NCBI GenBank assembly: GCA_964400475.1 | Contig: CAYNTH010000002.1 | Location: 991 to 64,990 of the forward strand | From: an uncultured archaeon | GTDB taxonomy: Archaea > Aenigmatarchaeota > Aenigmatarchaeia > CG10238-14 > SCSR01 | Direction: 5' to 3' | Length of the DNA stretch: 64,000 nucleotides | Shown: positions 1-64,000 of the stretch, piece by piece | Layout of the letters: each line of letters opens with the position of its first letter | Numbering within the stretch: position 1 is the first letter of the stretch | The notes under the pieces: model-generated | Told to the model about the DNA's origin: nothing | The model's input: the letters and a program-made list of their open reading frames with translations, nothing else | The model's database searches: none | Made by a program: the position numbers and the translations under genes

Positions 1-51
1 TAATATTTAAAACATGTAGAAACTTTAATTCGCTGGGGATTAGTTATAGTT

Positions 52-477
52 ATGGATTTCAAAAAATTTGGGAATAAGTATATAATACGTATTGATAGGG
101 GCGAAGAGTTGGTATCAGTTTTGGAAAAATTCTGTAAGGACAATGATATCACGTTGGGTACAGTACATGGAATCGGCGCGAGCAATAGGCTGGAAATAGG
201 ACTTTTCGATACAGAGAACAAGGAATATCACTCCAATGAATTTATAGGTGATTTTGAATTGGTTCCTATTTTGGGAAACATAAGTACGATGGATGGAGAG
301 ATTTATTTACATCTACATGCGAACATTGCCGACTCGGAAAACAAATCCTTTGGGGGACATCTAAGTTCAGCAGTGATTAGCGGGACATTCGAGGGTGTTA
401 TAGAGGAAATAGATGGTGAAGTTGACAGGGAATTTAATGATGACTGTGGGTTGAATATATTCAAATTCCAAAAATAG
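52..477 (+). CDS. PPC/DUF296-domain protein (PD1-like putative DNA-binding fold)
   Basis: 141-aa ORF. Blocks GIGASNRLEIG, FELVPILGNIS, GEIYLHLHANIAD and GGHL..GTFEGVIEEI resemble the PPC/DUF296 family as I recall it. No HMM run. Confidence 0.6.
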   Translation: MDFKKFGNKYIIRIDRGEELVSVLEKFCKDNDITLGTVHGIGASNRLEIGLFDTENKEYHSNEFIGDFELVPILGNISTMDGEIYLHLHANIADSENKSFGGHLSSAVISGTFEGVIEEIDGEVDREFNDDCGLNIFKFQK

Positions 478-529
478 AATTAATTTATCGTACGATACCT
501 AATCTTAATTAGGCATTTGAGGTGATTGG

Positions 530-2014
530 ATGAAATTCGAATTTGTTAAGAAAAATAAGAGTAAGAATTGTTTGATGTTCTATTCCAAAGAAGAATGGAA
601 AAAGGAAAAAGGTAAGATAAAGAAGATAGTGGGTGACGACTTTTCGGCCAAGAATACGGTAGGCGATGTTAGCGTTTCGGTCGTATATGGTTTTGGAGAT
701 TTCAAGAGATTGGTCATTGTCGGTTTGGATAATGAGAAAAATGTGGATTTGGAAGTTTTCAGGCGGGCATCGAATTCGTTCGCCTCAAAAGCAAAAGAGA
801 TGAAATTGGACGACGTTCAGGTCGATTTAACCAACGGTTTCAAATTCAAAAGCGATTATATAGAACGTGCTGTTATGGACGGTATAGTTCTTGGGCAGTA
901 TTCTTTCTTGAAATACAAGGAAAAAGAGGCTAAGAAGGAAGTTAATATTAAGAAGATATTTTTCAAATCCGATTCTTCCAAGGAGAAAGAAGTTGAACTA
1001 CGAAAAGCGGTTAAAGTGTTGGATAATGTTTTGATGGTCAGGGATTTGGTTAATGAGACGAGTGACAAGATTAGTCCTGTCGGTTTTGAAAAAATTGCAA
1101 AAAAAGTTGCCAAAAAAACTAAATTGAAAATTAAGGTACTTGATGAAAAGGAAATCAAGAAGAACAATATGGGCCTCATTACGGCAGTTAGCCGAGGATC
1201 GGATGTGCCTCCCAGACTAATCATATTGGAACATATTAATGGTAAGAAAAAAGACCCATTGGTAGCATTGGTCGGCAAGGGGATAACCTTTGATTCGGGT
1301 GGGTTAAACTTGAAACCTAGTGGAAATATAGAGACAATGAGAATGGATATGGCTGGTGCAGCTACAGTTCTTGGTATAATGAAAAGTATTTCCGAATTGG
1401 ATATTAAAAAGAATGTCGTTGGTGTTATGCCGCTAGCGGAAAATTCAGTGGACTCTAAATCTTATAAACCCGGCGATATATTCAAAGCATACGATGGTAC
1501 CACCGTTGAGATCAAAAATACTGATGCTGAGGGCAGGTTGATATTGGCAGATGCTTGCGCATATACTGTCAAGAAATACAAGCCAGATTTCATGATAGAT
1601 TTTGCGACTCTTACAGGAGCGTGTCTTGTATGTCTAGGTGAAATGGCTGCTGCAATAATAAGCAATGATGATATGGCGGATAAACTACAGGAATTTTCTC
1701 ACAATCCTGTAATTTATGAGAGAACCTGGAGATTGCCTGTTTATGATGAAGCCAAAGAATCGTTGAAAAGTAAGATAGCTGATATAAAGAATTTGGGATT
1801 TGACAAGGGATATGCTGGTACAATAACAGGTGGATTGTTCATAGGTCATTTTGTTAAAAACACGCCTTGGATACATCTAGATATAGCAGGTACAGGTATG
1901 TATGATGAGACTAAACATTACATGCGTAAAGGTGGTACAGGATTTGGTGTGAGATTGATAGTAGATTTCTTGAACAACGCAAAGTTTGAAAAATACGAAA
2001 AAACTAAGAAATAG
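530..2014 (+). CDS. pepA: Leucyl aminopeptidase, M17 family
   Basis: 494 aa. Has the M17 signature NTDAEGRLILADA and the VGKGITFDSGG block. GAGGTGAT Shine-Dalgarno lies just upstream of the ATG. Confidence 0.9.
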   Translation: MKFEFVKKNKSKNCLMFYSKEEWKKEKGKIKKIVGDDFSAKNTVGDVSVSVVYGFGDFKRLVIVGLDNEKNVDLEVFRRASNSFASKAKEMKLDDVQVDLTNGFKFKSDYIERAVMDGIVLGQYSFLKYKEKEAKKEVNIKKIFFKSDSSKEKEVELRKAVKVLDNVLMVRDLVNETSDKISPVGFEKIAKKVAKKTKLKIKVLDEKEIKKNNMGLITAVSRGSDVPPRLIILEHINGKKKDPLVALVGKGITFDSGGLNLKPSGNIETMRMDMAGAATVLGIMKSISELDIKKNVVGVMPLAENSVDSKSYKPGDIFKAYDGTTVEIKNTDAEGRLILADACAYTVKKYKPDFMIDFATLTGACLVCLGEMAAAIISNDDMADKLQEFSHNPVIYERTWRLPVYDEAKESLKSKIADIKNLGFDKGYAGTITGGLFIGHFVKNTPWIHLDIAGTGMYDETKHYMRKGGTGFGVRLIVDFLNNAKFEKYEKTKK

Positions 2015-2025
2015 TTAGGATATTT

Positions 2026-3732
2026 ATGGAAAGTGAAATCTTAGAATTGTTGAAAGGGATAGGCATAGATGACGCTATTCTTGAAGAACCACCGAACTCG
2101 GAGTTCGGTGATATAGCTTTGCCGTGTTTTTCCTTTGCAAAAGTCGAGAAAAAAAGTCCGAATGAAGTGGCTAATGATATACACAATAAAATTGAAAAGC
2201 ACCTTCCGAAGGGTGTGATAGATAGATCAGAAGTCAACGGCGGATATGTTAATTTTTTCATAGATTGGTCTAAGGCATCTTCTCGGATAGTAAATAGGAT
2301 TTTGAAAGAAGGTAACGACTATGGAAAATCGACTGATATTGACAAGCAAAAAATCATGGTAGAATATTCACAACCAAACCCAGCCAAGGCAATGCATATA
2401 GGTCATGCTAGAGGAACTTTTCTGGGGGACGCGTTGTGCAATATATTCGAATTTTTAGGTCATAATGTGATACGTGCCAATTATATGAATGATTGTGGGC
2501 TGCAGGTTGCTAAATTGGTAACGGCTATCAATCTCTGGGCGAATGATGAGAAACCCAAAGGGAAGAAAGATAAATGGCTTTGGAAATATTATGTGAAATA
2601 TCACGAAGAAGCCGAGAAAGATCCATCAATAGAAGATAAAGCCAGGGAGATGCTCAGGTTAATAGATGTTGAAAAGGACAAGGAAATGATCGAACTCAGG
2701 GATAAGATTGTTAATTGGTGTATAGAAGGATTCGAGGAAACTTACGAAAAGGTAGGTGTGGATTTCGATATGTATCTACACGAAAGTGATTTTAGGGAGA
2801 AAGGTAAGGAGATTGTCAATAAGGCAATGGATAAGAAAATAAATGGAAAACCACTCGCATTTGAAAGTGATGAAGGGACCATTGTAGCGGACTTAGAAGA
2901 TTATGGTTTGCCTGGGCTCGTTATACTCAGATCTGATGGTACAGGATTGTACCAGACAAGTGATTTGGGTATGACTGTGTATAAATTTGAACACTATAAT
3001 GTTGATAAAGCCATATGGGTTGTGGCATCTGCGCAGGAATTATATTTCAAGCAGATTAAGAAAATGCTCGGACTTTTGGGGTATAATTGGGTTGAGAATG
3101 CGATACATTTTTCATTTGATTTGGTCAGGTTATCAGAGGGTAAAATGTCTTCAAGGAAAGGCATTGCAGTGTTGTTGGACGAAGTCGTAGATAAACTCAC
3201 TGAGATGGCATTGAAGGAAATAAATAAGAGGACGCCGGATGATTCCGAAGAGGATAAAATGAAGATAGCTAAGTCGATAGGTGTAGGCGCACTGAAATAT
3301 TCAATAGAGAAGGTCGAACCCAATAAGGGTATTACATTCGATTTTGAAAAAATGCTGAATTTCGAGGGAAACACTGGGCCATATCTCCAGTATGCGCATA
3401 CAAGATGTTCTTCCATACTTGAAAAGGTCGATGATATCGAAGACATGCCGGAGATTGTTGATTTAGATGATAAGGAGATAGAACTATTGAAGATATTATT
3501 GAAATTTCCTAAAACAGTTAAGCAATCGGCGGATGAAATGAGAATTAACGATATTTGCAACTATGCATTTGAACTGGCAACATGCTTTAATACATTCTAC
3601 AACTCATGTCCCGTTATCACTGCAGACACTGCTGATAAAAGGAAATTTAGAATTTTACTGGTGAATGCGGTCAAGATAACACTTAAAAATTCTCTACAAA
3701 TCTTGGGGATAGATGCTTTGGAGAAAATGTAA
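2026..3732 (+). CDS. argS: Arginyl-tRNA synthetase
   Basis: 568 aa. Class I HIGH block PNPAKAMHIGHARG, a MSSRKG KMSKS-equivalent, and a C-terminal anticodon-binding domain ending in M. Confidence 0.92.
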   Translation: MESEILELLKGIGIDDAILEEPPNSEFGDIALPCFSFAKVEKKSPNEVANDIHNKIEKHLPKGVIDRSEVNGGYVNFFIDWSKASSRIVNRILKEGNDYGKSTDIDKQKIMVEYSQPNPAKAMHIGHARGTFLGDALCNIFEFLGHNVIRANYMNDCGLQVAKLVTAINLWANDEKPKGKKDKWLWKYYVKYHEEAEKDPSIEDKAREMLRLIDVEKDKEMIELRDKIVNWCIEGFEETYEKVGVDFDMYLHESDFREKGKEIVNKAMDKKINGKPLAFESDEGTIVADLEDYGLPGLVILRSDGTGLYQTSDLGMTVYKFEHYNVDKAIWVVASAQELYFKQIKKMLGLLGYNWVENAIHFSFDLVRLSEGKMSSRKGIAVLLDEVVDKLTEMALKEINKRTPDDSEEDKMKIAKSIGVGALKYSIEKVEPNKGITFDFEKMLNFEGNTGPYLQYAHTRCSSILEKVDDIEDMPEIVDLDDKEIELLKILLKFPKTVKQSADEMRINDICNYAFELATCFNTFYNSCPVITADTADKRKFRILLVNAVKITLKNSLQILGIDALEKM

Positions 3733-5070
3733 TTAATATTTTATTTTTGTCAAATTCTCATAGTTTTCCATTAGGATTTCTGCCTTTTTCCCATCCTTTA
3801 TAGCGGGTTTTATCTTATTTTTCGGTATCCTTTTCTTTCCATTGGGCCCCAACAACGTGAATGGTTCTACATTACAATCTACAACCGCATTTGGTGTTGT
3901 CCAGCTCATCGGACCCATCTTCATCCCAGGGTATATTGTTGTACCTATTCCAGTTTTGGTGTGGTCGGCTATAATGACTCCCATCTTATGCGTTGTTGAT
4001 TCTATCACATTATCCTTGATTAGTACTTTTACATTTTTTCTGTCATGTCTTAAATTAGCCGTTATCGTTCCAGCACCCATGTTGCAATTTTCTCCTATTA
4101 TTGTATCTCCTATGTATGACAGATGTGGTACATTAGAATTGTCCATTATTATGGAGTTCTTAATTTCCACAGCATTCCCTATTCTACAATTACGACCGAT
4201 TGATGTGTTCCCTCTGATATAACAATTTGGTCCTATGACTGAATTTTCCCCTATTATAACATTGCCTTCAATATGTACACCCGGTTTGATATCCACATTG
4301 TCTCCAATTATAACTGTTTTTCCATCACTGACTTCTGAATCTATTCTCTTTTTCAATTGCACGGAGTTTGCACTTATCAAGTCCCACGGCATAGAGACAC
4401 CGCACCATCCAGATACCTTTGCTACAAATACCTTACAGGTTTCTACAGTCATTTTCATTATAGCATCGGTTAGTTCGTATTCGCCCCTTTCAGATTTTTC
4501 GATTTTTTCCAGATATTCGAATATTTTTGGGGAGAACGCATAAACACCGGTGTTGACAAGATTGCCTGGAGGGTTGTTCGATTTTTCTATTATATTTTTC
4601 AATATCTTGGATTTATCAGTCACAACGACCCCGTATCTTTCAGGAGTTTTAGATTCCGTTGCTCCTATCACTCCGAGTGCACTTTCTTTTACAAAGGTTT
4701 CCAATACATCTGAGAAAACATCAGAAGAAAATACTTCGTCTCCGTTGACCATCATGAAGTCATCTTTTATCACATCCGAAACGGTTTTCAACGCGTCCCC
4801 GGTTCCGGATAATTCTTTTTGATGTACCAGAGTTATCTTTATGTCAGGATTTCTAAAATTTCGAAAAAAATCGGATAGTTGATATTCTAGATAATTAGTG
4901 ACTACAAATATTTCATCTATCTTTTTATCAGCATATTCTAATTTTGACAGGTCTTCTACGATATATTGGATTATCGGTTTATTCGCCAACGGAATTAGTA
5001 CTTTTGGTTTTGTATATGTTATCGGTCTAAGCCTCGTGCCTTTACCAGCTGCTAATATAACGGCTTTCAT
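3733..5070 (-). CDS. glmU: Bifunctional sugar-1-phosphate nucleotidyltransferase/acetyltransferase (archaeal GlmU-like)
   Basis: N-terminal MKAVILAAGKGTRLRP nucleotidyltransferase motif. C-terminal left-handed beta-helix hexapeptide repeats (IGDNV..IEGNV..IGENS..IGPNC..). The ORF track starts at 5082 (GTG); the ATG at 5070 fits the conserved N-terminus. Confidence 0.8.
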   Translation of the reverse strand: MKAVILAAGKGTRLRPITYTKPKVLIPLANKPIIQYIVEDLSKLEYADKKIDEIFVVTNYLEYQLSDFFRNFRNPDIKITLVHQKELSGTGDALKTVSDVIKDDFMMVNGDEVFSSDVFSDVLETFVKESALGVIGATESKTPERYGVVVTDKSKILKNIIEKSNNPPGNLVNTGVYAFSPKIFEYLEKIEKSERGEYELTDAIMKMTVETCKVFVAKVSGWCGVSMPWDLISANSVQLKKRIDSEVSDGKTVIIGDNVDIKPGVHIEGNVIIGENSVIGPNCYIRGNTSIGRNCRIGNAVEIKNSIIMDNSNVPHLSYIGDTIIGENCNMGAGTITANLRHDRKNVKVLIKDNVIESTTHKMGVIIADHTKTGIGTTIYPGMKMGPMSWTTPNAVVDCNVEPFTLLGPNGKKRIPKNKIKPAIKDGKKAEILMENYENLTKIKY

Positions 5071-5081
5071 AATTAATACCA

Positions 5082-6458
5082 CTATTTCATTGTTTTAATT
5101 CTATCTATCTCTAGTTCCAATTCGTTTAAAAACTCTAGTTTCATTTTTTCCAATGTTTGTTCGTTATCCGCTTCTACGGTCAATCTGATAACAGGACTTG
5201 TGTTGGACGCCCTTATCAATGCCCAGCCATTATCCATATCAATCCTTATACCATCTAACGTGTTTACGTTTTCGAATTTTTTGGATAATTTGTCTTTGAG
5301 ATTTTCAATTACCGTGAACTTCAATTTATCTTCGCATTTAACAGCTTCCCTGGTTTTTGGATAATTTGGAATATTTTTCCCAATTTCAGAAATGGATAGC
5401 TCATTCTCTGATACAATCTCTATTAATTTTAGTGCTGCTACAACAGCATCATCGAATGGGAGATAATCAGGTATAACATAATGTGAGGACGGTTCTCCCC
5501 CAAAGATTGCGCCGTATTTCATGACATTTTGCATCATATATGTGTGTCCTACTGGGATTCTGTGTACATTTACATCATCTCCCAACATCTTCTCTATTGT
5601 CATGGACGCTTCGACATTCACAACTACATCATTTTTCCCATCTTTCTTCATATGTTCGCTTATAATTACCATTACTTTTTCTGATGGTAACACGTTTCCC
5701 ACATTGTCCACGACACCGACTCTATCACCATCTCCATCAAATCCCACACCGATATCCGCATTCTTACTAATAACCGTTTGACTCAATTTTTCCAGATTTT
5801 TTTTCTTGACATCTGCTCCTCTGTCACTGAATGATGGGTCAATCTCGTCGAATATGATTTCAACATCGATATTCTCGAAAGAATTGAATAATTCTTTTGC
5901 TATGACACTGGTGCTACCGTTTCCACAATCAACTATGACTTTTACAGGATTTTCAAAATGGAATTTCTCCATCAGAAATTCGATATAATCCCCGCTTTTG
6001 TCAACTTTCTTCAAACCCCCCAGTTTGCCATCGTATTCGATATAATCCCCCTCGCTTATTATCCTGCCGATTTCCTTGTTGTTTTCTTCAAAAAATCCAA
6101 TGGAATCTTTGTCGAAGAATTTTATACCATTCCATTGAGGAGGATTATGAGACGCGGTTATATATGCTGTAACATCTTTCTTCAGCACCCATCCGCTATA
6201 CAATGTTACTCCGAAAGATGTTGTCCCAACATCCACGACATTTATTCCCATGGACCTCATTCCTTTTATAAAGGATTTTGATAATGATGGACTTGATTTT
6301 CTTATGTCGTTCCCTACAAGCATATCTTTTCCCATGTTTTGTCTTATCATCATCGTCCCTAAGGCCATTCCTATTTTTTCCATGATGTCTTCTGTCAATG
6401 TTTCTCCATAAATACCTCTGATGTCATAAGCGCGAAATATAGAATTATCTAATTTCAT
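5082..6458 (-). CDS. glmM: Phosphoglucosamine mutase / phosphohexomutase
   Basis: 458 aa. Phosphoserine loop TASHNPPQWNGIKF, metal loop GFDGDGDR, sugar-binding GGEPSSH. Sits between glmS and glmU. Confidence 0.82.
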   Translation of the reverse strand: MKLDNSIFRAYDIRGIYGETLTEDIMEKIGMALGTMMIRQNMGKDMLVGNDIRKSSPSLSKSFIKGMRSMGINVVDVGTTSFGVTLYSGWVLKKDVTAYITASHNPPQWNGIKFFDKDSIGFFEENNKEIGRIISEGDYIEYDGKLGGLKKVDKSGDYIEFLMEKFHFENPVKVIVDCGNGSTSVIAKELFNSFENIDVEIIFDEIDPSFSDRGADVKKKNLEKLSQTVISKNADIGVGFDGDGDRVGVVDNVGNVLPSEKVMVIISEHMKKDGKNDVVVNVEASMTIEKMLGDDVNVHRIPVGHTYMMQNVMKYGAIFGGEPSSHYVIPDYLPFDDAVVAALKLIEIVSENELSISEIGKNIPNYPKTREAVKCEDKLKFTVIENLKDKLSKKFENVNTLDGIRIDMDNGWALIRASNTSPVIRLTVEADNEQTLEKMKLEFLNELELEIDRIKTMK

Positions 6459-6462
6459 AATA

Positions 6463-8235
6463 TCACTTTACTGTCACACTCTTCGCAAGATTTCTTGGCT
6501 TATCCGGATCACAGCCTCTCAATATTGCCAGTTGATATGAAAGCACTTGTATGGGTATTATTTGTGTTATTGGGTTTAGTAGTTCAACATCTGGGACCTT
6601 TATGAAGAAGTCGAATACTTCATTATTTTTAGAATTTATTCCTATTATGTATCCACCCCTTGCTTTTATTTCCATGGCGTTCGAGAGTATCTCCTTTTCG
6701 TTTTCATGTGAAGAAAACACAATGCATGGTGTACCTTCCTCGATAAGTGCTATGGTACCATGTTTCAATTCACCCCCACTGAACCCCTCTGCATGTATGT
6801 ATGAAACTTCTTTAATTTTCAGAGCAGCTTCTAATGCTGTTGGGAATTGTAAACTACGTCCGATTGTGAATATGTGATTTTTATCCTTAAGTTTTTCAGC
6901 CAGTTTCTTTATGTATTTCCTAGTGTTTGCAGATGTTAAATTGTATGTTGTGTTCCACAAATACTCCAATTTCTTTTTTCCTTCATCATATTTTCCAGCA
7001 ATTGTATATGCCAAGAGTGATAGAACTGTCAATTGTGCCGTATATGTTTTGGTTGATAGGACACATATCTCCGGTCCCGCATTCAGCATCAATGATTTGT
7101 CCGATGTCCTGTGTAGTGACGAACCTACGACATTTACGACAGACATTATTTTACAACCCCTTTTCCTGGCTGTTTTAACAGCATCCAATACATCAATTGT
7201 CTCCCCGCTCTGTGACACAGCAACTACGAGCGTTTCTGGTGTTAGGAAATGTTCATAATTTGAGAATTCCGAACCCAGTATGACATGGACGTGTTTTTTC
7301 GCTATTTTAGAAAACATATAGCTCGCTGTTAAGCAGGCGTGATACGAACTGCCGCATGCTACGAGGAACACGTCCTTGGAATCCTTTATCTCATCAGCGA
7401 TCTCAAATAGTGTTTTCTTGTCTTGGTTCGTCGCGCGTTTTACAGTCTCGACTTGTTCAGAAATCTCTTTCATCATGAAGTGGTCAAAATTTCCTTTTTG
7501 CGCCTGTTCTAAATCCCAATCAACTCTGTGTATTGGCCGCTCGACTTTTTCCCCGTTTTTCAATAGTTTGAATCCGATATCGTTCTTGTCGATTGTTACG
7601 AAATCCTTGTCATATATGTACATAACACGTTTCGTGTGTTCGAGGAATGCCGGGATATCGCTTGCTATAAAGTTGCCATCATTTCCTACACCAACGACCA
7701 GTGGTGACCCGTTTCTGGCAGCCACGATTTTTTCCTTTCCTTCAATCATGGCAAGGATTGCATAATAACCGTCCAGTCTTTTAATCGTATCCATCGTGGC
7801 ATCTTCGAAAGTCTTCCCCTTTTTCATCTCGAGTTCTATCATATTTGGTATGACTTCTGTGTCAGTTTCGCTAGAGAATTTGAAACCCTCTTTTTCCAAT
7901 TCCTTCTTAAGTTCTTGATAATTCTCAACGATCCCGTTATGTATAACAATTATTTTTTCATTGTTCGATATGTGTGGATGCGCATTTTTCTTTGTAACCC
8001 CGCCGTGAGTCGCCCATCTAGTATGTCCGATACCCGCGTTTCCACTCATGCCCAGAAAATCCAATTTCTCGTTTATTTTGTCAACCCTTCCAACGTCCTT
8101 TTTAATATTTATGTTCTCATTGTTTGAAATGGCTATCCCAGCAGAATCGTATCCCCTGTATTCCAATCTCTTTAGGCCATTCAGAATAACAGGAGCAGCA
8201 TCCTTTTCGCCAACGTATCCAATAATACCACACAT
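6463..8235 (-). CDS. glmS: Glutamine--fructose-6-phosphate aminotransferase
   Basis: N-terminal MCGIIGY (Ntn Cys nucleophile must follow the initiator Met, so the start is trimmed from the track's 8259 to 8235). Two SIS domains. C-terminal PRNLAKSVTV. Confidence 0.93.
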   Translation of the reverse strand: MCGIIGYVGEKDAAPVILNGLKRLEYRGYDSAGIAISNNENINIKKDVGRVDKINEKLDFLGMSGNAGIGHTRWATHGGVTKKNAHPHISNNEKIIVIHNGIVENYQELKKELEKEGFKFSSETDTEVIPNMIELEMKKGKTFEDATMDTIKRLDGYYAILAMIEGKEKIVAARNGSPLVVGVGNDGNFIASDIPAFLEHTKRVMYIYDKDFVTIDKNDIGFKLLKNGEKVERPIHRVDWDLEQAQKGNFDHFMMKEISEQVETVKRATNQDKKTLFEIADEIKDSKDVFLVACGSSYHACLTASYMFSKIAKKHVHVILGSEFSNYEHFLTPETLVVAVSQSGETIDVLDAVKTARKRGCKIMSVVNVVGSSLHRTSDKSLMLNAGPEICVLSTKTYTAQLTVLSLLAYTIAGKYDEGKKKLEYLWNTTYNLTSANTRKYIKKLAEKLKDKNHIFTIGRSLQFPTALEAALKIKEVSYIHAEGFSGGELKHGTIALIEEGTPCIVFSSHENEKEILSNAMEIKARGGYIIGINSKNNEVFDFFIKVPDVELLNPITQIIPIQVLSYQLAILRGCDPDKPRNLAKSVTVK

Positions 8236-8266
8236 ATTATCACTCTGAGCATCCATCAAATGTCAT

Positions 8267-8401
8267 TTACTCGTCTATTAAAGCCTGTTTTCCTTTTATA
8301 AAAGAATAATTACAATCCTTGCATTCATATGAGTTTGGGTAGCTAGTACCTGTAATCTTCACGTATTCTGATTTGCACTTTGGACATACGACGTTCGACA
8401 T
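8267..8401 (-). CDS. Small zinc-ribbon protein (44 aa)
   Basis: CPKC..(17)..CKDC motif. The ATG at 8401 is preceded by AAGGAG at about 8 nt. The track ORF extends to 8506 but the upstream part has no RBS. Lies directly upstream of glmS on the same strand. Confidence 0.5.
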   Translation of the reverse strand: MSNVVCPKCKSEYVKITGTSYPNSYECKDCNYSFIKGKQALIDE

Positions 8402-8653
8402 ATCATTATCTCCTTGGGAAAAAGTGTGAAGGAAGAGCGAAAGTGGCGGCCAAATCTTCAACAGTTCCACTGCGAGGTTTACCCTTTCCTCCCATCCCTC
8501 ACTCATACAATTACGCTCCCGAGCGATATAAAAGAAATCTAAAAAATTTACTATAATATTCTCGGTTTCGGTTCAAAAGAAGGCCTTAAATGGTCCAACC
8601 ATTAAAAATTTATTTATAATAGTATAATTCATTTTGTAATTAAAAGTGGTTGG

Positions 8654-9577
8654 ATGGTATATTTCATAGAAGAAACGAAGAACGGCCAAAGGGCTTACAA
8701 GGCCCTTGAATTGGGTGCAGACAATTTCAGTGTTCTGAATAGTGAATTGGCCAGGGATATATTGAAGGAGCTTTCGGAGAAACCGAGCTGCGCTATGGAT
8801 ATAGCTAGGAAATTGGATGAACATGAACAAAAGATATATTATCATCTCAGGAAGTTGGAAAAGTCTGGTATAATAACACTTGATCGTACGGAAGAGCGGG
8901 TTGGTGCAACCGCCAAAATATATTCAGTACAACATCCATATCTGGCAGTAAAGCTTTTCGACGGCGAACACTTGTCAGATATTAAGACACGTGCGAGGGA
9001 AATAGAATTTTTTAAACCATTCATCAAGAACGGTGATCTGGATGCAACCATAGTTGTTGGCTCACCTGATCCACATGGTAAATATGGTGCACAGGCACTT
9101 GATGCAAGTGTTGGAATAGATCTGGCACTATTCATAGGTACTTTTCTAAACAATGTTGAAACTAATTATAAACTGGATACACAGGTCACGGAAAAAGATT
9201 TGAAGGGCAATCTGATATTGATTGGCGGTCCAAAGGCAAATATAATAATAGACAAGTTCAACAAGGATTTTCCGGTATATTTCGACGTCAAACACAATTT
9301 CAATATAGTTTCCAGTTTCACAAAATCGGTTTATAGCGGTGATGATTTGGGGGTTGTCATAAAGATGAAGAACCCGTTGGATGAAAATGGGGAAAAATAT
9401 GTTATGGTATTGTCCGGTATTAGATTCAAGGGTACTAGGGCCGCTGTTGTGGCATTGATAAAACGCATGAGTGATTTAGAAAATGGGAATAAAGTTAATG
9501 GTGGCATAGCTAGAATAGTTAGAGGTGTCGATAAGGATTCCGATGGTAGGATAGATGATGTCGAGTTTTTGGAATAG
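8654..9577 (+). CDS. Winged-helix (ArsR-like) DNA-binding protein with uncharacterised C-terminal domain
   Basis: 307 aa. N-terminus LARDILKELSEKPSCAMDIARKLDEHEQKIYYHLRKLEKSGII is a typical ArsR/wHTH segment. About 200 aa of unassigned C-terminal domain. Confidence 0.55.
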   Translation: MVYFIEETKNGQRAYKALELGADNFSVLNSELARDILKELSEKPSCAMDIARKLDEHEQKIYYHLRKLEKSGIITLDRTEERVGATAKIYSVQHPYLAVKLFDGEHLSDIKTRAREIEFFKPFIKNGDLDATIVVGSPDPHGKYGAQALDASVGIDLALFIGTFLNNVETNYKLDTQVTEKDLKGNLILIGGPKANIIIDKFNKDFPVYFDVKHNFNIVSSFTKSVYSGDDLGVVIKMKNPLDENGEKYVMVLSGIRFKGTRAAVVALIKRMSDLENGNKVNGGIARIVRGVDKDSDGRIDDVEFLE

Positions 9578-9613
9578 TGGGTTATTTAAAGTTTTTTAGA
9601 TTAGGTATAAGAT

Positions 9614-10456
9614 ATGAAGGATTCAAAAAACGGTAATTATTGGAAAGATGCGTCGCCACCGAGGAAGATAACAGATTCTTCTTTAACATATCTTCAAGAG
9701 GGCTCACAGAAATATGGATCCTTTGACTTATTCACAAAATTAAGGGCGGATTTACTTTATGCTCGATGGGAAGGATTAGAGTTTTTATACGAGGGCGGTA
9801 AGCCAGACATCAGTGAGAAAATGCTGGAGAATTTTATGGATAGAATGGATATCCCTGACACAAAAGATCAAAAACTTGTTGATATTAAAAACGCCTGTTA
9901 CGAAGATAGGGAGATAATTGTCCCTGTTAGAAAAATAAGTGAAATGAGAAAAGGCACGGAATCTGTTTCTCCCGACCAATATTATAATGTGCGGATTTTG
10001 GATATTTGTAAAGAGGACGATACACCTGAGGAGAAAATCCTGACAATTGATCATATTGATATTAATTGTGACTGTATTAGGGATAATTACCAGAAAACGT
10101 GTAGAGCACCGTATATTCAGAGGAAGGCAGTTTTCGATGACAATCGCGATAGGACAAGTATACCCAGCCCTTACGTTGTTCCATTTTGCCCTCACGCATC
10201 AATAGCGATGAATTATTCGAGCATACGGTTAGGTGCTTTTTCAATGGGGCTGTTCGACCTGTCGAAAAACGTTGTCCAGATAGAAAAAGAGGCGATTGAA
10301 AGAATGAAAAAGCTGGGGATGAAAAAATCCTGGCCTATATATAGAATAAACTGGGCATTGCAGGATTATGCACATAGGATGTTTGATCCTCTTATAAAAC
10401 TTACTAAGAGTTCTTCGCCACATGAAGAATTAGAAAAATTATATGGAGAACTTTAA
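9614..10456 (+). CDS. Hypothetical protein with SWIM-like CxC...CxH motif
   Basis: 280-aa ORF with no recognised family. Contains INCDC...(about 40 aa)...FCPH, reminiscent of a SWIM zinc finger but with unusually long spacing. Confidence 0.45.
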   Translation: MKDSKNGNYWKDASPPRKITDSSLTYLQEGSQKYGSFDLFTKLRADLLYARWEGLEFLYEGGKPDISEKMLENFMDRMDIPDTKDQKLVDIKNACYEDREIIVPVRKISEMRKGTESVSPDQYYNVRILDICKEDDTPEEKILTIDHIDINCDCIRDNYQKTCRAPYIQRKAVFDDNRDRTSIPSPYVVPFCPHASIAMNYSSIRLGAFSMGLFDLSKNVVQIEKEAIERMKKLGMKKSWPIYRINWALQDYAHRMFDPLIKLTKSSSPHEELEKLYGEL

Positions 10457-10459
10457 AAT

Positions 10460-10720
10460 CTAAATTTCTCCGTTATTCCTTTTCAGCCAATTTTCTATTG
10501 CTTTTTTGGAATTAATCGCAATCTTTTCCTTGCTCGGTAGTTCCCTTCTAATAGTTATCGGAATTTTTTTCTGTTTGAACTCGTCCTTAGCGATTTCCAC
10601 CGGATCACTATGTTTGGTGTCTACTAGTTTTGGTGCCCCTAGGGATATTTGTAGCGCCCTAGAACTCACAATCCTCGAAACTTCAAATCTAGTAAATTCA
10701 TTTTTTGGCCAATTCATCAA
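10460..10720 (-). CDS. rpoK: DNA-directed RNA polymerase subunit K (Rpb6 homologue)
   Basis: 86 aa. TRFEVSRIVSSRALQISLGAP matches the conserved RpoK/Rpb6 core. Follows rpoN as in the canonical archaeal cluster. Confidence 0.85.
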   Translation of the reverse strand: MMNWPKNEFTRFEVSRIVSSRALQISLGAPKLVDTKHSDPVEIAKDEFKQKKIPITIRRELPSKEKIAINSKKAIENWLKRNNGEI

Positions 10721-10729
10721 AAATCACAC

Positions 10730-10924
10730 TTAAGGTTTGAATTCGTTTATATCCTTTATAACATCTACTGTACCCAAGAACGATTGTCTGCAGCAATATC
10801 TCGTTAAATCGAGATCGGTCATCACTTCTCCCGCGTCCTCACCTTTCCTGACGCGCGATATGTATTCTTCCCATTTATGTGCAATAACTTTGCCGCATGT
10901 CAAGCATCTTACTGGTACCATCAT
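10730..10924 (-). CDS. rpoN: DNA-directed RNA polymerase subunit N (Rpb10 homologue)
   Basis: 64 aa. MVPVRCLTCGKVIAHKWEEY and YCCRQ zinc-bundle motifs. Confidence 0.9.
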   Translation of the reverse strand: MMVPVRCLTCGKVIAHKWEEYISRVRKGEDAGEVMTDLDLTRYCCRQSFLGTVDVIKDINEFKP

Positions 10925-10980
10925 TTCGATTACCTATATCTATTATGTAGTCTAATTTGTAGTTTAGTTAAATTTAAAGT

Positions 10981-11439
10981 TTATCTCTTAGATCTTTGTT
11001 TATGTCTCCTAGCACCTTTTCTACTTCTGGATGGTTTATGAGGTTCATTTCTTCTAGGATCAAAAACCAGTAAATTCCTATCGTAATCCATGAATTTTTG
11101 TTTCATCTTCTCGTCGCCCGATAATTCTACTATTCCTCTAGATATCGCTATTCTCGCAGCTTCTGTCTGTGCTATTTTTCCACCACCTTTTACATTTATA
11201 TCTATATCAATCTTTTTGGAAAAGTCACCAGCCAATTCCAACGGCTCTTTTATCCACAATCTCAACATTTCACTGCCCCATAGTCTAAGAGGTTTAGAAT
11301 TTATCAGAATTCTTCCGTTTCCGTGTTCAACCTTTGCTCTGGCAACGGCTTCCTTCCTCTTGCCAGTTTCATAAGTATAATCCTTATTCTTCTTTGATTT
11401 GTTCACGTTTTTTCTAGTTTTCTCATTTTTACTTGCCAT
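10981..11439 (-). CDS. rps9: 30S ribosomal protein S9 (uS9)
   Basis: 152 aa. GKRKEAVARA..GNGRILIN core and a basic C-terminus ending ..RRHKQRSKR. In L13-S9 order. Confidence 0.92.
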   Translation of the reverse strand: MASKNEKTRKNVNKSKKNKDYTYETGKRKEAVARAKVEHGNGRILINSKPLRLWGSEMLRLWIKEPLELAGDFSKKIDIDINVKGGGKIAQTEAARIAISRGIVELSGDEKMKQKFMDYDRNLLVFDPRRNEPHKPSRSRKGARRHKQRSKR

Positions 11440-11448
11440 TTATAATCA

Positions 11449-11877
11449 CTACCATCTCTTTTTTGCCCCTAATGCGATAGAAAGTTCACCTAGCGTTATG
11501 AAACTTGTTTTTAATCTACCAGCATCAGCTGCCTTGATTTTTTTGAATGACACCGATTTGTTTTTAAAATCTTCGGGTACACTTACATGGGCTTTCAACC
11601 TTCTAAATGCATCTTTACCTTTAGCCTTCTCCATTGGCAACATGCCCCTAACAGTTCGTTTGAATATGCCTACAGGGGTTCTTGGAAAAAACGGCCCTTT
11701 GAATGGGTCACCCCTATTCATCCTATCCTTGTAGTTATTGACGATCGAATTTTTTCTACCAGATAATACACTCTTTTCCACATTTACAACTTCGATTCGT
11801 TCCTCTCTGATAATTTTTTTGGCTATGACGGATGCCATCCGCCCAAGTATTTGCCCTTCTGCGTCGTATATCTCCAT
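11449..11877 (-). CDS. rpl13: 50S ribosomal protein L13 (uL13)
   Basis: 142 aa. IYDAEGQILGRMASVIAKK start typical of uL13. Operon context L18e-L13-S9. Confidence 0.9.
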   Translation of the reverse strand: MEIYDAEGQILGRMASVIAKKIIREERIEVVNVEKSVLSGRKNSIVNNYKDRMNRGDPFKGPFFPRTPVGIFKRTVRGMLPMEKAKGKDAFRRLKAHVSVPEDFKNKSVSFKKIKAADAGRLKTSFITLGELSIALGAKKRW

Positions 11878-11879
11878 AA

Positions 11880-12233
11880 TTACACCATTATCCTAATATT
11901 AGATCCTTTCGGATTTTCTTTTATCATTTGCTTTATCGACACTGCCTTTCCACCAGCTGCTTCTATTTTCTCTTTAGCATTTTTGCTGAATTTCCATGCA
12001 CATACCTCGACTGGTTTTCCTATATCTCCGTTCGCCAGTACCACGCCTGGGACAACAATCGATTCGTTTTCATTTGCATACTTGCCGATTTTTTTAATGT
12101 TTACTTCGACCCTGTTTCTCCTAGCATTTTCCAACTTTTCTGCAACGTCTTCCCATATGGGAACTTTACTCTTCTTGAGAGTGTTTATGATGTTCCGCAT
12201 GTATACGTTGCTCGGGCCTGTTTTCTTAGTCAT
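11880..12233 (-). CDS. rpl18e: 50S ribosomal protein L18e (eL18)
   Basis: 117 aa. Contains ..[42 protein letters not shown]. Heads the L18e-L13-S9-RpoN-RpoK cluster. Confidence 0.88.
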
Positions 12234-12296
12234 ATATTCACCTGTTTTTGTAATAAATATTAAGAAATGTAGTGTTTATAGCCTTTTAAATTTAAT

Positions 12297-13418
12297 TCAA
12301 AAACTGTACTCGGGGAACAGTTCCAATATATTCTCTTCAAGAGCATCGCATACGCCCCGTTCGGTTATCAAAGATGTAACATATTTGGACGGTGTTACGT
12401 CGAATCCGTAATTGAGAACTTCTGCATCCTCTGGTGTCAGTAGAATATTCTCTATTGAGTCGCCGTGTAGTCCTTGTATGTATTTCACCTCCTCTGCACC
12501 ACGTTCTTCAATCGTTATATCGAATCCATCACGTACATTCCAATCGAACGAGGATGACGGCAGTGCAACATAAAACGGTATATCATTGTCGTATGCTGCC
12601 AAAGCCTTAAGATAAGTGCCTATTTTGTTGCAAACATCGCCTGTGCGGGTCGTTCTGTCGGTGCCCACAAGTACCATATCGATATTGCCACGTTGCATGA
12701 GATGCCCACCAACATTATCTACCACTATTTTGTATGGGACTCCTTGCTGGCCAAGTTCCCACGCAGTCAATCGCGCACCCTGATTCCTGGGTCTGGTCTC
12801 ATCCACGATTACATTCACATCGATCCCCATTTCGTGTGCCTTGTATATCGGTGATGTGGCTGAACCATAATCGACGAATGCCAACCAACCAGCATTGCAG
12901 TGTGTTAATATATTTACAGGACTGTATTCTTTGTACTCGGCGATTTCTTCTATTAATCTGACGCCATGTTCCCCTATTTTCATGCAATATTCTGCATCTT
13001 CATCAGCGATATCATTGGCAGTTTCCAATGCGTTATATGCCCGTTCTTCGAGACTATCTGCCCGGAATATCTCATCCATTTGTCTATCGACAGCCCATTC
13101 TAGGTTCACCGCAGTTGGTCTCGCGTCTTTCAACAAATTTGCAGACTCGTATAAAAACTTCTCGAAATCATAATTATTCTCGATTGCTTCTTTTGTTGCC
13201 AGATGCATCCCATATCCAGCTGTAGCGCCTATCAGCCCTGCACCACGTACATGCATCTCTTTGATGGCATTTGCCGCATCTTCCACACTTTTCAAGTCCT
13301 CTATCACGAATTTGTGCGGTAGATACCTCTGGTCTATTATCTTTATCATATTTCCTTCATGATCACCGTCACGATCATCCGGCCATATAGTTCTGTAGTG
13401 TTCACCATCTACTATCAT
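12297..13418 (-). CDS. mtnA: eIF-2B alpha/beta/delta-like isomerase, methylthioribose-1-phosphate isomerase (MtnA) type
   Basis: 373 aa. N-terminal IIDQRYLPH motif, MHVRGAGLIGATAGYG, THCNAG, and VGTDRTTRTGDVCNKIGTY blocks. Confidence 0.8.
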   Translation of the reverse strand: MIVDGEHYRTIWPDDRDGDHEGNMIKIIDQRYLPHKFVIEDLKSVEDAANAIKEMHVRGAGLIGATAGYGMHLATKEAIENNYDFEKFLYESANLLKDARPTAVNLEWAVDRQMDEIFRADSLEERAYNALETANDIADEDAEYCMKIGEHGVRLIEEIAEYKEYSPVNILTHCNAGWLAFVDYGSATSPIYKAHEMGIDVNVIVDETRPRNQGARLTAWELGQQGVPYKIVVDNVGGHLMQRGNIDMVLVGTDRTTRTGDVCNKIGTYLKALAAYDNDIPFYVALPSSSFDWNVRDGFDITIEERGAEEVKYIQGLHGDSIENILLTPEDAEVLNYGFDVTPSKYVTSLITERGVCDALEENILELFPEYSF

Positions 13419-13466
13419 TCAACCACTAAAAAGAACACGCGTCTAAAACTTTTAAATACGTTGCAA

Positions 13467-13541
13467 TGCGGCCGGCGGGATTTGAACCCGCGTGACGAGC
13501 TTGGGAAGCTCGAATCTTAGACCAGGCTGGATCACAGCCGC
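13467..13541 (-). tRNA. tRNA-Gly (anticodon CCC)
   Basis: Reverse complement folds as a cloverleaf. Acceptor GCGGCUG/CGGCCGC, anticodon stem CGAGC/GCUCG with loop UUCCCAA, T-arm GCGGG-UUCAAAU-CCCGC, discriminator A. No encoded CCA. Confidence 0.9.
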
Positions 13542-13611
13542 TTTGATCATCTAAATATATTTTAAAAATATAAAAAAAGAAAGAAAAGATTTCCTATTTT
13601 ACCTCTAGATT

Positions 13612-14304
13612 TCACTTGAATTTCTTGGCTTTTTTCTTAGCTATGTCACTGACAACGTCCTTAAGTCCTAGTCCCACAGCTATAGCTATTCCTGCACCGA
13701 GCGCACCAACTATTATGAGTAGTATGCTGTTGACCAACATTGCGTTAATGCCTACTAGAGGCAGAGCAAGTGCGACGGCTATGTACTGTACTAACCAGAA
13801 TACAGCTTTACCCATTATATTTGAGTAAACAGCTTTTCCCTTTTCTATTTGGTCTTTTAGATATTCGGCGAATATGTAGCCCAATATTACTATTATCACT
13901 GCTTGTACTAATCCAGGGATGAAGCTTATTATCATTCTTACGAATTCTTCCAAGGCAACAACGCCGAGCGTCTCTACGGATGCTTGTATGAACACCAGAT
14001 ATACCGTCCACTCGAATATGAGTGGAAATATGTCGCTAAGTTTGAACATCGGTGTTTTCTTGCCTATGTAATGATCAATCTTGAATTTGATCATTATTTC
14101 CTTGGTAATCCTCGAAATTACTGCGCCTATTATCCAACCTATTATTAACAACAATGCCGCTGCGATTAGGTTCGGTACGAATAGTATCACTGAACTTAGG
14201 AAAGATTCTAGAGGTTGTGTCAATGGTTGAATTAACTCATTCATATGAATCTTACCTGATATAGAATTTGGTTCTCTCCCTTTAAATGTAATCCTTCCCG
14301 TCAT
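13612..14304 (-). CDS. Multi-pass membrane protein (conserved TM-helix repeat type)
   Basis: 230-aa ORF with 4-5 hydrophobic spans and a KKKAKKFK tail. The real start may be the internal MNELIQ. No enzyme motifs. Confidence 0.55.
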   Translation of the reverse strand: MTGRITFKGREPNSISGKIHMNELIQPLTQPLESFLSSVILFVPNLIAAALLLIIGWIIGAVISRITKEIMIKFKIDHYIGKKTPMFKLSDIFPLIFEWTVYLVFIQASVETLGVVALEEFVRMIISFIPGLVQAVIIVILGYIFAEYLKDQIEKGKAVYSNIMGKAVFWLVQYIAVALALPLVGINAMLVNSILLIIVGALGAGIAIAVGLGLKDVVSDIAKKKAKKFK

Positions 14305-14310
14305 TCTGGG

Positions 14311-14916
14311 TCAGACGTATAATTTATCACGAAGGTATTCTAATGCATCTTGTGTCGAATATTTATCGCTTAAACTGTATTTTGTCGTACTTCCTATATT
14401 TTCTAGAATTGTATCGGATTCTAAATCCCTTACAGTTAGGATATCTTTCCGTATGTCATATTCTGTGCCATCTTTTATTATTTTCCCTATATGGACGACC
14501 GCCTTATTTTCGAATGTCAGTTGGTCTATCTGTATATCCAACATGCCTTTCAGACTGTTCTTCTCCAGATACATTTCCAGATTCGCTACAGCACTATATT
14601 CCCGTTCAGATTTCATTGGAGACCTTGACAACGGTAAATATGGTCTCGCGTCAATTTCCCTCTCTATCCTGTATTTTCCTTCGTTGAAAATTGCATCAAA
14701 AACGGTCACGATATCTATTTTCTTTTCCCTCTCGGATATATGATTTCCATGAGTCTTCAGCCTATTTTTGAGGAATCCACTATATAACTTACCCTTGTCT
14801 CTGGGGAACAATCTGTTTGAAATGCCCAATATTTTATCCCCATTCTTGATAATGGCTTCCTGTTTTTTGTTGTAATCGGTTTCCGATACAGTATCATTGT
14901 CGATAATATTGTTCAT
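14311..14916 (-). CDS. Hypothetical protein
   Basis: 201-aa ORF packed 6 nt from the downstream gene. No recognisable motifs. Confidence 0.45.
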   Translation of the reverse strand: MNNIIDNDTVSETDYNKKQEAIIKNGDKILGISNRLFPRDKGKLYSGFLKNRLKTHGNHISEREKKIDIVTVFDAIFNEGKYRIEREIDARPYLPLSRSPMKSEREYSAVANLEMYLEKNSLKGMLDIQIDQLTFENKAVVHIGKIIKDGTEYDIRKDILTVRDLESDTILENIGSTTKYSLSDKYSTQDALEYLRDKLYV

Positions 14917-14967
14917 GCGAATACCATAATATTTAACGATAATAACAAATTTAAACAGATATCAGAA

Positions 14968-15050
14968 GCGCCGGGAGTGGGATTTGAACCCACATGTCCG
15001 AAGGACACCGGTTCTCAAGACCGGCGCACTACCTGGTTATGCGACCCCGG
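14968..15050 (-). tRNA. tRNA-Ser (anticodon UGA), class II with long variable arm
   Basis: Reverse complement: acceptor GCCGGGG/UCCCGGC, anticodon stem CCGGU/ACCGG with loop CUUGAGA, variable arm UGUCCUUCGGACAU, T-arm GUGGG-UUCAAAU-CCCAC, discriminator G. Confidence 0.9.
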
Positions 15051-15138
15051 CACAACTTCTATATTAATCAGATTAAAGAAATCTCTAAATAAATTTAAAG
15101 GTTAGACTTCCTTCAGAGAAGTAATCCGCTAATTAGCT

Positions 15139-15429
15139 TTATTTCTCTTCGATTTCCATCTTACCTGATCTGGGAATGTTCAACTGTAAGACATTCTTGA
15201 ATTCTGTGACATAAGCTCCTGTTATGGAGATATTGTCACCGACTTTTACATCGTTGATTTGATCTTCCCAAAGAGTTAATTTTATTTCACCGCTGTCATC
15301 TTCTATAACAGCACTTGCTACTTTCTTCTTACCATATCTCGTATTAACTTCCCTTTGATCAGAAACATCAAGAACTTCTCCTTTTACGGAAACGTTACTC
15401 ATTCCTTTTTGTATTTCGGATATTTTCAT
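15139..15429 (-). CDS. Single OB-fold nucleic-acid-binding protein (SSB/RPA-like)
   Basis: 96 aa. Pattern VSVKGEVLDVSDQREV...ASAVIEDDSGEIKLTLWEDQ...GDNISITGAYVTEF is typical of short archaeal OB-fold SSBs. Confidence 0.7.
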   Translation of the reverse strand: MKISEIQKGMSNVSVKGEVLDVSDQREVNTRYGKKKVASAVIEDDSGEIKLTLWEDQINDVKVGDNISITGAYVTEFKNVLQLNIPRSGKMEIEEK

Positions 15430-15496
15430 TAAATCAACTACTTTTCTTCAAATTTAACTTTTATCTATTAAATTTCTTTTCTTTTTCATTTATTAT

Positions 15497-16459
15497 TTAT
15501 TCAGTGGGGTAAGTTCCCCTTTCCATAAAGACCCTATCGGTTCTCACAGCCGTTCCCCTCTTGGATTGCATCATCTCTTTGCTGGTCATCTTAGCAATGC
15601 CCAGTGCGACCAATTCTCCCTTATCTGTATATATCAACACCTTTTCTCCTCTTATTATATCTGGTTGGATGCGGGTTATTCCTGCTACATATAGTGGGGC
15701 ACCATTGCATATGGGACCAACCGCGGAATCCTTAATGAACACTCTTTTTACATGTAGGAGTGCGTGTTCGATGGGTATCAATATGTCTTTAATTTCGTCT
15801 GCATCTATACCGTCCTTCCAAAATTGATATGAGTCCTTTATATCCATTAGTGTATGAGATTCGTCCTCATTGAACGGCCCTACTCTGATTCTCCTAAGTT
15901 CTATCATATGTGCTCCCGTTCCCATCGATTCTCCGATATCGTGACATAACTTTCTGATATATGTGCCTGCTTCGCATCCAACGTGGAATAATATATTCCT
16001 GTCATCGATTTCCAAGATATCCAAGAAATGTATTTTTCTTGTACGTTTTCTCCTCGCAACAGCGGATTTCACCGGAGGCGTCTGCTCAATTTCACCCAGG
16101 AATTCATTTTTTATAACAGTCCTCAACATATTTTCATCGAAATCCCTATGAACATGCATTATCCCGATATATTCTTTGTCCAGTCCCATTAACACTGGCA
16201 TGGATTTGGTTGCATCATTTACAGCTATTGGCAATACACCTGAAACAGCCGGATCTAGCGTTCCAGCATGCCCGGCATTATCTGCACCCAGTATTTTTTT
16301 GACCCATGCAGTTATCTGGTGGGATGTTGGTCCATTGTGTTTGTCTACAATTACCAAACATGATTGCAATATACTCTCGATATCCCTGTTTTCCGGTGAT
16401 TCGCCGTATTCTTCGTTGGATTCCTGCTCTGATCTTATCAACCATTTAACCATTTTCAC
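15497..16459 (-). CDS. cbf5: H/ACA RNP pseudouridine synthase Cbf5 (TruB family)
   Basis: 320 aa. TruB catalytic block HAGTLDPAVSGVLPIAV and a C-terminal PUA domain (GEKVLIYTDKGELVALGIA). Confidence 0.92.
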   Translation of the reverse strand: MKMVKWLIRSEQESNEEYGESPENRDIESILQSCLVIVDKHNGPTSHQITAWVKKILGADNAGHAGTLDPAVSGVLPIAVNDATKSMPVLMGLDKEYIGIMHVHRDFDENMLRTVIKNEFLGEIEQTPPVKSAVARRKRTRKIHFLDILEIDDRNILFHVGCEAGTYIRKLCHDIGESMGTGAHMIELRRIRVGPFNEDESHTLMDIKDSYQFWKDGIDADEIKDILIPIEHALLHVKRVFIKDSAVGPICNGAPLYVAGITRIQPDIIRGEKVLIYTDKGELVALGIAKMTSKEMMQSKRGTAVRTDRVFMERGTYPTE

Positions 16460-16658
16460 ACCATGTCCGGACTTACATAAAATAAATCGTTTGTCAATGT
16501 TTTAATTGTTATTTGTCCGTTTTTCTTTAAAACGAACCAGCGATTACCGTGAAATTGTGACAAAATTTATAAAGTTTGTGTACTGTAGGCATATATTTTC
16601 AACAATACGACCTTATTAAAATAAAAGCTTTAGGTGTCTTTAATTATCATAGATAAAC

Positions 16659-17681
16659 ATGGTTTCGAAGGAAAAAATATTGATAACTACGGCACTGTCT
16701 CTTGCATTACTCAGTTTGGTGTTTTTAGATTCAGCCGACTCCAGAATGGCATATTACAGCTTTAATATGGATGTCCCAGATCATGTTAGAACAATCCCTG
16801 GGGAAGACGTTATCGTAAATGGCAGTATATTGGTGACTGGGCATTATTGGTTACATAATTTTGAATTGACCGTTGATGGACTGGAATACGATTATGAATT
16901 GAACCCCACTGAATGGAGACACGTTAAGATATTGAGGGAATGGAATTCTGAACAGGGTGTGCATAGAATTCCAGAGGACTTCGAGATTTCAATAGATATA
17001 CCCGAAAATGCATCTGGAGTTCATCTGGTGACAATAACTGGCCAAGAACATCATTCATGGAGAGAGGTTTCTAACGAGACATCGTTCTTGTTGATTATAG
17101 GTGGCGAGGAGGACGAACATCAGATTGATATGACTGATATAGAGGTTCCTGAAAAGATCAAGGAATCTGAATTGTTCAACATAAACTTCAAACTGGAAAA
17201 CAAGGTGGACAGAGCACGCAAAGTCGAGGTTTCGTTGAATATACCAGATACTTGGAAAGCCGACGATCTCTCGAAGATGTATACAGTTGAAGGTAAATCA
17301 AACGAGTCAGGTTCATTCAATATAATCCCTAGCAACGAATCAGGTGAGCTCTCACTGAACATAAAATATCCGTTCAAGGATAATGTTGTGAATTTCACAA
17401 AGGAAGGACCATATCTTGTGCCGGTAGATGTTGATGATAATGACGGATATTCGGGCATTATAGGTAATTTCATATACAGAATCCGAGATGTGATATCTAT
17501 TCCAGATTTAGGTGAAATTGGGGGGTCATATGGTGACTACAGAAGACCTGCGATATTCAGTATAGGTACCCTATTATCTCTGATAATAATATGGCTCGCT
17601 GTGAGTATAATTAGGGACGTAAGATCCATGCTCAATAATACATCCGAGGATATAGAAGGAGTGACATTAAGGGAAGTCTGA
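16659..17681 (+). CDS. Secreted, C-terminally membrane-anchored surface protein
   Basis: 340 aa. N-terminal signal-like hydrophobic segment ILITTALSLALLSLVFL and a C-terminal TM span IFSIGTLLSLIIIWLAVSII. At least seven N-x-S/T sequons. Confidence 0.6.
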   Translation: MVSKEKILITTALSLALLSLVFLDSADSRMAYYSFNMDVPDHVRTIPGEDVIVNGSILVTGHYWLHNFELTVDGLEYDYELNPTEWRHVKILREWNSEQGVHRIPEDFEISIDIPENASGVHLVTITGQEHHSWREVSNETSFLLIIGGEEDEHQIDMTDIEVPEKIKESELFNINFKLENKVDRARKVEVSLNIPDTWKADDLSKMYTVEGKSNESGSFNIIPSNESGELSLNIKYPFKDNVVNFTKEGPYLVPVDVDDNDGYSGIIGNFIYRIRDVISIPDLGEIGGSYGDYRRPAIFSIGTLLSLIIIWLAVSIIRDVRSMLNNTSEDIEGVTLREV

Positions 17682-17718
17682 TAAACACTCTTATAGCTAT
17701 ACGAGAAGAATTATTCTT

Positions 17719-18051
17719 ATGTCGCGTTCTAGAATAAAACATACTGCTAGGAAGAAATACGCAGTCAAAAAAAGATGGAAGAAGAAATCAAGTAAAAAGA
17801 AAAAACGCAGGAGAAAAAAACGCCTTTGCGAGAAATGTAAACGCAGATTTGATAGGGATATATTGGTAATACACCATAAGGAGAACCTGATGAGATCTAT
17901 ACCGAAGAAGGACACAGAAGGTATGGCGTTAAAGAAGTTCAATAAGTATTACAGCGACGGTAGAAAGAGGCCATTACACGACAGGCGCAGGAATGTAATG
18001 GTGGTCTGTAAGGACTGTTACGACGATATAATGGAACAAAAAGAGATTTAA
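17719..18051 (+). CDS. Small polybasic HNH-like zinc-finger nuclease-fold protein
   Basis: 110 aa. Arg/Lys-rich N-terminus (KKKSSKKKKRRRKKR), then CEKC..LVIHHKEN..N..VVCKDCY, i.e. a CxxC-HH-N-CxxC arrangement like HNH. The terminal His is replaced by Tyr. Confidence 0.5.
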   Translation: MSRSRIKHTARKKYAVKKRWKKKSSKKKKRRRKKRLCEKCKRRFDRDILVIHHKENLMRSIPKKDTEGMALKKFNKYYSDGRKRPLHDRRRNVMVVCKDCYDDIMEQKEI

Positions 18052-18057
18052 GTCTCG

Positions 18058-18408
18058 ATGATATTGAAAAATTGTGTAATTATGATTAAACCCGATTCGA
18101 CCTTCAAATATAGAATAATCCCGATATCCTATAATGAGTTCTTGGAGAAGATTCTATTGGTGTTGGAAGAAGAAGAGAACGCGTTGGAATTTTATAAAAA
18201 ACATAAGAGTGAGGAGGATTACGAATCGAGGAGAGGAGATACAATGTGTGTATTGGATAATTTGGAGGATGTATTTAATATGGGTCTGGAGGAAAATTCC
18301 GTCCATGCTCTGGGGAATTTCGGTAATCCTGTTGTGTACAATGTAAGCTCTTTTATGAAAAAACAGATAGATGAACTCCAAAAATCAAGATCTTCTATAT
18401 ATGTATAG
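18058..18408 (+). CDS. Hypothetical acidic protein
   Basis: 116-aa ORF 6 nt after the HNH-like gene. Glu/Asp-rich (LEEEENALEF, SEEDYES). No recognised family. Confidence 0.4.
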   Translation: MILKNCVIMIKPDSTFKYRIIPISYNEFLEKILLVLEEEENALEFYKKHKSEEDYESRRGDTMCVLDNLEDVFNMGLEENSVHALGNFGNPVVYNVSSFMKKQIDELQKSRSSIYV

Positions 18409-18488
18409 CTTTTATTCTCATTTTCAGTCTCAAACACAACATTTAAGAATGTGATAAATTGAATAAGATATGCTCGTAAGGCGATTTT

Positions 18489-19415
18489 ATGGACGATATG
18501 CAAAGAGAAGTTGATAAAATACACGAAGAAAGCATGTATTCTGAAGAAGATTGTTGTAGTATTTGTGGTGGTGATTTATTCCATGATAACGATTCTGGAG
18601 AACTGGTTTGCACTTCTTGTGGTTATGTTGTAGAAGATATTTATATTGACAGGGGTCCTGATTGGAGGGCTTTCAACGAAAAGGAGCGCGAAGAGAGAAC
18701 ACGGGTAGGATTGCCAAATTCACCATTATACTTGAACACGGGCACAGTTATTTCCCGTTCTAGGAAAGTAAAAAACGGCGAAGCCGAAAGTCAATTGAGG
18801 AGGATGAGGAAATGGAATAGGCGTTCTATGGGTGATTCAAAGAAGAGGAATTTATCCAAAGCACTTCCGGAATTGGCACGCATTGCTGATAAATTGAGCA
18901 TACCCAATAGGGAATCCGCCGCCATGATATATCGGAATGCAGTGGATAAGGGAATTACCAGAGGTAGAGAGATAGACCAGTTAGTGACCGCTTGTCTTTA
19001 TATTCAATGCAGACTCGACGACACGCCAAGGATGATTGACGAATTTGTTGAAGCGACGCGGTATTCCAAAAAAGAAATAGCTGGTGCATATAGGGCATTA
19101 GTCAATGAATTGGATATTGATATGAGCGCTCCTAAACTGCTTGCGTATATCCCTAAGGTCGGTGATGGTGTTGGAATCAGTCTTAGAACACAACATTTGG
19201 CAATGGATATTTTGGAAACAGCTAAAAAATATAAGCTCACTGGGGGTAGGATGCCGTCTGGACTTGCCGCATCGACATTGTATATAGCATCTAAACTTTC
19301 GGGAGAAAATACTATTCAAGATGATTTAGCCGAAGCGGCTGATGTGACAACCGTTACAATAAGAAATCGCTATAAGGAACTTCTCAAATCATTTGATTTC
19401 GAGATTTATGTATGA
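18489..19415 (+). CDS. tfb: Transcription initiation factor IIB (TFB)
   Basis: 308 aa. N-terminal Zn-ribbon CSICGG..(13)..CTSCG, B-reader/linker, and two cyclin-fold repeats. The true start may be an internal Met. Confidence 0.92.
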   Translation: MDDMQREVDKIHEESMYSEEDCCSICGGDLFHDNDSGELVCTSCGYVVEDIYIDRGPDWRAFNEKEREERTRVGLPNSPLYLNTGTVISRSRKVKNGEAESQLRRMRKWNRRSMGDSKKRNLSKALPELARIADKLSIPNRESAAMIYRNAVDKGITRGREIDQLVTACLYIQCRLDDTPRMIDEFVEATRYSKKEIAGAYRALVNELDIDMSAPKLLAYIPKVGDGVGISLRTQHLAMDILETAKKYKLTGGRMPSGLAASTLYIASKLSGENTIQDDLAEAADVTTVTIRNRYKELLKSFDFEIYV

Positions 19416-19523
19416 TGATTTCGTTATTTGCTTGAATTCTGATGATTGGAAACATTCATAAGTCGGTTTTTAGAAAGATAATTTATGGCTAAAAGAAAAA
19501 AGAAGGCTGAATACGACGTTAGC

Positions 19524-19658
19524 ATGAAGAAGATGTTCACAGGAGCGTTGACCGTAATATTCGGTGCGATAAAATATCTCGGATATTCCTGGGAGATGGC
19601 GATAATCGTAGTAGGCGTTCTGATATTCCTAAAAGGATTGTTGATGAAATCAAAGTAA
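19524..19658 (+). CDS. Candidate small membrane protein (44 aa)
   Basis: Below the track cutoff. MKKMFTGALTVIFGAIKYLGYSWEMAIIVVGVLIFLKGLLMKSK has two hydrophobic spans. No homology evidence. Confidence 0.25.
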   Translation: MKKMFTGALTVIFGAIKYLGYSWEMAIIVVGVLIFLKGLLMKSK

Positions 19659-19789
19659 TTTGGTATTGAGACGATATTGGCAATTTGTCTATTGTTATTT
19701 ATCTACATTTGATGATACTGCGGAAGCGAGGTCAATACAATTTATTAATCTATTGCTAAGAAGATATTACTACCATTTAGATTAAACGA

Positions 19790-20650
19790 GTGGAAGCTAT
19801 GAATTTAATTAAAAAATACAGACCCTACGGTATTCCTGTAACAAATCTATGTTCTCAGTTGTGGTGTGAAAAACAGTTCGAATTCTCACTTGAACACGGT
19901 AGAAGGATAACAAAAGGGATGAAAAAAGGAAAAGACAGGCACGAAGAACTACACGAGGAAATTGTGGAATTAGTCGAGTTGATTCCGAGATCATACGAGG
20001 ATAGATTGGCGATTAAGCTTCGTGATTGTTATACTGGTCTTAAAAATTTGTTAGCTGAGAATATAACTAGGGAAATCCCGGTCTGGGGGAAGGTCAATTC
20101 TTTATTCGTTGTGGGGGTCATCGATGAAATAAATTTCGAAAACAACAATCTCAAGATTTTGGACAACAAGACTAGGAGATCGAATAGGATGCCGACAATG
20201 GCCCAGAAAAGAACCACCCAGTTCCAATTGATGATATATCATCATCTACTGAGATTGATTAAGAAAAATGAGTTTTCAGCTAGGGAGCTATTGAGAAATT
20301 ATGGTTTTGATTCAAATAGCAAAATCACTAACAGTCTGATTAAGCAGGTGAATAAAGTTGGGGAAAATATTGAACCAAATTTGTTGAAGTTGGCTAAAGA
20401 TACGTTCGCTTCAATAGGGGAGCTACCAGAGTTATCGAATGATTTGCACGTTAGATACGAATATCAGAAGTCTAAGGAAATTATAGGTGTGGATAAGTTC
20501 ACGTTTGATCCATTCAAATTTCAGAAAACTTGTAATTTTGTAGAGGAATTTTGGTTGGGCAAACGGAATGCGAAACCTGTGAGTTCCAGAAATAAATGGA
20601 AGTGTAAGTTCTGTGAGTTTAAAGAAATGTGTGACAACTGTCAATTATAA
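19790..20650 (+). CDS. PD-(D/E)XK nuclease with Cas4/Exo5-type Fe-S cysteine cluster
   Basis: 286 aa. N-terminal Cys pair (LCSQLWC), VIDEI and LDNKT (D..D/E-x-K), QFQLMIYHH (QhxxY), and C-terminal CKFCEFKEMC = C-x2-C-x5-C. The ATG at 19799 is an alternative start. Confidence 0.75.
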   Translation: MEAMNLIKKYRPYGIPVTNLCSQLWCEKQFEFSLEHGRRITKGMKKGKDRHEELHEEIVELVELIPRSYEDRLAIKLRDCYTGLKNLLAENITREIPVWGKVNSLFVVGVIDEINFENNNLKILDNKTRRSNRMPTMAQKRTTQFQLMIYHHLLRLIKKNEFSARELLRNYGFDSNSKITNSLIKQVNKVGENIEPNLLKLAKDTFASIGELPELSNDLHVRYEYQKSKEIIGVDKFTFDPFKFQKTCNFVEEFWLGKRNAKPVSSRNKWKCKFCEFKEMCDNCQL

Positions 20651-20651
20651 A

Positions 20652-21062
20652 CTATTTCTTCTTTTCAGGTTTCTCAGATTTTTTCTTTTTGTTCTTTCCT
20701 TTCCCCTTTTTGGGATATTTTTGATCGGGTTTCTGTTTTTCTGCATGCGCTTTTAGTTCGGCCGCTGATGGTTTTTTGAGATTCAATTTTTTGACCAATC
20801 CGGCCTTTTCATAAGCTGCTATGACCTTTTCGTCACCGTCGCCTTCTTTAATATCGACCTTGTATTCGGTTGCTTTCAAATGATCTATGTTACATCTCCT
20901 TCTCTTGACCTCCGTGAGCGGTTTAGGTCCTGTAACTACAACAAAACTAGAATCTCCTTTCTTGCCTTTGGTTGGTTCAACAACCACACAATATTTACCT
21001 GCTTCCCTACCAGCCACTTTCATACATACTCTTCCGACATCATATACTACCATCGAATTCAC
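20652..21062 (-). CDS. rpl14e: 50S ribosomal protein L14e (eL14) with Lys-rich C-terminal tail
   Basis: 136 aa. KOW-like VGRVCMKVAGREAGKYCVVV. Tail ..KKGKGKNKKKKSEKPEKKK. Confidence 0.88.
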   Translation of the reverse strand: MNSMVVYDVGRVCMKVAGREAGKYCVVVEPTKGKKGDSSFVVVTGPKPLTEVKRRRCNIDHLKATEYKVDIKEGDGDEKVIAAYEKAGLVKKLNLKKPSAAELKAHAEKQKPDQKYPKKGKGKNKKKKSEKPEKKK

Positions 21063-21093
21063 CTTTTCATTAGTTTACCGTATAATTTTAAAT

Positions 21094-21345
21094 TTATTTT
21101 ATCTCTACCTTATTTTTCATTTTCTGTCTTAGGCATCTGCTGCAAAGATTACCACCGTAAGGCCTGTTAGGCCTCCTTTTAGTTTTTGGTAATTTTCTTA
21201 ATTTGCCTGGTCTTCTTTTTGGTACACCGTGTAATTTGGCACCACACTCTGCGCATTTGGCGTGACTAGGTTGTCCCCTCTTCCTTCTTACAACATGTCT
21301 TCCAGATGGTGTTTTCTTTTGAACTTTCTTATGTTTTCTAGCCAT
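21094..21345 (-). CDS. rpl34e: 50S ribosomal protein L34e (eL34)
   Basis: 83 aa. TPSGRHVVRRKR..CAECGAKLHGV..YGGNLCSRC zinc motif. Confidence 0.9.
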   Translation of the reverse strand: MARKHKKVQKKTPSGRHVVRRKRGQPSHAKCAECGAKLHGVPKRRPGKLRKLPKTKRRPNRPYGGNLCSRCLRQKMKNKVEIK

Positions 21346-21354
21346 TTTATCACA

Positions 21355-21843
21355 TCATTGCATCCCGAGTATTTTTCTTATTACCCACCCCATGGTGAAT
21401 GACACTAGTACATACCATCCAATCCAATTCAACCGTTTACCTATGATAGGTGCTTCGAATGGAAGGTTTGCTACTACCATACCACTGTATTGATACTTCA
21501 ACCACGGTAGGAATATTGATATTACAATCAATGATATTAATAAAGATTTATAACTATGCTTCATGAATTCTGCGTTCATTTCCATCATTTGGTTGAGCAG
21601 TTTGTCAGTATTGTCCTTGTCTCCTTTCTTTTGAGCATCTGTCAGATCTTCTCTTATATTTTGTATCCCCTCTCTAAGTTCCTTCATCGTTTCCACGTCC
21701 GTGAATTTTTTTGTAAGAACTATTATCGATATTGTTATGATGGATGATAACAAGAACAAAGCTATCATCGGGTTGAGTGCCAATATTGGGGAGAATAAAC
21801 TATTCATAGGACCAATCAGCATGCTCGTCAATCCTTCCATCAT
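21355..21843 (-). CDS. DUF106/EMC3-like membrane protein (archaeal YidC/Oxa1-like insertase)
   Basis: 162 aa. Three TM spans with a coiled, charged loop (KELREGIQNIREDLTDAQKKGD). Conserved position between secY and L34e. Confidence 0.75.
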   Translation of the reverse strand: MMEGLTSMLIGPMNSLFSPILALNPMIALFLLSSIITISIIVLTKKFTDVETMKELREGIQNIREDLTDAQKKGDKDNTDKLLNQMMEMNAEFMKHSYKSLLISLIVISIFLPWLKYQYSGMVVANLPFEAPIIGKRLNWIGWYVLVSFTMGWVIRKILGMQ

Positions 21844-21855
21844 TTTATCACCTTA

Positions 21856-23292
21856 TTATTCGAATATTTTCCTTACCAACGGGTGAGCCTCGTCCAGTCT
21901 CTCCCTACCGAGCTCTTCATAATAATTATACACTATCATAACAGTTAAAAGCATTCCTGTACCAGTTCCTAACGCGCCCATAAAATCTGCTAATGATGCC
22001 AATAGTCCTACTGTTATTCCCCCTATAGCTGCTAGAGCCGGTATGTATTTACTTAATACGTTCTTGATTACTCTCTGATTACTCCTATATCCAGGTATCT
22101 GCATTCCTATGGAGCTTATCTGTTCTGCCACTGATTCGGCGTCCATTCCAGAGGTCGTAACCCAAAATATGGAGAAAATCGTTGCCAGCGTTGCCATAAA
22201 AATAGTATATGTTACCATTCTCAATATATCTGGATTAGTTGATGATCCAAATAGTAAGTTTTTGACAATATCGTGGACAATTGTTTTGGACGATGTCAGA
22301 TAATATACCAATCCCTCTGTTGGGGTTCCCTGTTTGTCGAAACATCCGAGTATACTACATGATAGGCCGTTTGTAGGTGTTGCCGACATTCTGCCCATGA
22401 GTTGTAAGTTAGCTACTAGTGCGGCTGTCAGTATAACAGGTATGTTGCTTGTATATAATAGCTTCAACGGCCAACTCCTCCCAAATCCTCTTAGGGAAGA
22501 GAAAGATAATGGTATTTCCACTCTCACATTCTGTATGTAAACAACCAATATCAATATCGTTAATGTCGCGAACATCGGCCATCCTGATTCGAATGCTGTC
22601 ACAGGATTCCCTTGGAAAACTGCTATTATGAAGTTCCACAGCAGTCCTGTTGGCGGATTACCCGCGCTTGGTAAACAAGTTCCTATATTACCAGGTACGC
22701 AAGTTGCGACGAATGGAGACAATACTTTGATTAGTATTTGGCTACCAACACCAGCTGCTATAAATAAGCTTATACCCGAACCAAATCCCCATTTACTGAC
22801 TATCTCGTCTAGCAGTATGACTATTATGGCTCCTGATGCTAGTTGTATTATGACGAATAGTTTCAACAACATCCCACCGAATACAGGCAACGCACCGAAT
22901 AACACGAAAGCCGCTGCTTCCACAAAACACAGTAGTACTGCCAAGAATTTGTTCCACGATTGGAATTTTTCCCTACCTTCTGGGCTGTTCGTGTCCCAAT
23001 CAAGTATCTGTGACCCCACCAATAACTGTAATAATATACCCGATGTTACTAGTGGCCCTATACCGAGTGTCATCAAGCTTCCAAATTTCGACCCCAGTAC
23101 TACTTCGAAGAATCTGAATTGTTCAAAATCCGCTGTTTGTACACCGTAAGCTGTTATAGAAGACAATACGAAATATAATGTCAATGCGATTCCTGTCCAT
23201 TTTAATCTGGTGTTCACTGTCTGTTGGAATTTGGGTTTTTTGACTGAGGGAATGTATTCAACGATTTTATTGATGTCTATTCCTAAATCCAT
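21856..23292 (-). CDS. secY: Preprotein translocase subunit SecY
   Basis: 478 aa, 10-TM pattern. Immediately follows uL15 as in the archaeal spc-like cluster. Confidence 0.93.
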   Translation of the reverse strand: MDLGIDINKIVEYIPSVKKPKFQQTVNTRLKWTGIALTLYFVLSSITAYGVQTADFEQFRFFEVVLGSKFGSLMTLGIGPLVTSGILLQLLVGSQILDWDTNSPEGREKFQSWNKFLAVLLCFVEAAAFVLFGALPVFGGMLLKLFVIIQLASGAIIVILLDEIVSKWGFGSGISLFIAAGVGSQILIKVLSPFVATCVPGNIGTCLPSAGNPPTGLLWNFIIAVFQGNPVTAFESGWPMFATLTILILVVYIQNVRVEIPLSFSSLRGFGRSWPLKLLYTSNIPVILTAALVANLQLMGRMSATPTNGLSCSILGCFDKQGTPTEGLVYYLTSSKTIVHDIVKNLLFGSSTNPDILRMVTYTIFMATLATIFSIFWVTTSGMDAESVAEQISSIGMQIPGYRSNQRVIKNVLSKYIPALAAIGGITVGLLASLADFMGALGTGTGMLLTVMIVYNYYEELGRERLDEAHPLVRKIFE

Positions 23293-23315
23293 TTTTATCG
23301 TCCGTTAAATATCGA

Positions 23316-23777
23316 TTAAGCCGCCCTTTCCTTTATATCGGTTTTTTCCACTTTTTTATCATCTATTCCGGTCTTTTCATCGCCATCGATTATGACCGTT
23401 CCACCAGCCGCTTCTATCTTTTCTTTCGCTCTCTTAGAGAACGATTTCGCGGTAACTTCCAGCGCACTCTCTATTTTACCACTGCCCAGGACCTTATCAT
23501 ATCCTAATTCCGTCAGATTAATTTTGTTGCTCTTTGCAATATCTTGCAATTTTTTCACATTGATAATTACATCTTCTTTTCGCCTTACAGGTTTGAACCC
23601 CCGTTTACCGAAATGATCTTTGTTGTATTTTACAGTATGGCTCCATTTGTGTTTGTGTAGGCCCGCATTTCCTCTACCACCGCGGCTACCTCCGCCCCTA
23701 TGTTTCTTGTGCGAACCGTATCCGTAACTCCGCTTGCCGCGGAATTTCTTGTATTTCTTCTTTTTTCTTATTACCAT
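23316..23777 (-). CDS. rpl15: 50S ribosomal protein L15 (uL15)
   Basis: 153 aa. Gly/Arg-rich N-terminus ..HKKHRGGGSRGGRGNAGLHKHKW. In L30-L15-SecY order. Confidence 0.9.
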   Translation of the reverse strand: MVIRKKKKYKKFRGKRSYGYGSHKKHRGGGSRGGRGNAGLHKHKWSHTVKYNKDHFGKRGFKPVRRKEDVIINVKKLQDIAKSNKINLTELGYDKVLGSGKIESALEVTAKSFSKRAKEKIEAAGGTVIIDGDEKTGIDDKKVEKTDIKERAA

Positions 23778-23789
23778 AAATAAAAACCT

Positions 23790-24254
23790 TCATATCATCT
23801 TTTCTATCAGTTCATTGATTTTATCTTCGTTGTTCCCGAGATTGCCCTTTGGATAGTTCTTCTTGGTTGATTTGAATCCCTTAGATGGTGGTGTCAATCT
23901 GAAATATGGCTTCAATTTTGGGACGTCCTTAATTTTGACATTTCCGTCTAATACGTCCTTCGCCAACTTCTCTATGGTTTCGTAACCAGTTTCTTTAACA
24001 GTTTCTTCGTTCAATCTGACATTCCCTTCCAATCGCCCCCTCTTTTTCAACATTTTGGATAATGTGTCCAAATCAATTTTCCCGAATGCCACTTGATCTT
24101 TTACCTTTTTGACAATTCCTCTATTTGTTGGGGTGTCATCTACTACAATACAGTGGTTTGGTTTTTTCAATCTCAATACTTCCAGCGCTCTCTCCACCTT
24201 CACATTTCTATTAACCGTTCCCTTTATCCTTATAATCGCTATCATATTTTTCAC
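23790..24254 (-). CDS. rpl30: 50S ribosomal protein L30 (uL30)
   Basis: 154 aa. IAIIRIKGTVNRNVKVERALEVLRLKK start. Operon position. Confidence 0.9.
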   Translation of the reverse strand: MKNMIAIIRIKGTVNRNVKVERALEVLRLKKPNHCIVVDDTPTNRGIVKKVKDQVAFGKIDLDTLSKMLKKRGRLEGNVRLNEETVKETGYETIEKLAKDVLDGNVKIKDVPKLKPYFRLTPPSKGFKSTKKNYPKGNLGNNEDKINELIEKMI

Positions 24255-25153
24255 CTATCATATTGGTACAGATTCTTCAAAGCATCGAAAAGAGCAGATA
24301 TAAGGTTTATTCTCATTGCAGTATTCCCGAATGTTTTTATCCAAACATCTTGTATGCCAGCAAGTTTCAGAATTTTCTTGGATTCATCATCTGCTACTAG
24401 TCCCAGTCCCTTTGGCGCTGGTATGAGGACAACTCTAACACTACCAGATTTGCCTTCGGTTTTGTATGGTATGCTATGGTTTCCACCACAACCGCATTCC
24501 CAACTACCACAACCTCTTTTAACTTTGATTATATTTGTTTTGGCCTTGTTGATGGCCTTTTGAATTGCTTCTCTGGTTTCGGTTGCCCTACCCTTGCTTA
24601 ATCCAACAATCCCATCTCCGTTTCCAACAACTGCAAAAGAGTTATACATGAACCTTCTACCAGATCTGTTCATAGTAGCCGTTATTCTTATTGGAATACG
24701 CTTAATTCCACCGCCCTTTCCTCTTCTTCCCCCTATAAGTATCAATTCGCTTTTCAAATTGGGTATCAATTTGTCCACAATTTCGGGCTCTATTATCTTT
24801 TGCCCAGAATCCAGGAGTTTGTCTATATCGGTTATTTTGCCAGCTAATACGTCCTTACCTAATTTAGTTTTGGGTGTCCAGCCGGATATGTCCGCATTCA
24901 CATCCCTGCCAATATCTTTTTTATCTTCAGTTGGTTGTTTCGCTTCGTCTTCAGCTTGTTCACGTTCTTTTTCGGATTCCTCTTCTTCGGGTTTTTCAAC
25001 CTTTCCCTCTTCTTCCATCGCTTTCTTTTCGGATTTTTTTATCTCATCTGGGGCCTTTTCAGGAGTGACCTCTTCTTTCAATTTCTCCTCCTTTTCTTCC
25101 TCGTCTTTTTCCAGCTTCTTTGCCCTTTCCTGTTTTTCTTTCTCTTCTGGCAT
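24251..25153 (-). CDS. rps5: 30S ribosomal protein S5 (uS5) with about 95-aa Glu/Lys-rich N-terminal extension
   Basis: Core ..WTPKTKLGK..VGNGDGIVGLSKGRATE..GSWECGCGGNHS... The track ORF starts at 25189, overlapping uL18. The ATG at 25153 (MPEEKEK..) abuts the uL18 stop. Confidence 0.9.
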   Translation of the reverse strand: MPEEKEKQERAKKLEKDEEEKEEKLKEEVTPEKAPDEIKKSEKKAMEEEGKVEKPEEEESEKEREQAEDEAKQPTEDKKDIGRDVNADISGWTPKTKLGKDVLAGKITDIDKLLDSGQKIIEPEIVDKLIPNLKSELILIGGRRGKGGGIKRIPIRITATMNRSGRRFMYNSFAVVGNGDGIVGLSKGRATETREAIQKAINKAKTNIIKVKRGCGSWECGCGGNHSIPYKTEGKSGSVRVVLIPAPKGLGLVADDESKKILKLAGIQDVWIKTFGNTAMRINLISALFDALKNLYQYDR

Positions 25154-25154
25154 A

Positions 25155-25679
25155 TCAATTACCTTCGATATTTTTCTTAACTTCTTCAAATTTTGATGTG
25201 ATTCCCTTGAATTTATTTTTATATGATTCTATGTGTCCTCCAGTAATTCTTTCCTTTGATGGGAACATTTCCTCGTTGTGTGGTACTTTCAATCCAGAGT
25301 CTACCGCACCCTTGACAACGGCATATATCCTCGATCCTTTGGTGGATGTATATAATCCTGTGTCTAGTACGGCCTCTTCGATTCCATTTTCCAATGCGAG
25401 TTTTCCAATCATGAGTCCTGTCAGATACGCTGCTGGAGTATTGTCGCAGGCGAAATCCCACCCCATGTCTTTTAATTTAATCGAGTTGACAGCTGCTATT
25501 GTTTTGTCACCTTTTTCATCGTATTCGATGATTTGTGTTCGTATATAATTCAAGCTCCTCCTCATCACTAATCTGGGTTTATCAGATTTCAATAATTTCA
25601 ATCTCTTGTGATAATTGGTTTTACCTTCCCTTCTTCTCTTGAAATGTCTTTTTCTAGTCGGTTTGATCTTGGCCACCAT
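25155..25679 (-). CDS. rpl18: 50S ribosomal protein L18 (uL18)
   Basis: 174 aa. [32 protein letters not shown] start. Confidence 0.9.
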
Positions 25680-25680
25680 G

Positions 25681-26118
25681 TCACTCTTCCTCTTTTATCA
25701 TATCATGTTGTGTCATGTATATTTTCATATGAGATCTACTCCTGAATTGACCTCCTTTGATTAGTGAGTAAACCTTTCTATAAGTTGCATTGTTTATCTT
25801 ATCCTCGGATTTCATTTTTTTGAGCAATCTCCTCAGCGGTCTCACAGTTTTTATCCACCTGTCTTTTCTGGATAGTCTCGCATATTTCTTACCTTTTCTA
25901 CTACCCGGTCCCCTTCTCCTTTTCTTTTTCTTGGGTTTTTTGATTTTTTCGGGCTTAGCCTTTATCTTCCCATTATTGATCAACATCTTGACATCCGCCC
26001 TTGTTATGGCTGATTCTACTTCTTTCTGGTCCTCCTTGTTCGGACTAATCCAAACTTTGGATTTTCCCACTTTCAATATATCGGCTGCGAGCCTCTTCTG
26101 GAGTTTCAAATCAGTCAT
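25681..26118 (-). CDS. rpl19e: 50S ribosomal protein L19e (eL19)
   Basis: 145 aa. [23 protein letters not shown] start and a polybasic centre. Confidence 0.9.
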
Positions 26119-26133
26119 AATATCACTATTATT

Positions 26134-26472
26134 TTATGGGTTCAATATTTTCAAACCTTTCTTTTCAGCCTTTTTAATAATATCTTCCTTCTTTTTCTTA
26201 CCAATAGCAGCTGATATCCTTATAGCTTCTGTTTTCTCATTCACTCTTTTAAGATCATGAAGATTCCTAACAAAAAATTCATTTTTTCCGGATGGGTGTT
26301 TACCTCTCCATGCGATTGGTCCACGTCTACCCACCTTTGGCATTTCCGGCTTACCCTTCTTACCCTTTCTCATCTTGCTTTGGGATCCTCTCGGTTTTTT
26401 CCATTTTTCTTTCAATCTCTTATGAGTGTGAACTTTCTGCCTTTTGTACTTCTTCTTAGCCATTAATAACAC
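26134..26472 (-). CDS. rpl32e: 50S ribosomal protein L32e (eL32)
   Basis: 112 aa. ..WKKPRGSQSKMR..WRGKHPSGKNEFFVRN.. blocks. Confidence 0.9.
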   Translation of the reverse strand: MLLMAKKKYKRQKVHTHKRLKEKWKKPRGSQSKMRKGKKGKPEMPKVGRRGPIAWRGKHPSGKNEFFVRNLHDLKRVNEKTEAIRISAAIGKKKKEDIIKKAEKKGLKILNP

Positions 26473-26483
26473 CTCATATTAAA

Positions 26484-27038
26484 TCAAACTTCACCTTTGG
26501 GCTTCTTCACTATAAATATTCCATCTTGGAATATCCTTCTATCATGGTCTTTTATGTTAGTAGCCCTTTCCATATTGGCGGCTGTTTGTCCCACCGCTTC
26601 TATGTTAGGTCCCTTTACAATTATATCAGAACCTTTAACCTCGATTTTCGTAGTTTCGCCCATTATATCCGATTTTCTGGGTTCCTTTTCACCGAGGAAA
26701 TTTTGTATAATTACCTCATTTTTCTTATCATCCACTTTGACCGTGACTGGGAAGTGGCTGTATATGACCTTCAGCTCGGCCGTGAACCCCTCTGTTACAC
26801 CAGTAATCATGTTTTTGATATGTGCGAGTATGCTGCCGACAATTGCCTTCTTTCGTCTTTTTTCGGACTCGCTCGACACAGTTACGACATTTCCGTTTTT
26901 TTCGATGTCAACGCCATATATGTGGCGGAACGTCCTTGTGATTTTTCCATTTTCTCCACTAACGGTCACTTTATACCCGTCTATTTCTACTTCGACGCCA
27001 TCAGGCACTTCCGTCTCTTTTTTGTACATATTATACAC
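26484..27038 (-). CDS. rpl6: 50S ribosomal protein L6 (uL6)
   Basis: 184 aa. Duplicated alpha/beta domain pattern. In S8-L6-L32e order. Confidence 0.9.
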   Translation of the reverse strand: MYNMYKKETEVPDGVEVEIDGYKVTVSGENGKITRTFRHIYGVDIEKNGNVVTVSSESEKRRKKAIVGSILAHIKNMITGVTEGFTAELKVIYSHFPVTVKVDDKKNEVIIQNFLGEKEPRKSDIMGETTKIEVKGSDIIVKGPNIEAVGQTAANMERATNIKDHDRRIFQDGIFIVKKPKGEV

Positions 27039-27101
27039 CTTAGTGTAGGTGGTATTGGTCCAGTTTCCTGTAATTATAAACTATTTAGAGTATGAAATAC
27101 T

Positions 27102-27488
27102 TTAATAAACATACGCTATCAGTTTTCCACCCATTTTCATCTCTTTTGCACTATTGTGTTCCATGACACCTTTAGATGTGGAAAGAACTAGTAAGCCGAA
27201 ATCACGGGCAGGTAAATATCTCTTTTCCCATTCTTCGAATTCCTTTGCAGACAGCGAAAATCTGGGTTTTATAGCATTACAATCAACTATTTTTCCCTTC
27301 AATTCGATGTGGAATTTGCCACCGCGACCGTCGTCTATAAACTCAAAAGCCCCGATATAATCATGTTTCTGCATGATCTCTAAAATAGCTTTAATCAAAT
27401 TAGACGATCTGACAGTACAGGTATTCTTACCAATCTTTTCAGCATTCTTTATGGTTGACATCATATCTGCCAACGGGTCATGTAACAT
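27102..27488 (-). CDS. rps8: 30S ribosomal protein S8 (uS8)
   Basis: 128 aa. DPLADMMSTIKNAEKIGK start, ..VLSTSKGVMEH..A....GGKLIAYVY end. Confidence 0.92.
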   Translation of the reverse strand: MLHDPLADMMSTIKNAEKIGKNTCTVRSSNLIKAILEIMQKHDYIGAFEFIDDGRGGKFHIELKGKIVDCNAIKPRFSLSAKEFEEWEKRYLPARDFGLLVLSTSKGVMEHNSAKEMKMGGKLIAYVY

Positions 27489-27584
27489 TTATACACCTTA
27501 CAAATTCAAACATATAATACTATGTTTCTATATGTAAAGAGTTATTTTAATTTAAAAACTTTAAAAGTTTGACTGATTTCTGGC

Positions 27585-28325
27585 TTAAATATATCCACTG
27601 GATTTGTATTCCTTCAAATCATCGATTGTCATCGAGGTTCCGCCGTTTTCTTCGTTGAATTCGTTTATATATTTCTCATGTCCGTCGTTGTCCTGCACAT
27701 ACAAACATTCTCCCGGCTCAATGTCCAGAGTGTATAACAAGTATTTGTACGCTTCCAGTTTCTGCTGAGGACCTATCACCGGTTTGCCATTCCATTTTTT
27801 AGCTGTCCCGTTCTTCTCAAGTATGCCCATGGAAGTACAACATCTCAATTCCCCGGTAAAGATGCCCAATTCGTTTATGACAGCGTGGTTGAATATGTAT
27901 TCGTCGTATGGTACGCTGCTTTTCTTCATTGCCCCGATAACGTAGTTCGCTACCTGGCTAACATCCCTTGTCAATAAAGCCCTCTTCTTGTCCGGATATG
28001 CTCTCAAAAAATCTATGAACGCGGGTTCTATCCTCTCAGATACCTTCTTGCCCCATTTGTGTATGCGCTCGTTGTGGATGAATTTGAAAAGTTCGAGGCT
28101 CATCTCTATAGAGCTAATCGCTGATTCTTCTATATCGCTGTTGATGTAGGTTTTCGTGATATCGTATATCATCTTTGCACTGTATTTTATTCCCTGGTCT
28201 ATGAAATGACCAATCGCTTCAGGTATTCCGGAGCGGGCGTAAGATAATCTGGACACTTGTGTCTTTTCCAGATCGCTTATTATTGCTTTCTTGCCATTCA
28301 TCATGTAGTCCAGTTCGTTAGACAT
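27585..28325 (-). CDS. Hypothetical protein, possibly divergent HAD-superfamily fold
   Basis: 246 aa. AIISDLEKTQV resembles a degenerate HAD motif I (DxDGT becomes DLEKT). C-terminal PQQKLEAYKYLL..GECLYVQDNDGHE resembles motif III/IV. Weak, by-eye only. Confidence 0.4.
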   Translation of the reverse strand: MSNELDYMMNGKKAIISDLEKTQVSRLSYARSGIPEAIGHFIDQGIKYSAKMIYDITKTYINSDIEESAISSIEMSLELFKFIHNERIHKWGKKVSERIEPAFIDFLRAYPDKKRALLTRDVSQVANYVIGAMKKSSVPYDEYIFNHAVINELGIFTGELRCCTSMGILEKNGTAKKWNGKPVIGPQQKLEAYKYLLYTLDIEPGECLYVQDNDGHEKYINEFNEENGGTSMTIDDLKEYKSSGYI

Positions 28326-28363
28326 ATTTTAGAATAGAGGATTTAACAAATTAAAGTTTAAAG

Positions 28364-28437
28364 TGCGACCGGCGGGATTTGAACCCGCGTGGCGAGCTTG
28401 GAAGGCTCGAATCTTAACCAGGCTGGATCACAGTCGC
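28364..28437 (-). tRNA. tRNA-Gly (anticodon UCC)
   Basis: Reverse complement: acceptor GCGACUG/CGGUCGC, anticodon stem CGAGC/GCUCG with loop CUUCCAA, T-arm GCGGG-UUCAAAU-CCCGC, discriminator A. Near-identical body to the tRNA-Gly(CCC) at 13467-13541. Confidence 0.9.
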
Positions 28438-28500
28438 TTTTTCCAACTATGTGTATAATGGTGGTTCTATTTAAAAAATCATCTTATTTTCGGTATTGGG

Positions 28501-29052
28501 TTATTGGTCCAATGGCAATGCCAATATCTTCTTTACTTCCATGTCGAAGAATCTTCTGGAAATTTCTGGTTTTATAACCATCACAGTGTCCGCTCCCCGC
28601 CCAGTTCCTCCTATAGCGATTATTTCGTCTTTTGTGTTGACATGGCCGCTGTCAGCAGCTTCCGCGGCTATTTCCAAACAGACTTTCGTTCCCTGTGAAA
28701 AGGTTCTGAGGGTGTTGGCTATTATACTACCAATGGAACTATCTGCCAGATTATTGACACCACCCATTGCATGTGCCGCTGTTATCATTTTCACCCCACG
28801 GTCTCTGAGGGCTTTCCTCAAATCTTCTGGAAACTCCACGGAATTAGACTTTCTGAATCCATACACATGTGTCACTATAACCAGATTTTTGTTTTCAAAA
28901 ATATCTGCCGCCTTTTCCGCAGTGTATCCAGTAGTAGAAGCAACAACAATGCTATCAGTGTTATGAGTTTCACAATATTCCTTGGCAATCATGAGTGCGT
29001 CATCCGTGCAACCTTTCCCGCCTTTTTTAAAATATGCAATCTTTTCTTCCAT
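28501..29052 (-). CDS. Pyruvate kinase C-terminal alpha/beta-domain-like protein
   Basis: 183 aa. Pattern ..DSIVVASTTGYTAEKAA..VIVTHVYGF..ITAAHAMGG..FSQGTKVCLEIAAEAADSG..IIAIGGTGRGADTVMVIKP matches stand-alone PK-C-like proteins of archaea as I recall them. Confidence 0.7.
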   Translation of the reverse strand: MEEKIAYFKKGGKGCTDDALMIAKEYCETHNTDSIVVASTTGYTAEKAADIFENKNLVIVTHVYGFRKSNSVEFPEDLRKALRDRGVKMITAAHAMGGVNNLADSSIGSIIANTLRTFSQGTKVCLEIAAEAADSGHVNTKDEIIAIGGTGRGADTVMVIKPEISRRFFDMEVKKILALPLDQ

Positions 29053-29094
29053 TAAAATTCCCTATATAATATATGAACCCCGTGTTAAAATTCG

Positions 29095-29625
29095 TTATCC
29101 TATTTTCATTCTATTCTTAACGTAATCCGTTTCTTCATCGCTCAATTTTTTCTGGGGTTTCTTGTTCTCGATCTCTTCTTTTTCAACTTCTTCAACAGTC
29201 TCTTCTTTCTTCTTTGGTGGATTTTTGTTCATACCCGCTTTCAATTTTTTAGCGATATCCCTGATTTCCTCTTTGGACATTTCTTTGACTTTACCTATTA
29301 CAGGTATTTCAGGATGCCCGTCGTCTTCGAATCTCGGTACAACGTGTATATGGGCATGTGGGACTCCGAGGCCAGCCGTGATTATATTCACGAATTTCGC
29401 ACCTAAAGAAGCGACAGCTGTCAGTGCGACCGATTTCGCAACTTCGGCATATTCTCCAAAATCCTCCACTTCATAAGTCCATCTTTCATGTTTCTTCGGT
29501 ATGACAAGTGTGTGTCCTTTGGTTAACGGGTTTATGTCAAGGAACGCGATAAATTTGTCGTTTTCGTAAATGATGTTCGCTGGTATCTCCTTTTTGGAAA
29601 TCTTGCAGAATATGCATTCATTCAT
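29095..29625 (-). CDS. HIT-family nucleotide hydrolase/transferase with Lys/Glu-rich C-terminal tail
   Basis: 176 aa. CIFCKI.., histidine triad HAHIHVVP. About 50-aa charged tail (KKKEETVEEVEKEEIENKKPQKK). Confidence 0.88.
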   Translation of the reverse strand: MNECIFCKISKKEIPANIIYENDKFIAFLDINPLTKGHTLVIPKKHERWTYEVEDFGEYAEVAKSVALTAVASLGAKFVNIITAGLGVPHAHIHVVPRFEDDGHPEIPVIGKVKEMSKEEIRDIAKKLKAGMNKNPPKKKEETVEEVEKEEIENKKPQKKLSDEETDYVKNRMKIG

Positions 29626-29770
29626 AGAATTAATTTATGGAGTGACCTTTATAAAAGAAGAAAAGTTAATAAGTTTAAGAATTTTAATTAATTCCCTGCC
29701 TTAATAGTTACATAAGGCACACTGCCAACATTATCCGGCGGAAGTTGGTAAAATGACAATAAATAAAAGC

Positions 29771-29785
29771 ATTAAATATAAAATT
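29771..29785 (+). promoter_or_regulatory. Candidate TATA box for the L3 operon
   Basis: ATTAAATATAAAATT centred about 31 nt upstream of the rpl3 ATG (29809). This implies a very short or absent leader. Sequence-only guess. Confidence 0.3.
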
Positions 29786-29808
29786 GCTATATTCAAAGAG
29801 GCGATGGC

Positions 29809-30825
29809 ATGCCCACAAGACGAAAACCAAGATCAGGATCTTTGCAATTTTGGCCAAGGAAGAGGGCCAAGCGGATGTATCCGCGTATTAGTAAGTATCC
29901 TTCTATAGACGAGATAGAATTGGACAGGCCAAAACTCCTTGGTTTCGCTGGTTACAAAGCAGGAATGCTTCATATTATCATGAAAGACACGATCAAGGGT
30001 TCTCCAACATTCGGCCAGGACATCAGTGTTCCTGTGACGGTGTTTGATTGTCCTCCATTGTTCGTTGTCGCTGTTCGTGTTTATAAAAATTCTCCTTATG
30101 GGTTGTCTGTTATAACTGAAGCTTGGGTCGACAAAAGACCGAAAGGACTTGTACTTGGTAAAATATCTAAACCCAAGAAGTCGAATAAGAACAATTCCAG
30201 TACCCAGTTCGCCAAGATGAGGAAAAATATAGATGACATATCTAACATTAGATTGGTAGTTGCGACCCAACCAAAATTGGCAGGATTCGGCAAGAAGAAA
30301 TCTGATATATTCGAAATAGAAGTTATCGGAAAATCGGTTGAGGATAAATTGAAATTCAGTGAAGATATTTTGGGCAATACCGTTTCTCCAAGCGATGTAC
30401 TACGGGAAGGAGAGTTGGTCGATACAATTGCTGTGACAAAGGGTTATGGAACGCAGGGTCCTGTTAAGAGATTTGGCATTGTCATACAGGGTCCTGGTGC
30501 AAAGGGCAAGAGACGGCATGTTGGTTCTTTGGGTCAGGAAAGTCCTGGTAAGGTCAGATGGAGTGTTCCACAGGCTGGTCAAACAGGGTTGCACAGGAGA
30601 ACGGAATACAACAAGAGAATATTGCAGATAAATGAATCCGAGAACGCCGGAGACGATATCACTCCTAGTAGCGGGTTCAAACATTATGGGAAGATAAACG
30701 GTTCTTATTTATTGGTAAAGGGGTCTGTGCCCGGAACTCGAAAGAGGTTGGTCATATTCAGGACTCCGATAAGAGTGGCCACACATAAATTCCTTAAACC
30801 AGAAATCAAAGAAATCGTAAAGTGA
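29809..30825 (+). CDS. rpl3: 50S ribosomal protein L3 (uL3)
   Basis: 338 aa. ..RKPRSGSLQFWPRKRA.. start, ..TKGYGTQGPVKRFG.. block. First gene of the L3-L4-L23-L2 series. Confidence 0.93.
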   Translation: MPTRRKPRSGSLQFWPRKRAKRMYPRISKYPSIDEIELDRPKLLGFAGYKAGMLHIIMKDTIKGSPTFGQDISVPVTVFDCPPLFVVAVRVYKNSPYGLSVITEAWVDKRPKGLVLGKISKPKKSNKNNSSTQFAKMRKNIDDISNIRLVVATQPKLAGFGKKKSDIFEIEVIGKSVEDKLKFSEDILGNTVSPSDVLREGELVDTIAVTKGYGTQGPVKRFGIVIQGPGAKGKRRHVGSLGQESPGKVRWSVPQAGQTGLHRRTEYNKRILQINESENAGDDITPSSGFKHYGKINGSYLLVKGSVPGTRKRLVIFRTPIRVATHKFLKPEIKEIVK

Positions 30826-30830
30826 GTTTT

Positions 30831-31637
30831 ATGAAAGCGGAAATATATGACTTGAATGGAAAAGGGATCGATAGCATGGAATTGCCTAGTATCTTTTCTA
30901 CAAGAGTCAGACACGATTTGATTATTCGTTCATTTTTGAGTACGATGAGCAAGAAAAGACAGCCACATGGTACTGACAAACGTGCCGGTCAAAAGAGCTC
31001 CGCAAGTTATAGAGGACGCAGAAGAGGTATAAGATGGTCCATGATGGGACGGGAAATGGCGAGGATGCCGAGGTTACATGGTAAAATACCCGGCTATCTT
31101 ATGTACAGAGCTAGAACTGTTCCACAATCTGTCAAGGGTAGGACAGCTCATCCACCGAAGACAGAGAAGATATGGACAGAAAAGATGAATAAAAAGGAAA
31201 GGAAATTGGCCATAATATCCGCTATTGCTGCTACATCCGACAAAGACTTGATAATTGAACGGGGACATATCGTGGATGATGTGAAGTCGGTCCCAATAAT
31301 CGTTGAGGACGCGATTGAAAGTATCAAAAAGACTTCTGAAATTTATGATGTTTTGGAATTAATCGGTCTAGAGAAGGAATTGGACAGGGTCAAAAAAAGA
31401 AAGATACGATCGGGTAAAGGACCCAGTAGGGGGAGAAAGTATAAACAGAAGATAGGGCCGTTGATAGTTGTTTCCAACGATAACGGGATATCCAGGGCAG
31501 CGAGGAACATTCCTGGTGTTCATGTGTCCAATGTTAAGAATTTATCGGTTGAATATCTGGCGCCAGGCGCGATGTCAGGTAGGATTGTTGTATTCAGTAA
31601 GAGCGCGATTGAAGAATTGGGTGAGAATAATGGCTAA
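30831..31637 (+). CDS. rpl4: 50S ribosomal protein L4 (uL4)
   Basis: The MKAEIYDLNGK start fits uL4. The track ORF begins at GTG 30822, overlapping the L3 stop. Has the ..RGRRRGIRWSM..PRLHGK.. block. Confidence 0.9.
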   Translation: MKAEIYDLNGKGIDSMELPSIFSTRVRHDLIIRSFLSTMSKKRQPHGTDKRAGQKSSASYRGRRRGIRWSMMGREMARMPRLHGKIPGYLMYRARTVPQSVKGRTAHPPKTEKIWTEKMNKKERKLAIISAIAATSDKDLIIERGHIVDDVKSVPIIVEDAIESIKKTSEIYDVLELIGLEKELDRVKKRKIRSGKGPSRGRKYKQKIGPLIVVSNDNGISRAARNIPGVHVSNVKNLSVEYLAPGAMSGRIVVFSKSAIEELGENNG

Positions 31638-31890
31638 ATGGAAATATTTGAAATATCCGCATCTAACAGAGAAGTCGATGATGCTAGTGGATAATTCGAA
31701 TGTTATTGTGTTTATAGTGGATTTGAATTCTAACAAGAGAGAGATAAAGAGAGAATTCGAGGAGGTCTTCGATGTCAAGATAGCGAAGGTCAACACAGAA
31801 ATCACACCTGAAGCCAAGAAAAAGGCTTATATAAAACTTGAAAAGGAATATAATGCTGCTGATGTCGCAGTCAAGTTGGGTGTTGTCTAA
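31630..31890 (+). CDS. rpl23: 50S ribosomal protein L23 (uL23)
   Basis: 86 aa starting MAKWKYLKYPHLTEKSM. The track ORF (31468) carries an in-frame extension that overlaps L4 and was trimmed. Confidence 0.9.
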   Translation: MAKWKYLKYPHLTEKSMMLVDNSNVIVFIVDLNSNKREIKREFEEVFDVKIAKVNTEITPEAKKKAYIKLEKEYNAADVAVKLGVV

Positions 31891-31902
31891 TAGGTGATGT
31901 AA

Positions 31903-32631
31903 ATGGGTAAACGAATAATCGCAAGGGCCCGTGGTAAGGGAGGATCACAGTATCGTGCTCCTAGTCATAGATATGTTGGCAAGGTCGGTTATGTATCAAG
32001 TCAATTCATAGACAAGACTTCCAAGGGCGTAGTGAAGGACATAATCCACGACCCAGCGAGGAATGCACCTTTAGCAATTATAAAGTTCGACGGTTTGAAG
32101 GAGGAGACTTTTCAAGTTGCTCCCAAGGGTCTTTATGTCGGACAGGATATTATTTATGACGGCGATTCCGATATCGGAAATGTTCTTAAGTTGAAGGATG
32201 TCCCAATCGGTACCAAGATTTCCGCAATAGAGAATAGGCCCAATTCAGGACCGAAAATGTGCAGGAGTTCGGGTAGCTTCGCAACAGTCACAAGTAAATC
32301 GGAAGGTAAGGTCGTTGTCAAATTCCCGTCAGGTAAATCAAAATCTCTGAATGATTCTTGCAGGGCAACCATTGGTGTGCCTGCGGGCGGTGGTAGGTTG
32401 GAGAAACCATGGGTAAAAGCAGGTAAGAAACACCATGCGCTTAGAGCTCGCGGTAAGCTGTACCCAAGAACATCTGGAGTCGCAATGACCGCCACGGATC
32501 ACCCATATGGTGGTCAGAGGAAAGCTCCAAGACCATCTGGGACAGTTGGTAGAAATGCTCCTCCAGGCGCTAAAGTTGGAAGCATCGCTGCTAGAAGGAT
32601 GGGTAAAAGAAAAGGAAAGAAAAGAAAATGA
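31903..32631 (+). CDS. rpl2: 50S ribosomal protein L2 (uL2)
   Basis: 242 aa. ..GKGGSQYRAPSHR.., ..AMTATDHPYGGQRKAPRPSG.. blocks. Confidence 0.93.
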   Translation: MGKRIIARARGKGGSQYRAPSHRYVGKVGYVSSQFIDKTSKGVVKDIIHDPARNAPLAIIKFDGLKEETFQVAPKGLYVGQDIIYDGDSDIGNVLKLKDVPIGTKISAIENRPNSGPKMCRSSGSFATVTSKSEGKVVVKFPSGKSKSLNDSCRATIGVPAGGGRLEKPWVKAGKKHHALRARGKLYPRTSGVAMTATDHPYGGQRKAPRPSGTVGRNAPPGAKVGSIAARRMGKRKGKKRK

Positions 32632-32641
32632 GTGTGGTTAT

Positions 32642-33025
32642 ATGGCAAAGGATTTTAAATTCAGGGGATATGGCGTAGAAGAATTGAAGGACATGAGCAT
32701 TTCTGAGTTTAGTGAATTGTGCAGGTCAAAAGAGAGAAGGACGCTGAAAAGAGGGTTCACTAAAGCACAGAAGAAATTATTGAAGAATATAAAAGAAAAG
32801 CCCGAGAAATTCCATAAGACGCATGAGAGAGATTTGGTGATTATACCCCAGATGCTGGGAGTCAGAATGGGAATACATAACGGTAAGGATTGGATAACGA
32901 TAGACATTACCCCCGAAAAATTGGGATATAGGTTGGGAGAATTTGTTATGACGCGTGAACGCGTGCAGCACTCAGCCCCAGGAGTCGGTGCTTCTAGATC
33001 AACAAAATTTGTTTCAATCAAGTAA
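32642..33025 (+). CDS. rps19: 30S ribosomal protein S19 (uS19)
   Basis: 127 aa from the ATG at 32642 (MAKDFKFRGYG..). Core ..GVRMGIHNGKDWITIDITPEKLGYRLGEFVMTR... The upstream in-frame track extension overlaps L2 and was trimmed. Confidence 0.92.
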   Translation: MAKDFKFRGYGVEELKDMSISEFSELCRSKERRTLKRGFTKAQKKLLKNIKEKPEKFHKTHERDLVIIPQMLGVRMGIHNGKDWITIDITPEKLGYRLGEFVMTRERVQHSAPGVGASRSTKFVSIK

Positions 33026-33035
33026 GGTGAGTTAG

Positions 33036-33698
33036 TTGGCTAAGAAACAAAAGGAGAAACCAAAAAAAGATGTTGAATCCACTGATCACATGGAAAAAAA
33101 TACAGATAAGAAAACATCTGGAAAAAATGTGAAGAGTGGGACAAGTAAAGAGAAGAAAAAAATAGCAGATAAAGAAAGTAAGAAAGACGAATCTGTTGAT
33201 GGGAAAAAGGATGGTAAGTCGAATAAGAAAGAAGATGTACAAAAATCCGAAAAAAAGACAGGCGAAAAAGCTGACAAAAGTGAAACAAGAACCAAGGAGA
33301 AGAAAGACGAAGTTGATGAACCTCGTCCGAAACCGAAGAAAAATAAGGCCAGTGCGAGAATAGAGAATGCTAGGATATCTTTCAAGGACTCGAAGATAAT
33401 ATGTAGAAAAATCAAGAATTGGAAATTATCAAAGGCCAAGGACTTCTTACAGGATTTATTGGATGAGAAAAAAAACATCGACGGCAAATATCATACCAAG
33501 GCCGCAGAGAAGATATTGGAATTGCTCACTAACGTTGAAGCCAATTCATTTTATAATGGATTAGATAACGAGCGGCTTTTCATTTACAGTATAAAGTCCG
33601 ACAAAGGCAGAACTTTTTATAGACCGCGATCGAAGAATAATAGACGTGGTGAGAGAGCGAAAATGACGCATCTGGAAGTGATTGTGGGTGAGAAGTGA
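33036..33698 (+). CDS. rpl22: 50S ribosomal protein L22 (uL22) with about 95-aa Lys-rich N-terminal extension
   Basis: 220 aa. TTG start with AAGGTGA RBS 6-12 nt upstream. Core ASARIENARISFKDSKIICRKIK... to ...THLEVIVGEK. No in-frame ATG/GTG/TTG just before the core, so the extension appears to be translated. Confidence 0.85.
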   Translation: MAKKQKEKPKKDVESTDHMEKNTDKKTSGKNVKSGTSKEKKKIADKESKKDESVDGKKDGKSNKKEDVQKSEKKTGEKADKSETRTKEKKDEVDEPRPKPKKNKASARIENARISFKDSKIICRKIKNWKLSKAKDFLQDLLDEKKNIDGKYHTKAAEKILELLTNVEANSFYNGLDNERLFIYSIKSDKGRTFYRPRSKNNRRGERAKMTHLEVIVGEK

Positions 33699-33702
33699 TT
33701 AG

Positions 33703-34470
33703 ATGGCAATAGAGAGGAAATTCATCAAGGAGGGCATAAAGGAAGCCCAGATAGAGACATTTCTAAATGAAAAATTCGATCGGGCGGGATATAGTCATTC
33801 TAAAATAGAGCGAACTCCTGTTGGAACGAGGATAGTCGTATATGCGAATAAACCTGGTTTGATTATAGGTAGGTCTGGCAGTAGAGTGAGGAGGATAACT
33901 GAAGAAATAAAAGAAAAATTCGATTATGAGAATCCACTCGTCGATGTTCGTGAGATAGAGAACCCATTCTTGGATGCAACGATAGTTGCGAAAAGAATAG
34001 CGAATTCACTCGAACGTGGAATACACTATAAGAGGGTTTGTAATTATTATCTACATAAAGTCATGGAAGTCGGTGCTGTTGGAATTCAGATAAGAGTTGC
34101 TGGTAAAGTTGCCGGGGTTTCCAGGTCCAGGTTTAAGAAGTTCAGGGCTGGGTTTATAGCTCATTCGGGTGACTATGCTGAGAAACTAGTTGATGTTGGT
34201 TATGCTCAGGCTGTACTGAGGCCGGGTATAGGCGGGATACGGGTTAAGATAATGAAGGAAAAGTCGCAGGAGGTAATGGTTGAGGAGTTGATCGATAAGA
34301 TTGAAGACAAACCTCCACTTGAAGATGAAGAAGAAAAAACTAAAAAACCCAAAAAGAAAACAAAGAAGAAGAAATCCAAGAAAAAGAAGAAGTCTGATAA
34401 GGTAGATGAAGACAAAAAAGAAAATAAAGACCAAAAATCGGAAAATGAAGATAGTAAAAAAGAGAAATAG
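33703..34470 (+). CDS. rps3: 30S ribosomal protein S3 (uS3) with Lys/Glu-rich C-terminal tail
   Basis: 255 aa. KH domain ..PVGTRIVVYANKPGLIIGRSGSRV... Tail KPPLEDEEEKTKKPKKKTKKKKSKKKKKSDK... Confidence 0.92.
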   Translation: MAIERKFIKEGIKEAQIETFLNEKFDRAGYSHSKIERTPVGTRIVVYANKPGLIIGRSGSRVRRITEEIKEKFDYENPLVDVREIENPFLDATIVAKRIANSLERGIHYKRVCNYYLHKVMEVGAVGIQIRVAGKVAGVSRSRFKKFRAGFIAHSGDYAEKLVDVGYAQAVLRPGIGGIRVKIMKEKSQEVMVEELIDKIEDKPPLEDEEEKTKKPKKKTKKKKSKKKKKSDKVDEDKKENKDQKSENEDSKKEK

Positions 34471-34516
34471 TTTTTATAACTTATGTTAAATTAAGAATTA
34501 GGACGGTAGAATTGTT

Positions 34517-34729
34517 GTGAAGATGAATGAAATAAGAGAATTGGGTCCCGAAGATTTGGACAAGAAACTTTCTGAGTTGCGTTTGGAACTTAGTAAGGAG
34601 TACGGGACCGTGAAAATGGGGAGAGCTACAAAAAACCCCGGGAAAATTAGACAATTGAGGAAAACTATATCACGAATTCTAACTGTTAAAAGAGAGAACG
34701 AATTAGCTGAAAAAAGAGGTAAAAAGTAA
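34517..34729 (+). CDS. rpl29: 50S ribosomal protein L29 (uL29)
   Basis: 70 aa (GTG start; ATG alternative at 34523). EIRELGPEDLDKKLSELRLEL.. typical of uL29. Follows S3. Confidence 0.85.
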   Translation: MKMNEIRELGPEDLDKKLSELRLELSKEYGTVKMGRATKNPGKIRQLRKTISRILTVKRENELAEKRGKK

Positions 34730-34731
34730 AA

Positions 34732-35031
34732 ATGGCAGAAATTTGTCCCAAGTGTGGATTACCAGAAGAATTGTGTACTTGCGGAGTTAGGGAACGCGAA
34801 GAACAGAAAATAAAAGTATTCTTGGAGACCAGAAGATTTGGAAAAAAGACCACATTGATAAGTGGTATAGAGGACGATGGTAAAAGCCTTTCTAAGAAGC
34901 TAAAGTCCAAGCTAGCGTGTGGTGGGACCTTCAAAAACGGTAATATAGAATTACAAGGCGACCATCGAAATAGACTGAAGGATATATTGGTAAATCTCGG
35001 GTTCGATGAGAATAGGATAGAGATACGATAG
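34732..35031 (+). CDS. sui1: Translation initiation factor aSUI1 (eIF1 homologue)
   Basis: 99 aa. N-terminal CPKCG..CTC zinc knuckle, then ..RRFGKKTTLISGI..LKSKLACGGTFKNGNIELQGDHR... Confidence 0.9.
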   Translation: MAEICPKCGLPEELCTCGVREREEQKIKVFLETRRFGKKTTLISGIEDDGKSLSKKLKSKLACGGTFKNGNIELQGDHRNRLKDILVNLGFDENRIEIR

Positions 35032-35114
35032 TTTCGCGGTTCAAAAACGTTGAAGTTACAAATGAACAGAGTTAGTTATAGACTTCATTTGGATCCTAGG
35101 TAAAAATTTAATAT

Positions 35115-35420
35115 ATGCTTCGCAAAATTAACTGTATGCCAATAACAGTGGATAACATAATGAGGCACGAATTAATCGGGCTCGAAGTGGATATAGTCGA
35201 TAGTACTGACAAAACACTTGAAGACGTGAGCGGAAAAGTCGTTGACGAGAGTTATAATATGTTGAAAATAGAGACAGATGATATGAGGGAATTGTCTTTG
35301 CCCAAAAAGAATAGTATATTTATATTTAGCCTACCAAATGGTGATAAAGTCAAAGTAAATGGCGATGTTTTGGTCAGCAGGCCAGAAGATAGGATAAAGA
35401 AAAAATTTAAAAAATGGTAA
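35115..35420 (+). CDS. rnp1: RNase P protein component 1 (Rpp29/Pop4)
   Basis: 101 aa. HELIGLEVDIVDSTD...GKVVDESYNMLKIET pattern. Canonical position between L29/SUI1 and S17. Confidence 0.8.
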   Translation: MLRKINCMPITVDNIMRHELIGLEVDIVDSTDKTLEDVSGKVVDESYNMLKIETDDMRELSLPKKNSIFIFSLPNGDKVKVNGDVLVSRPEDRIKKKFKKW

Positions 35421-35466
35421 AAATTATAACTGTTAAAACAAGAGAAAAGATGTAAGGTGAACAAGA

Positions 35467-35808
35467 ATGGCAAAGAAAATTGCAGAAGCGAGGGACATAG
35501 GGATAGACGTTAGCCCCCCAAAGGAGACATGTAATGATGATTTTTGTCCCTTCCACGGTACATTGCCTGTACGAGGTAAAGTAATGGAAGGCAAGGTAGT
35601 TTCAACAAAAGCCCAAGGAACGGTCGTAGTGGAAAGAACCTATGCCCACTTCTTCCCGAAATATGAAAGATATGAGAGGAGGCACAGCAGATTCAATGTC
35701 CATAATACACCGTGTATACCTCTAGAAGTCGGTGACAAGGTTAAGATTGCTGAATGCAGACCCTTGAGTAAGACCAAACATTTCGTTGTTGTCGAATTAT
35801 TGGAATAA
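35467..35808 (+). CDS. rps17: 30S ribosomal protein S17 (uS17)
   Basis: 113 aa. ..[25 protein letters not shown].. and ..[21 protein letters not shown]... Confidence 0.9.
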
Positions 35809-35819
35809 ATGTGTTTGTC

Positions 35820-36218
35820 ATGAAACCTATTAGTTCAAGTGTTAGACGAGGACTTTCGCAGGGAAGTATCGTAAAATGTGCAGATAATACAGGGGCGAAG
35901 TTGTTGAGAGTAATATCATTCAAGGGCTATAAAGGTGTTAAAAGACGTAAACCTAGAGGGGGAATCGCTGATTGGGTTAAATGCAGCGTTATTAAGGGTA
36001 ACGTGAAGATTAGAAAACAAGTCGTTGATGCTGTTATCATAAGACAAAAAGCTTCATATAGGAGAAACGATGGGATGAGAGTAGAGTTTGAGGATAATGC
36101 CGCTGTATTGATAAATGAAAATGGCGAGGCAAGGGGGACACAGATAAAGGGGCCTGTTGCACGGGAGGCAGTCGAGAGATTCTCGACAATAGGAAAGATA
36201 TCCAATATAATAGTATGA
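35820..36218 (+). CDS. rpl14: 50S ribosomal protein L14 (uL14)
   Basis: The ATG at 35820 gives MKPISSSVRRGL..VKCADNTGAK... The track starts at GTG 35811. Confidence 0.92.
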   Translation: MKPISSSVRRGLSQGSIVKCADNTGAKLLRVISFKGYKGVKRRKPRGGIADWVKCSVIKGNVKIRKQVVDAVIIRQKASYRRNDGMRVEFEDNAAVLINENGEARGTQIKGPVAREAVERFSTIGKISNIIV

Positions 36219-36228
36219 GTTGTTAATT

Positions 36229-36615
36229 ATGAGAAGACCTAAATCGAAAAAACCAAAGAAGCAGAGAAATTTCCAGAGAGATGCACCACTGCACATACGT
36301 AGAAAAATGATGGCGTCTCATTTGTCCGATGAACTAAGGTCTAAGTATGGTAGGCGCAGTTTCCCTGTCAGACAAGGTGATGAAGTTGTTGTAATGCGGG
36401 GAGGCTTCAAGGGTAAAGACGGGAAGATAACCAAATTAGATTTGGACAGTTATAGAGTTTATATAGAAGGTTTAACTGTTAGGAAGAGCGATGGTACAGA
36501 GAGGCAGGCGGCAATACATACATCAAACTTAAAAATCACAAAATTAAATTTGGAAGACAAGAAGCGGGTATCTGCTCTTGAGAGAACTAAGAAAGAATCG
36601 GGTGAAAAGAAATGA
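36229..36615 (+). CDS. rpl24: 50S ribosomal protein L24 (uL24)
   Basis: KOW motif ..VRQGDEVVVMRGGFKGKDGKITK... ATG at 36229 (track: TTG 36220). Confidence 0.9.
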   Translation: MRRPKSKKPKKQRNFQRDAPLHIRRKMMASHLSDELRSKYGRRSFPVRQGDEVVVMRGGFKGKDGKITKLDLDSYRVYIEGLTVRKSDGTERQAAIHTSNLKITKLNLEDKKRVSALERTKKESGEKK

Positions 36616-37319
36616 AAAGACATCTAAAAAGACTGAGGGTTCCGAAATTTTGGAAAATACCGAAGAAGGTGTATAAGTGGGCACCAAAACCAAGTCCAGG
36701 CCCACACAAAGCATTCGAGTCAATACCATTGGTGATTATTGTAAGGGATATTTTGGGTATAGCTGATACATCCAAGGAAGCCAAATCCATTATAAAGATG
36801 GGAAATATCTTGGTCGATGGCAAAGCCAGGAAAGACATAAAATATCCTGTTGGACTGATGGATGTGATAACTGTACCTGAACTGAAGATGAGATATAGGA
36901 TATTTCCAACTAATCATGGATTGGAATTGGTTGAAATAGATGCAGACGAATCTAAAAAGAAAATTTACAAGGTTGAAAACAAAGTCTACGTGAAGAATAA
37001 AAAAATACAGTTGAATCTTCACGATAATACCAATATATTGTTGGACGAGAAAGACGGGAACAAATATAAGACAGGCGATTCTGTTTTGATGGATCTCGAT
37101 AAAAAAGAGATAGAGAAACACTTGAAGTTGAAAAAAGGCAACATGATAGTTATCACAAGGGGTAAGAACATCGGTGTATGGGGTAAGATAGATGATGTTG
37201 TTATCACGAAAACAAAAGAACCGACAAAGGTAATCTGTGATGTTGATGGTGAAATGTTGGAAGTTATCAAGGACTATATTTTTGTAATAGGTGAGAAAGA
37301 AAGCGCTATAAATGTCTAA
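36612..37319 (+). CDS. rps4e: 30S ribosomal protein S4e (eS4)
   Basis: 235 aa. MKRHLKRLRVPKFWKIPKK..WAPKPSPGPH start. ATGA overlap with the L24 stop. Confidence 0.92.
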   Translation: MKRHLKRLRVPKFWKIPKKVYKWAPKPSPGPHKAFESIPLVIIVRDILGIADTSKEAKSIIKMGNILVDGKARKDIKYPVGLMDVITVPELKMRYRIFPTNHGLELVEIDADESKKKIYKVENKVYVKNKKIQLNLHDNTNILLDEKDGNKYKTGDSVLMDLDKKEIEKHLKLKKGNMIVITRGKNIGVWGKIDDVVITKTKEPTKVICDVDGEMLEVIKDYIFVIGEKESAINV

Positions 37320-37329
37320 GGTGTTCTAG

Positions 37330-37854
37330 ATGGCAGGAAATATGGGAAACGTGATGCGAAGAATCGAACTGGATAAAGTCACCGTAAATATCGGCTGCGG
37401 TGGAGACGAGGATGATATAGAGAGGGCGATAAATCTCATACGCATGCTAACGAACGATAAAACACCTGTTGTCACTCTCTCGAAGACGAGAAGCACTTTT
37501 GGCGTTTCTACAGGCAACCCCGTGGGTGTCAAATTGACTTTGAGAGGACAGGACGCAATGGATTTTTTGAAGTTGTCCTTTGGTGGCGTTGATGAAATAA
37601 ATGAGTCCCAATTTGACGATGAGGGGAATTTTAGTTTTGGCGTTAAGGAATATATCGAACTTCCTGGGATAAAATATCAACACGATATAGGTATGTTCGG
37701 GTTTGATGTTGCTGTCACATTGAAGAGGCCTGGGTTCAGAATAAGCAAGAGAAAAATTCAAAGGAGAAAGATTCCCGGTAGACATAAAATAACGAGCGGA
37801 GAATCGATGGCTTGGGTCAAGGACAATTTCGATAACATCGAAATTACAGGTTAA
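37330..37854 (+). CDS. rpl5: 50S ribosomal protein L5 (uL5)
   Basis: 174 aa. ..LDKVTVNIGCGG.., ..FSFGVKEYIELPGIKY..GMFGFDVAVTL... Confidence 0.92.
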   Translation: MAGNMGNVMRRIELDKVTVNIGCGGDEDDIERAINLIRMLTNDKTPVVTLSKTRSTFGVSTGNPVGVKLTLRGQDAMDFLKLSFGGVDEINESQFDDEGNFSFGVKEYIELPGIKYQHDIGMFGFDVAVTLKRPGFRISKRKIQRRKIPGRHKITSGESMAWVKDNFDNIEITG

Positions 37855-37893
37855 ATATATGAGGAAGAATTTTATATAAAGAGGTAGGCAAAA

Positions 37894-38163
37894 TTGGGCA
37901 ATTCAAATAATGATAACATAGAGAATGACATTTTTGAAATAGATTTCGTATTGAATGGTAGTGATATAAAAAGATTCATGGAATTCATGAATGCAACGAA
38001 TAAGTTTTCGGGCATCGTATTTAAAAAAGCCGAGTTAGAAAATAATTTCAATAAAGTATATTCACAAGCAATCAAGAAGCTGGTCGAATTCCAGTTCTAT
38101 GATTTCAAGGAGGAGATAGACCATGAGAACTTCCTTGAGATATTCGGTGAGGCCGGTGGATAG
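37894..38163 (+). CDS. Orphan hypothetical protein inserted between rpl5 and rps14
   Basis: 89-aa ORF. TTG start with GAGGT RBS 8 nt upstream and a TTTATATAAA element at 37871-37880. No recognisable family. Confidence 0.45.
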   Translation: MGNSNNDNIENDIFEIDFVLNGSDIKRFMEFMNATNKFSGIVFKKAELENNFNKVYSQAIKKLVEFQFYDFKEEIDHENFLEIFGEAGG

Positions 38164-38176
38164 TTAGTTGGTTAAT

Positions 38177-38344
38177 ATGGCAGGAAAGGACAAGAAAATC
38201 AAAAAGAAGAAATATGGCATAGGTACTAGAGCCTGCAGAAGGTGCAATTCCACGCACGGGCTGATAAGGAAGTATGGTTTGAATTATTGTAGGCGATGTT
38301 TTAGGGAGATTGCCAAGAAGATAGGGTTTAAGAAATATAGTTGA
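38177..38344 (+). CDS. rps14: 30S ribosomal protein S14 (uS14), zinc-binding short type
   Basis: 55 aa, below the track cutoff. [55 protein letters not shown] with CxxC..CxxC. Confidence 0.88.
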
Positions 38345-38361
38345 ATTCACATATAATAATT

Positions 38362-39234
38362 ATGTTACAAGTTCTTTCCTTTGCAGTTGCGTTGGTAGGA
38401 TCTTCTTTGGCCGGTATATGGGATTTGAACACCACCGAAGTTCCCGACAAAATACCGTATTCGATGATTTTAATAGCAGTACTGCTAAATAGTTACCTGT
38501 CATTGACAACATCCAATCCATGGTACATCATTAAAAGTTTGATTGTTGGTATATCGCTCTTCGTATTTGGGTTCGTGCTATATTATTTTGGACAATGGGG
38601 AGGGGCAGATGCAAAATTGTTGTCTGCGGTTGGGTTTTTATTGCCAAACACACCAAACATATCCATTTTTTCTGGTGCTAGAATGGTATTTCCTTTTCCT
38701 GTTAGTTATGTGTCTAATTTATTTCTCGTGGGTTCAATTTACATGCTTGTGTATGCCCTTATAGTTAGTTTAAAGGACAAAAAAATATTGAGAGTGTTTG
38801 TGAAGGATGTAAGGGCCAGTAGTAAATTTTTCTTGTTCACATCGACCGTACTTTTTATTTCTCTCGTATCTATAAACTGGTTTTTCTATAATCGTTATAA
38901 TCTCGAATATAGTCCACATCAAATAATTTTCAATTCATTTGTTCCGGTCGTGGGTACATCTATATTGTACATAATATGGAGATTTGCATTGGTTGTTGAA
39001 AACAAAGGATTCAAGAAGCGAGTAACAATAAAAGATCTTAAACCAGGCGATGTTTTGATGAAATCCAAGGTATGGAACGGTATAACCAATAGTGATATAG
39101 AGAAATTGAAGAAATCTGGCAGGAAATACGTTTATGTAAAGTCGGGTGTAAGGTTTTGTCCATCGTTTCCACTGGCCCTGTTGTTCACCGCGTATTTCGG
39201 AGACGCCATCTTCTTTTTCATGAGATTTTTGTGA
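38362..39234 (+). CDS. A24-family prepilin/preflagellin peptidase-like membrane protein
   Basis: Multi-TM. First Asp region AGIWDLNTTEVPD and second catalytic motif WGGADAKLL (GxGD-type). Has a C-terminal extra domain. The track starts at TTG 38341, overlapping rps14. Confidence 0.7.
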   Translation: MLQVLSFAVALVGSSLAGIWDLNTTEVPDKIPYSMILIAVLLNSYLSLTTSNPWYIIKSLIVGISLFVFGFVLYYFGQWGGADAKLLSAVGFLLPNTPNISIFSGARMVFPFPVSYVSNLFLVGSIYMLVYALIVSLKDKKILRVFVKDVRASSKFFLFTSTVLFISLVSINWFFYNRYNLEYSPHQIIFNSFVPVVGTSILYIIWRFALVVENKGFKKRVTIKDLKPGDVLMKSKVWNGITNSDIEKLKKSGRKYVYVKSGVRFCPSFPLALLFTAYFGDAIFFFMRFL

Positions 39235-39239
39235 TGTGT

Positions 39240-40529
39240 TCAATCAAGTATTTCTATACCATTCATATATGGGCGTAGAACTTCTGGTACGATTACAGTG
39301 CCGTCTTTCTGTTGAAATTGTTCCAATATGGCCATCATTGTCCTACTTGTTGCGAGCGCCGTATTGTTAAGTGTATGTACAACTCCTTTAACCGGTTTTC
39401 CTTCACCTTCCCTATACCTGGTTTTTAATCTGCGCGCTTGGTAACCAGTGCAATTTGAGTTAGAACCTATTTCCCTGAAATTTCCATCAGCCATCCATAC
39501 TTCTGTGTCGTATTTTTTGGACGCTATTGAACCTATATCCCCGGTACATACGTTCACAACCCTGTAATGTAGTCCAATGGATTGGTACAACTTTTCACTA
39601 TTTTCCTGTATCTTTTCGTGGAGTTCCCATGATTGTTCAGGTAAGCAGAAGATGAACTGTTCTATCTTGTTGAATTGATGCATTCTATAAAGTCCTTTAG
39701 TATATTTGCCATGCGTACCAACTTCGCGTCTGAAACAAGGACTCACACCCGCCAATTTTATCGGGAGGACGCTTTTGTCCAATATTTCGTTCATAAACAT
39801 TGCGCCCATCGGGTGTTCGCTGGTCGCTATCAGATATAAATCATCTCCATTTATCTTATACATCACGCTTTCAAAATCGCCTAAATCCGTGACCCCTTCG
39901 TATGCCTTCCTTCTTATCATGAACGGTGGTTCTATCAGTGTGAATCCTTTTTCTCTTAGGAAATCTATAGCAAATCTCTGGATAGCCATATCCAACATAA
40001 CCATCTTTCCCTTTAGATAAACGAAACCAGATCCTGATATCTTTCCAGCACGTTCGAAATCAGCCAGTCCCAAATCCTCAAGTATCTCAACATGGCTTTT
40101 TGGTTCGAAATCGAATTCTGGTGGACTCCCCCATTTCCTTATTTCAACATTGTTGTGTTCATCTTCACCATAAGGCACGCTTTCATGCAACATGTTGGGT
40201 AGATTCATCAACCCTTTCTTCAATTCTATATCGTATTCTTCCATCTTGTCCTCGGCTTTTTCGATTTTATTTGCTAGCTTGGATGCCTCTTTTATTTTTT
40301 CTTCGGCCTTCTCCTCTTTTTCCTCTTTCTTCAATTCGGATATAGTTTCACTGATTTCATTTCTCTTTGCACGTAGTTTATTGACTTTGTCAACATATTC
40401 CCTCCACTTCTTGTCAAGTTTCATTACTTTTTTCAAAAGCTTCATTTTTTCCTTATCGTGTCTTCTTTCAATATTCTTTTTAACCTTTTCCGAATCTTCA
40501 CGGATTAAATCTATATCCAACATAACCAT
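39240..40529 (-). CDS. serS: Seryl-tRNA synthetase
   Basis: 429 aa. N-terminal coiled-coil arm. Class II motif 2 FRREVGTHGKYTKGLYRMHQFNKIEQF and motif 3 TLNNTALATSRTMMAILE. Confidence 0.93.
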   Translation of the reverse strand: MVMLDIDLIREDSEKVKKNIERRHDKEKMKLLKKVMKLDKKWREYVDKVNKLRAKRNEISETISELKKEEKEEKAEEKIKEASKLANKIEKAEDKMEEYDIELKKGLMNLPNMLHESVPYGEDEHNNVEIRKWGSPPEFDFEPKSHVEILEDLGLADFERAGKISGSGFVYLKGKMVMLDMAIQRFAIDFLREKGFTLIEPPFMIRRKAYEGVTDLGDFESVMYKINGDDLYLIATSEHPMGAMFMNEILDKSVLPIKLAGVSPCFRREVGTHGKYTKGLYRMHQFNKIEQFIFCLPEQSWELHEKIQENSEKLYQSIGLHYRVVNVCTGDIGSIASKKYDTEVWMADGNFREIGSNSNCTGYQARRLKTRYREGEGKPVKGVVHTLNNTALATSRTMMAILEQFQQKDGTVIVPEVLRPYMNGIEILD

Positions 40530-40561
40530 TGCCTTAATATTATTTTATTCTTGGTTTTATT

Positions 40562-40846
40562 TCAACGTATTCTAACCATGTAGAAAGTGTCATTTGTTAA
40601 ATAACATTCCCTACCAATATTTTCAAGATAATTCTCGATATCTTTTAATCTTTTGTATAATTCTTCTTGGTTCGCTGCACATACTCTGTAAAGTATTTTC
40701 TCATCAGTGTGTATGAATTCTCTCGCGCCCAATGGTCTTAGTTCCTCGTGGAAAAGCATCCATTCTTCTGAATAAATACCCCAACGTCCGTTTGGAACTG
40801 ATATCATTGTATCTATTGATTCATTAACTATTGGAAATTTCTCCAT
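40562..40846 (-). CDS. Hypothetical protein
   Basis: 94-aa ORF with no recognisable motifs. Confidence 0.4.
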   Translation of the reverse strand: MEKFPIVNESIDTMISVPNGRWGIYSEEWMLFHEELRPLGAREFIHTDEKILYRVCAANQEELYKRLKDIENYLENIGRECYLTNDTFYMVRIR

Positions 40847-40918
40847 TATTCTTACCCCCTTTATATTTGATACTAACCATGTTAAAATGAAAAATAAGGT
40901 TAGAAATTTTCTAATGGT

Positions 40919-40951
40919 CTAGAACAGACTAGACACACTAGATGAACTAGA
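40919..40951. repeat. Four phased CTAGA repeats (10/9/9-bp spacing)
   Basis: CTAGA at 40919, 40929, 40938 and 40947, in the divergent intergenic region between 40846(-) and 41060(+). Confidence 0.6.
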
Positions 40952-41059
40952 GCTGGAACTGGATGAAGAGTCGCTCGAATATATTGATTCAAATCTGCTT
41001 TTCATATGTTCCACCATTCCTCTAAACTTTTAATTTAAGTAGAACATATAAATATATTT

Positions 41060-42334
41060 ATGAAAATCGCTTTGAAGCGGGAAGTTACGCTGGCGACTGC
41101 TATACTTTATGGCGTTGGTATAATTCTGGGCGCAGGTGTTTATGCATTGGTCGGCGAGGCTGCTGCACTTTCGGGCAATTCTCTGTGGTTGTCATTCCTG
41201 TTGGCAGCGCTTGTCGCCTCTTTCACTGGGCTTAGCTACATGGAGCTCATATCGATGTTCCCCCAATCGGCAGCAGAATATTATTATGTCAAGAATGCAT
41301 TCGGTAACAAATTATTGGCATTCAATGTTGGTTGGATAGAAATTTTTGCAGATATAGTTGCAACATCCGCTGTATCGTTGGGATTTGCAGGGTATTTCCA
41401 CGCATTGTTCGGGGTCGCGATTGTGCCTTCTGCATTGGGATTATTGTTCGTGATGTCTTTGGTCAATTTCTGGGGGATAGAACAATCCGCCAAGTTGAAC
41501 GCGGTTTTTTCCATTATAGAAATACTCGGCTTGTTTTTCATAGTAAGTATAGCAGCATACTACGGGAAATTCGGCACTGTTGATTACTTGGAGATGCCGT
41601 ATGGTATAACGGGCACGTTGGGTGCGGCTGCTTTGATATTCTTTGCCTATATAGGATTTGAGGATCTGGCAAATATCGCTGAAGAAGTCAAAAATCCTAG
41701 GGAGAATGTACCGAAAGCACTACTGGCATCTGTTGCAATAACTACAGTTATATACGTCCTTGTTGGATTGGCTGTTGTTAGTCTGGCGGATTGGCAATTG
41801 CTTGCGACTTCCACAGCCCCGCTAGCATATGCCGCTTCTATGGTATTGGGTGAAACGGCGTTTTGGGTTATGTCCATGATAGCACTTTTCGCAACAGCCA
41901 ACACAGTTCTGATTGGGCTCATAGTCGGTTCAAGGGAGATGTACGGAATGAGCAAGGATGGTACGATACCTAAGGCATTATCGATGATACATAAAACGAG
42001 AAGGACACCGTGGGTGTCAGTTTTCTTAACCATGTTACTTTCGATGGCGTTTGTTTTCTTGGGCCATATAAGGACAGTTGCGAGCATAACGGATTTGGGA
42101 ACCTTCTATATATTCATATTCGTCAACTTGTCCGCCATAGCTCTCAGGTACAAACACCCGAGAAAGAAGAGGAGGTTCAAGACACCATTGAATATAGGCA
42201 AGTTTCCATTGATACCGTTCTTCGGTCTGATATCCTCGTTGATACTGGTATCACATCTGAATATGGAGTCGATAATGATTGGTTTGGGTGTGGCATTGGC
42301 CGGGTTTGTATTGTATTTCGTATGGCACAATTGA
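41060..42334 (+). CDS. APC-superfamily amino acid permease
   Basis: 424 aa, about 12 TM. N-terminal ..ATAILYGVGIILGAGVYALVGEAA.. is typical of APC transporters. Confidence 0.85.
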   Translation: MKIALKREVTLATAILYGVGIILGAGVYALVGEAAALSGNSLWLSFLLAALVASFTGLSYMELISMFPQSAAEYYYVKNAFGNKLLAFNVGWIEIFADIVATSAVSLGFAGYFHALFGVAIVPSALGLLFVMSLVNFWGIEQSAKLNAVFSIIEILGLFFIVSIAAYYGKFGTVDYLEMPYGITGTLGAAALIFFAYIGFEDLANIAEEVKNPRENVPKALLASVAITTVIYVLVGLAVVSLADWQLLATSTAPLAYAASMVLGETAFWVMSMIALFATANTVLIGLIVGSREMYGMSKDGTIPKALSMIHKTRRTPWVSVFLTMLLSMAFVFLGHIRTVASITDLGTFYIFIFVNLSAIALRYKHPRKKRRFKTPLNIGKFPLIPFFGLISSLILVSHLNMESIMIGLGVALAGFVLYFVWHN

Positions 42335-42540
42335 CACCAAATATTTTAAATCATTGAAGTGGACTTTGTTTTTCTATGGAAGCTTATACAGGTACAATTG
42401 GTCGTAGATATTCGTCTAGACGATATATCTAATCTAGGGATTTACGAGTTTATGCCATCGCTTAGAAAGTTCGAAGAAAATGGCTTAGTATATACTGATT
42501 CTGATTTGAGTAGATTAGATTTCACAAGGAGTTCATATGA

Positions 42541-43629
42541 TTATCTTGTTATCTTGGCATTCTTGACGGTCTCGTATAATTTATTGGCTTTTTTATCCTT
42601 CTCGAAGTGTGTTCTTATAGGTTCTATCACTTCATCTATTGCTTCTGCTGTTGCGTTCTTTAAATCCAATGGGTGTAGATCTCCCTTTCTGTATAATTTA
42701 GATAGTTCGTCATATGATTGTACTTCTAAGTCACCGCCGAACTTGGACGGTCTCTTGATTTCGAGAGTGTTCATTTTCTTGAACACTATGTATTTATTAT
42801 ACTCCATTATTGGGTTGTTTTTTATTACCTTGGCCGGACAGAAAGCATTCTTTAACTTCTCTTTTATCTGTTCTTTGCTGTCGTGTACGAATATGGATGT
42901 TGATGGTCTACTCTTGCTCATCTTTGAACTTATCTGAACGTCGTATTCCTTTTTATCATCGAGTCCATCAGGTCGTTTTTCCCCTTCCAATCCCATTAGC
43001 ATGTGATGGCTGACAACTACAGGTTTCCACCACCCCAACTTCGGTCCTACTTCTCTTGCGAGCATATTTGCTCTTCTTTGGTCCAAACCAAGTTGACATA
43101 TATCTGCTTTTAGCCAGAATATATCAGCTGTCTGCATCATTGGGTAAAAAAGTAGTGCAGTGTCTTTGCTCTCTCCTTGTTTACGGCCCGCTATCGACAA
43201 GCATCTTGTGGATCTTGACAATGTCGTATTCTTTGCAATCAATATTACTTTCTTCCAATATTCTGGGTCTTCGATTGCATTACTCGTCCATTCTACGGTT
43301 ACTTTGTCCATCGGTATTCCCGCGGCCTTCCAGACTTCTACGAAATACTTTCCACATTCTTTTATCTTTTCAAGGTCGCCTCCGAGCTTGTTGTTGAGCC
43401 AGGCGAACCAATCCGCTACATATAGTTTGAAGTGTATCCCAGCATCTATCATGTCCTGTACGTTTATAGCTCGCAGAACTCCGAACGCGATGTGTGCGAG
43501 ACCGCTCGGTTCGAATCCATCGTACGCTATCGGGTGTTCTTTCGTTTCCAACAGTTCTCTCAATTCTTTCCTAGTAATTATTTCCTCCCCGACACCTTCG
43601 ATTAATTCCATTCTTTTTTCGATATCCAT
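42541..43629 (-). CDS. tyrS: Tyrosyl-tRNA synthetase (long archaeal type)
   Basis: 362 aa. IAYDGFEPSGLAHIAFG aligns with the archaeal TyrRS YIGFEPSGKIHLGH region. Also ADWFAWLNNKLGG, KMSKSRPSTSIFVHDS..IKEKLKNAFCP. TrpRS not fully excluded. Confidence 0.78.
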   Translation of the reverse strand: MDIEKRMELIEGVGEEIITRKELRELLETKEHPIAYDGFEPSGLAHIAFGVLRAINVQDMIDAGIHFKLYVADWFAWLNNKLGGDLEKIKECGKYFVEVWKAAGIPMDKVTVEWTSNAIEDPEYWKKVILIAKNTTLSRSTRCLSIAGRKQGESKDTALLFYPMMQTADIFWLKADICQLGLDQRRANMLAREVGPKLGWWKPVVVSHHMLMGLEGEKRPDGLDDKKEYDVQISSKMSKSRPSTSIFVHDSKEQIKEKLKNAFCPAKVIKNNPIMEYNKYIVFKKMNTLEIKRPSKFGGDLEVQSYDELSKLYRKGDLHPLDLKNATAEAIDEVIEPIRTHFEKDKKANKLYETVKNAKITR

Positions 43630-43680
43630 TTGTACACCGCTTATTTTAATTTTGTTTTGATTGCTTTAAATTCATTCCCA

Positions 43681-43881
43681 CTATCTGTAACAAAATCCCA
43701 CGTCTTCTACGTATTTCAACGAATCGGACTCCATGGAGAATTTATATACGTTGCTGTCCCCTTGGTAAAATTCGACCATATCATCTCTGTCGAATGCCAC
43801 CAATTTCATGCCCATATTTTCAAGTGTTTCGGTCGTATATGACTTTCCCTCTATCAGTTTTATCTCTCCCATTTTATTCAC
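43681..43881 (-). CDS. Hypothetical small protein (66 aa)
   Basis: Third gene of a tightly packed trio (2-nt gap to the upstream ORF). No family recognised. Confidence 0.4.
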   Translation of the reverse strand: MNKMGEIKLIEGKSYTTETLENMGMKLVAFDRDDMVEFYQGDSNVYKFSMESDSLKYVEDVGFCYR

Positions 43882-43883
43882 CT

Positions 43884-44225
43884 CTATCTGAATGGATCGT
43901 AAAAATAATAGGATTCATTTTTCCCATCTATTTTAGATCCCATGTTGTTAATCTTGCTTGGGTATTTTACAGACACCTCTCTATACGGGTGTCTACTTTC
44001 TATGTTCAATCCATCCATTGTCGTGATTCTTAGGTCATTTTCAGGCGATACATATATCATATCCATCTCATCTGGCGATACCATCCGATACAGCATATCA
44101 AGTGAACGCCTCTTGTTACCAATCAATTCTTTTATGGTTTCTACAACCTGTTCCTCATCGACCAATCGTTTTTCCTTTCCGGTACATTCCATTATTAATC
44201 GACATTTTTTATTCATCATATTCAC
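43884..44225 (-). CDS. Hypothetical small protein (113 aa)
   Basis: Middle gene of the trio (4-nt gap to the upstream ORF). No family recognised. Confidence 0.4.
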   Translation of the reverse strand: MNMMNKKCRLIMECTGKEKRLVDEEQVVETIKELIGNKRRSLDMLYRMVSPDEMDMIYVSPENDLRITTMDGLNIESRHPYREVSVKYPSKINNMGSKIDGKNESYYFYDPFR

Positions 44226-44229
44226 CCAT

Positions 44230-44469
44230 TCACAGTTTCAATGTCTTGAGACCTATTACATCGTTCTGATTGATTTTGTATGGACCCTTGTCTATGTTGA
44301 TTATGTTGATGTCCGTTCCTATGTGGACAGCGTACCCTTCGATTTTTTCTGTTCTGTTGTCATTTGTCAGGTAAGCGACTTCTAGCATTCCCACATACTT
44401 GTCTCTCTTCAATTCGCTTAGAGTTTCTTTTACTTCTTCCAGTCCTTTACATCTTTCTATTTCAATCAT
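44230..44469 (-). CDS. Hypothetical small protein (79 aa)
   Basis: First gene of the trio. GGAGGT RBS on the - strand (complement of 44476-44481, about 6 nt before the ATG at 44469). No family recognised. Confidence 0.4.
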   Translation of the reverse strand: MIEIERCKGLEEVKETLSELKRDKYVGMLEVAYLTNDNRTEKIEGYAVHIGTDINIINIDKGPYKINQNDVIGLKTLKL

Positions 44470-44514
44470 GTTCTATACCTCCTTTATTCATTAATTTTTA
44501 ATATCGTGAAAATC

Positions 44515-44703
44515 ATCTGGAGGTCTTGTCCTCCCCTACACATAGCCTAGTCTAATGTTGTGAAATTCGGCATTGCGCAAGGAACTAAGGAGAAGACCTC
44601 AGAAGTCAGCAACAATAAGAGCCGAACCTGTTTTGTCTATAGAAATAATCGTAGACAAACCATGTGATTAGTTCGTTCGGCATATTAGAGTTATTAGCTG
44701 ACA
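44515..44703 (+). ncRNA. Candidate structured non-coding RNA (class unresolved)
   Basis: No ORF on either strand. Nested perfect helices: 44605-44610/44697-44702, 44621-44627/44675-44681, 44632-44639/44652-44659. Also a 10-bp helix 44517-44527/44593-44602 with one bulged G. Ends ..GCUGACA followed by a T-rich tract. Confidence 0.3.
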
Positions 44704-44832
44704 TTTTCTATCTTTCTCTATTATAGAAATCATCATTTTTAAGTCTTGTGTACTCTTCGTTCACAGTTACATTTAAAAAAGCTTATGATGTCGAATATAC
44801 AAACATATTGTATAAAAACTATAGATGATTGT

Positions 44833-46119
44833 ATGAGTGATACAAAAATTACGTTCTTAGGAGCGATGAATGAAGTTGGCGCATCTGGGATTATGGTGGA
44901 GTATGGTAGGAAGAGCAAGACCAGGATAGTGATGGATTATGGTACAAATATACAGAATGATCCACCGACTTTTCCATATTCCGTAAGAGGTAAAATTGAT
45001 GCAACTTTCCTTAGTCATGCACACCTAGATCATACTGGTGGAATTCCCATATTGTTCAACAAAGGGAGATGTCCAATATATGCGCCCGCTGTCAACAAGC
45101 CGCTGGTACAGATGTTGCTGAACGATTCTCTAAAGATATCCAGAAGGGAACAGACTCGGTTGCCATTCGATAAGAAGCATGTAAGGAAGGCCATAAAGAA
45201 TTTCAAGCACATCGATTATAGAAGAGTTGAAACTATAGGAAAGAAGAATTATATGAACGTGACTGTTTATGACGCCGGCCATATACCGGGCAGTACTATG
45301 CCGCTCATAGAGACCAAGGACGGCAAGAAGATACTGTATACCGGTGATTTCAACGTTGATGACACCGAGTTGTTGAAAGGCGCGGATACACGACTGCCCA
45401 AAGTGGATGTACTCATTACCGAGAGCACTTATGCCGAAAGGGACCATCCTGACAGGTTGAAGCAAGAGAAGATATTGATAGACCGGGTTAGGCAGGCTGT
45501 TGAAAACGGGGGCACTGCTATAATATCCAGTTTCGCGTTAGGACGAACACAGGAGATGTTGTTGGTACTCGATAAATACGGGATAGATTATCCTCTTTAC
45601 ATGGATGGTATGTCAAAGAAGGCAACTACGATATTAAATTCTCATCCCAGATTCCTCCGGGAAGCAACTTCCATAGACAAGGCGTTGAGGAAGGTCAAAT
45701 ATGTTAACAACAACAGGCAGCGAAAGAAGGCGATAAAAGATCCATCAGTCATACTCACGACAAGTGGTATGCTCAACGGTGGTCCAGTGGTTTGGTATCT
45801 CAAGAAATTGCACAATAACAAGAAAAACAATCTGACCCTTACCGGTTATCAGGTTGAAGGTACTGCAGGGCATACTCTGTTGAACACTGGTAGATTCATA
45901 TTGGATGAAACTGATTTGAAGTTGAATATAGATTATAAAAGACTTGAATTCAGTTCACATACTGGTCGGGAGAAACTTTTCTCATTCATCAAAAAGTTGG
46001 ACCCGCAAAAGGTATTTTGTGTACATGGTGACAACACCCCTAGATTTGCCGATGAGCTGAAGAAAAGGGGATATGATGCAGTTGCGCCTGTAAAGGATAA
46101 CCGGGTTTTTGGGGTATGA
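44833..46119 (+). CDS. Beta-CASP metallo-beta-lactamase-fold ribonuclease (aCPSF2/RNase J-like, no KH domains)
   Basis: HxHxDH motif LSHAHLDHTGG, DAGHIPGS, TESTYA, C-terminal VHGD. The likely start is MSDTKITFLGAM at 44833 (track: 44746). Confidence 0.8.
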   Translation: MSDTKITFLGAMNEVGASGIMVEYGRKSKTRIVMDYGTNIQNDPPTFPYSVRGKIDATFLSHAHLDHTGGIPILFNKGRCPIYAPAVNKPLVQMLLNDSLKISRREQTRLPFDKKHVRKAIKNFKHIDYRRVETIGKKNYMNVTVYDAGHIPGSTMPLIETKDGKKILYTGDFNVDDTELLKGADTRLPKVDVLITESTYAERDHPDRLKQEKILIDRVRQAVENGGTAIISSFALGRTQEMLLVLDKYGIDYPLYMDGMSKKATTILNSHPRFLREATSIDKALRKVKYVNNNRQRKKAIKDPSVILTTSGMLNGGPVVWYLKKLHNNKKNNLTLTGYQVEGTAGHTLLNTGRFILDETDLKLNIDYKRLEFSSHTGREKLFSFIKKLDPQKVFCVHGDNTPRFADELKKRGYDAVAPVKDNRVFGV

Positions 46120-46203
46120 TCTTAAATGTAACTACTTAATAGTAACATTTATATACTTCTTCACACAAAAGTAACTATTGTAAAGTAACAACTGTTACAT
46201 GGT

Positions 46204-46488
46204 GTGAAAATGGCGATACAACGACAGATTACCAGATGCTCTGAACAATATACCAAGTGGAGAGATTTGACAATGAAAGCACACACTGTGCCCGAGATAA
46301 AGGAATGTCTTGGTAGGGCTCTTTTTTGGCTGGAACTGCAAACAGCGTTCATGGCATTATGGAACATCGAGAACACGAAGGGATCCGACCCTATGGTCAA
46401 GAGACAATTGATTACTGCTAAGAGTAAATTGTCCAGAAGATTGGCAGATTATGCCAACGAGACACTGGAAGAAATCGATTGGAAATGA
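46204..46488 (+). CDS. Hypothetical small helical protein
   Basis: 94-aa ORF with no recognised family. The antisense ORF 46161-46400 was judged less likely. Confidence 0.35.
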   Translation: MKMAIQRQITRCSEQYTKWRDLTMKAHTVPEIKECLGRALFWLELQTAFMALWNIENTKGSDPMVKRQLITAKSKLSRRLADYANETLEEIDWK

Positions 46489-46543
46489 CTTCTTTTTCTG
46501 ATTCAAAAAACATATGTTATTGCAAATCTATATTTAGTAGTAT

Positions 46544-47977
46544 ATGGCAAGGAGAAGAATAATGATTCCTGTTACAGATATAAAGGGAATCGGAAAGAAG
46601 ACAGCTAAGAAGCTGGCCAAAAATAGAATAAAAACGGCAAAGGGAATTTTGAGGCTGAAGCCGGAAACATTGGCCGATAAAATAGGGGTTTCTGTTGAGA
46701 CCGCTAAAAAATACCAGGATAGGGCCAATAAAGAACGTAAATTGGCGAAAAAGAAGAGGAAGAAAAAGATAAAGGAAAAGAAGAGAAAAAGACGTGCCAA
46801 GAGAATTGGTAAGAAGATAATTTTTATTGTCGTTGATGGACTTGCAGATATGTTGGAAAATGACAAAACTCCATTGGAAAAGGCCAAGAAGCCTGCAATA
46901 GATTGGTTTGTGAAGAATGGAGAATGCGGTCAATTGCATTTGTTGGACGAAGATTCTGCTGTGGCTAGTCATTTGGCAAATGTGAGCTTGCTTGGATATG
47001 ATTATTCCAGGTATTACCTAAAAAGAGGACCTTTGGAAGCCGTTGGATCAAAGATACCATATACAAACGGTGAGGTGGCGATGAGATGTAATTTTGCGAC
47101 AGTTGATAGGGATCATATCATAGTTGATAGACGCGCCGGCCGTGATTTCTACAGGCTGGATGAATTGACTAGATATATCAACACTAGGGTCGATATAGGC
47201 GCGAAATATATTTTTATGAGAACCTATGGACATAGGGCTGTGTTTGTCATAAAAGAAAGACTGTCCGATCAGATAACAGGGAACGATAACGAAGTTGGCG
47301 AACATACGGATGATATAAAGGCACTTAGCAAGGCGGCCAAGAGGACAGCCGAATTAGTGGACAAATTCGTAAAGAATACCAGAAACGTTATACAATACCA
47401 CAGTATTAATTCTGATAGAATCGATAAGGGATTGGAGCCAGCCAATTCAGTGCTTGTCAGAGAGGCCGGCAACAGAATACCGAAGATTGGGTCCTTTGTT
47501 AGAAAATGGAAGTTGAAAAGGGCCGTGTGTATATCGGAAAACGGTGTTATGAAAGGAACGTGCTCGATAGCCGGGTTCCATACAGTGAATGTACCCGAAT
47601 TCAATGGCAAATACGATGATATAGATTTCATATTCGATTCTGTAAAGTCCACACTGAAGAAGAATGATTTCGTTTATGCACATATCAAGGGTGCAGATGA
47701 AGCAGCACATGATATGGACCCTGTTAGGAAGAAGAGAGTCATAGAGAAAATAGACAAAAGAATGGACGAATTCAAGGATTTCGACGGTATACTAGTATTG
47801 ACTTGTGACCACATCACATCCAGTTATACGGGAAGGCACGAACACGGTGATGTTCCTGTGTTGGTATATGGAAAATCAAGAGACAGTGTGAAAAAATTCG
47901 ATGAGAAATCGGTCAAGGATGGCTCACTAGGTGTCATGAGTGGTAAGCAATTAATCAAACACATAATCTACAAGTGA
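46544..47977 (+). CDS. apgM: Cofactor-independent phosphoglycerate mutase (archaeal ApgM type) with N-terminal helix-hairpin-helix domain and polybasic linker
   Basis: 477 aa. Residues 1-55 carry HhH-like VTDIKGIGKKTAKKLAK..ETLADKIGVSVETAKKY. The linker is KKKRKKKIKEKKRKRRAKR. Core IIFIVVDGLADM..KTPLEKAKKPAIDW.., HIKGADEAAHD, LTCDHITS..HEHGDVPVLVYG. Confidence 0.8.
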   Translation: MARRRIMIPVTDIKGIGKKTAKKLAKNRIKTAKGILRLKPETLADKIGVSVETAKKYQDRANKERKLAKKKRKKKIKEKKRKRRAKRIGKKIIFIVVDGLADMLENDKTPLEKAKKPAIDWFVKNGECGQLHLLDEDSAVASHLANVSLLGYDYSRYYLKRGPLEAVGSKIPYTNGEVAMRCNFATVDRDHIIVDRRAGRDFYRLDELTRYINTRVDIGAKYIFMRTYGHRAVFVIKERLSDQITGNDNEVGEHTDDIKALSKAAKRTAELVDKFVKNTRNVIQYHSINSDRIDKGLEPANSVLVREAGNRIPKIGSFVRKWKLKRAVCISENGVMKGTCSIAGFHTVNVPEFNGKYDDIDFIFDSVKSTLKKNDFVYAHIKGADEAAHDMDPVRKKRVIEKIDKRMDEFKDFDGILVLTCDHITSSYTGRHEHGDVPVLVYGKSRDSVKKFDEKSVKDGSLGVMSGKQLIKHIIYK

Positions 47978-48020
47978 TGTATTGGATATTTGTTAATAAA
48001 GCAAAATTAAGATAGATTTT

Positions 48021-49262
48021 ATGATTGCCAGAAATCTGAAAATAAGGAAGGTATTCGCTACTAATTCTATACCCACTTTAGAGGTGGAGTTGACTACTAA
48101 AGATGGTACTGTCAAGAGTGCGGTTCCTATGGGCACAAGCACCGGTAAACATGAGGCCGTTTCACTTCCCGTAGATGATGCGATACGTAAATTCTCGATG
48201 GTCGGGAGATATTTCAGGACAAATAGCTTTACCGATATGGAAGATGTTGATGCAACGTTGCACAGCATCGATGATACTGATAATTTCAGGAATATAGGTG
48301 GTAATCTAGCACTTGCGGTTTCTTCAGTATTCCTTAAAGCATTTGCTATGGATGCTGATTTGGAAGTCTTTGAATACGTTTACAACATCTATAAGAAGGT
48401 CATACAGAAACATGATGGCAAACTTGGGAAACCCGATATGCCGATGCCGATATGTAATATGATCGGTGGTTGGCATGGTAAATCCGCATCAGCGCAATCG
48501 AATATACAGGAATTCCTTTTGTTGCCCGTGCATCAGAAATCATTTTCCTCTTCCATGAATAGAATGATGGAATCCTACATGATAATCGGTAAACAGTTGG
48601 CGAACGAAGATGAGAATTTCATGTATGGCAAAAACTTGGAATCTGCTTGGACAACTCAACTAAGTATAGATGAGATACTGGACATATTGTCTAGAGTGGC
48701 CGGGAAGAATCTGTTCAAGATAGGATTGGATGTGGCCGCGTCCGATATATGGGACGGTAGACATTACGTTTATAACAGGAGGAATGGTGTGGGCAACATC
48801 GTACAGGAGAAGCTGATACGAACGGAACAGTTGAATTTCATAGAGGATTTGTCCATGAGGTATCCGATAGAATACATCGAAGATCCGTTTGAACAGGGTG
48901 ATTATGTATCTCACGCAATCTTGTTGCAACATACTACTAAGAATAACTTGATGATATGTGGTGATGATTTATACGCCACAAACGTTGGTCGGTTGCAAGT
49001 TGGTATTGAAAATAAATCCACGAATGCGGTGATAGTGAAACCTAATCAGGTCGGTACGATAACCGATACAATGAAGTTCGTTGAACTTGCCAAGAAGAAT
49101 GGGATGAAAACAATCATGTCTCATCGTTCAGGGGAAACAGACGATAATCTGATATCCCATCTGGCGGTTGGGATGGACTGCGATTACGTAAAATTCGGTA
49201 CAAGCGGGGAGCGTGTTGTGAAGATAAACGAGCTACTCAGAATAGAAGAGAAAATGATATAG
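48021..49262 (+). CDS. eno: Enolase
   Basis: 413 aa. ..NSIPTLEVELTT..VPMGTSTGKHEAV.., IVKPNQVGTITD, MSHRSGETDD. Confidence 0.92.
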   Translation: MIARNLKIRKVFATNSIPTLEVELTTKDGTVKSAVPMGTSTGKHEAVSLPVDDAIRKFSMVGRYFRTNSFTDMEDVDATLHSIDDTDNFRNIGGNLALAVSSVFLKAFAMDADLEVFEYVYNIYKKVIQKHDGKLGKPDMPMPICNMIGGWHGKSASAQSNIQEFLLLPVHQKSFSSSMNRMMESYMIIGKQLANEDENFMYGKNLESAWTTQLSIDEILDILSRVAGKNLFKIGLDVAASDIWDGRHYVYNRRNGVGNIVQEKLIRTEQLNFIEDLSMRYPIEYIEDPFEQGDYVSHAILLQHTTKNNLMICGDDLYATNVGRLQVGIENKSTNAVIVKPNQVGTITDTMKFVELAKKNGMKTIMSHRSGETDDNLISHLAVGMDCDYVKFGTSGERVVKINELLRIEEKMI

Positions 49263-49315
49263 CCTAAAATAATTATATCTTACATCACCTAATTAATGTA
49301 TCCGGTGTTTTGTAA

Positions 49316-50524
49316 ATGGGAGTTGAATTGTTATTCGCATCTGTTGGGCTTATAATACTTGTTGGATTCGTAGGCAACTATTTCTTCAAAAAAACTATGA
49401 TACCCGATATTCTATGGTTGATAATATTGGGGTTTTTGCTTGGTCATGTTTTCAATATAACTGATCCCAGTTTCTATATAGAATACGCCCCGTTCTTCGC
49501 GTCAATAGCCGTTATGATAATCCTGTTTCAGGGAGGCCTGCAAACAAATATATACGCACTCATAAAGCAATCACCTAGATCACTGCTGTTGGCGGTTATG
49601 AATATATCCTTATCAATGGTAGCCTCTGCCGCATTTATGTACCATTTCTTGGGATGGTCTGTAATAAATGGTCTCTTACTGGGTGCTATACTGGGTGGAT
49701 CGAGTTCACCTATCATAATATCTTTGATGGATAAATTGCCGCTGAAGGATGATATCAAAACGATATTGAACATAGAATCCACTTTGACCGATGCATTGTG
49801 TATAATATCCGCCCTTGTGATAGTCCAGGTAATGGTTCTTGGCAGTTACTCGACTGCTGATGTTGCGAACAACATATTGAGCAATTTTTCGATAGGAGCT
49901 GTGATGGGTGCTATGGCTGGTATAATATGGATAGGATCATTATCGAAAATAAGGGGGAAAGATTTTGAATATATGCTCATACTTTCTATACTCTTGTTGT
50001 TGTATTCTTTTGTGGAGAGTATAGATGGTAGCGGTGCAATTGCGGCATTCGTGTTTGGTGTGGTGTTAGGCAACAGCAAGGAAATAGCGAAAATGCTGAA
50101 ATTGGGTAAAAAGAACAGCATGCACAGGGAGGTTGGTAGATTCCATAGGGAGGTATCGTTCCTAGTCAAGACATTCTTTTTCCTGTATCTTGGACTAATA
50201 GTGAATTTCGATAGTTCATCAACGATTTTGTTGGGCGGTGGTCTTACAGTATTGTTGTTGATAATGAGATTCGTTACAGTCGCTGTATCAACTTTCAAAG
50301 CCGGAGTGTTGGCAGACGAGAAAATGGTGATGGGCATATTAATTCCCAGGGGATTGGCAGCGGCCGTATTAACACAATTGCCACTTATGTATGGACTTTC
50401 TTACGCACACCTCTATACTAATATAACAGCTAGTGTGATTTTTATGAGCATAATTTTGACAAGTATAAGTATGGCCCTTGTTAAGAAGAAAATCAAAACT
50501 TTGAAATCCAAGAAAAGAAAATAA
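49316..50524 (+). CDS. Cation:proton (Na+/H+) antiporter family membrane protein
   Basis: 402 aa, about 11-12 TM. Pattern ..IPDILWLIILGFLLG.., ..ESTLTDALCI.. resembles CPA1 exchangers. Confidence 0.72.
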   Translation: MGVELLFASVGLIILVGFVGNYFFKKTMIPDILWLIILGFLLGHVFNITDPSFYIEYAPFFASIAVMIILFQGGLQTNIYALIKQSPRSLLLAVMNISLSMVASAAFMYHFLGWSVINGLLLGAILGGSSSPIIISLMDKLPLKDDIKTILNIESTLTDALCIISALVIVQVMVLGSYSTADVANNILSNFSIGAVMGAMAGIIWIGSLSKIRGKDFEYMLILSILLLLYSFVESIDGSGAIAAFVFGVVLGNSKEIAKMLKLGKKNSMHREVGRFHREVSFLVKTFFFLYLGLIVNFDSSSTILLGGGLTVLLLIMRFVTVAVSTFKAGVLADEKMVMGILIPRGLAAAVLTQLPLMYGLSYAHLYTNITASVIFMSIILTSISMALVKKKIKTLKSKKRK

Positions 50525-50526
50525 TC

Positions 50527-50721
50527 TTATTCCAATACTCGCAATATCCTTCCTTTTATCCTTGATTCTCCGCCTGTTGGTGAAACCAAGCTTTCACCGC
50601 ATTCGCATTCTACTTCGGTAGCTGATTTGCTAAAAACCACTGATTTCTTTCCACATCTCTTGCATTCTATTTCCAAAAATACGCTGTCTGGTCTTGGTAT
50701 ACCTGGTTTAGATTTTCTCAT
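50527..50721 (-). CDS. rps27e: 30S ribosomal protein S27e (eS27)
   Basis: 64 aa. FLEIECKRCGKKSVVFSKSATEVECECGESLVSPTGG zinc-ribbon pattern. Follows L44e. Confidence 0.88.
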   Translation of the reverse strand: MRKSKPGIPRPDSVFLEIECKRCGKKSVVFSKSATEVECECGESLVSPTGGESRIKGRILRVLE

Positions 50722-50725
50722 ATAA

Positions 50726-51013
50726 TCATCCCTTCCTCCTCAATTGAAATCTCTTGGATCTTATGCCATCTCCTCTGGAGTGTTTTTTGTCGCATTCTTC
50801 ACAAACGAACCTGAGGTCTGTTCTCCTTGTAGGTTTTTGACGTCCCCTCGGATTTTCCTTCGGGAAACTGTGGTAACCCTTCATCTTTCTCAAGAATCTT
50901 CTCTGGCCTTGAGACATCTTTCTCCTGGGTTTCCTCTTGGCCCTCTCGACTTTGTGTTTAGTGTGTTTATTGCAATAAGGGCAATACGTTCTCATCGTTT
51001 TCGGATATTCCAT
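50726..51013 (-). CDS. rpl44e: 50S ribosomal protein L44e (eL42)
   Basis: 95 aa. ..TYCPYCNKHTKHKV..GQRRF..KPT.. and a second Cys pair CEECDKK. Confidence 0.9.
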   Translation of the reverse strand: MEYPKTMRTYCPYCNKHTKHKVERAKRKPRRKMSQGQRRFLRKMKGYHSFPKENPRGRQKPTRRTDLRFVCEECDKKHSRGDGIRSKRFQLRRKG

Positions 51014-51148
51014 AAAAATCCTCTTTTATTAAGTTACTTGATAACTTATTAAACTATTTTGGTTTTAAATATGTTAGTGCTTTTATTTAATACTTCACCA
51101 ATACAATAACAACGCTTAAATACTACAATAATCAACAACTTAAATTCG

Positions 51149-51940
51149 GTGATAGTTATGATAAAAATAAATTCTGAGAATAACCAGAAATTGAAAAATA
51201 TAATGAAAGTTGTCAATTCTGATAAAGAATTGGAGACTACTTGGAAGTGTTCCAATATAAACGCTATCGACAGGCTTGGGATGTCCGATCACGGTCCCAT
51301 ACATATGAAGATTGTGACCAATTTCGCACTTAAGACACTCCGTTTGCTATTGAAGAGTAATGTAACACCGAGTTCTGTCGCTTATCATTCATTGGATAAG
51401 GATGATTCCGAGGTTATAGTCGTCCTGGCAGCGCTCATGCACGATTTGGGCATATCGATTCACAGGGACGTTCATGAAGAATATAGTCTATTCCTTGCGG
51501 GAAGGTTTCTTGACAAGATACTACCAGAGGTGTATGAAGATGATGAAACCAGGACTATAATAAAATCCGAGGTTTTACACGCGATAGTCGCACATTCACG
51601 AGATATCATTCCTTATACATTGGAAGGCGGTATTGTTAGGTTGGCCGATGCGCTGGACATGGAAAAGGGGCGTGCAAGGATACCTTTCAACATAGGTAAG
51701 GTCAACATACACTCTGTTTCCGCATTGGCTATAGAATCTGTCTCGATTGAGGAAGGCAAACGGAGACCGGTTGATGTCAAAATAGACATGTCCAATTCCG
51801 CTGGGATATTCCAGATAGATGAATTGTTGAAAGGTAAATTGGAAAACAATCCCTTGAAGGAACACGTTTCGATAATAGTTGAAACCGGCGACAGTGAGAA
51901 AAAAATAATCGACAGGTTCGAATTTGGTTGGGACGATTAG
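51149..51940 (+). CDS. HD-domain metal-dependent phosphohydrolase
   Basis: 263 aa. H..HD motif: DHGPIHMKIV and LAALMHDLGISIHR, later ..RLADALD... Confidence 0.75.
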   Translation: MIVMIKINSENNQKLKNIMKVVNSDKELETTWKCSNINAIDRLGMSDHGPIHMKIVTNFALKTLRLLLKSNVTPSSVAYHSLDKDDSEVIVVLAALMHDLGISIHRDVHEEYSLFLAGRFLDKILPEVYEDDETRTIIKSEVLHAIVAHSRDIIPYTLEGGIVRLADALDMEKGRARIPFNIGKVNIHSVSALAIESVSIEEGKRRPVDVKIDMSNSAGIFQIDELLKGKLENNPLKEHVSIIVETGDSEKKIIDRFEFGWDD

Positions 51941-52486
51941 CTATTTGGTAATCTCGAATTCTTCCACAGCGTCCTGGTCTAATAGTGCCTTTTTATTTTC
52001 TTCAGGGAGTTTGGCTATGTCGCCCTTCTCGAATGGTCCGTAGTTTTTCATATCACTGCCCACAAATGCCGGTACCTTCTTGTTGAACACCACTAATCCC
52101 GTTTTTTCCCTGGGTTTATCAGCTTCGAGACTGGCAAGTACGTTCGCCCTCCTCTCCTTGACAGTTTTAAGCAAGTTGTCAAAGAACAACCTCTCCTCGT
52201 CTGTGAGGTTTTCAGGGGGTATATTCGTACGTGCAGATATAATCACCAGATTGAATATTTTCCTTTCCCTCCGATTGAATATGTCCTCAACGAGCCTTTC
52301 GACGTTCTTTACTTCCAACGCGACTTTTCTGTTGCTCATGTTTTTCTTTCTTTCCAGATATTTGTTCACGTTCTCGTAGAAATTTTCAGGTAATCTGGAT
52401 AATTTCTGTGTTCTCTGTTCTTCGCGTTGTATTCTTCTGATAAGTTCAAATGTTATTGTTTCATCGTTTTTTTCATCTTCTTCCAC
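51941..52486 (-). CDS. GINS complex subunit (Gins51/Gins15-like)
   Basis: 181 aa. LIRRIQREEQRTQKLSRLPENFYENVNKYL A-domain pattern and C-terminal B-domain VPAFVGSDMKNYGPFEKGDIAKLPEENKKALL. Same strand as and downstream of the primase. Confidence 0.65.
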   Translation of the reverse strand: MEEDEKNDETITFELIRRIQREEQRTQKLSRLPENFYENVNKYLERKKNMSNRKVALEVKNVERLVEDIFNRRERKIFNLVIISARTNIPPENLTDEERLFFDNLLKTVKERRANVLASLEADKPREKTGLVVFNKKVPAFVGSDMKNYGPFEKGDIAKLPEENKKALLDQDAVEEFEITK

Positions 52487-52581
52487 TGGGACCCCCTTTA
52501 TTAACTATTATACCTCAAAGGATAAAAAATGTAATCAATTGACGGTTCCTAAGACTGATGTTGGGTTGGTTCCAACTCGCC

Positions 52582-52935
52582 TTATTTCTTAATATGTAAT
52601 CTATTCTCTTCCAGTCCTCGGTAAAAATCTATGTGATTGTGAAATTTATATTTTGGGTTAAGGCACACCTGTGTGAACGATCTCTGCATTTCTATCATGA
52701 AATCCATTCTGTCAGGCATATAAGATTTGTCCCATCTGACTTTTTTAGTTAATTCCTTGTAACACGGGCATTTGCTGCAGATTGAATATCTCTTCTTTTC
52801 CCATATATCACTTGCATCTTCAGGCGAGCACAGCTCCTCTCCTTTACATTTACATCCCGATTCGAACAATTTCCTTTCGTTTAATTCAAAATCTTCGACG
52901 GATTCGATGTCAAACACACTCCTTATTGAAATCAT
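52582..52935 (-). CDS. Cys-rich hypothetical protein
   Basis: 117 aa with 8 Cys (GCKCKGEELC, CSKCPCY, ..VC..). Lies between the primase and GINS genes. No family recognised. Confidence 0.45.
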   Translation of the reverse strand: MISIRSVFDIESVEDFELNERKLFESGCKCKGEELCSPEDASDIWEKKRYSICSKCPCYKELTKKVRWDKSYMPDRMDFMIEMQRSFTQVCLNPKYKFHNHIDFYRGLEENRLHIKK

Positions 52936-53008
52936 TTAGGAGCATCCATAATTCATCTTCCAACTGATTAGTTAATAAACGACATTTACCTTAAGTATGT
53001 CGGTTCTG

Positions 53009-54361
53009 CTACCTATAATACTTCTTCCTTCTCTTTTTTGATTTAGATTTTTTACTGGACTTTATCCTGCCCTCTCTCTTCATCTTACGGAATGCATAAT
53101 TTATCGGGTTCTTGACCGTTATTTTGCCTGTGTTACCTTTGCATATTTCATCTGGTTTGCACACATCGAACGATTTGTAGAAATTGTCGTTATCGCAACT
53201 AGGTGGTAATAGGTTTCTATTCTGGTTGGAATGCCATCTCATCTGTGATCTTATGTAATTTCTCCCAAGTGGAGGGTAGTTGTTCTCGTTCCATTTGTGG
53301 AGCCTTTTTTCTATTTCCTCTTCTTTCCATCCCATATTGCGAAGAAAATTTATCAATATAAACACGCTTCTTTTTCTGCCATCCGATATCCCATTGAGAA
53401 TGTCTTTTACGCACGGTGGAAAATCATCTTCCAATATCTTCTTGACTTTTTTCCTTCTTTTCTTCGGTTTTGAAGTGAATTCTATTTTTCTCTTTTTGTG
53501 TTTGGACGCCCAGTCGAACGCTTCCACAACCAACCCTTCTGCATCGTTTATCTTCGGTTTGCTTATGAAGTTTGCCCCTTTTTTGGCGTTCTCTATATCT
53601 GCGTCCTTCTTTTCGAATTTGTCTAGTTCGCGCACTTTCAACGGCATGCTGATTCTTAGACTCTTCTCGTGGATGGCGTATGGTAGCCTGAATAGGTGTC
53701 TCGATCCGAATATATCCATGTCGACTACCTTGTATGGGTCTATTCCGTCTTCTCCTGCTATATCTGCAAAATCCTTTCCGACACGTTCAGCTATCTCGCT
53801 GGGTGTTCCGAAACTTATGAGTTCGTCTATAAGTGGCTCTTTAGTATACCATTGTATGTACTCTATTATCTTTTCCATTGCTTCCGGATATTGTGTTCTA
53901 ATGGGTTCCATGTTTATCTTTGACGGTAGTGATTCGAACGGTATTATTATGTGGAATGATTTTCCTCCAGTGTATTTTAGTCCATAATTACTAACACCGT
54001 GGTCGGTTACGGCAACTATTGTCTGTTTTACAAATATCTTCGCGATTTCAAAATCAGGTACATCAACGTCTATCAACACGTCCCATCCCTTGCGGATTTC
54101 ATCCAGTTGATTTTTGGTCATTCCACTTTTCAATTTCATTGGATGTTTCCATCTTTCTACAGATCCGTGGAACGATATTACACCATCTCGAACAGCTTGT
54201 TCTATATCCGCCGGGTATTGAAGTATATCAGGTCTTTTACCGAATCTTCCGTCTTTGTATATACCTGCGACTTCACGATCTTTTGTTACATCCAATATCG
54301 ACTTTTTGACATAGTCTTGAGAATAATAAGATTGTATCTTCTTGAAGTCTACCATTTTCAC
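53009..54361 (-). CDS. priS: DNA primase, single-chain fusion of PriS catalytic (AEP) domain and PriL-type C-terminal Fe-S domain
   Basis: 450 aa. AEP motifs WDVLIDVDVPD (DxD), YTGGKSFHI, VDMDIFGSRHLFRLPYAIHEKS. C-terminal about 140 aa carry 4 Cys (PPCVKD.., PPSCDND..VCKPDEIC) and PriL-CTD-like helices. Confidence 0.85.
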   Translation of the reverse strand: MKMVDFKKIQSYYSQDYVKKSILDVTKDREVAGIYKDGRFGKRPDILQYPADIEQAVRDGVISFHGSVERWKHPMKLKSGMTKNQLDEIRKGWDVLIDVDVPDFEIAKIFVKQTIVAVTDHGVSNYGLKYTGGKSFHIIIPFESLPSKINMEPIRTQYPEAMEKIIEYIQWYTKEPLIDELISFGTPSEIAERVGKDFADIAGEDGIDPYKVVDMDIFGSRHLFRLPYAIHEKSLRISMPLKVRELDKFEKKDADIENAKKGANFISKPKINDAEGLVVEAFDWASKHKKRKIEFTSKPKKRRKKVKKILEDDFPPCVKDILNGISDGRKRSVFILINFLRNMGWKEEEIEKRLHKWNENNYPPLGRNYIRSQMRWHSNQNRNLLPPSCDNDNFYKSFDVCKPDEICKGNTGKITVKNPINYAFRKMKREGRIKSSKKSKSKKRRKKYYR

Positions 54362-54462
54362 ACCTTTATTGAGTGGCGAAAAATATTCCTAATGAAATGC
54401 CCTCAAAATTATATTGACGGTGTGATTTAAAAACAGTTAGAGCCCTCGTTTCCGATGTTCAT

Positions 54463-54870
54463 TCACATGATCCTTATGTTCAGTTCATCTGGTGATAATA
54501 TGCCGTACTTATTTTTGAAAGCTTCCCGCTGATAAGGTGCGAATGTACTTTCTTCTCTTATGGATGTGATGAATTTTATGACATCTATTACTCCCATATC
54601 TTTGTCGCTGTATCCCATCTCATGCAATTTTATCTGCCTGGCCATTTCATATTCCAAATCTTCGATTTCATCCACGCCCTCCACATCGCCTCTCATAGAT
54701 TTACCAGTTACAACATCTTTAACATCATCGTCTGCCCGATATTCGTTTAGTAGCGAGTTCAATATCCCGTTTCTTTTATTAATATCACCGATTAACATCG
54801 TCTTTTCGAAAAGATGTTTGTAGTTCTCTATTTTTTCCAATTTCTTGGCATAGATAAGATTTATACCCAT
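54463..54870 (-). CDS. Hypothetical protein
   Basis: 135-aa ORF with no recognisable motifs. Confidence 0.4.
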   Translation of the reverse strand: MGINLIYAKKLEKIENYKHLFEKTMLIGDINKRNGILNSLLNEYRADDDVKDVVTGKSMRGDVEGVDEIEDLEYEMARQIKLHEMGYSDKDMGVIDVIKFITSIREESTFAPYQREAFKNKYGILSPDELNIRIM

Positions 54871-54946
54871 AATCGTTAATTTACAGTTGGTAGATTTATT
54901 ATTTTGGGAACCCGAACAACTTTTATATCAAACAACAAATTATATT

Positions 54947-55930
54947 ATGAAAAATTCAATGAAGGTTAATATCCATAGGGGATTTATAGAGTATGATTTC
55001 AGATGTAAAGATTCAGCTGAGGATTTCGTTTTTGTGGGCGTGCACCCAACAACTGATTTGGAATTCATACCGAGAAACGATATAGGGGCCGATCTGCTCT
55101 GTGTACAACTTGCGAGAGAGATGAATACTAGGGCAATCATAACAACTATGCCGAGAAACCAGGAGTTTGGTATGGACCTGAACAGGCTGCCTCCAGATGA
55201 AGATACCGCAATAGACAATTTTGATGGTTTCATAAACAACGAATTCGACAAAACTAGTGAATATTCCAAAAAATATGCATGGGTGGCGAGTGATAATAGC
55301 GATCATGACTCTAGGAAGAAAATATATAAAGATTTCTGGGATACCGCGCGTGGTTATGGATCGGATGAAACATGTTTTGTTTTGATACATGTCCAGGACC
55401 CAGAATTGAGGAACTTCCCGAGTTTGGTGGACGTCATACCCATATATGGATTCGACGAAGATAATGTTAAACGTGTAGTTGATAAAGTCAATGAGGAATG
55501 TTCCGAGTGTTTCGAATCAATACAACACGATTTTAAGAATTTTATAAAGTGTTATCACAATCACCATTATAAATCGACTCTCATACACAAGTTTGGTTCC
55601 ATCGTTCCCTCCAACTTTTCCGGATCTTCCGATAGAAATTATGAAAAGATGTTGGATCGTGTGAAAGATATGGGATTCGATGATATATACAATGAGTTAA
55701 GAAACGATTATACGTTTGATATACATACAGATGCAATAGAAAAAATAGCCGGATCGGTTAAACCAAGAATAACATATATGAAAAATTTCACAGGTAGTCT
55801 TGCACTAGGCACCAAAGAGGGTTTGAATGGGCGAAAAGTATTGGAAGTCGAGGTCAGTACATTCTTCAGCGAGATACACAGTGATAAGGGTACTGAGATC
55901 TTGAAAAAATTTGTGAATAATTTCTGCTAA
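54947..55930 (+). CDS. N-formylglutamate amidohydrolase (FGase)-fold hydrolase-like protein, paralogue A
   Basis: Blocks FVFVGVHPTTDLEFIP, DIGADLLCVQLA, QEFGMDLNRLPP (D-x-N-R), CFVLIHVQD, LEVEVS follow the order of FGase-family motifs. ATG at 54947 (track: TTG 54887). By-eye assignment. Confidence 0.5.
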   Translation: MKNSMKVNIHRGFIEYDFRCKDSAEDFVFVGVHPTTDLEFIPRNDIGADLLCVQLAREMNTRAIITTMPRNQEFGMDLNRLPPDEDTAIDNFDGFINNEFDKTSEYSKKYAWVASDNSDHDSRKKIYKDFWDTARGYGSDETCFVLIHVQDPELRNFPSLVDVIPIYGFDEDNVKRVVDKVNEECSECFESIQHDFKNFIKCYHNHHYKSTLIHKFGSIVPSNFSGSSDRNYEKMLDRVKDMGFDDIYNELRNDYTFDIHTDAIEKIAGSVKPRITYMKNFTGSLALGTKEGLNGRKVLEVEVSTFFSEIHSDKGTEILKKFVNNFC

Positions 55931-56808
55931 TTTCTGTGGTTACACATCCATTTGAATGTGAAATCACCCAATGCTTGTATCATTAATTGGTATGGTATCG
56001 TGGGTATCCTGTCGTCGTGTTTGGACGCTCTACCACGGAGATTCATCTCTACCTGCATCCCTATTCGTTTATCATCTTTTCCTGCTTTTTTGTTGTGATT
56101 TATGACATGCGTTGTCAGAACATGATTTTGCGAACCAGTGAATCTCCATGTAGAAACTCCTATTTTCAAATCAGCCTTGACACCGAAGTCACTGAATACA
56201 CTGTCCAAGTAATCTATGAATCTGTTCTTGAATTGGAACGCCCTTTTCTTCGAGCCTATTCCACCGTAATCTTCTCCGAATCCGAACAACATGTCGAATT
56301 TCCTTTTGCGGTTTATGCCGTGTACAGATATCACTCCCTTCGGTTCGATTTCACTTATCACTTCGTGATACCTCTTTAATTTATCGAGAAAAGATTTGTC
56401 CTTATGTATTGGTACATAAGCCGATTTGCTATCCGAATTTTTTGGTTTAACAAATAATCTCAACCCATTCCCCAGTTCCTCTGGAGGTCTCGACGCATCG
56501 GCTTTGGTTCTTACGAATTTAGGTATTAAATAAGCGGAATCGAGATAATAAGATCCCATCTTTGTCAGCACATCGGTATTCCAGTCACCCACACCGGCAT
56601 ATGCATCTTCACCATGATCCTTCAACGGTATTCTGGTTGTTTGGGCATGTTCGGCTGTGAATAATATCCTCCTTCCAGGATATTTGCGCATTATGCAGTA
56701 TTCCACAGCACCCTCGATTTCCGGTGTCATCTTCCTACTAAGGAATCTCTGAAAGGCGTCATAAGAAGCGAACAGTAGATAATTTTTTCTATCTTTCAAT
56801 TTAACCAC
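55927..56808 (-). CDS. N-formylglutamate amidohydrolase (FGase)-fold hydrolase-like protein, paralogue B
   Basis: 293 aa. ILFTAEHAQTTRIP (EHA..IP), GDWNTDVLTK, VRTKADASRP, VISVHGI, GMQVEMN follow the FGase motif order. Its stop overlaps the convergent paralogue A stop by 4 nt. Confidence 0.55.
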   Translation of the reverse strand: MVKLKDRKNYLLFASYDAFQRFLSRKMTPEIEGAVEYCIMRKYPGRRILFTAEHAQTTRIPLKDHGEDAYAGVGDWNTDVLTKMGSYYLDSAYLIPKFVRTKADASRPPEELGNGLRLFVKPKNSDSKSAYVPIHKDKSFLDKLKRYHEVISEIEPKGVISVHGINRKRKFDMLFGFGEDYGGIGSKKRAFQFKNRFIDYLDSVFSDFGVKADLKIGVSTWRFTGSQNHVLTTHVINHNKKAGKDDKRIGMQVEMNLRGRASKHDDRIPTIPYQLMIQALGDFTFKWMCNHRN

Positions 56809-56859
56809 TATTTCTGTCTGTTTATAGTAATTGGTGATGGATGTATTTGAAAATTATCA

Positions 56860-57780
56860 TCAAAATCTTATCTTGGGTTTCTTGAACCAATCTGCCACGA
56901 TTTTCTCTATTCTCGGGAAGTGTTGCATCTCGACCTCTGATTTGACGTATTCCACTATCTTCCTCGCAACATTTATTCCCAGTACCTTGGTCAATCCCTC
57001 GAAGTGTACATTTACATTCGCCTCTATCATTATGGGACCCTTCGGCCCTCTTATAACATCTACTCCGGTTATATCCATTCCCAGAGCATGAGATGCCTTT
57101 ATAGATATATCCTTTATTTTGGTGCTAATTTTCACAGGTTCTCCTGAACCACCTATACCTATATTTGTCCTGTGTTCATCGGTTTTTGCAATTCGTTTCT
57201 CCGCACCCAATACCTCTCCACCAAGTACGAATATCCTTATGTCCTCCCCGGGGTTGGGTATGAATTCCTCGAGGAAAAGAGGTTCCTTGAATCTTTCCAA
57301 AGCATCCATGAAACTCATCGCCGATTGTTTGGAGTCAGCGAACATGACTCCTTTCCCCAGACTACCGTAAAGCAGTTTCATAACAACTGGGTATTTCATC
57401 TCATCCAATAGGGTCTCTACTGTCCCTCTGGACATGGTCATTGATGTTGTTGGTACAGGTATTCCCGCCTTTTTTAGCGCCAATAAAGTGAAAAATTTGT
57501 TGTGCGATACTATCACGGAAAGTGGATCTATGGGCATATATACATCGTCTTCTAATATCCTCAATACTTTATATCCATATTCCGCATACGTTCTGGGTAT
57601 TCTCGGTATGACGAAATCTAGTTCGCTCAAGTCCGTGCCCTTGAAAAATACTTTGTCATCGTTTATGACTACCGACGGCATAGGCACATAGAAAAATTTA
57701 TCGAATATCTTTTTACCTTCTTCCAGTATCCATAATTCACAATCGCTTCTCTTCCTTGGACCAATTAAACATCCTTCCAT
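56860..57780 (-). CDS. RimK-type ATP-grasp ligase (alpha-L-glutamate ligase family)
   Basis: 306 aa. YPVVMKLLYGSLGKGV (Lys plus Gly-rich loop). EEFIPNPGEDIRIFVLGGEVLGAEKRIAKTDEHRTNIGIGG and GMDITGVDVIRGPKGPIMIEANVNV align closely with E. coli RimK blocks as I recall them. Confidence 0.85.
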   Translation of the reverse strand: MEGCLIGPRKRSDCELWILEEGKKIFDKFFYVPMPSVVINDDKVFFKGTDLSELDFVIPRIPRTYAEYGYKVLRILEDDVYMPIDPLSVIVSHNKFFTLLALKKAGIPVPTTSMTMSRGTVETLLDEMKYPVVMKLLYGSLGKGVMFADSKQSAMSFMDALERFKEPLFLEEFIPNPGEDIRIFVLGGEVLGAEKRIAKTDEHRTNIGIGGSGEPVKISTKIKDISIKASHALGMDITGVDVIRGPKGPIMIEANVNVHFEGLTKVLGINVARKIVEYVKSEVEMQHFPRIEKIVADWFKKPKIRF

Positions 57781-57783
57781 ATA

Positions 57784-58677
57784 TTACAGCCCCGGTAATT
57801 TGAATTTGAATATCTTTTTAACATGTTTGCCCCACATTTTCTCCCTTCTCTTCGATTCATCCGACATCCTGCTCATTATGTGTCTGGCTATATTCGAGCC
57901 AGTTATCTCTTGGAACCTGTTGAAGTTTGGGGTCATTACTATCCTGTCCACTATCCAGTCATCCTTTGTCTTCAACATCCTTATGGTGGCATAGTCCCAT
58001 CCCAGTTCTTTCCTGATTTTGACAGCCATTTTCTCTACATCACTTCCACCGCTCGTCGGGATATTCTTGCCATTCTTCTTCCTCTGATATCCTACATACG
58101 ATGCTATCATCTCGTCCCCGACAACGAAACACCATGTGTCTCTTTCAGCCCTTATCGGGGTCTCGATTCTTATAGGCGTTCCATACTTGTATAATGATAA
58201 AACGTCTTTCAATGTGCTCTTGCTCGTTACTTTGACTCTTTTCTTAGGCGGTCTGACTATCAACGGCAGGTCAACACTGTCGAGTATTTTGTCAACTGAA
58301 ATATCGGATGCAACCGTTATGGAATCCCTTATTGGTATACCCTTAGATCTTAAGTGATTTCTCAACAGTTCTTTGTTCATATACATCATATACTGTTTTG
58401 AATCGAATGGCATGAACGTGTCATCGAGCATCCATATAGCTGTGTAGAATATTTCAGAATGAGTTATTGTCGGTACTGGCAGCACGCAATCGAATTTTGA
58501 CAGATTTTGGTCTTCAAATTTGACCCTTATCCCATCGTTTTTCGAATCCCTTAGTATATCGAACCTGATCTGGGTTATCGGTGCGTACAGAACCTCGTCG
58601 AATTTAGATTCAGCCTCGTCTATCAGGGGTTGATCTTTTTTCTTCCTTCTCGGATCCGCGACTATCGCTATTTTCAT
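57784..58677 (-). CDS. Divergent RimK-like ATP-grasp paralogue (possibly catalytically degenerate)
   Basis: Same length and block order as the neighbour (..LPLIVRPPKKRVKV.., ..WCFVVGDEMIASYVG..TSGGS.., ..IRMLKTKDDWIVDRIVMTPNF). By eye the Gly-rich loop and the E-x-N metal motif are not conserved. ATG at 58677 (track: TTG 58707). Confidence 0.6.
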   Translation of the reverse strand: MKIAIVADPRRKKKDQPLIDEAESKFDEVLYAPITQIRFDILRDSKNDGIRVKFEDQNLSKFDCVLPVPTITHSEIFYTAIWMLDDTFMPFDSKQYMMYMNKELLRNHLRSKGIPIRDSITVASDISVDKILDSVDLPLIVRPPKKRVKVTSKSTLKDVLSLYKYGTPIRIETPIRAERDTWCFVVGDEMIASYVGYQRKKNGKNIPTSGGSDVEKMAVKIRKELGWDYATIRMLKTKDDWIVDRIVMTPNFNRFQEITGSNIARHIMSRMSDESKRREKMWGKHVKKIFKFKLPGL

Positions 58678-58733
58678 ATTATCGTTCACAATTAAACTTT
58701 TACACAACCTTTAAAATCTTTATCACAGCCGTA

Positions 58734-58746
58734 TTTCCGACGGAAA
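58734..58746. promoter_or_regulatory. Palindrome TTTCCG-A-CGGAAA with an extra TTTCCGA half-site at 58764-58770
   Basis: Perfect 6+1+6 inverted repeat in the 110-nt spacer between the cysS stop and the ATP-grasp genes. Flanked on the - strand by TTTTTAAG and GATTTTAAAGG TATA-like elements. Confidence 0.3.
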
Positions 58747-58787
58747 GACTTAAAAATAGAAAGTTTCCGATATCACTTATTAAACTG

Positions 58788-60200
58788 CTATTTTCTCTTC
58801 CATTTAGTGCCGTTTTCTGTGTCTTCTATTATCACGCCGAATTTTCTGTCGAGCATCTTCCTTATCTCGTCCGCTTCATAGTATTTACCCCTTTCCCTGA
58901 ATTCATCTCTTTTTTCTATTAGTTCCTTTACTTCATCGCTTAGCTTCTTCATTTCACCCGGTTCGAATTCTTTCAATCCCAATCCAAGAACTTGGTCGAA
59001 TTTAAGTATAAGTTCCAATTTGTCCTTTTCAGATACATCCTCATCCCTGGTCAATTTCCACACAGTACTGAGTGCTATCGTTGTATTCAAGTCATCGTTA
59101 ATTGCATCTATGAACTCTTGTTCATATCTCTCCAACAATTCGTCATCGCTCTCACTGTCTACCTCATTTTTCCATTCCAAAACGTGGTCCCTGAGTTTGT
59201 TCAGCGTTTTTTCAGCAGTTTCCAGGCTGTCCCATGAGAAATTCACCCTTGACCTGTAATGTGCTGTCAGAAATAGATATCTTATGGCCATTGGATCGAA
59301 TCCCTTTGCCTCTATATCTTCCATGTTGTAGAAATTTTTCTTACTCTTGCTCATTTTCTTGCCATCGATAAGAAGATGTTCGTTATGCAACCAATAATTT
59401 ACAAACTTCTCACCGGTTGCTCCTTCGGCCTGTGCTATTTCGTTGGTGTGATGTATGGGTATATGTTCAACCCCACCCGTGTGTATATCGAACGTATTTC
59501 CAAGATAGTGCATGCTCATGGCAGAACATTCTATGTGCCATCCTGGGAATCCCTTCCCCCAAGGCGAATCCCACTCCATCTGTCTTTCCTTATCATCGGG
59601 TGAGAATTTCCATAGAGCGAAATCCGATGGATTCCTCTTTTCGGGATTTGCGTCTATTCTCACTCCCTCTTTCAATTCATCCAAGTTTAGATTCGCGAAA
59701 TCTGCGTACTTCTCGAATTTGGATGTGTCGTAATATATTCCGTCGGATGTTCGATAGGTGTATCCGTTCTCTTCCAGCTTCTTTATAAGTTCTATCATCT
59801 GTTCTATATGTTCGGTAGCTTTGCAGATTATATCTGCCTTCTCTACGTTCAATTTGCCCATCGATTCGAAGAAATCCTTTGTATAATATTCGGATATCTC
59901 CCATGCATCCTTCTCCTCCTCCCGCGCCGCCTTCTCTATCTTGTCTTCACCTGTGTCAGCATCTGATGTTAGATGCCCGACATCGGTTATATTCATAACA
60001 GTCTTCAAATCGAATCCATTGAATTTCAACACCCTTTTTAAGACGTCCACGAACACGTAGGCCCGGAAGTGTCCAAGATGAGCGTAATCGTACACAGTGG
60101 GTCCGCAGCTGTACATTTTCACTTTACCTTCTTCGATAGGTACGAATTCCACCTTCTTTCTATCGGGTGTGTTGTATAATCTAATATTTCCCTTTTCCAT
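58788..60200 (-). CDS. cysS: Cysteinyl-tRNA synthetase
   Basis: HIGH block CGPTVYDYAHLGHFRAY, KMSKSKKN. The ATG at 60200 (MEKGNIRLYNT) is preceded by GGTGGA. The track start is GTG 60209. Confidence 0.93.
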   Translation of the reverse strand: MEKGNIRLYNTPDRKKVEFVPIEEGKVKMYSCGPTVYDYAHLGHFRAYVFVDVLKRVLKFNGFDLKTVMNITDVGHLTSDADTGEDKIEKAAREEEKDAWEISEYYTKDFFESMGKLNVEKADIICKATEHIEQMIELIKKLEENGYTYRTSDGIYYDTSKFEKYADFANLNLDELKEGVRIDANPEKRNPSDFALWKFSPDDKERQMEWDSPWGKGFPGWHIECSAMSMHYLGNTFDIHTGGVEHIPIHHTNEIAQAEGATGEKFVNYWLHNEHLLIDGKKMSKSKKNFYNMEDIEAKGFDPMAIRYLFLTAHYRSRVNFSWDSLETAEKTLNKLRDHVLEWKNEVDSESDDELLERYEQEFIDAINDDLNTTIALSTVWKLTRDEDVSEKDKLELILKFDQVLGLGLKEFEPGEMKKLSDEVKELIEKRDEFRERGKYYEADEIRKMLDRKFGVIIEDTENGTKWKRK

Positions 60201-60216
60201 ATCCACCACAAAATAA

Positions 60217-60291
60217 AGCTGAGGGAGGGATTTGAACCCTCACTCTTTCGCTCTGCAGGCGAACGCATTGACCAGATTCTGCCACCTCAGC
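60217..60291 (-). tRNA. tRNA-Cys (anticodon GCA)
   Basis: Reverse complement: acceptor GCUGAGG/CCUCAGC, anticodon stem UUCGC/GCGAA with loop CUGCAGA, T-arm GAGGG-UUCAAAU-CCCUC, discriminator U. Its 3' end lies 7-16 nt from the cysS start. Confidence 0.9.
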
Positions 60292-60432
60292 ATTGATATA
60301 AATAACGTTGTCATTCGTTTTAAAGATTTTTAGAAATGGGATTAGATGATAATGTTTATCTAGAGCATGAACAGCAAAAACGTTCACCCATTCATTTCAC
60401 CTATCGATAATTAGTATAGTTTGATATTTAAA

Positions 60433-60813
60433 TCATTCTTCGCCGTACAATTCCAGGGCAGTGCTGGCAAGCTCGCTTATCTCCATGTATCTTTCTATTA
60501 TGGACCTGTATTCATCTGTGAGCATATTCACATCAGGCACCGGCCCACCCTTCCTGTTCATCATATAACTATCGAATATTTCCGATCCATTAATGTCTCC
60601 CTTTCTGGGATACCTCTTAGTTATGGCACCCATTTTTACAAGACTTTTTATTACTCTGTAAACAGTTGATTCCGGCATCTCCAGCTCTTCTTCTATTTCC
60701 CTAGAAAACATCGGTCTGTTATATTCGTATAGAAGTTCCAATATTTTCAATTCGGAATGGTTCCAAGTGGGATACTCTATTGATGTTTTAGTCTCTTCTG
60801 GGTCTGTCATCAT
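60433..60813 (-). CDS. Winged-helix transcriptional regulator (MarR/ArsR-like)
   Basis: 126 aa. ELKILELLYEYNRPMFSREIEEELEMPESTVYRVIKSLVKMGAI is a typical wHTH. Confidence 0.6.
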   Translation of the reverse strand: MMTDPEETKTSIEYPTWNHSELKILELLYEYNRPMFSREIEEELEMPESTVYRVIKSLVKMGAITKRYPRKGDINGSEIFDSYMMNRKGGPVPDVNMLTDEYRSIIERYMEISELASTALELYGEE

Positions 60814-60862
60814 TTCTTAGAATTATCACTAAGGTATTTAAATTATTGGCATAATATCGATG

Positions 60863-61174
60863 TCATTTGGCCTTTTTCTTCTTGGATTTCCGTTTAGCGG
60901 CCTTCTTCTCCTTTTTTATCTGTTTCTTCAGCTTGAGAACGGTCATCTCATGTCCGCATTCTGGACAGATTATGTTGAACTTCTTCTTAACTCCCTTGCC
61001 TGTCACGAACGGTTCTTCCCATTTCTTTTCATCCTTGAAAGAATTATCGCATTCAGGACAGGTATAATCCACCATGGCTTTCAATTCGTCCTTCTTTTTG
61101 AGAATTCTAATCCGACCCTTGTATTCGCCATTATTGTTCTTCAGTTCTCTTGTTGTAATGAATTCGATTGCCAT
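60863..61174 (-). CDS. Zinc-ribbon protein with polybasic C-terminal tail
   Basis: 103 aa. Two CPEC motifs (CPECDN.. and CPECGH..). Tail KKQIKKEKKAAKRKSKKKKAK. No family recognised. Confidence 0.5.
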   Translation of the reverse strand: MAIEFITTRELKNNNGEYKGRIRILKKKDELKAMVDYTCPECDNSFKDEKKWEEPFVTGKGVKKKFNIICPECGHEMTVLKLKKQIKKEKKAAKRKSKKKKAK

Positions 61175-61214
61175 TTAGACACCTAATAGAATTTCTCATA
61201 CTCGGTTATTAATT

Positions 61215-61400
61215 TTACTCAGTGCCTGGTTTTTGGAGTGTTTTCTTCTTAGGTCTCAATTCCCTGCTACCACATTTCCTGCACTTTACTTTTCCTAGCT
61301 GTACGTCTCTGGGGTCAGCGCGTATCTTCCTCTTGCATACCTTGCAAACGTATATGTTATGGAATAATCTCCGTTGCGCCTCCTTGAATTGTTTTGCCAT
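61215..61400 (-). CDS. rpl40e: 50S ribosomal protein L40e (eL40)
   Basis: 61 aa. ..VCKVCKRKI..(14)..CRKCGSRELRPKKK matches the archaeal L40e zinc-ribbon pattern. Confidence 0.8.
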   Translation of the reverse strand: MAKQFKEAQRRLFHNIYVCKVCKRKIRADPRDVQLGKVKCRKCGSRELRPKKKTLQKPGTE

Positions 61401-61519
61401 AAATCACACCGTATAACATGTGTTAGTTTTAGTATCTTATAAGAATAACTTAAGCAAATTTAAATATTATTGGATACTGATTTAGTGTTGTGTGGATTAG
61501 AATTATTTAAATCCTCATA

Positions 61520-62089
61520 TTGCATAATAAAAGGTTAGTTGATATGGCGAAAAAGGGGGAAAAATTCAGAGAGAACATCTTGTCCTCGTTGTTGTATGTA
61601 TTTATTGGTTTTGGACTTGCATTGTTGGTCAAACAGACACTCGCGTTCGGTCTTTCTAGTGATATGCCGGTTGTCGCAGTGTTGAGTACATCCATGCAGC
61701 ACGAAAACCCAGAGCATACTCATTACGGATGGTTGGGTAGTGAACTAGGTTACGATAAGGATACGATAGAGTCTTGGCCGGTTCCTACTGGGTTCGCTGT
61801 TGGGGATATGCCCATAATAACTGGTGACAGCGAGTACAATGTGGGCGATGTAATAGTATATACGATCCCATGCAATCGATATCCCAGCAATTGCGATGTA
61901 CCCATAATACACAGGATAATAAAGGTAAACGAGGACGGCACTTATCAGACAAAGGGTGACAACAACATAAATCAGTTGCCGTATGAATTCAATGTTTCCG
62001 AGCAACAGATACATGGTAAAGTGCTTTTGGTGATACCCAAGATGGGGTATTTCAAGGTCTTTATGGCGAAATCGTTAGGCATGGTCTAA
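61520..62089 (+). CDS. Signal peptidase I (archaeal/ER Sec11 type, S26B)
   Basis: 189 aa. N-terminal TM, Ser box VLSTSMQH, GDVIVY, His box PIIHRII, KGDNN box. Confidence 0.85.
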   Translation: MHNKRLVDMAKKGEKFRENILSSLLYVFIGFGLALLVKQTLAFGLSSDMPVVAVLSTSMQHENPEHTHYGWLGSELGYDKDTIESWPVPTGFAVGDMPIITGDSEYNVGDVIVYTIPCNRYPSNCDVPIIHRIIKVNEDGTYQTKGDNNINQLPYEFNVSEQQIHGKVLLVIPKMGYFKVFMAKSLGMV

Positions 62090-62174
62090 TCGATAAATTT
62101 ATAAATTAAAACTACGCTATGTTTGGCAATATAACGCCTTAAAAATCGCGTTAGAATATGATGGTGGGTGTAAA

Positions 62175-62504
62175 ATGAAATTTTGTCCGAAGTGCGGTAC
62201 ATTGATGAAAGTCGAGAAGAAGACCAAGTTGACTTATTTCGTATGTCCTTCCTGCGGGAAGAGGAAGGTATTGAAGAAGGGCAAGGTCACCATTTCCGGG
62301 TCGTTACCCGAGAAGAAAAAGGATATAGTTGTTTTGAAGAAGGGGGACGAGGCAATAGATCTGCCTAAGACTAAGGCAATGTGCCCCGAATGCGATCACA
62401 GGGAGGCTTATTGGTGGATGCAGCAGACCAGGTCTGCGGACGAGCCGCCAACGATATTTTATAAATGTACTAAGTGCGGCCATAGTTGGAGGAGCTACGG
62501 TTAG
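62175..62504 (+). CDS. tfs: Transcription elongation/cleavage factor TFS (RpoM-like)
   Basis: 109 aa. N-terminal Zn-ribbon CPKCG..CPSCG and C-terminal CPECDH..WWMQQTRSADEPPTIFYKCTKCGHSW. Confidence 0.9.
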   Translation: MKFCPKCGTLMKVEKKTKLTYFVCPSCGKRKVLKKGKVTISGSLPEKKKDIVVLKKGDEAIDLPKTKAMCPECDHREAYWWMQQTRSADEPPTIFYKCTKCGHSWRSYG

Positions 62505-62728
62505 AGTTTTATACTGATCTTATCAGACTACAATGAGTGTCAACTTCCACAAAATGATTTGCTTCACCCGATATATACTTGCAGTATTGGTTCTCCTGAT
62601 CATTGTCGATTTCTTGTTTCGATGAATTCGCTACATCGCAAATCAGTCATCTGTTATTTCGTTGGAAGTATACCCCACCATGATTCTTTGGATAATACTT
62701 AAATTTTTGAATATAGGTAGTTTCTAGT

Positions 62729-63439
62729 ATGTCCAGTATATTTTCATTCAATATCATTTCGTCAAAGAGAATTGATGCACCGTTCGATGTTGATTATGTT
62801 GTATGTGATTATAGTGGTATGCTTGTGGATGATAGAAAGCCCGTACATGAGGCCCACAATCTTGTGATGGATATGTACGGATTGCCTAAGGTTGCGTTCG
62901 ATGACTGGATATCGATTGCCCCCAGATGTGTTGGCGCGAAAGATGTTTATGCCAATATGGATATAGATGAAGATTTGGACGAGATGGTCAGCAATTATTC
63001 CAGGTTCTATGAGCAGACGCGCAAGAGATTCCCGCCTGTGCCTAATGATGGTGTGTTGGAGACCTTGTCGTATTTGAAGAGCAGTGGGAAAAAATTGGCT
63101 GTAATAAGTGCTCATCCCCATGATGCACTCGTCTCCGAATTGAAACAATTCGGTTATTACGATTATTTCTCATTTGTTCTGGGTGGTGTGGAAGACAAAC
63201 GGAGGCACATAGTCGAGTTATCAGAAAAAGAACGTGTATCATTGGACAGGATATGTTACATAGGTGATACCAACAAGGATATTCACAGTGCAATGGATGC
63301 AGGTGTGATAGCTATAGGAAAGGTCGGCGGATATGTGAACGAAGAAGTCTTGGACAACACGCTGTCAAAATTGGATAGATGCGGTCATCCTAATTATAAG
63401 ATATTCAAGTTGACAGATCTGATGGATTGTATTATTTAA
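62729..63439 (+). CDS. HAD-superfamily hydrolase (phosphatase-like)
   Basis: 236 aa. Motif I-like VVCDYSGMLVDD, motif II VISAHP, motif III/IV ..YIGDTNKDIHSAMDAG... Confidence 0.75.
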   Translation: MSSIFSFNIISSKRIDAPFDVDYVVCDYSGMLVDDRKPVHEAHNLVMDMYGLPKVAFDDWISIAPRCVGAKDVYANMDIDEDLDEMVSNYSRFYEQTRKRFPPVPNDGVLETLSYLKSSGKKLAVISAHPHDALVSELKQFGYYDYFSFVLGGVEDKRRHIVELSEKERVSLDRICYIGDTNKDIHSAMDAGVIAIGKVGGYVNEEVLDNTLSKLDRCGHPNYKIFKLTDLMDCII

Positions 63440-63471
63440 ATTATGAAGGACATGAGTTAATTAGTGTTCAT

Positions 63472-63792
63472 ATGAGAGCTGAGAGATACGTACCGAAGAG
63501 GATTTCTGAGGTAGATAATAACAGCAACAAAGTGTCGATAGTCGGTAATGTTGTTGATGTAAAAGAGAATTCAGTGATATTGGAAGATGATACGGGCAAG
63601 ATAGAGATATTCTTGAAGGAGAGCAGCTACGATTTGATAAGGGAACTGCCCGGATACGATGGTAAGACAGTGCGGGCGTATTGTGTATTGGATGGTGATA
63701 GGCTCATGTTGGATGTATTGCAACTCATGGACGGAATAGACTTAAATTTATTAAAGACTGTTGATGAATTATATTCTAAGGCTGGTGTTTGA
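63472..63792 (+). CDS. OB-fold protein adjacent to PCNA
   Basis: VSIVGNVVDVKENSVILEDDTGKIEIFL pattern of an OB barrel. ATG at 63472 chosen because the track start (TTG 63427) overlaps the HAD gene. Confidence 0.5.
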   Translation: MRAERYVPKRISEVDNNSNKVSIVGNVVDVKENSVILEDDTGKIEIFLKESSYDLIRELPGYDGKTVRAYCVLDGDRLMLDVLQLMDGIDLNLLKTVDELYSKAGV

Positions 63793-64000
63793 ATGTTCAA
63801 AGCGATTATCTCAGATATAAAATTATTGCAGGAGCCTATGTCATCTATAGGGGAATTGATAGATGAAGGAATTTTTAATATCACTAAGGAAGGTATAAGT
63901 TTCTTGGCAGCTGACAGGGCCATGGTGTCAGTCGTGGATTTCAATTTATCATCTTCCGCGTTTGACGAGTACGAGATAGACGCTGATCAGAAGTTGGGAC
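63793..64000 (+). CDS. pcn: DNA polymerase sliding clamp PCNA (5' part; runs off the window)
   Basis: MFKAIISDIKLLQEPMSSIGELIDEGIFNITKEGISFLAADRAMVSVVDFNLSSSAFDEYE matches the archaeal PCNA N-terminus. Open to the window end. Confidence 0.88.
   Translation, partial: MFKAIISDIKLLQEPMSSIGELIDEGIFNITKEGISFLAADRAMVSVVDFNLSSSAFDEYEIDADQKLG

Follow-up and report, generated by a model that had tools for sequence, protein, structure and literature searches.

The window analysed here is a stretch of 64,000 nucleotides (positions 991-64990 of contig C2) from an archaeal genome of 649 kb in 15 contigs that is 88% complete and whose gene content suggests a DPANN-type organism. In this window, a spacer of 363 nt (44470-44832) lies between a minus-strand ORF of 79 aa (44230-44469) and the plus-strand gene of a beta-CASP ribonuclease (Table 1). 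The 79-aa gene is the first in a compact row of three small minus-strand genes, beyond which lies tyrS. A sequence-only reading of this DNA had described the spacer as unusually long, free of ORFs and richer in G+C than its flanks. It is indeed long for this genome (about the 90th percentile of ORF-free segments) but not extreme, and the region contains no ORF of 36 aa or more. The G+C enrichment, which had been judged by eye, is borne out by computation, with values of 0.40-0.44 inside (42% overall) versus 0.27-0.30 in the flanks; the mean for the ORF-free segments of the genome is 0.35.

Table 1. Features of the locus between tyrS and the beta-CASP gene (positions in the window).
Feature	Position	Strand	Description
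tyrS	42541-43629	-	
Three tightly packed orphan genes	43681-44469	-	79, 113 and 66 aa; each with a Shine-Dalgarno (SD) sequence
SD AAGGAGGT	44477-44484	-	8 nt; 7 nt before the ATG (44469) of the 79-aa gene
A/T-rich box	44486-44506	+ or -	Between hairpin 1 and the SD of the 79-aa gene; scores 8.4 and 6.6
Hairpin 1	44516-44603	+ or -	About 88 nt; lower stem of 15 bp (4+7+4), all Watson-Crick
Hairpin 1 stem blocks	44516-44519/44600-44603; 44521-44527/44593-44599; 44529-44532/44588-44591		
Hairpin 2	44605-44702	+ or -	98 nt; nested perfect helices of 6, 7 and 8 bp
Hairpin 2 helices	44605-44610/44697-44702; 44621-44627/44675-44681; 44632-44639/44652-44659		
ACA and T4	44701-44707	+	ACA overlaps the last two stem bases
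BRE/TATA-like CAAGACTTAAAAATGA	44733-44748	-	Putative; predicted start near 44712
BRE/TATA-like AGCTTTTTTAAATGTA	44768-44783	-	Putative; score 7.5; predicted start near 44747
beta-CASP/metallo-beta-lactamase ribonuclease gene	Start 44833	+	428 aa

Two hairpins stand side by side in the spacer. All of the helices proposed in the sequence-only reading are present exactly where they had been placed, and all are perfectly Watson-Crick. The lower stem of hairpin 1 carries a bulged G44520 and one G-G mismatch, and its distal part depends on the strand that is read, with 8 bp including three G-U pairs on the plus strand and 9 bp including three G-U pairs on the minus strand. The nested helices of hairpin 2 are set apart by asymmetric internal loops of 10/15 nt and 4/15 nt and are capped by an apical loop of 12 nt. 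As had been noted, the last helix ends in ACA (44701-44703) followed by a T-rich tract (TTTT, 44704-44707). Read on the plus strand, this T4 could mark the 3' end of an RNA, in the manner of an archaeal oligo-T terminator; comparable short T runs follow tRNA genes in the same genome. Since the core pairs of both hairpins are Watson-Crick throughout (36/36, no G-U), the core helices do not reveal the strand.

Folded with RNAfold, the 211-nt stretch 44510-44720 reaches -61.2 kcal/mol (z -4.95) on the plus strand and -64.6 kcal/mol (z -5.5) on the minus strand. None of 200 dinucleotide-preserving shuffles was as stable on either strand, which is the control that the sequence-only reading had proposed. 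When the hairpins are folded alone, hairpin 1 gives -31.6 kcal/mol (z -3.6) on the plus and -37.0 kcal/mol (z -5.3) on the minus strand, and hairpin 2 gives z values of -4.8 and -4.7, respectively. We also scanned the plus strand of the whole genome in 200-nt windows with a step of 100 nt (6,453 windows), regressing fold energy on G+C content. In G+C-corrected stability the element ranks fifth among the 6,453 windows, and it is the only one near the top that neither overlaps an ORF of at least 80 aa nor has a tRNA or rRNA identity; the others at the top fall in rRNA, in coding sequence or in tRNA-like genes with introns. The generic claim of a candidate structured RNA therefore survives both the shuffle control and the genome-wide ranking.

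The scan also drew attention to other places in the genome. The third-ranking window (13911-14110; -63.1 kcal/mol, 40% G+C) lies inside a minus-strand ORF of 230 aa. Three top-stability windows, all outside the analysed stretch, resemble tRNA genes with long introns that were not called by ARAGORN, which called 25 tRNAs genome-wide: C7:30007-30165 (+), C1:~103083-103190 (-) and C2:~69279-69375 (+). One of these tRNA-like genes has the sequence GGGCCTGTAGCTCAG ... GGGTTCGAATCCCGTCGGGCCCA and carries an insert of some 85 nt.

Searches of the region with the Rfam 15 covariance models, including those for riboswitches, T-box, ribozymes and tRNA, gave nothing at gathering thresholds, and relaxing the E-value to 10 added only two junk matches of 16-17 bits versus cut-offs of 50-52. 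ARAGORN found no tRNA in the region, and a tRNA, split tRNA, riboswitch, T-box or ribozyme is without model or motif support. The sequence-only reading had also entertained SRP RNA and RNase P RNA. Both are encoded elsewhere in the genome above Rfam cut-offs, SRP RNA at C6:34940-35212 (119 bits) and RNase P RNA at C4:25927-26253 (91 bits), and the element has no match to the respective models, RF01857 for SRP RNA, which is expected once per genome, and RF00373 for RNase P RNA with its CR-I to CR-V core. It resembles these two RNAs in being structured, G+C-enriched, ORF-free and a few hundred nucleotides long, but it scores on neither model. A box C/D sRNA would have a C box (RUGAUGA) and a D box (CUGA) some 50-60 nt apart, with internal C'/D' boxes. 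The plus strand offers only GUGAUUA (44664) and CUGA (44698), 27 nt apart, and the minus strand AUGAUGA (complement of 44730-36) with no CUGA within 120 nt; C and D boxes are thus wrongly arranged on either strand, and the Rfam C/D match has an E-value of 8.5. What lies in the spacer is a real, statistically exceptional, ORF-free two-hairpin element that falls outside every Rfam family tested.

The element appears to be confined to this genome. A BLAST search with 44480-44730 against 40 relatives returned no match. A covariance model built from the sequence and fold of the element (193 positions, 65 pairs) was run against 69 further genomes from the family and 117 from the order and recovered only the element itself, and it gave no match at the nearest syntenic loci even with filters off. 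The sequence-only reading had named missing conservation of the helices in relatives as evidence against its own proposal, and this is what we found. Of 60 family genomes, 59 have an orthologue of the neighbouring beta-CASP gene, and in 30 relatives whose loci were oriented the spacers upstream of it are either short or have 21-30% G+C, with fold z values from -1.3 to +2.4. In the closest relatives (TyrRS identity of 82-84%), the regions upstream of tyrS have other content and no fold of comparable stability. Metagenome contigs supplied no closer relative, the best beta-CASP identity being 53%. In one relative (G060; L060:2960-3150), a 109-aa ORF next to tyrS is followed, further upstream, by a spacer of 150 nt that ends in a T8 run on the minus strand; this spacer has no significant fold (z -1.5 to -1.9) and no match to the element.

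In several relatives tyrS (-) and the beta-CASP gene (+) are directly adjacent, whereas here they are separated by the three small genes and the structured element. Because the gene trio and the element are both missing from relatives, the segment of about 1 kb from 43681 to 44703 is a lineage-specific insertion with the element at its outer end. The proteins of the trio are orphans in every collection searched: they have no homologue in 69 family genomes, only self-matches among 5.8 billion protein clusters, no match in Pfam, PHROGs or PADLOC, and nothing usable in the ESM Atlas. An exhaustive HMMER search of 1.84 billion representatives with the 113-aa protein returned the protein itself and one marginal match. 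AlphaFold modelled the 79-aa protein with low confidence (pLDDT 65), and the model matched no fold. A decayed copy of a neighbouring gene from relatives was also considered, and tblastn with their upstream proteins matched only the N-terminus of tyrS.

Signals for transcription and translation were sought with a BRE/TATA weight matrix built from the upstream regions of the tRNA, SRP RNA and RNase P RNA genes of this genome; on this matrix the known RNA-gene promoter sites score 8.3 on average. The A/T-rich box can be read in two ways. On the plus strand it is TATA-like and lies about 22 nt before the base of hairpin 1, and on the minus strand it lies directly 5' of the SD of the 79-aa gene. 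It is placed too near this gene to act as the promoter of its 5' UTR, since transcripts initiated some 22 nt from the box would begin at the ATG or beyond it. The SD itself is strong (any SD 5-mer occurs in 3.5% of random 15-nt windows), and its presence implies a transcribed 5' UTR. Other SD-bearing first genes of the genome (18 examples, such as C1:105872, C3:27070 and C4:1873) usually also have an A/T box directly 5' of the SD, at a distance too short for it to be the TATA box of that transcript, and such boxes may be A/U-rich translation enhancers or a sign of long leaders in this lineage. By analogy with these genes, the real promoter is probably further upstream, which here means beyond the hairpins. 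The A/T box aside, the top matches of the scan are indeed the two minus-strand sites beyond the element (44768-44783 and 44733-44748). A promoter in this position favours a minus-strand leader of about 240-275 nt. The TATA at the outer site, read on the plus strand (TTTAAAAA, 44772-44779), probably serves the beta-CASP gene. On the plus strand, the best match before hairpin 1 reaches a score of 5.2 and would start transcripts near 44520 (44517-44525). Purine content is 0.527 on the plus and 0.473 on the minus strand, and 0.535 in the SRP RNA.

From these features we infer that the element is probably a structured RNA peculiar to this lineage, whether leader or small RNA. Our tentative preference, held with less than even confidence, is for a minus-strand 5' leader of the orphan 79/113/66-aa operon. 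The single-copy element would have arrived or arisen together with the three genes as part of the 1-kb insertion between tyrS and the beta-CASP gene. Transcription would start from a BRE/TATA-like site past the element (about 44733-44783), so that both hairpins would precede the strong SD of the first gene. Several observations point in this direction: the fold is more stable than shuffles and nearly all other windows of the genome; the G+C content of the element exceeds that of its flanks and of the equivalent spacers in relatives; the element and the gene trio are missing from relatives together; the 8-nt SD needs a 5' UTR, and the lone TATA-like box between hairpin 1 and the SD would start transcripts at or past the ATG. 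Hairpin 1 is also more stable when read on the minus strand (-37.0 vs -31.6 kcal/mol; z -5.3 vs -3.6).

Read on the minus strand, hairpin 1 contains ACCUCC (complement of 44519-44524), whose 6 nt are all complementary to the SD GGAGGU some 35 nt further downstream. In the folded stem ACCUCC pairs with an SD-like GAGGU. Folded hairpin 1 would thus expose the SD, and opened hairpin 1 would let ACCUCC pair with it; given this complementarity, the leader could control the translation or the stability of the operon. When the putative leader is folded in full, however, the minimum-energy structure leaves the SD unpaired (z reduced to -2.75), so that the switch is allowed by the fold but not predicted by it. 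There are further points against a leader. The element has no homologue and hence no covariation, its 36 all-Watson-Crick pairs would also suit young inverted repeats at the DNA level, and purine content slightly favours the plus strand. The promoter scores are modest, and A/T-rich spacers yield many TATA-like matches. We know of no long structured leader documented for this kind of archaeon. The nearest parallels are bacterial translational riboswitches, RNA thermometers and translational T-boxes, which share with the minus strand of the element a stable hairpin, an anti-SD-like ACCUCC, a strong SD and an operon downstream. The element differs from them in that it matches no Rfam riboswitch or T-box model (E up to 10), has no conserved ligand-binding core and no relatives, is archaeal, and has a predicted ground state that leaves the SD free.

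If transcribed, the element would join a very short list of regulatory or structural RNA candidates that have been described in DPANN-type archaea in addition to the universal ones. Genomes of this type are so reduced that a retained non-coding structure of 190 nt is unlikely to be neutral, and, through its association with three orphan genes, the element would allow the entry of new RNA-plus-protein modules into a minimal genome to be studied on a small and tractable example. The value of the case is limited by the fact that the element is known from one metagenome-assembled genome only. It is also useful to have SRP RNA, RNase P RNA and an H/ACA guide struck off the list of candidates.

The first alternative to a leader is an independent plus-strand small RNA of about 190 nt (approximately 44517-44707), divergent from the 79-aa gene; we regard it as almost as probable as the leader. 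Transcription of such an RNA would be driven by the A/T box (44486-44504) and stop at the T4 after hairpin 2, and the RNA would act in trans or as a cis-antisense RNA to the minus-strand leader. A G+C-rich island within an A/T-rich spacer is a classic signature of archaeal small-RNA genes, and the element is such an island. The hairpins fill almost exactly the space from the start predicted for the TATA-like box (44517-44525) to ACA-TTTT, and the plus strand is mildly purine-rich, as in the SRP RNA, RNase P RNA and rRNAs of this genome. The promoter match, however, scores 5.2 compared with the mean of 8.3 for known RNA genes, and the predicted start may sit within the stem of hairpin 1. The genome holds no complementary stretch of at least 16 nt, the best being a 15-mer with an E-value of 0.12, and the RNA would have neither a family match nor conservation. 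A plus-strand gene would furthermore leave the SD-bearing 79-aa gene without a promoter. Both transcripts may also exist, as a leader and a cis-antisense RNA.

Less probable, although still a sizeable minority option, is that the element has no RNA function and is a DNA-level feature or relic: a remnant of mobile or viral DNA that brought the orphan genes, a protein-binding or recombination site, or recent palindromic junk. This would suit the 36 perfect core pairs without G-U, the equally good folding of both strands and the position of the element, single-copy and restricted to one genome, at the edge of a lineage-specific insertion of orphan genes. Its being single-copy in the genome removes a repeat, MITE or paralogue from consideration, and we found no second copy and no terminal inverted repeats. 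An 8-nt direct repeat, AAATCATC (44510 and 44727), is at chance level. The three nested helices differ widely in their spacings (12, 47 and 86 nt), an arrangement unlike that of known protein-binding palindromes. A replication origin is unsupported, with Orc1/Cdc6 encoded on another contig (C1). The block has no real similarity to viral, plasmid or defence-system sequences apart from a 50-nt match of 86% identity between 44455-44504 and positions 401-448 of Muninn virus (OM716000.1, an Odinarchaeum virus), at the start of a 74-aa gene. This match covers only the MIEIE codons, the SD AAAGGAGGTATA and the A/T box. Since the 79-aa and the viral 74-aa proteins are otherwise unrelated, it looks like a convergence of start signals. 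An exact 22-nt match to a Deltaproteobacteria MAG had no extension and was treated as chance.

A more ambitious proposal, which we consider improbable, joins the two-hairpin RNA and the three translationally coupled orphan proteins into one self-contained, recently acquired module. It would be an RNA-protein particle or a small mobile or viral DPANN cassette, with the RNA as partner or regulator of the proteins, and would represent a class without described counterpart.

It is very unlikely that the element serves the beta-CASP gene as a conserved 5' leader or autoregulatory operator, comparable with the rne leader of E. coli: it does lie upstream of this gene on the same strand, and the extended plus-strand fold pairs 44511-44518 with AGAUGAUU (44823-44830) just before the ATG, but the corresponding spacers in 30 relatives are short or A/T-rich and unstructured (z range given above), none of the orthologous loci carries the element, and the TATA-like box at 44772-44779 stands between element and gene.

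The last candidate, raised in the sequence-only reading, is a two-hairpin archaeal H/ACA guide that pseudouridylates rRNA with Cbf5, Nop10 and L7Ae, and it can hardly be maintained. Published criteria for archaeal H/ACA RNAs call for a helix H1 no shorter than 7 bp, two pocket strands each 5-11 nt in length, a helix H2 of 5-6 bp, a K-turn or K-loop with tandem sheared G-A pairs above H2 to bind L7Ae, an ANA box, usually ACA, immediately 3' of H1 and 14-15 nt from the target U at the top of the pocket, and a bipartite target around an unpaired UN in rRNA or tRNA (PMC2377435). The element departs from these criteria in distance, K-turn and target. The earlier reading had itself remarked that the distance from pocket to ACA was over the canonical value, and the 19-21 nt in hairpin 2 do exceed the published 14-15 (PMC2377435). 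Hairpin 2 combines an H1 of 6 bp with pocket strands of 10/15 nt and an H2 of 7 bp, and in hairpin 1 the 15-bp lower stem alone consumes the permitted distance. No descriptor match was found on the plus strand even with H1 relaxed to at least 5 bp and any distance. Inspection of sequence and folds by eye revealed no K-turn or K-loop above a 5-6-bp H2; the nearest GA/GA arrangement (G44619 A44620 with G44688 A44689) needs a bulge of 6 nt, not 3 nt. The three plus-strand pockets have no bipartite target of at least 8 bp above shuffle level in the organism's own 23S and 16S rRNA, a single 8-bp match for the hairpin 1 pocket being at shuffle level.

The minus strand fares little better. Read there with AGA as the box, hairpin 1 has helix and loop lengths that formally satisfy the descriptor, but the "pocket" is self-complementary and, in the minimum-energy fold, paired shut, H2 would have 9 bp and lack a K-turn, and the pocket matches in rRNA and tRNAs are at chance level. 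On the side of a guide there are the ACA directly 3' of hairpin 2 and the AGA after hairpin 1, and the protein partners: the genome encodes Nop10 and two L7Ae-family proteins, and the sequence-only reading places a Cbf5 gene in the window. A search of the genome for Gar1 (PF04410) found none, which counts against a guide, yet its absence is not demonstrated, since the same model misses Gar1 in a Sulfolobus control and the genome is 88% complete. With Nop10 and L7Ae present, guide RNAs are plausible in this organism; the element itself answers to none of the guide criteria tested. Archaeal H/ACA sRNAs such as the Pab and Pf sRNAs of Pyrococcus and sR-h45 of Haloferax resemble it in their series of one to three hairpins with a large internal loop, in the ACA or ANA placed directly 3' of a hairpin and in their setting as a G+C-rich island in an A/T-rich spacer. 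The element differs from them in its ANA-pocket distance of 19-21 nt, its 3' pocket strand of 15 nt, and the lack of a K-turn or K-loop and of an rRNA or tRNA target.

The 16S rRNA gene, which lies outside the analysed stretch (C3:70356-71525, minus strand), showed an anomaly of its own. It is matched in three pieces, corresponding to model positions 385-485, 497-828 and 829-1467, and after GGTAGCCGTA the usual 3' end, GGATCACCTCC, does not follow. The cause may be an insertion, an intron or a fault of the assembly, and the anomaly bears on SD usage in this genome.

Follow-up and report, generated by a model that had tools for sequence, protein, structure and literature searches.

The window examined here is a stretch of 64,000 nucleotides of archaeal DNA, and four adjacent genes lie within it at the coordinates that an earlier sequence-only reading had assigned to them. 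Three of these genes are encoded on the minus strand and are read in the order D (57784–58677), C (56860–57780), and B (55927–56808), with D as the first and B as the third gene of an operon, and the fourth, A, is encoded on the plus strand (54947–55930) and converges with B. The 4-nt overlap that had been reported between A and B was recovered as well: the TAA stop codon of A occupies positions 55928–55930, the minus-strand stop codon of B occupies positions 55927–55929, and the two genes have 4 nt in common. The start of D was placed at 58677 rather than at the TTG codon at 58707 because orthologues of D begin with MKIAI, and the candidate starts of A are 54947 and a conserved Met codon at 54959. 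The promoter scan used a sigma-70 model, which is uninformative for an archaeal host.

By its sequence, C qualifies as a true RimK-family ATP-grasp ligase with intact motifs and is predicted to be an alpha-L-glutamate ligase. The profile-HMM searches that had been suggested for this protein place it in the RimK family, as the whole protein matches PF08443 at E = 9e-41 (140 bits, cut-off 21) and passes TIGR00768 (193.6 bits, cut-off 143.4). The solved structures closest to C are the RimK proteins of E. coli and Pseudomonas, with the best PDB matches being to E. coli RimK (5zct and 4iwx, E = 3e-37). In the alignment to 5zct and among the orthologues of C, the residues matching E. coli K141 (the ATP lysine) and D248, E260, and N262 (the Mg ligands) are aligned and conserved, and the Gly-rich loop is intact and likewise conserved across orthologues. 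The motifs previously quoted for C (YGSLGKGV, RIFVLGGEVLGAEKR, and GVDVI...IEANVNV) are all present in its sequence. At the level of individual functions, C fails the equivalog models for LysX/ArgX (TIGR02144, its second-best NCBIfam model; 152.5 bits, cut-off 275.6), MptN (NF040720; 146.4 bits, cut-off 350), CofF (TIGR04443; 82.5 bits, cut-off 300), and S6--L-glutamate ligase (NF007764; 145.5 bits, cut-off 331). The JGI label "S6--L-glutamate ligase" carried by orthologues is an automatic transfer and cannot be right in archaea; bS6 is a bacterial protein with no known archaeal homologue.

The sequence-only reading had counted D as a second RimK-type ligase, which our alignments contradict. 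D can be aligned to C over its whole length, and its likeness to RimK is weak: it scores below the cut-offs of both PF08443 (19.9 bits, cut-off 21) and TIGR00768 (53.3 bits, cut-off 143.4), and its best PDB sequence match is LysX 5k2m (E = 0.007). The RimK assignment made for both genes was upheld for C and reduced for D to a distant resemblance. In alignments covering 11–14 orthologues, the Gly-rich loop of D carries a 4-residue deletion, the EE(F/Y)I hinge is absent, the RTNIGIGG (R..N..GG) loop is deleted, and all three Mg ligands (D, E, and N) are replaced in every orthologue aligned. Because the Gly-rich loop, the R..N..GG loop, and all of the Mg ligands have been lost, we interpret D as a pseudo-ligase rather than a second ligase; judged from these motifs, it is a conserved non-catalytic paralogue of C, a homologue and not a functional member of the RimK family, and C is the only one of the two predicted to be catalytic. 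D is kept at 33–53% identity wherever the sequence upstream of C is available, and it is often translationally coupled to C.

The family to which B belongs is small (40 clusters) and has no Pfam model. The B sequence searched directly against Pfam, NCBIfam, and the PDB gave no match, alignment profiles A1 and A4 returned nothing relevant from the PDB, and a search of 1.84 billion representative proteins with the family profile returned 37 proteins and no bridge to large families. B was placed solely by structure comparison and a transitive Pfam match. The AF2 model of B (pLDDT 94) found FGase 2q7s as its top Foldseek match (E = 9e-8), with further matches to 2odf, the phage PghP 3a9l, and 4b6z, all four at prob 1.00, and M14 carboxypeptidases were also found. 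Four of 38 family members match the Pfam FGase model PF05013 at E<=1, and one of these, P0076, passes it (46.2 bits, gathering threshold 28.9); one of the 38 matches PF05908 (PghP/PghL; E = 0.25). Since the model best matches FGase structures and P0076 passes the Pfam FGase model, we interpret B as a very divergent metallohydrolase of the FGase superfamily, as the earlier fold assignment had it, and its family as a previously unclassified, distant relative of N-formylglutamate amidohydrolase.

Across 38 diverse members of the B family, H54, R100, D104, H163, and E254 are invariant and D/E75 and R107 nearly so, a set that agrees with the His, His, and Glu at strand ends and the substrate-binding Arg residues expected of an FGase/PghP/carboxypeptidase-type fold. 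A published account (PMC6506827) relates PghL/PghP, FGase (2odf, 2q7s), and carboxypeptidase A structurally, assigns functions to their His/Glu/His metal ligands and catalytic Glu, and defines the zinc motif H-x4-E ... H of PghP/PghL. The H-x(3-4)-E metal motif found in carboxypeptidases and PghP is missing from B, where H54 is followed by AQTT and by no acidic residue at +5, and the metal of B would instead be held by H54, H163, and, as the third ligand, D/E75.

A is probably FGase-like, on weaker evidence than B: its model is of moderate confidence (pLDDT 71, with region 69–115 below 50) and its scores fall under threshold. The Pfam FGase model matches A at E = 0.22 (12 bits, threshold 28.9), and the best Foldseek match of the moderate-confidence model is 2odf (E = 0.015, prob 0.97, TM 0.38–0.48). 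Paralogy of A and B was not detected by BLASTP or by a first hhalign run; against a wider B-family profile, hhalign gave E = 0.002 at a probability of only 13.6%, and this weak alignment pairs H33 of A with H54 of B, D45 with D75, R70 with R100, D77 with D104, and R80 with R107, including the D-x-N/S-R motif. The FGase fold that had been proposed for A is consistent with both the Foldseek match and the motif alignment, with the Pfam score and the hhalign probability falling short. In structure, B and A alike come closest to FGase (PF05013; 2q7s, 2odf) and PghP/PghL, whose motif order H ... D ... R ... D-x-N/S-R ... H ... E recurs in B and, more tentatively, in A. B and A differ from these enzymes in failing the Pfam threshold, in Foldseek TM-scores of only ~0.5, in the absence of the H-x4-E metal motif of PghP, and in their additions to the fold, namely ~45 further residues that form an N-terminal helix and hairpin in B and a helical insertion of ~100 residues in A.

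D, C, and B form a conserved operon in a small group of uncultured archaea. The D-C-B order was found in 17 loci of Aenigmatarchaeota and Altiarchaeota-type genomes in which C identities span 44–79%; the genes are tightly packed, their boundaries often overlapping by 4 nt or more, and the co-occurrence survey that had been proposed found them as an operon in every related locus examined. A is strictly linked to this module, adjoining it in all five loci with context (the window, L010, L020 with two copies, L022, and L023) and seen nowhere away from it. Only four homologues of A were found in the database, in addition to the copies in L010 and L020. The two hydrolases had been counted as two copies, and they proved not to be equivalent: B belongs to the conserved core, and A is a rare accessory present in 5 of ~19 loci.

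Adjacency of this kind could arise from inherited synteny among close relatives, with B and A acting in pathways unrelated to those of C and D. The surrounding region (CysRS, primase, GINS, S27e/L44e, and enolase) is partly syntenic among the closest relatives, and B stands alone in L015 and L016, where no ATP-grasp gene lies within 5 kb. However, the order, strand, and overlapping boundaries of D-C-B persist where the flanks are wholly different (L002, L014, L019, L020, and L021), A stays attached in the divergent contexts of L010 and L020, and distant B homologues in L017 and L018 adjoin ATP-grasp genes, the one in L018 being a different ATP-grasp gene. Because the module is conserved across divergent contexts, we consider an absence of common function largely refuted and highly unlikely. 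CysRS, which is directly upstream in one clade only, was treated as synteny and rejected as part of the system.

Our preferred reading, which we regard as having about an even chance of being correct, is that these genes make up a self-contained system in which an amino acid, glutamate being the most likely one, is both ligated and hydrolysed. C would be the sole catalytic ligase; as other RimK-family ATP-grasp enzymes do, it would use ATP to turn the carboxylate of an acceptor into an acyl-phosphate, to which it would add the alpha-amino group of L-glutamate, possibly in several rounds. D, predicted to be unable to bind Mg-ATP or to catalyse, would most likely form a hetero-oligomer with C and serve as a scaffold or as an acceptor-recognising subunit. 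B would be a metal-dependent amidohydrolase of the FGase/PghP/carboxypeptidase fold, with E254 as its putative general base and R100 and R107 as candidate ligands of the substrate carboxylates, and would hydrolyse the X-CO-NH-Glu bond made by C, trimming or erasing the modification. A may be a further hydrolase with this fold, restricted to some lineages and perhaps preferring another chain length or linkage. The acceptor would be a protein C-terminus by analogy with RimK and S6, which is the weakest step of the proposal. FGase/PghP-type enzymes cleave amide bonds to glutamate, and the pairing of writer and eraser makes chemical sense: a C-terminal Glu in alpha linkage is itself an N-acyl-glutamate, and FGase cleaves bonds of that type. 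Against the module, an operon whose ligase and hydrolase act on one and the same bond would be futile unless regulated, and the characterised substrate of FGase is a small molecule (N-acyl-glutamate), not a protein.

The sequence-only reading had noted that the usual partner genes (LysW/LysZYJK, F420, and methanopterin) are absent from the window and that the cluster fits no characterised pathway, and our searches agree on both counts. LysW, LysZ, LysY, LysJ, and LysK do not appear in the Pfam annotations of neighbouring genes in the related loci, methanopterin and F420 partner genes were not found near the module in the loci examined, and in none of the loci is the module flanked by genes for cofactor or amino-acid biosynthesis. 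Nor was an acceptor gene conserved beside the operon in the loci examined, and when the window and all loci were scanned by regex for zinc-ribbon ORFs with acidic tails, none lay next to the module. Acidic C-terminal tails in the window belong to L19e (...KEEE), a TrmB-like wHTH protein (...YGEE), and an HD protein (...FGWDD), and none of the three is conserved beside the module. None of A, B, C, and D matched a PADLOC-DB defence model at E<=0.01, and a role in anti-phage defence was rejected on that ground.

These searches bear on the idea that the genes are the remnant of a carrier-protein system of the LysW/AmCP type, in which C would load a small acidic carrier, B would be a LysK-like releasing hydrolase, and the rest of the pathway would be encoded at other sites in the genome. 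C is in the same ATP-grasp subfamily as LysX/ArgX, MptN, and CofF, the LysX model is second-best for C and LysX 5k2m the best PDB match of D, and the combination of a ligase with a metallohydrolase parallels the first (LysX) and last (LysK) steps of that pathway. Unlike in the LysX/ArgX, MptN, and CofF systems, however, no partner or pathway genes occur in any locus and C lies below all of the equivalog cut-offs, that of LysX included; the scan for an acidic-tailed carrier beside the module was negative; and B has the FGase fold whereas LysK is an M20 enzyme. We judge a carrier-protein remnant very improbable.

A small-molecule pathway, in which C with D would glutamylate a metabolite or cofactor carboxylate and B and A would release or recycle glutamate or deacylate a precursor for C, is possible if somewhat unlikely. 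MptN, CofF, and RIMKLA/B-type enzymes add glutamate to metabolite or cofactor carboxylates, and the product here could be a cofactor with a glutamylated tail, an osmolyte resembling a dipeptide, or poly-alpha-glutamate in free form. A protein acceptor is not favoured by sequence, as C scores nearly equally on the MptN (146 bits), LysX (152 bits), and S6-ligase (145 bits) models; the operon encodes no candidate protein substrate; the named FGase family works on small N-acyl-glutamate; and in one B-only locus, an MJ0619-like radical-SAM gene (HMPTM zinc ribbon) and a glycosyltransferase gene are close by. Free poly-alpha-glutamate is made by RimK itself (PMC11957791). These points are offset by the scores of C, far below every cofactor-ligase equivalog cut-off, by module flanks devoid of cofactor and amino-acid biosynthesis genes in all loci, and by the fact that a dedicated non-catalytic paralogue suits macromolecular recognition better, although not conclusively. 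Moreover, the hosts are DPANN-type archaea, whose metabolism is reduced.

The more specific form of the ligation and hydrolysis module, which we put forward tentatively and as an unlikely proposition in its full detail, is a reversible C-terminal (poly)glutamylation of a cellular protein in Aenigmatarchaeota and Altiarchaeota, with C as the writer, D as a target-selecting adaptor, and B and sometimes A as erasers. RimK/RimB is a precedent for an operon that joins RimK to a glutamate-removing protease, and Pseudomonas RimABK, which acts in S6 polyglutamylation, resembles the present operon in combining a RimK-family ligase, a glutamate remover, and a partner that modulates the ligase without being one itself (PMC11957791). 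In that system, however, glutamate is removed by a retropepsin-like aspartic protease whereas here the eraser is predicted to be an FGase-fold metal hydrolase, the partner is not an inactivated ligase paralogue as D is, and the substrate is bS6, which is bacterial only, with C falling below the S6-ligase cut-off (145 vs 331 bits). The eukaryotic pair of tubulin glutamylases (TTLL) and cytosolic carboxypeptidases (CCP, M14) offers a second likeness, as an ATP-grasp ligase adds glutamate tails there and a zinc hydrolase of carboxypeptidase-type fold removes them, which is what we predict here, and the TTLL family also has catalytically inactive ligase paralogues. The relatedness to TTLL/CCP is at the superfamily level only and involves different clades of both folds; furthermore, TTLL enzymes initiate on a side-chain gamma-carboxyl, and a tubulin-type substrate is not evident in the present system.

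In eukaryotes, the reversible glutamylation of tubulin is firmly established, and in bacteria that of ribosomal protein S6 was shown recently; an archaeal counterpart was not found in the literature searched. Within that literature, nothing relevant turned up for RimK in combination with FGase, DPANN, pseudoenzymes, or desuccinylase. If our reading is true, an archaeal (poly)glutamylation system would stand as a counterpart to bacterial RimK/RimB and eukaryotic TTLL/CCP that is assembled from different parts. The operon is a defined and clonable set of three or four genes that comprises two hydrolase families without a Pfam model and a conserved pseudo-ligase, and its occurrence in genome-reduced archaea suggests that it is of use to the cell and not dispensable. 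Even with a small-molecule target, families now annotated as hypothetical would gain a function, and the automatic "S6--glutamate ligase" label would be corrected.

The target of such a modification may possibly be the translation apparatus. Two observations hint in this direction, in that the L19e encoded in the window ends in EEE, and in one lineage the gene of an EF1A-like GTPase is translationally coupled to D.

The four open reading frames that the sequence-only reading had placed between 54.9 and 58.7 kb were recovered, with gene A at 54947-55930 (+ strand, 327 aa), B at 55927-56808 (− strand, 293 aa), C at 56860-57780 (− strand, 306 aa), and D at 57784-58677 (− strand, 297 aa). The stop of D is spaced 3 nt from the start of C and the stop of C 51 nt from B, and A and B overlap at their stop codons, with 4 nt common to both genes, as had been reported. 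Upstream of D, and sharing its strand, is a cysteinyl-tRNA synthetase gene (CysRS); past A are a fused-looking DNA primase, GINS, L44e, S27e, and enolase. The G+C content is approximately 0.37-0.42 over the whole region, and contigs related to the window carry the label Aenigmatarchaeota. A 450-aa protein encoded at 53009-54361 (− strand) matches the large primase subunit in its C-terminal part (PF04104, residues 293-390), its orthologue in the related locus L005 has a weak Prim-Pol domain match, and it looks like a small-plus-large subunit primase fusion. Two ORFs close to the module, of 135 aa (54463-54870, − strand) and 117 aa (52582-52935, − strand), have no Pfam match, and a similar unannotated 118-aa gene occupies the corresponding position in locus L022.

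Linkage was surveyed using the gene tables of contigs bearing homologues, tblastn, and a scan of every ORF of the related loci with one HMM per family; these loci derive from Aenigmatarchaeota and Altiarchaeota-type genomes. D, C, and B stand in this order on one strand in the 17 related loci with all three genes visible (L001-L010, L012-L014, and L019-L022, of which L002, L003, and L012 are one organism), which establishes for these genes the co-occurrence in related archaea that had been left for checking; loci L017 and L023 end within C. Gene boundaries within the trio often overlap by at least 4 nt. The conserved unit is the D-C-B trio, because the flanking genes differ wholly among lineages: CysRS, primase, and PyrI in one clade, a transglutaminase-core protein and an EF1A/SelB-like GTPase in L002, cyclophilin, NDK, DHH, and NUDIX in L014, and a P-type ATPase and H+-PPase in L019 and L021. 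Very distant B homologues (~30% identity) occur in three settings: the one in L017 follows a C homologue, the one in L018 is followed by a divergent ATP-grasp gene, and one stands alone, with no ATP-grasp gene within 5 kb (L015 and L016, the same locus). In L013, the intact B gene is accompanied ~2 kb downstream by a short second match (9032-9124, 64% identity) that covers the last 31 residues of B, perhaps a gene fragment or partial duplication.

By its profile scores, C is unambiguously a RimK-family protein (PF08443, E = 9e-41; TIGR00768, 193.6 bits against a cut-off of 143.4). Its nearest solved relatives are the RimK proteins of E. coli and Pseudomonas (~1e-37), and its alignment with 5zct retains the ATP lysine, the Gly-rich loop, and the Mg ligands (E. 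coli D248, E260, and N262). D aligns end to end with C and scores under both family thresholds (PF08443 and TIGR00768). When the motifs of 12 C and 11 D orthologues were aligned, every D had a four-residue deletion in the Gly-rich loop (KLLYGSLGKGV to VRPPK----KRV), lacked the EE(F/Y)I hinge, had the RTNIGIGG loop deleted, and had lost all three Mg ligands (D to R or other residues; E to R, K, or N; N to hydrophobic residues). Because every D shows these losses, those from the most remote (Altiarchaeota-type) loci included, D is by its motifs a paralogue that is kept by conservation yet catalytically dead, and by identity to the window copy it is the faster-evolving of the two (33-53% versus 50-75% for C). 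Of the two ligases originally proposed, then, C stands, with intact motifs and a score above the cut-off, and D is instead a predicted pseudoenzyme. In Altiarchaeota-type operons, a fourth gene after B encodes a further, divergent ATP-grasp protein of ~298 aa (L019:6640-7536, L021:6646-7542, and L018:2818-3723). This protein carries its Mg-binding motif (GIDF...FIEANS.PG) at the extreme N-terminus and its Gly-rich loop (KP.FGWGGKGV) and VVN..RGG loop towards the C-terminus, an order of motifs suggestive of a circularly permuted ATP-grasp fold.

B has no sequence match in Pfam, NCBIfam, or PDB, profile search included, and its family is small, comprising 40 clusters, all unnamed, in a collection of 5.8 billion proteins and 37 representatives by profile search among 1.84 billion. 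The FGase-type (N-formylglutamate amidohydrolase) fold suggested for it was upheld by a confident AlphaFold model built from 39 sequences (pLDDT 94, pTM 0.92), for which the best Foldseek match was the FGase structure 2q7s (9e-8), with further matches to the FGase-family protein 2odf, the phage poly-gamma-glutamate hydrolase (PghP) 3a9l, and M14 carboxypeptidases at TM-scores near 0.5. It was also upheld by P0076, a distant family member that forms a sequence bridge to FGase, matching the B profile at 2.6e-11 (whole library) and Pfam FGase at 46.2 bits against a cut-off of 28.9; three other family members match FGase more weakly. Across 38 diverse members, five residues (H54, R100, D104, H163, and E254) never vary and two more (D/E75 and R107) hardly do; in the model these residues map to the ends of strands and to the loop following strand 92-96. 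The D104-A-S-R107 stretch would be the counterpart of the FGase D-x-N-R motif (DFNR in P0076). Related enzymes have a His/Glu/His metal site, a catalytic Glu, and a carboxylate-binding Arg/Asn-Arg at comparable positions (PMC6506827), and we predict that B is an active metallo-amidohydrolase.

A is probably FGase-like. It has only four homologues in the database, its score on Pfam FGase is sub-threshold (E = 0.22), and its predicted structure is moderately reliable (pLDDT 71), with 2odf again providing the top Foldseek matches (prob 0.97, E = 0.015). Aligned by hhalign to a widened B profile, A places H, D, R, and D-x-N-R in register (E = 0.002, at a probability of just 13.6%), and it carries a ~100-residue helical insertion (171-270). 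HMMs over all ORFs of the related loci found A-family genes missing from most of them, and every copy with visible context adjoins the module (the window, L010, L022, L023, and L020, the last with two copies). The pairing of hydrolases therefore holds in part: B belongs to the conserved core, but A is accessory and outside it.

That the genes fit no characterised pathway was borne out at the loci. C falls under every equivalog threshold, namely LysX (152 versus 276 bits), MptN (146 versus 350), S6 ligase (145 versus 331), and CofF (82 versus 300), and LysW-type biosynthesis, MptN, and CofF were rejected on these scores together with the neighbourhood tables of the loci. S6 modification was rejected as well, since to our knowledge bS6 is absent from archaea and C scores under the S6-ligase cut-off. 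The module matched no known defence system. B, and probably A, share a fold class with FGase, PghP, and carboxypeptidases, but both score under the family thresholds and neither has the H-x4-E motif of PghP. In the literature covered by our search, neither a RimK-FGase pairing nor a RimK pseudo-paralogue is described, and the operon is not reported from DPANN or Altiarchaeota. We therefore rate the locus as a modification module of the ligase/hydrolase type that is assembled from novel components, its mechanism not categorically new.

RimK-family enzymes use ATP hydrolysis to join glutamate, through its alpha-amino group, to a carboxylate as an amide, and the product, X-CO-NH-Glu, is an N-acyl-glutamate, the bond class that FGase cleaves; the operon would therefore encode a bond-maker and one or two suited bond-breakers. 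In our preferred model, D and C would form a heteromeric ligase, with D as a scaffold or acceptor-recognition subunit, and the added residues would be trimmed or removed by B, plus A where present. We regard the chances of this ligate-and-trim model as evenly balanced. From the synthesis/trimming idea of the sequence-only reading, the gene set and its linkage survive, but two active ligases and equal hydrolases do not, and the function is what we infer. In eukaryotes, carboxypeptidase-fold deglutamylases counteract TTLL ligases. In Pseudomonas, RimK, RimA, and the glutamate-removing protease RimB are encoded together and govern S6 polyglutamylation and poly-alpha-glutamate synthesis (PMC11957791). 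Both systems share the ligase-versus-remover logic of the proposed module and support it by analogy.

Across the window and the loci, no conserved neighbour of the operon was found that could serve as a small carrier protein or other acceptor, and a small molecule, be it a cofactor tail, a dipeptide, or free poly-Glu, must be taken seriously as the acceptor instead. A faint lead towards it comes from L016, where the stand-alone B homologue is preceded by genes for a family-2 glycosyltransferase and for a radical-SAM protein with the zinc ribbon typical of the MJ0619-type methanopterin methylase (1638-3209, PF23545); MJ0619 adjoins MptN in Methanocaldococcus.

Within the window, ribosomal protein L19e (25681-26118, − strand) ends in the acidic ...MIKEEE, resembling the acidic C-terminal tail of bacterial S6 that RimK extends. 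A TrmB/MarR-like winged-helix protein upstream of CysRS (60433-60813, − strand) ends in ...LYGEE, a further candidate acidic C-terminus, and its adjacency to the module is not kept in other loci. An HD-domain protein (51149-51940, + strand) ends in ...FEFGWDD, loosely like the acidic Gly-Trp-containing C-terminus of LysW carriers; the likeness is probably coincidental, because the protein is 263 aa long and not a zinc ribbon. In L002 (4704-6263; also L003 and L012), a 519-aa divergent EF1A/SelB-like GTPase paralogue (EF-1-alpha, 172 bits against a cut-off of 502) with an N-terminal extension of ~105 residues overlaps the start of D with its stop by 4 nt, and the transglutaminase-core gene lies just upstream of it. 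The stand-alone B homologue of L016 is convergent with a canonical EF-1-alpha gene, and these adjacencies may reflect a link to translation factors or coincidence.
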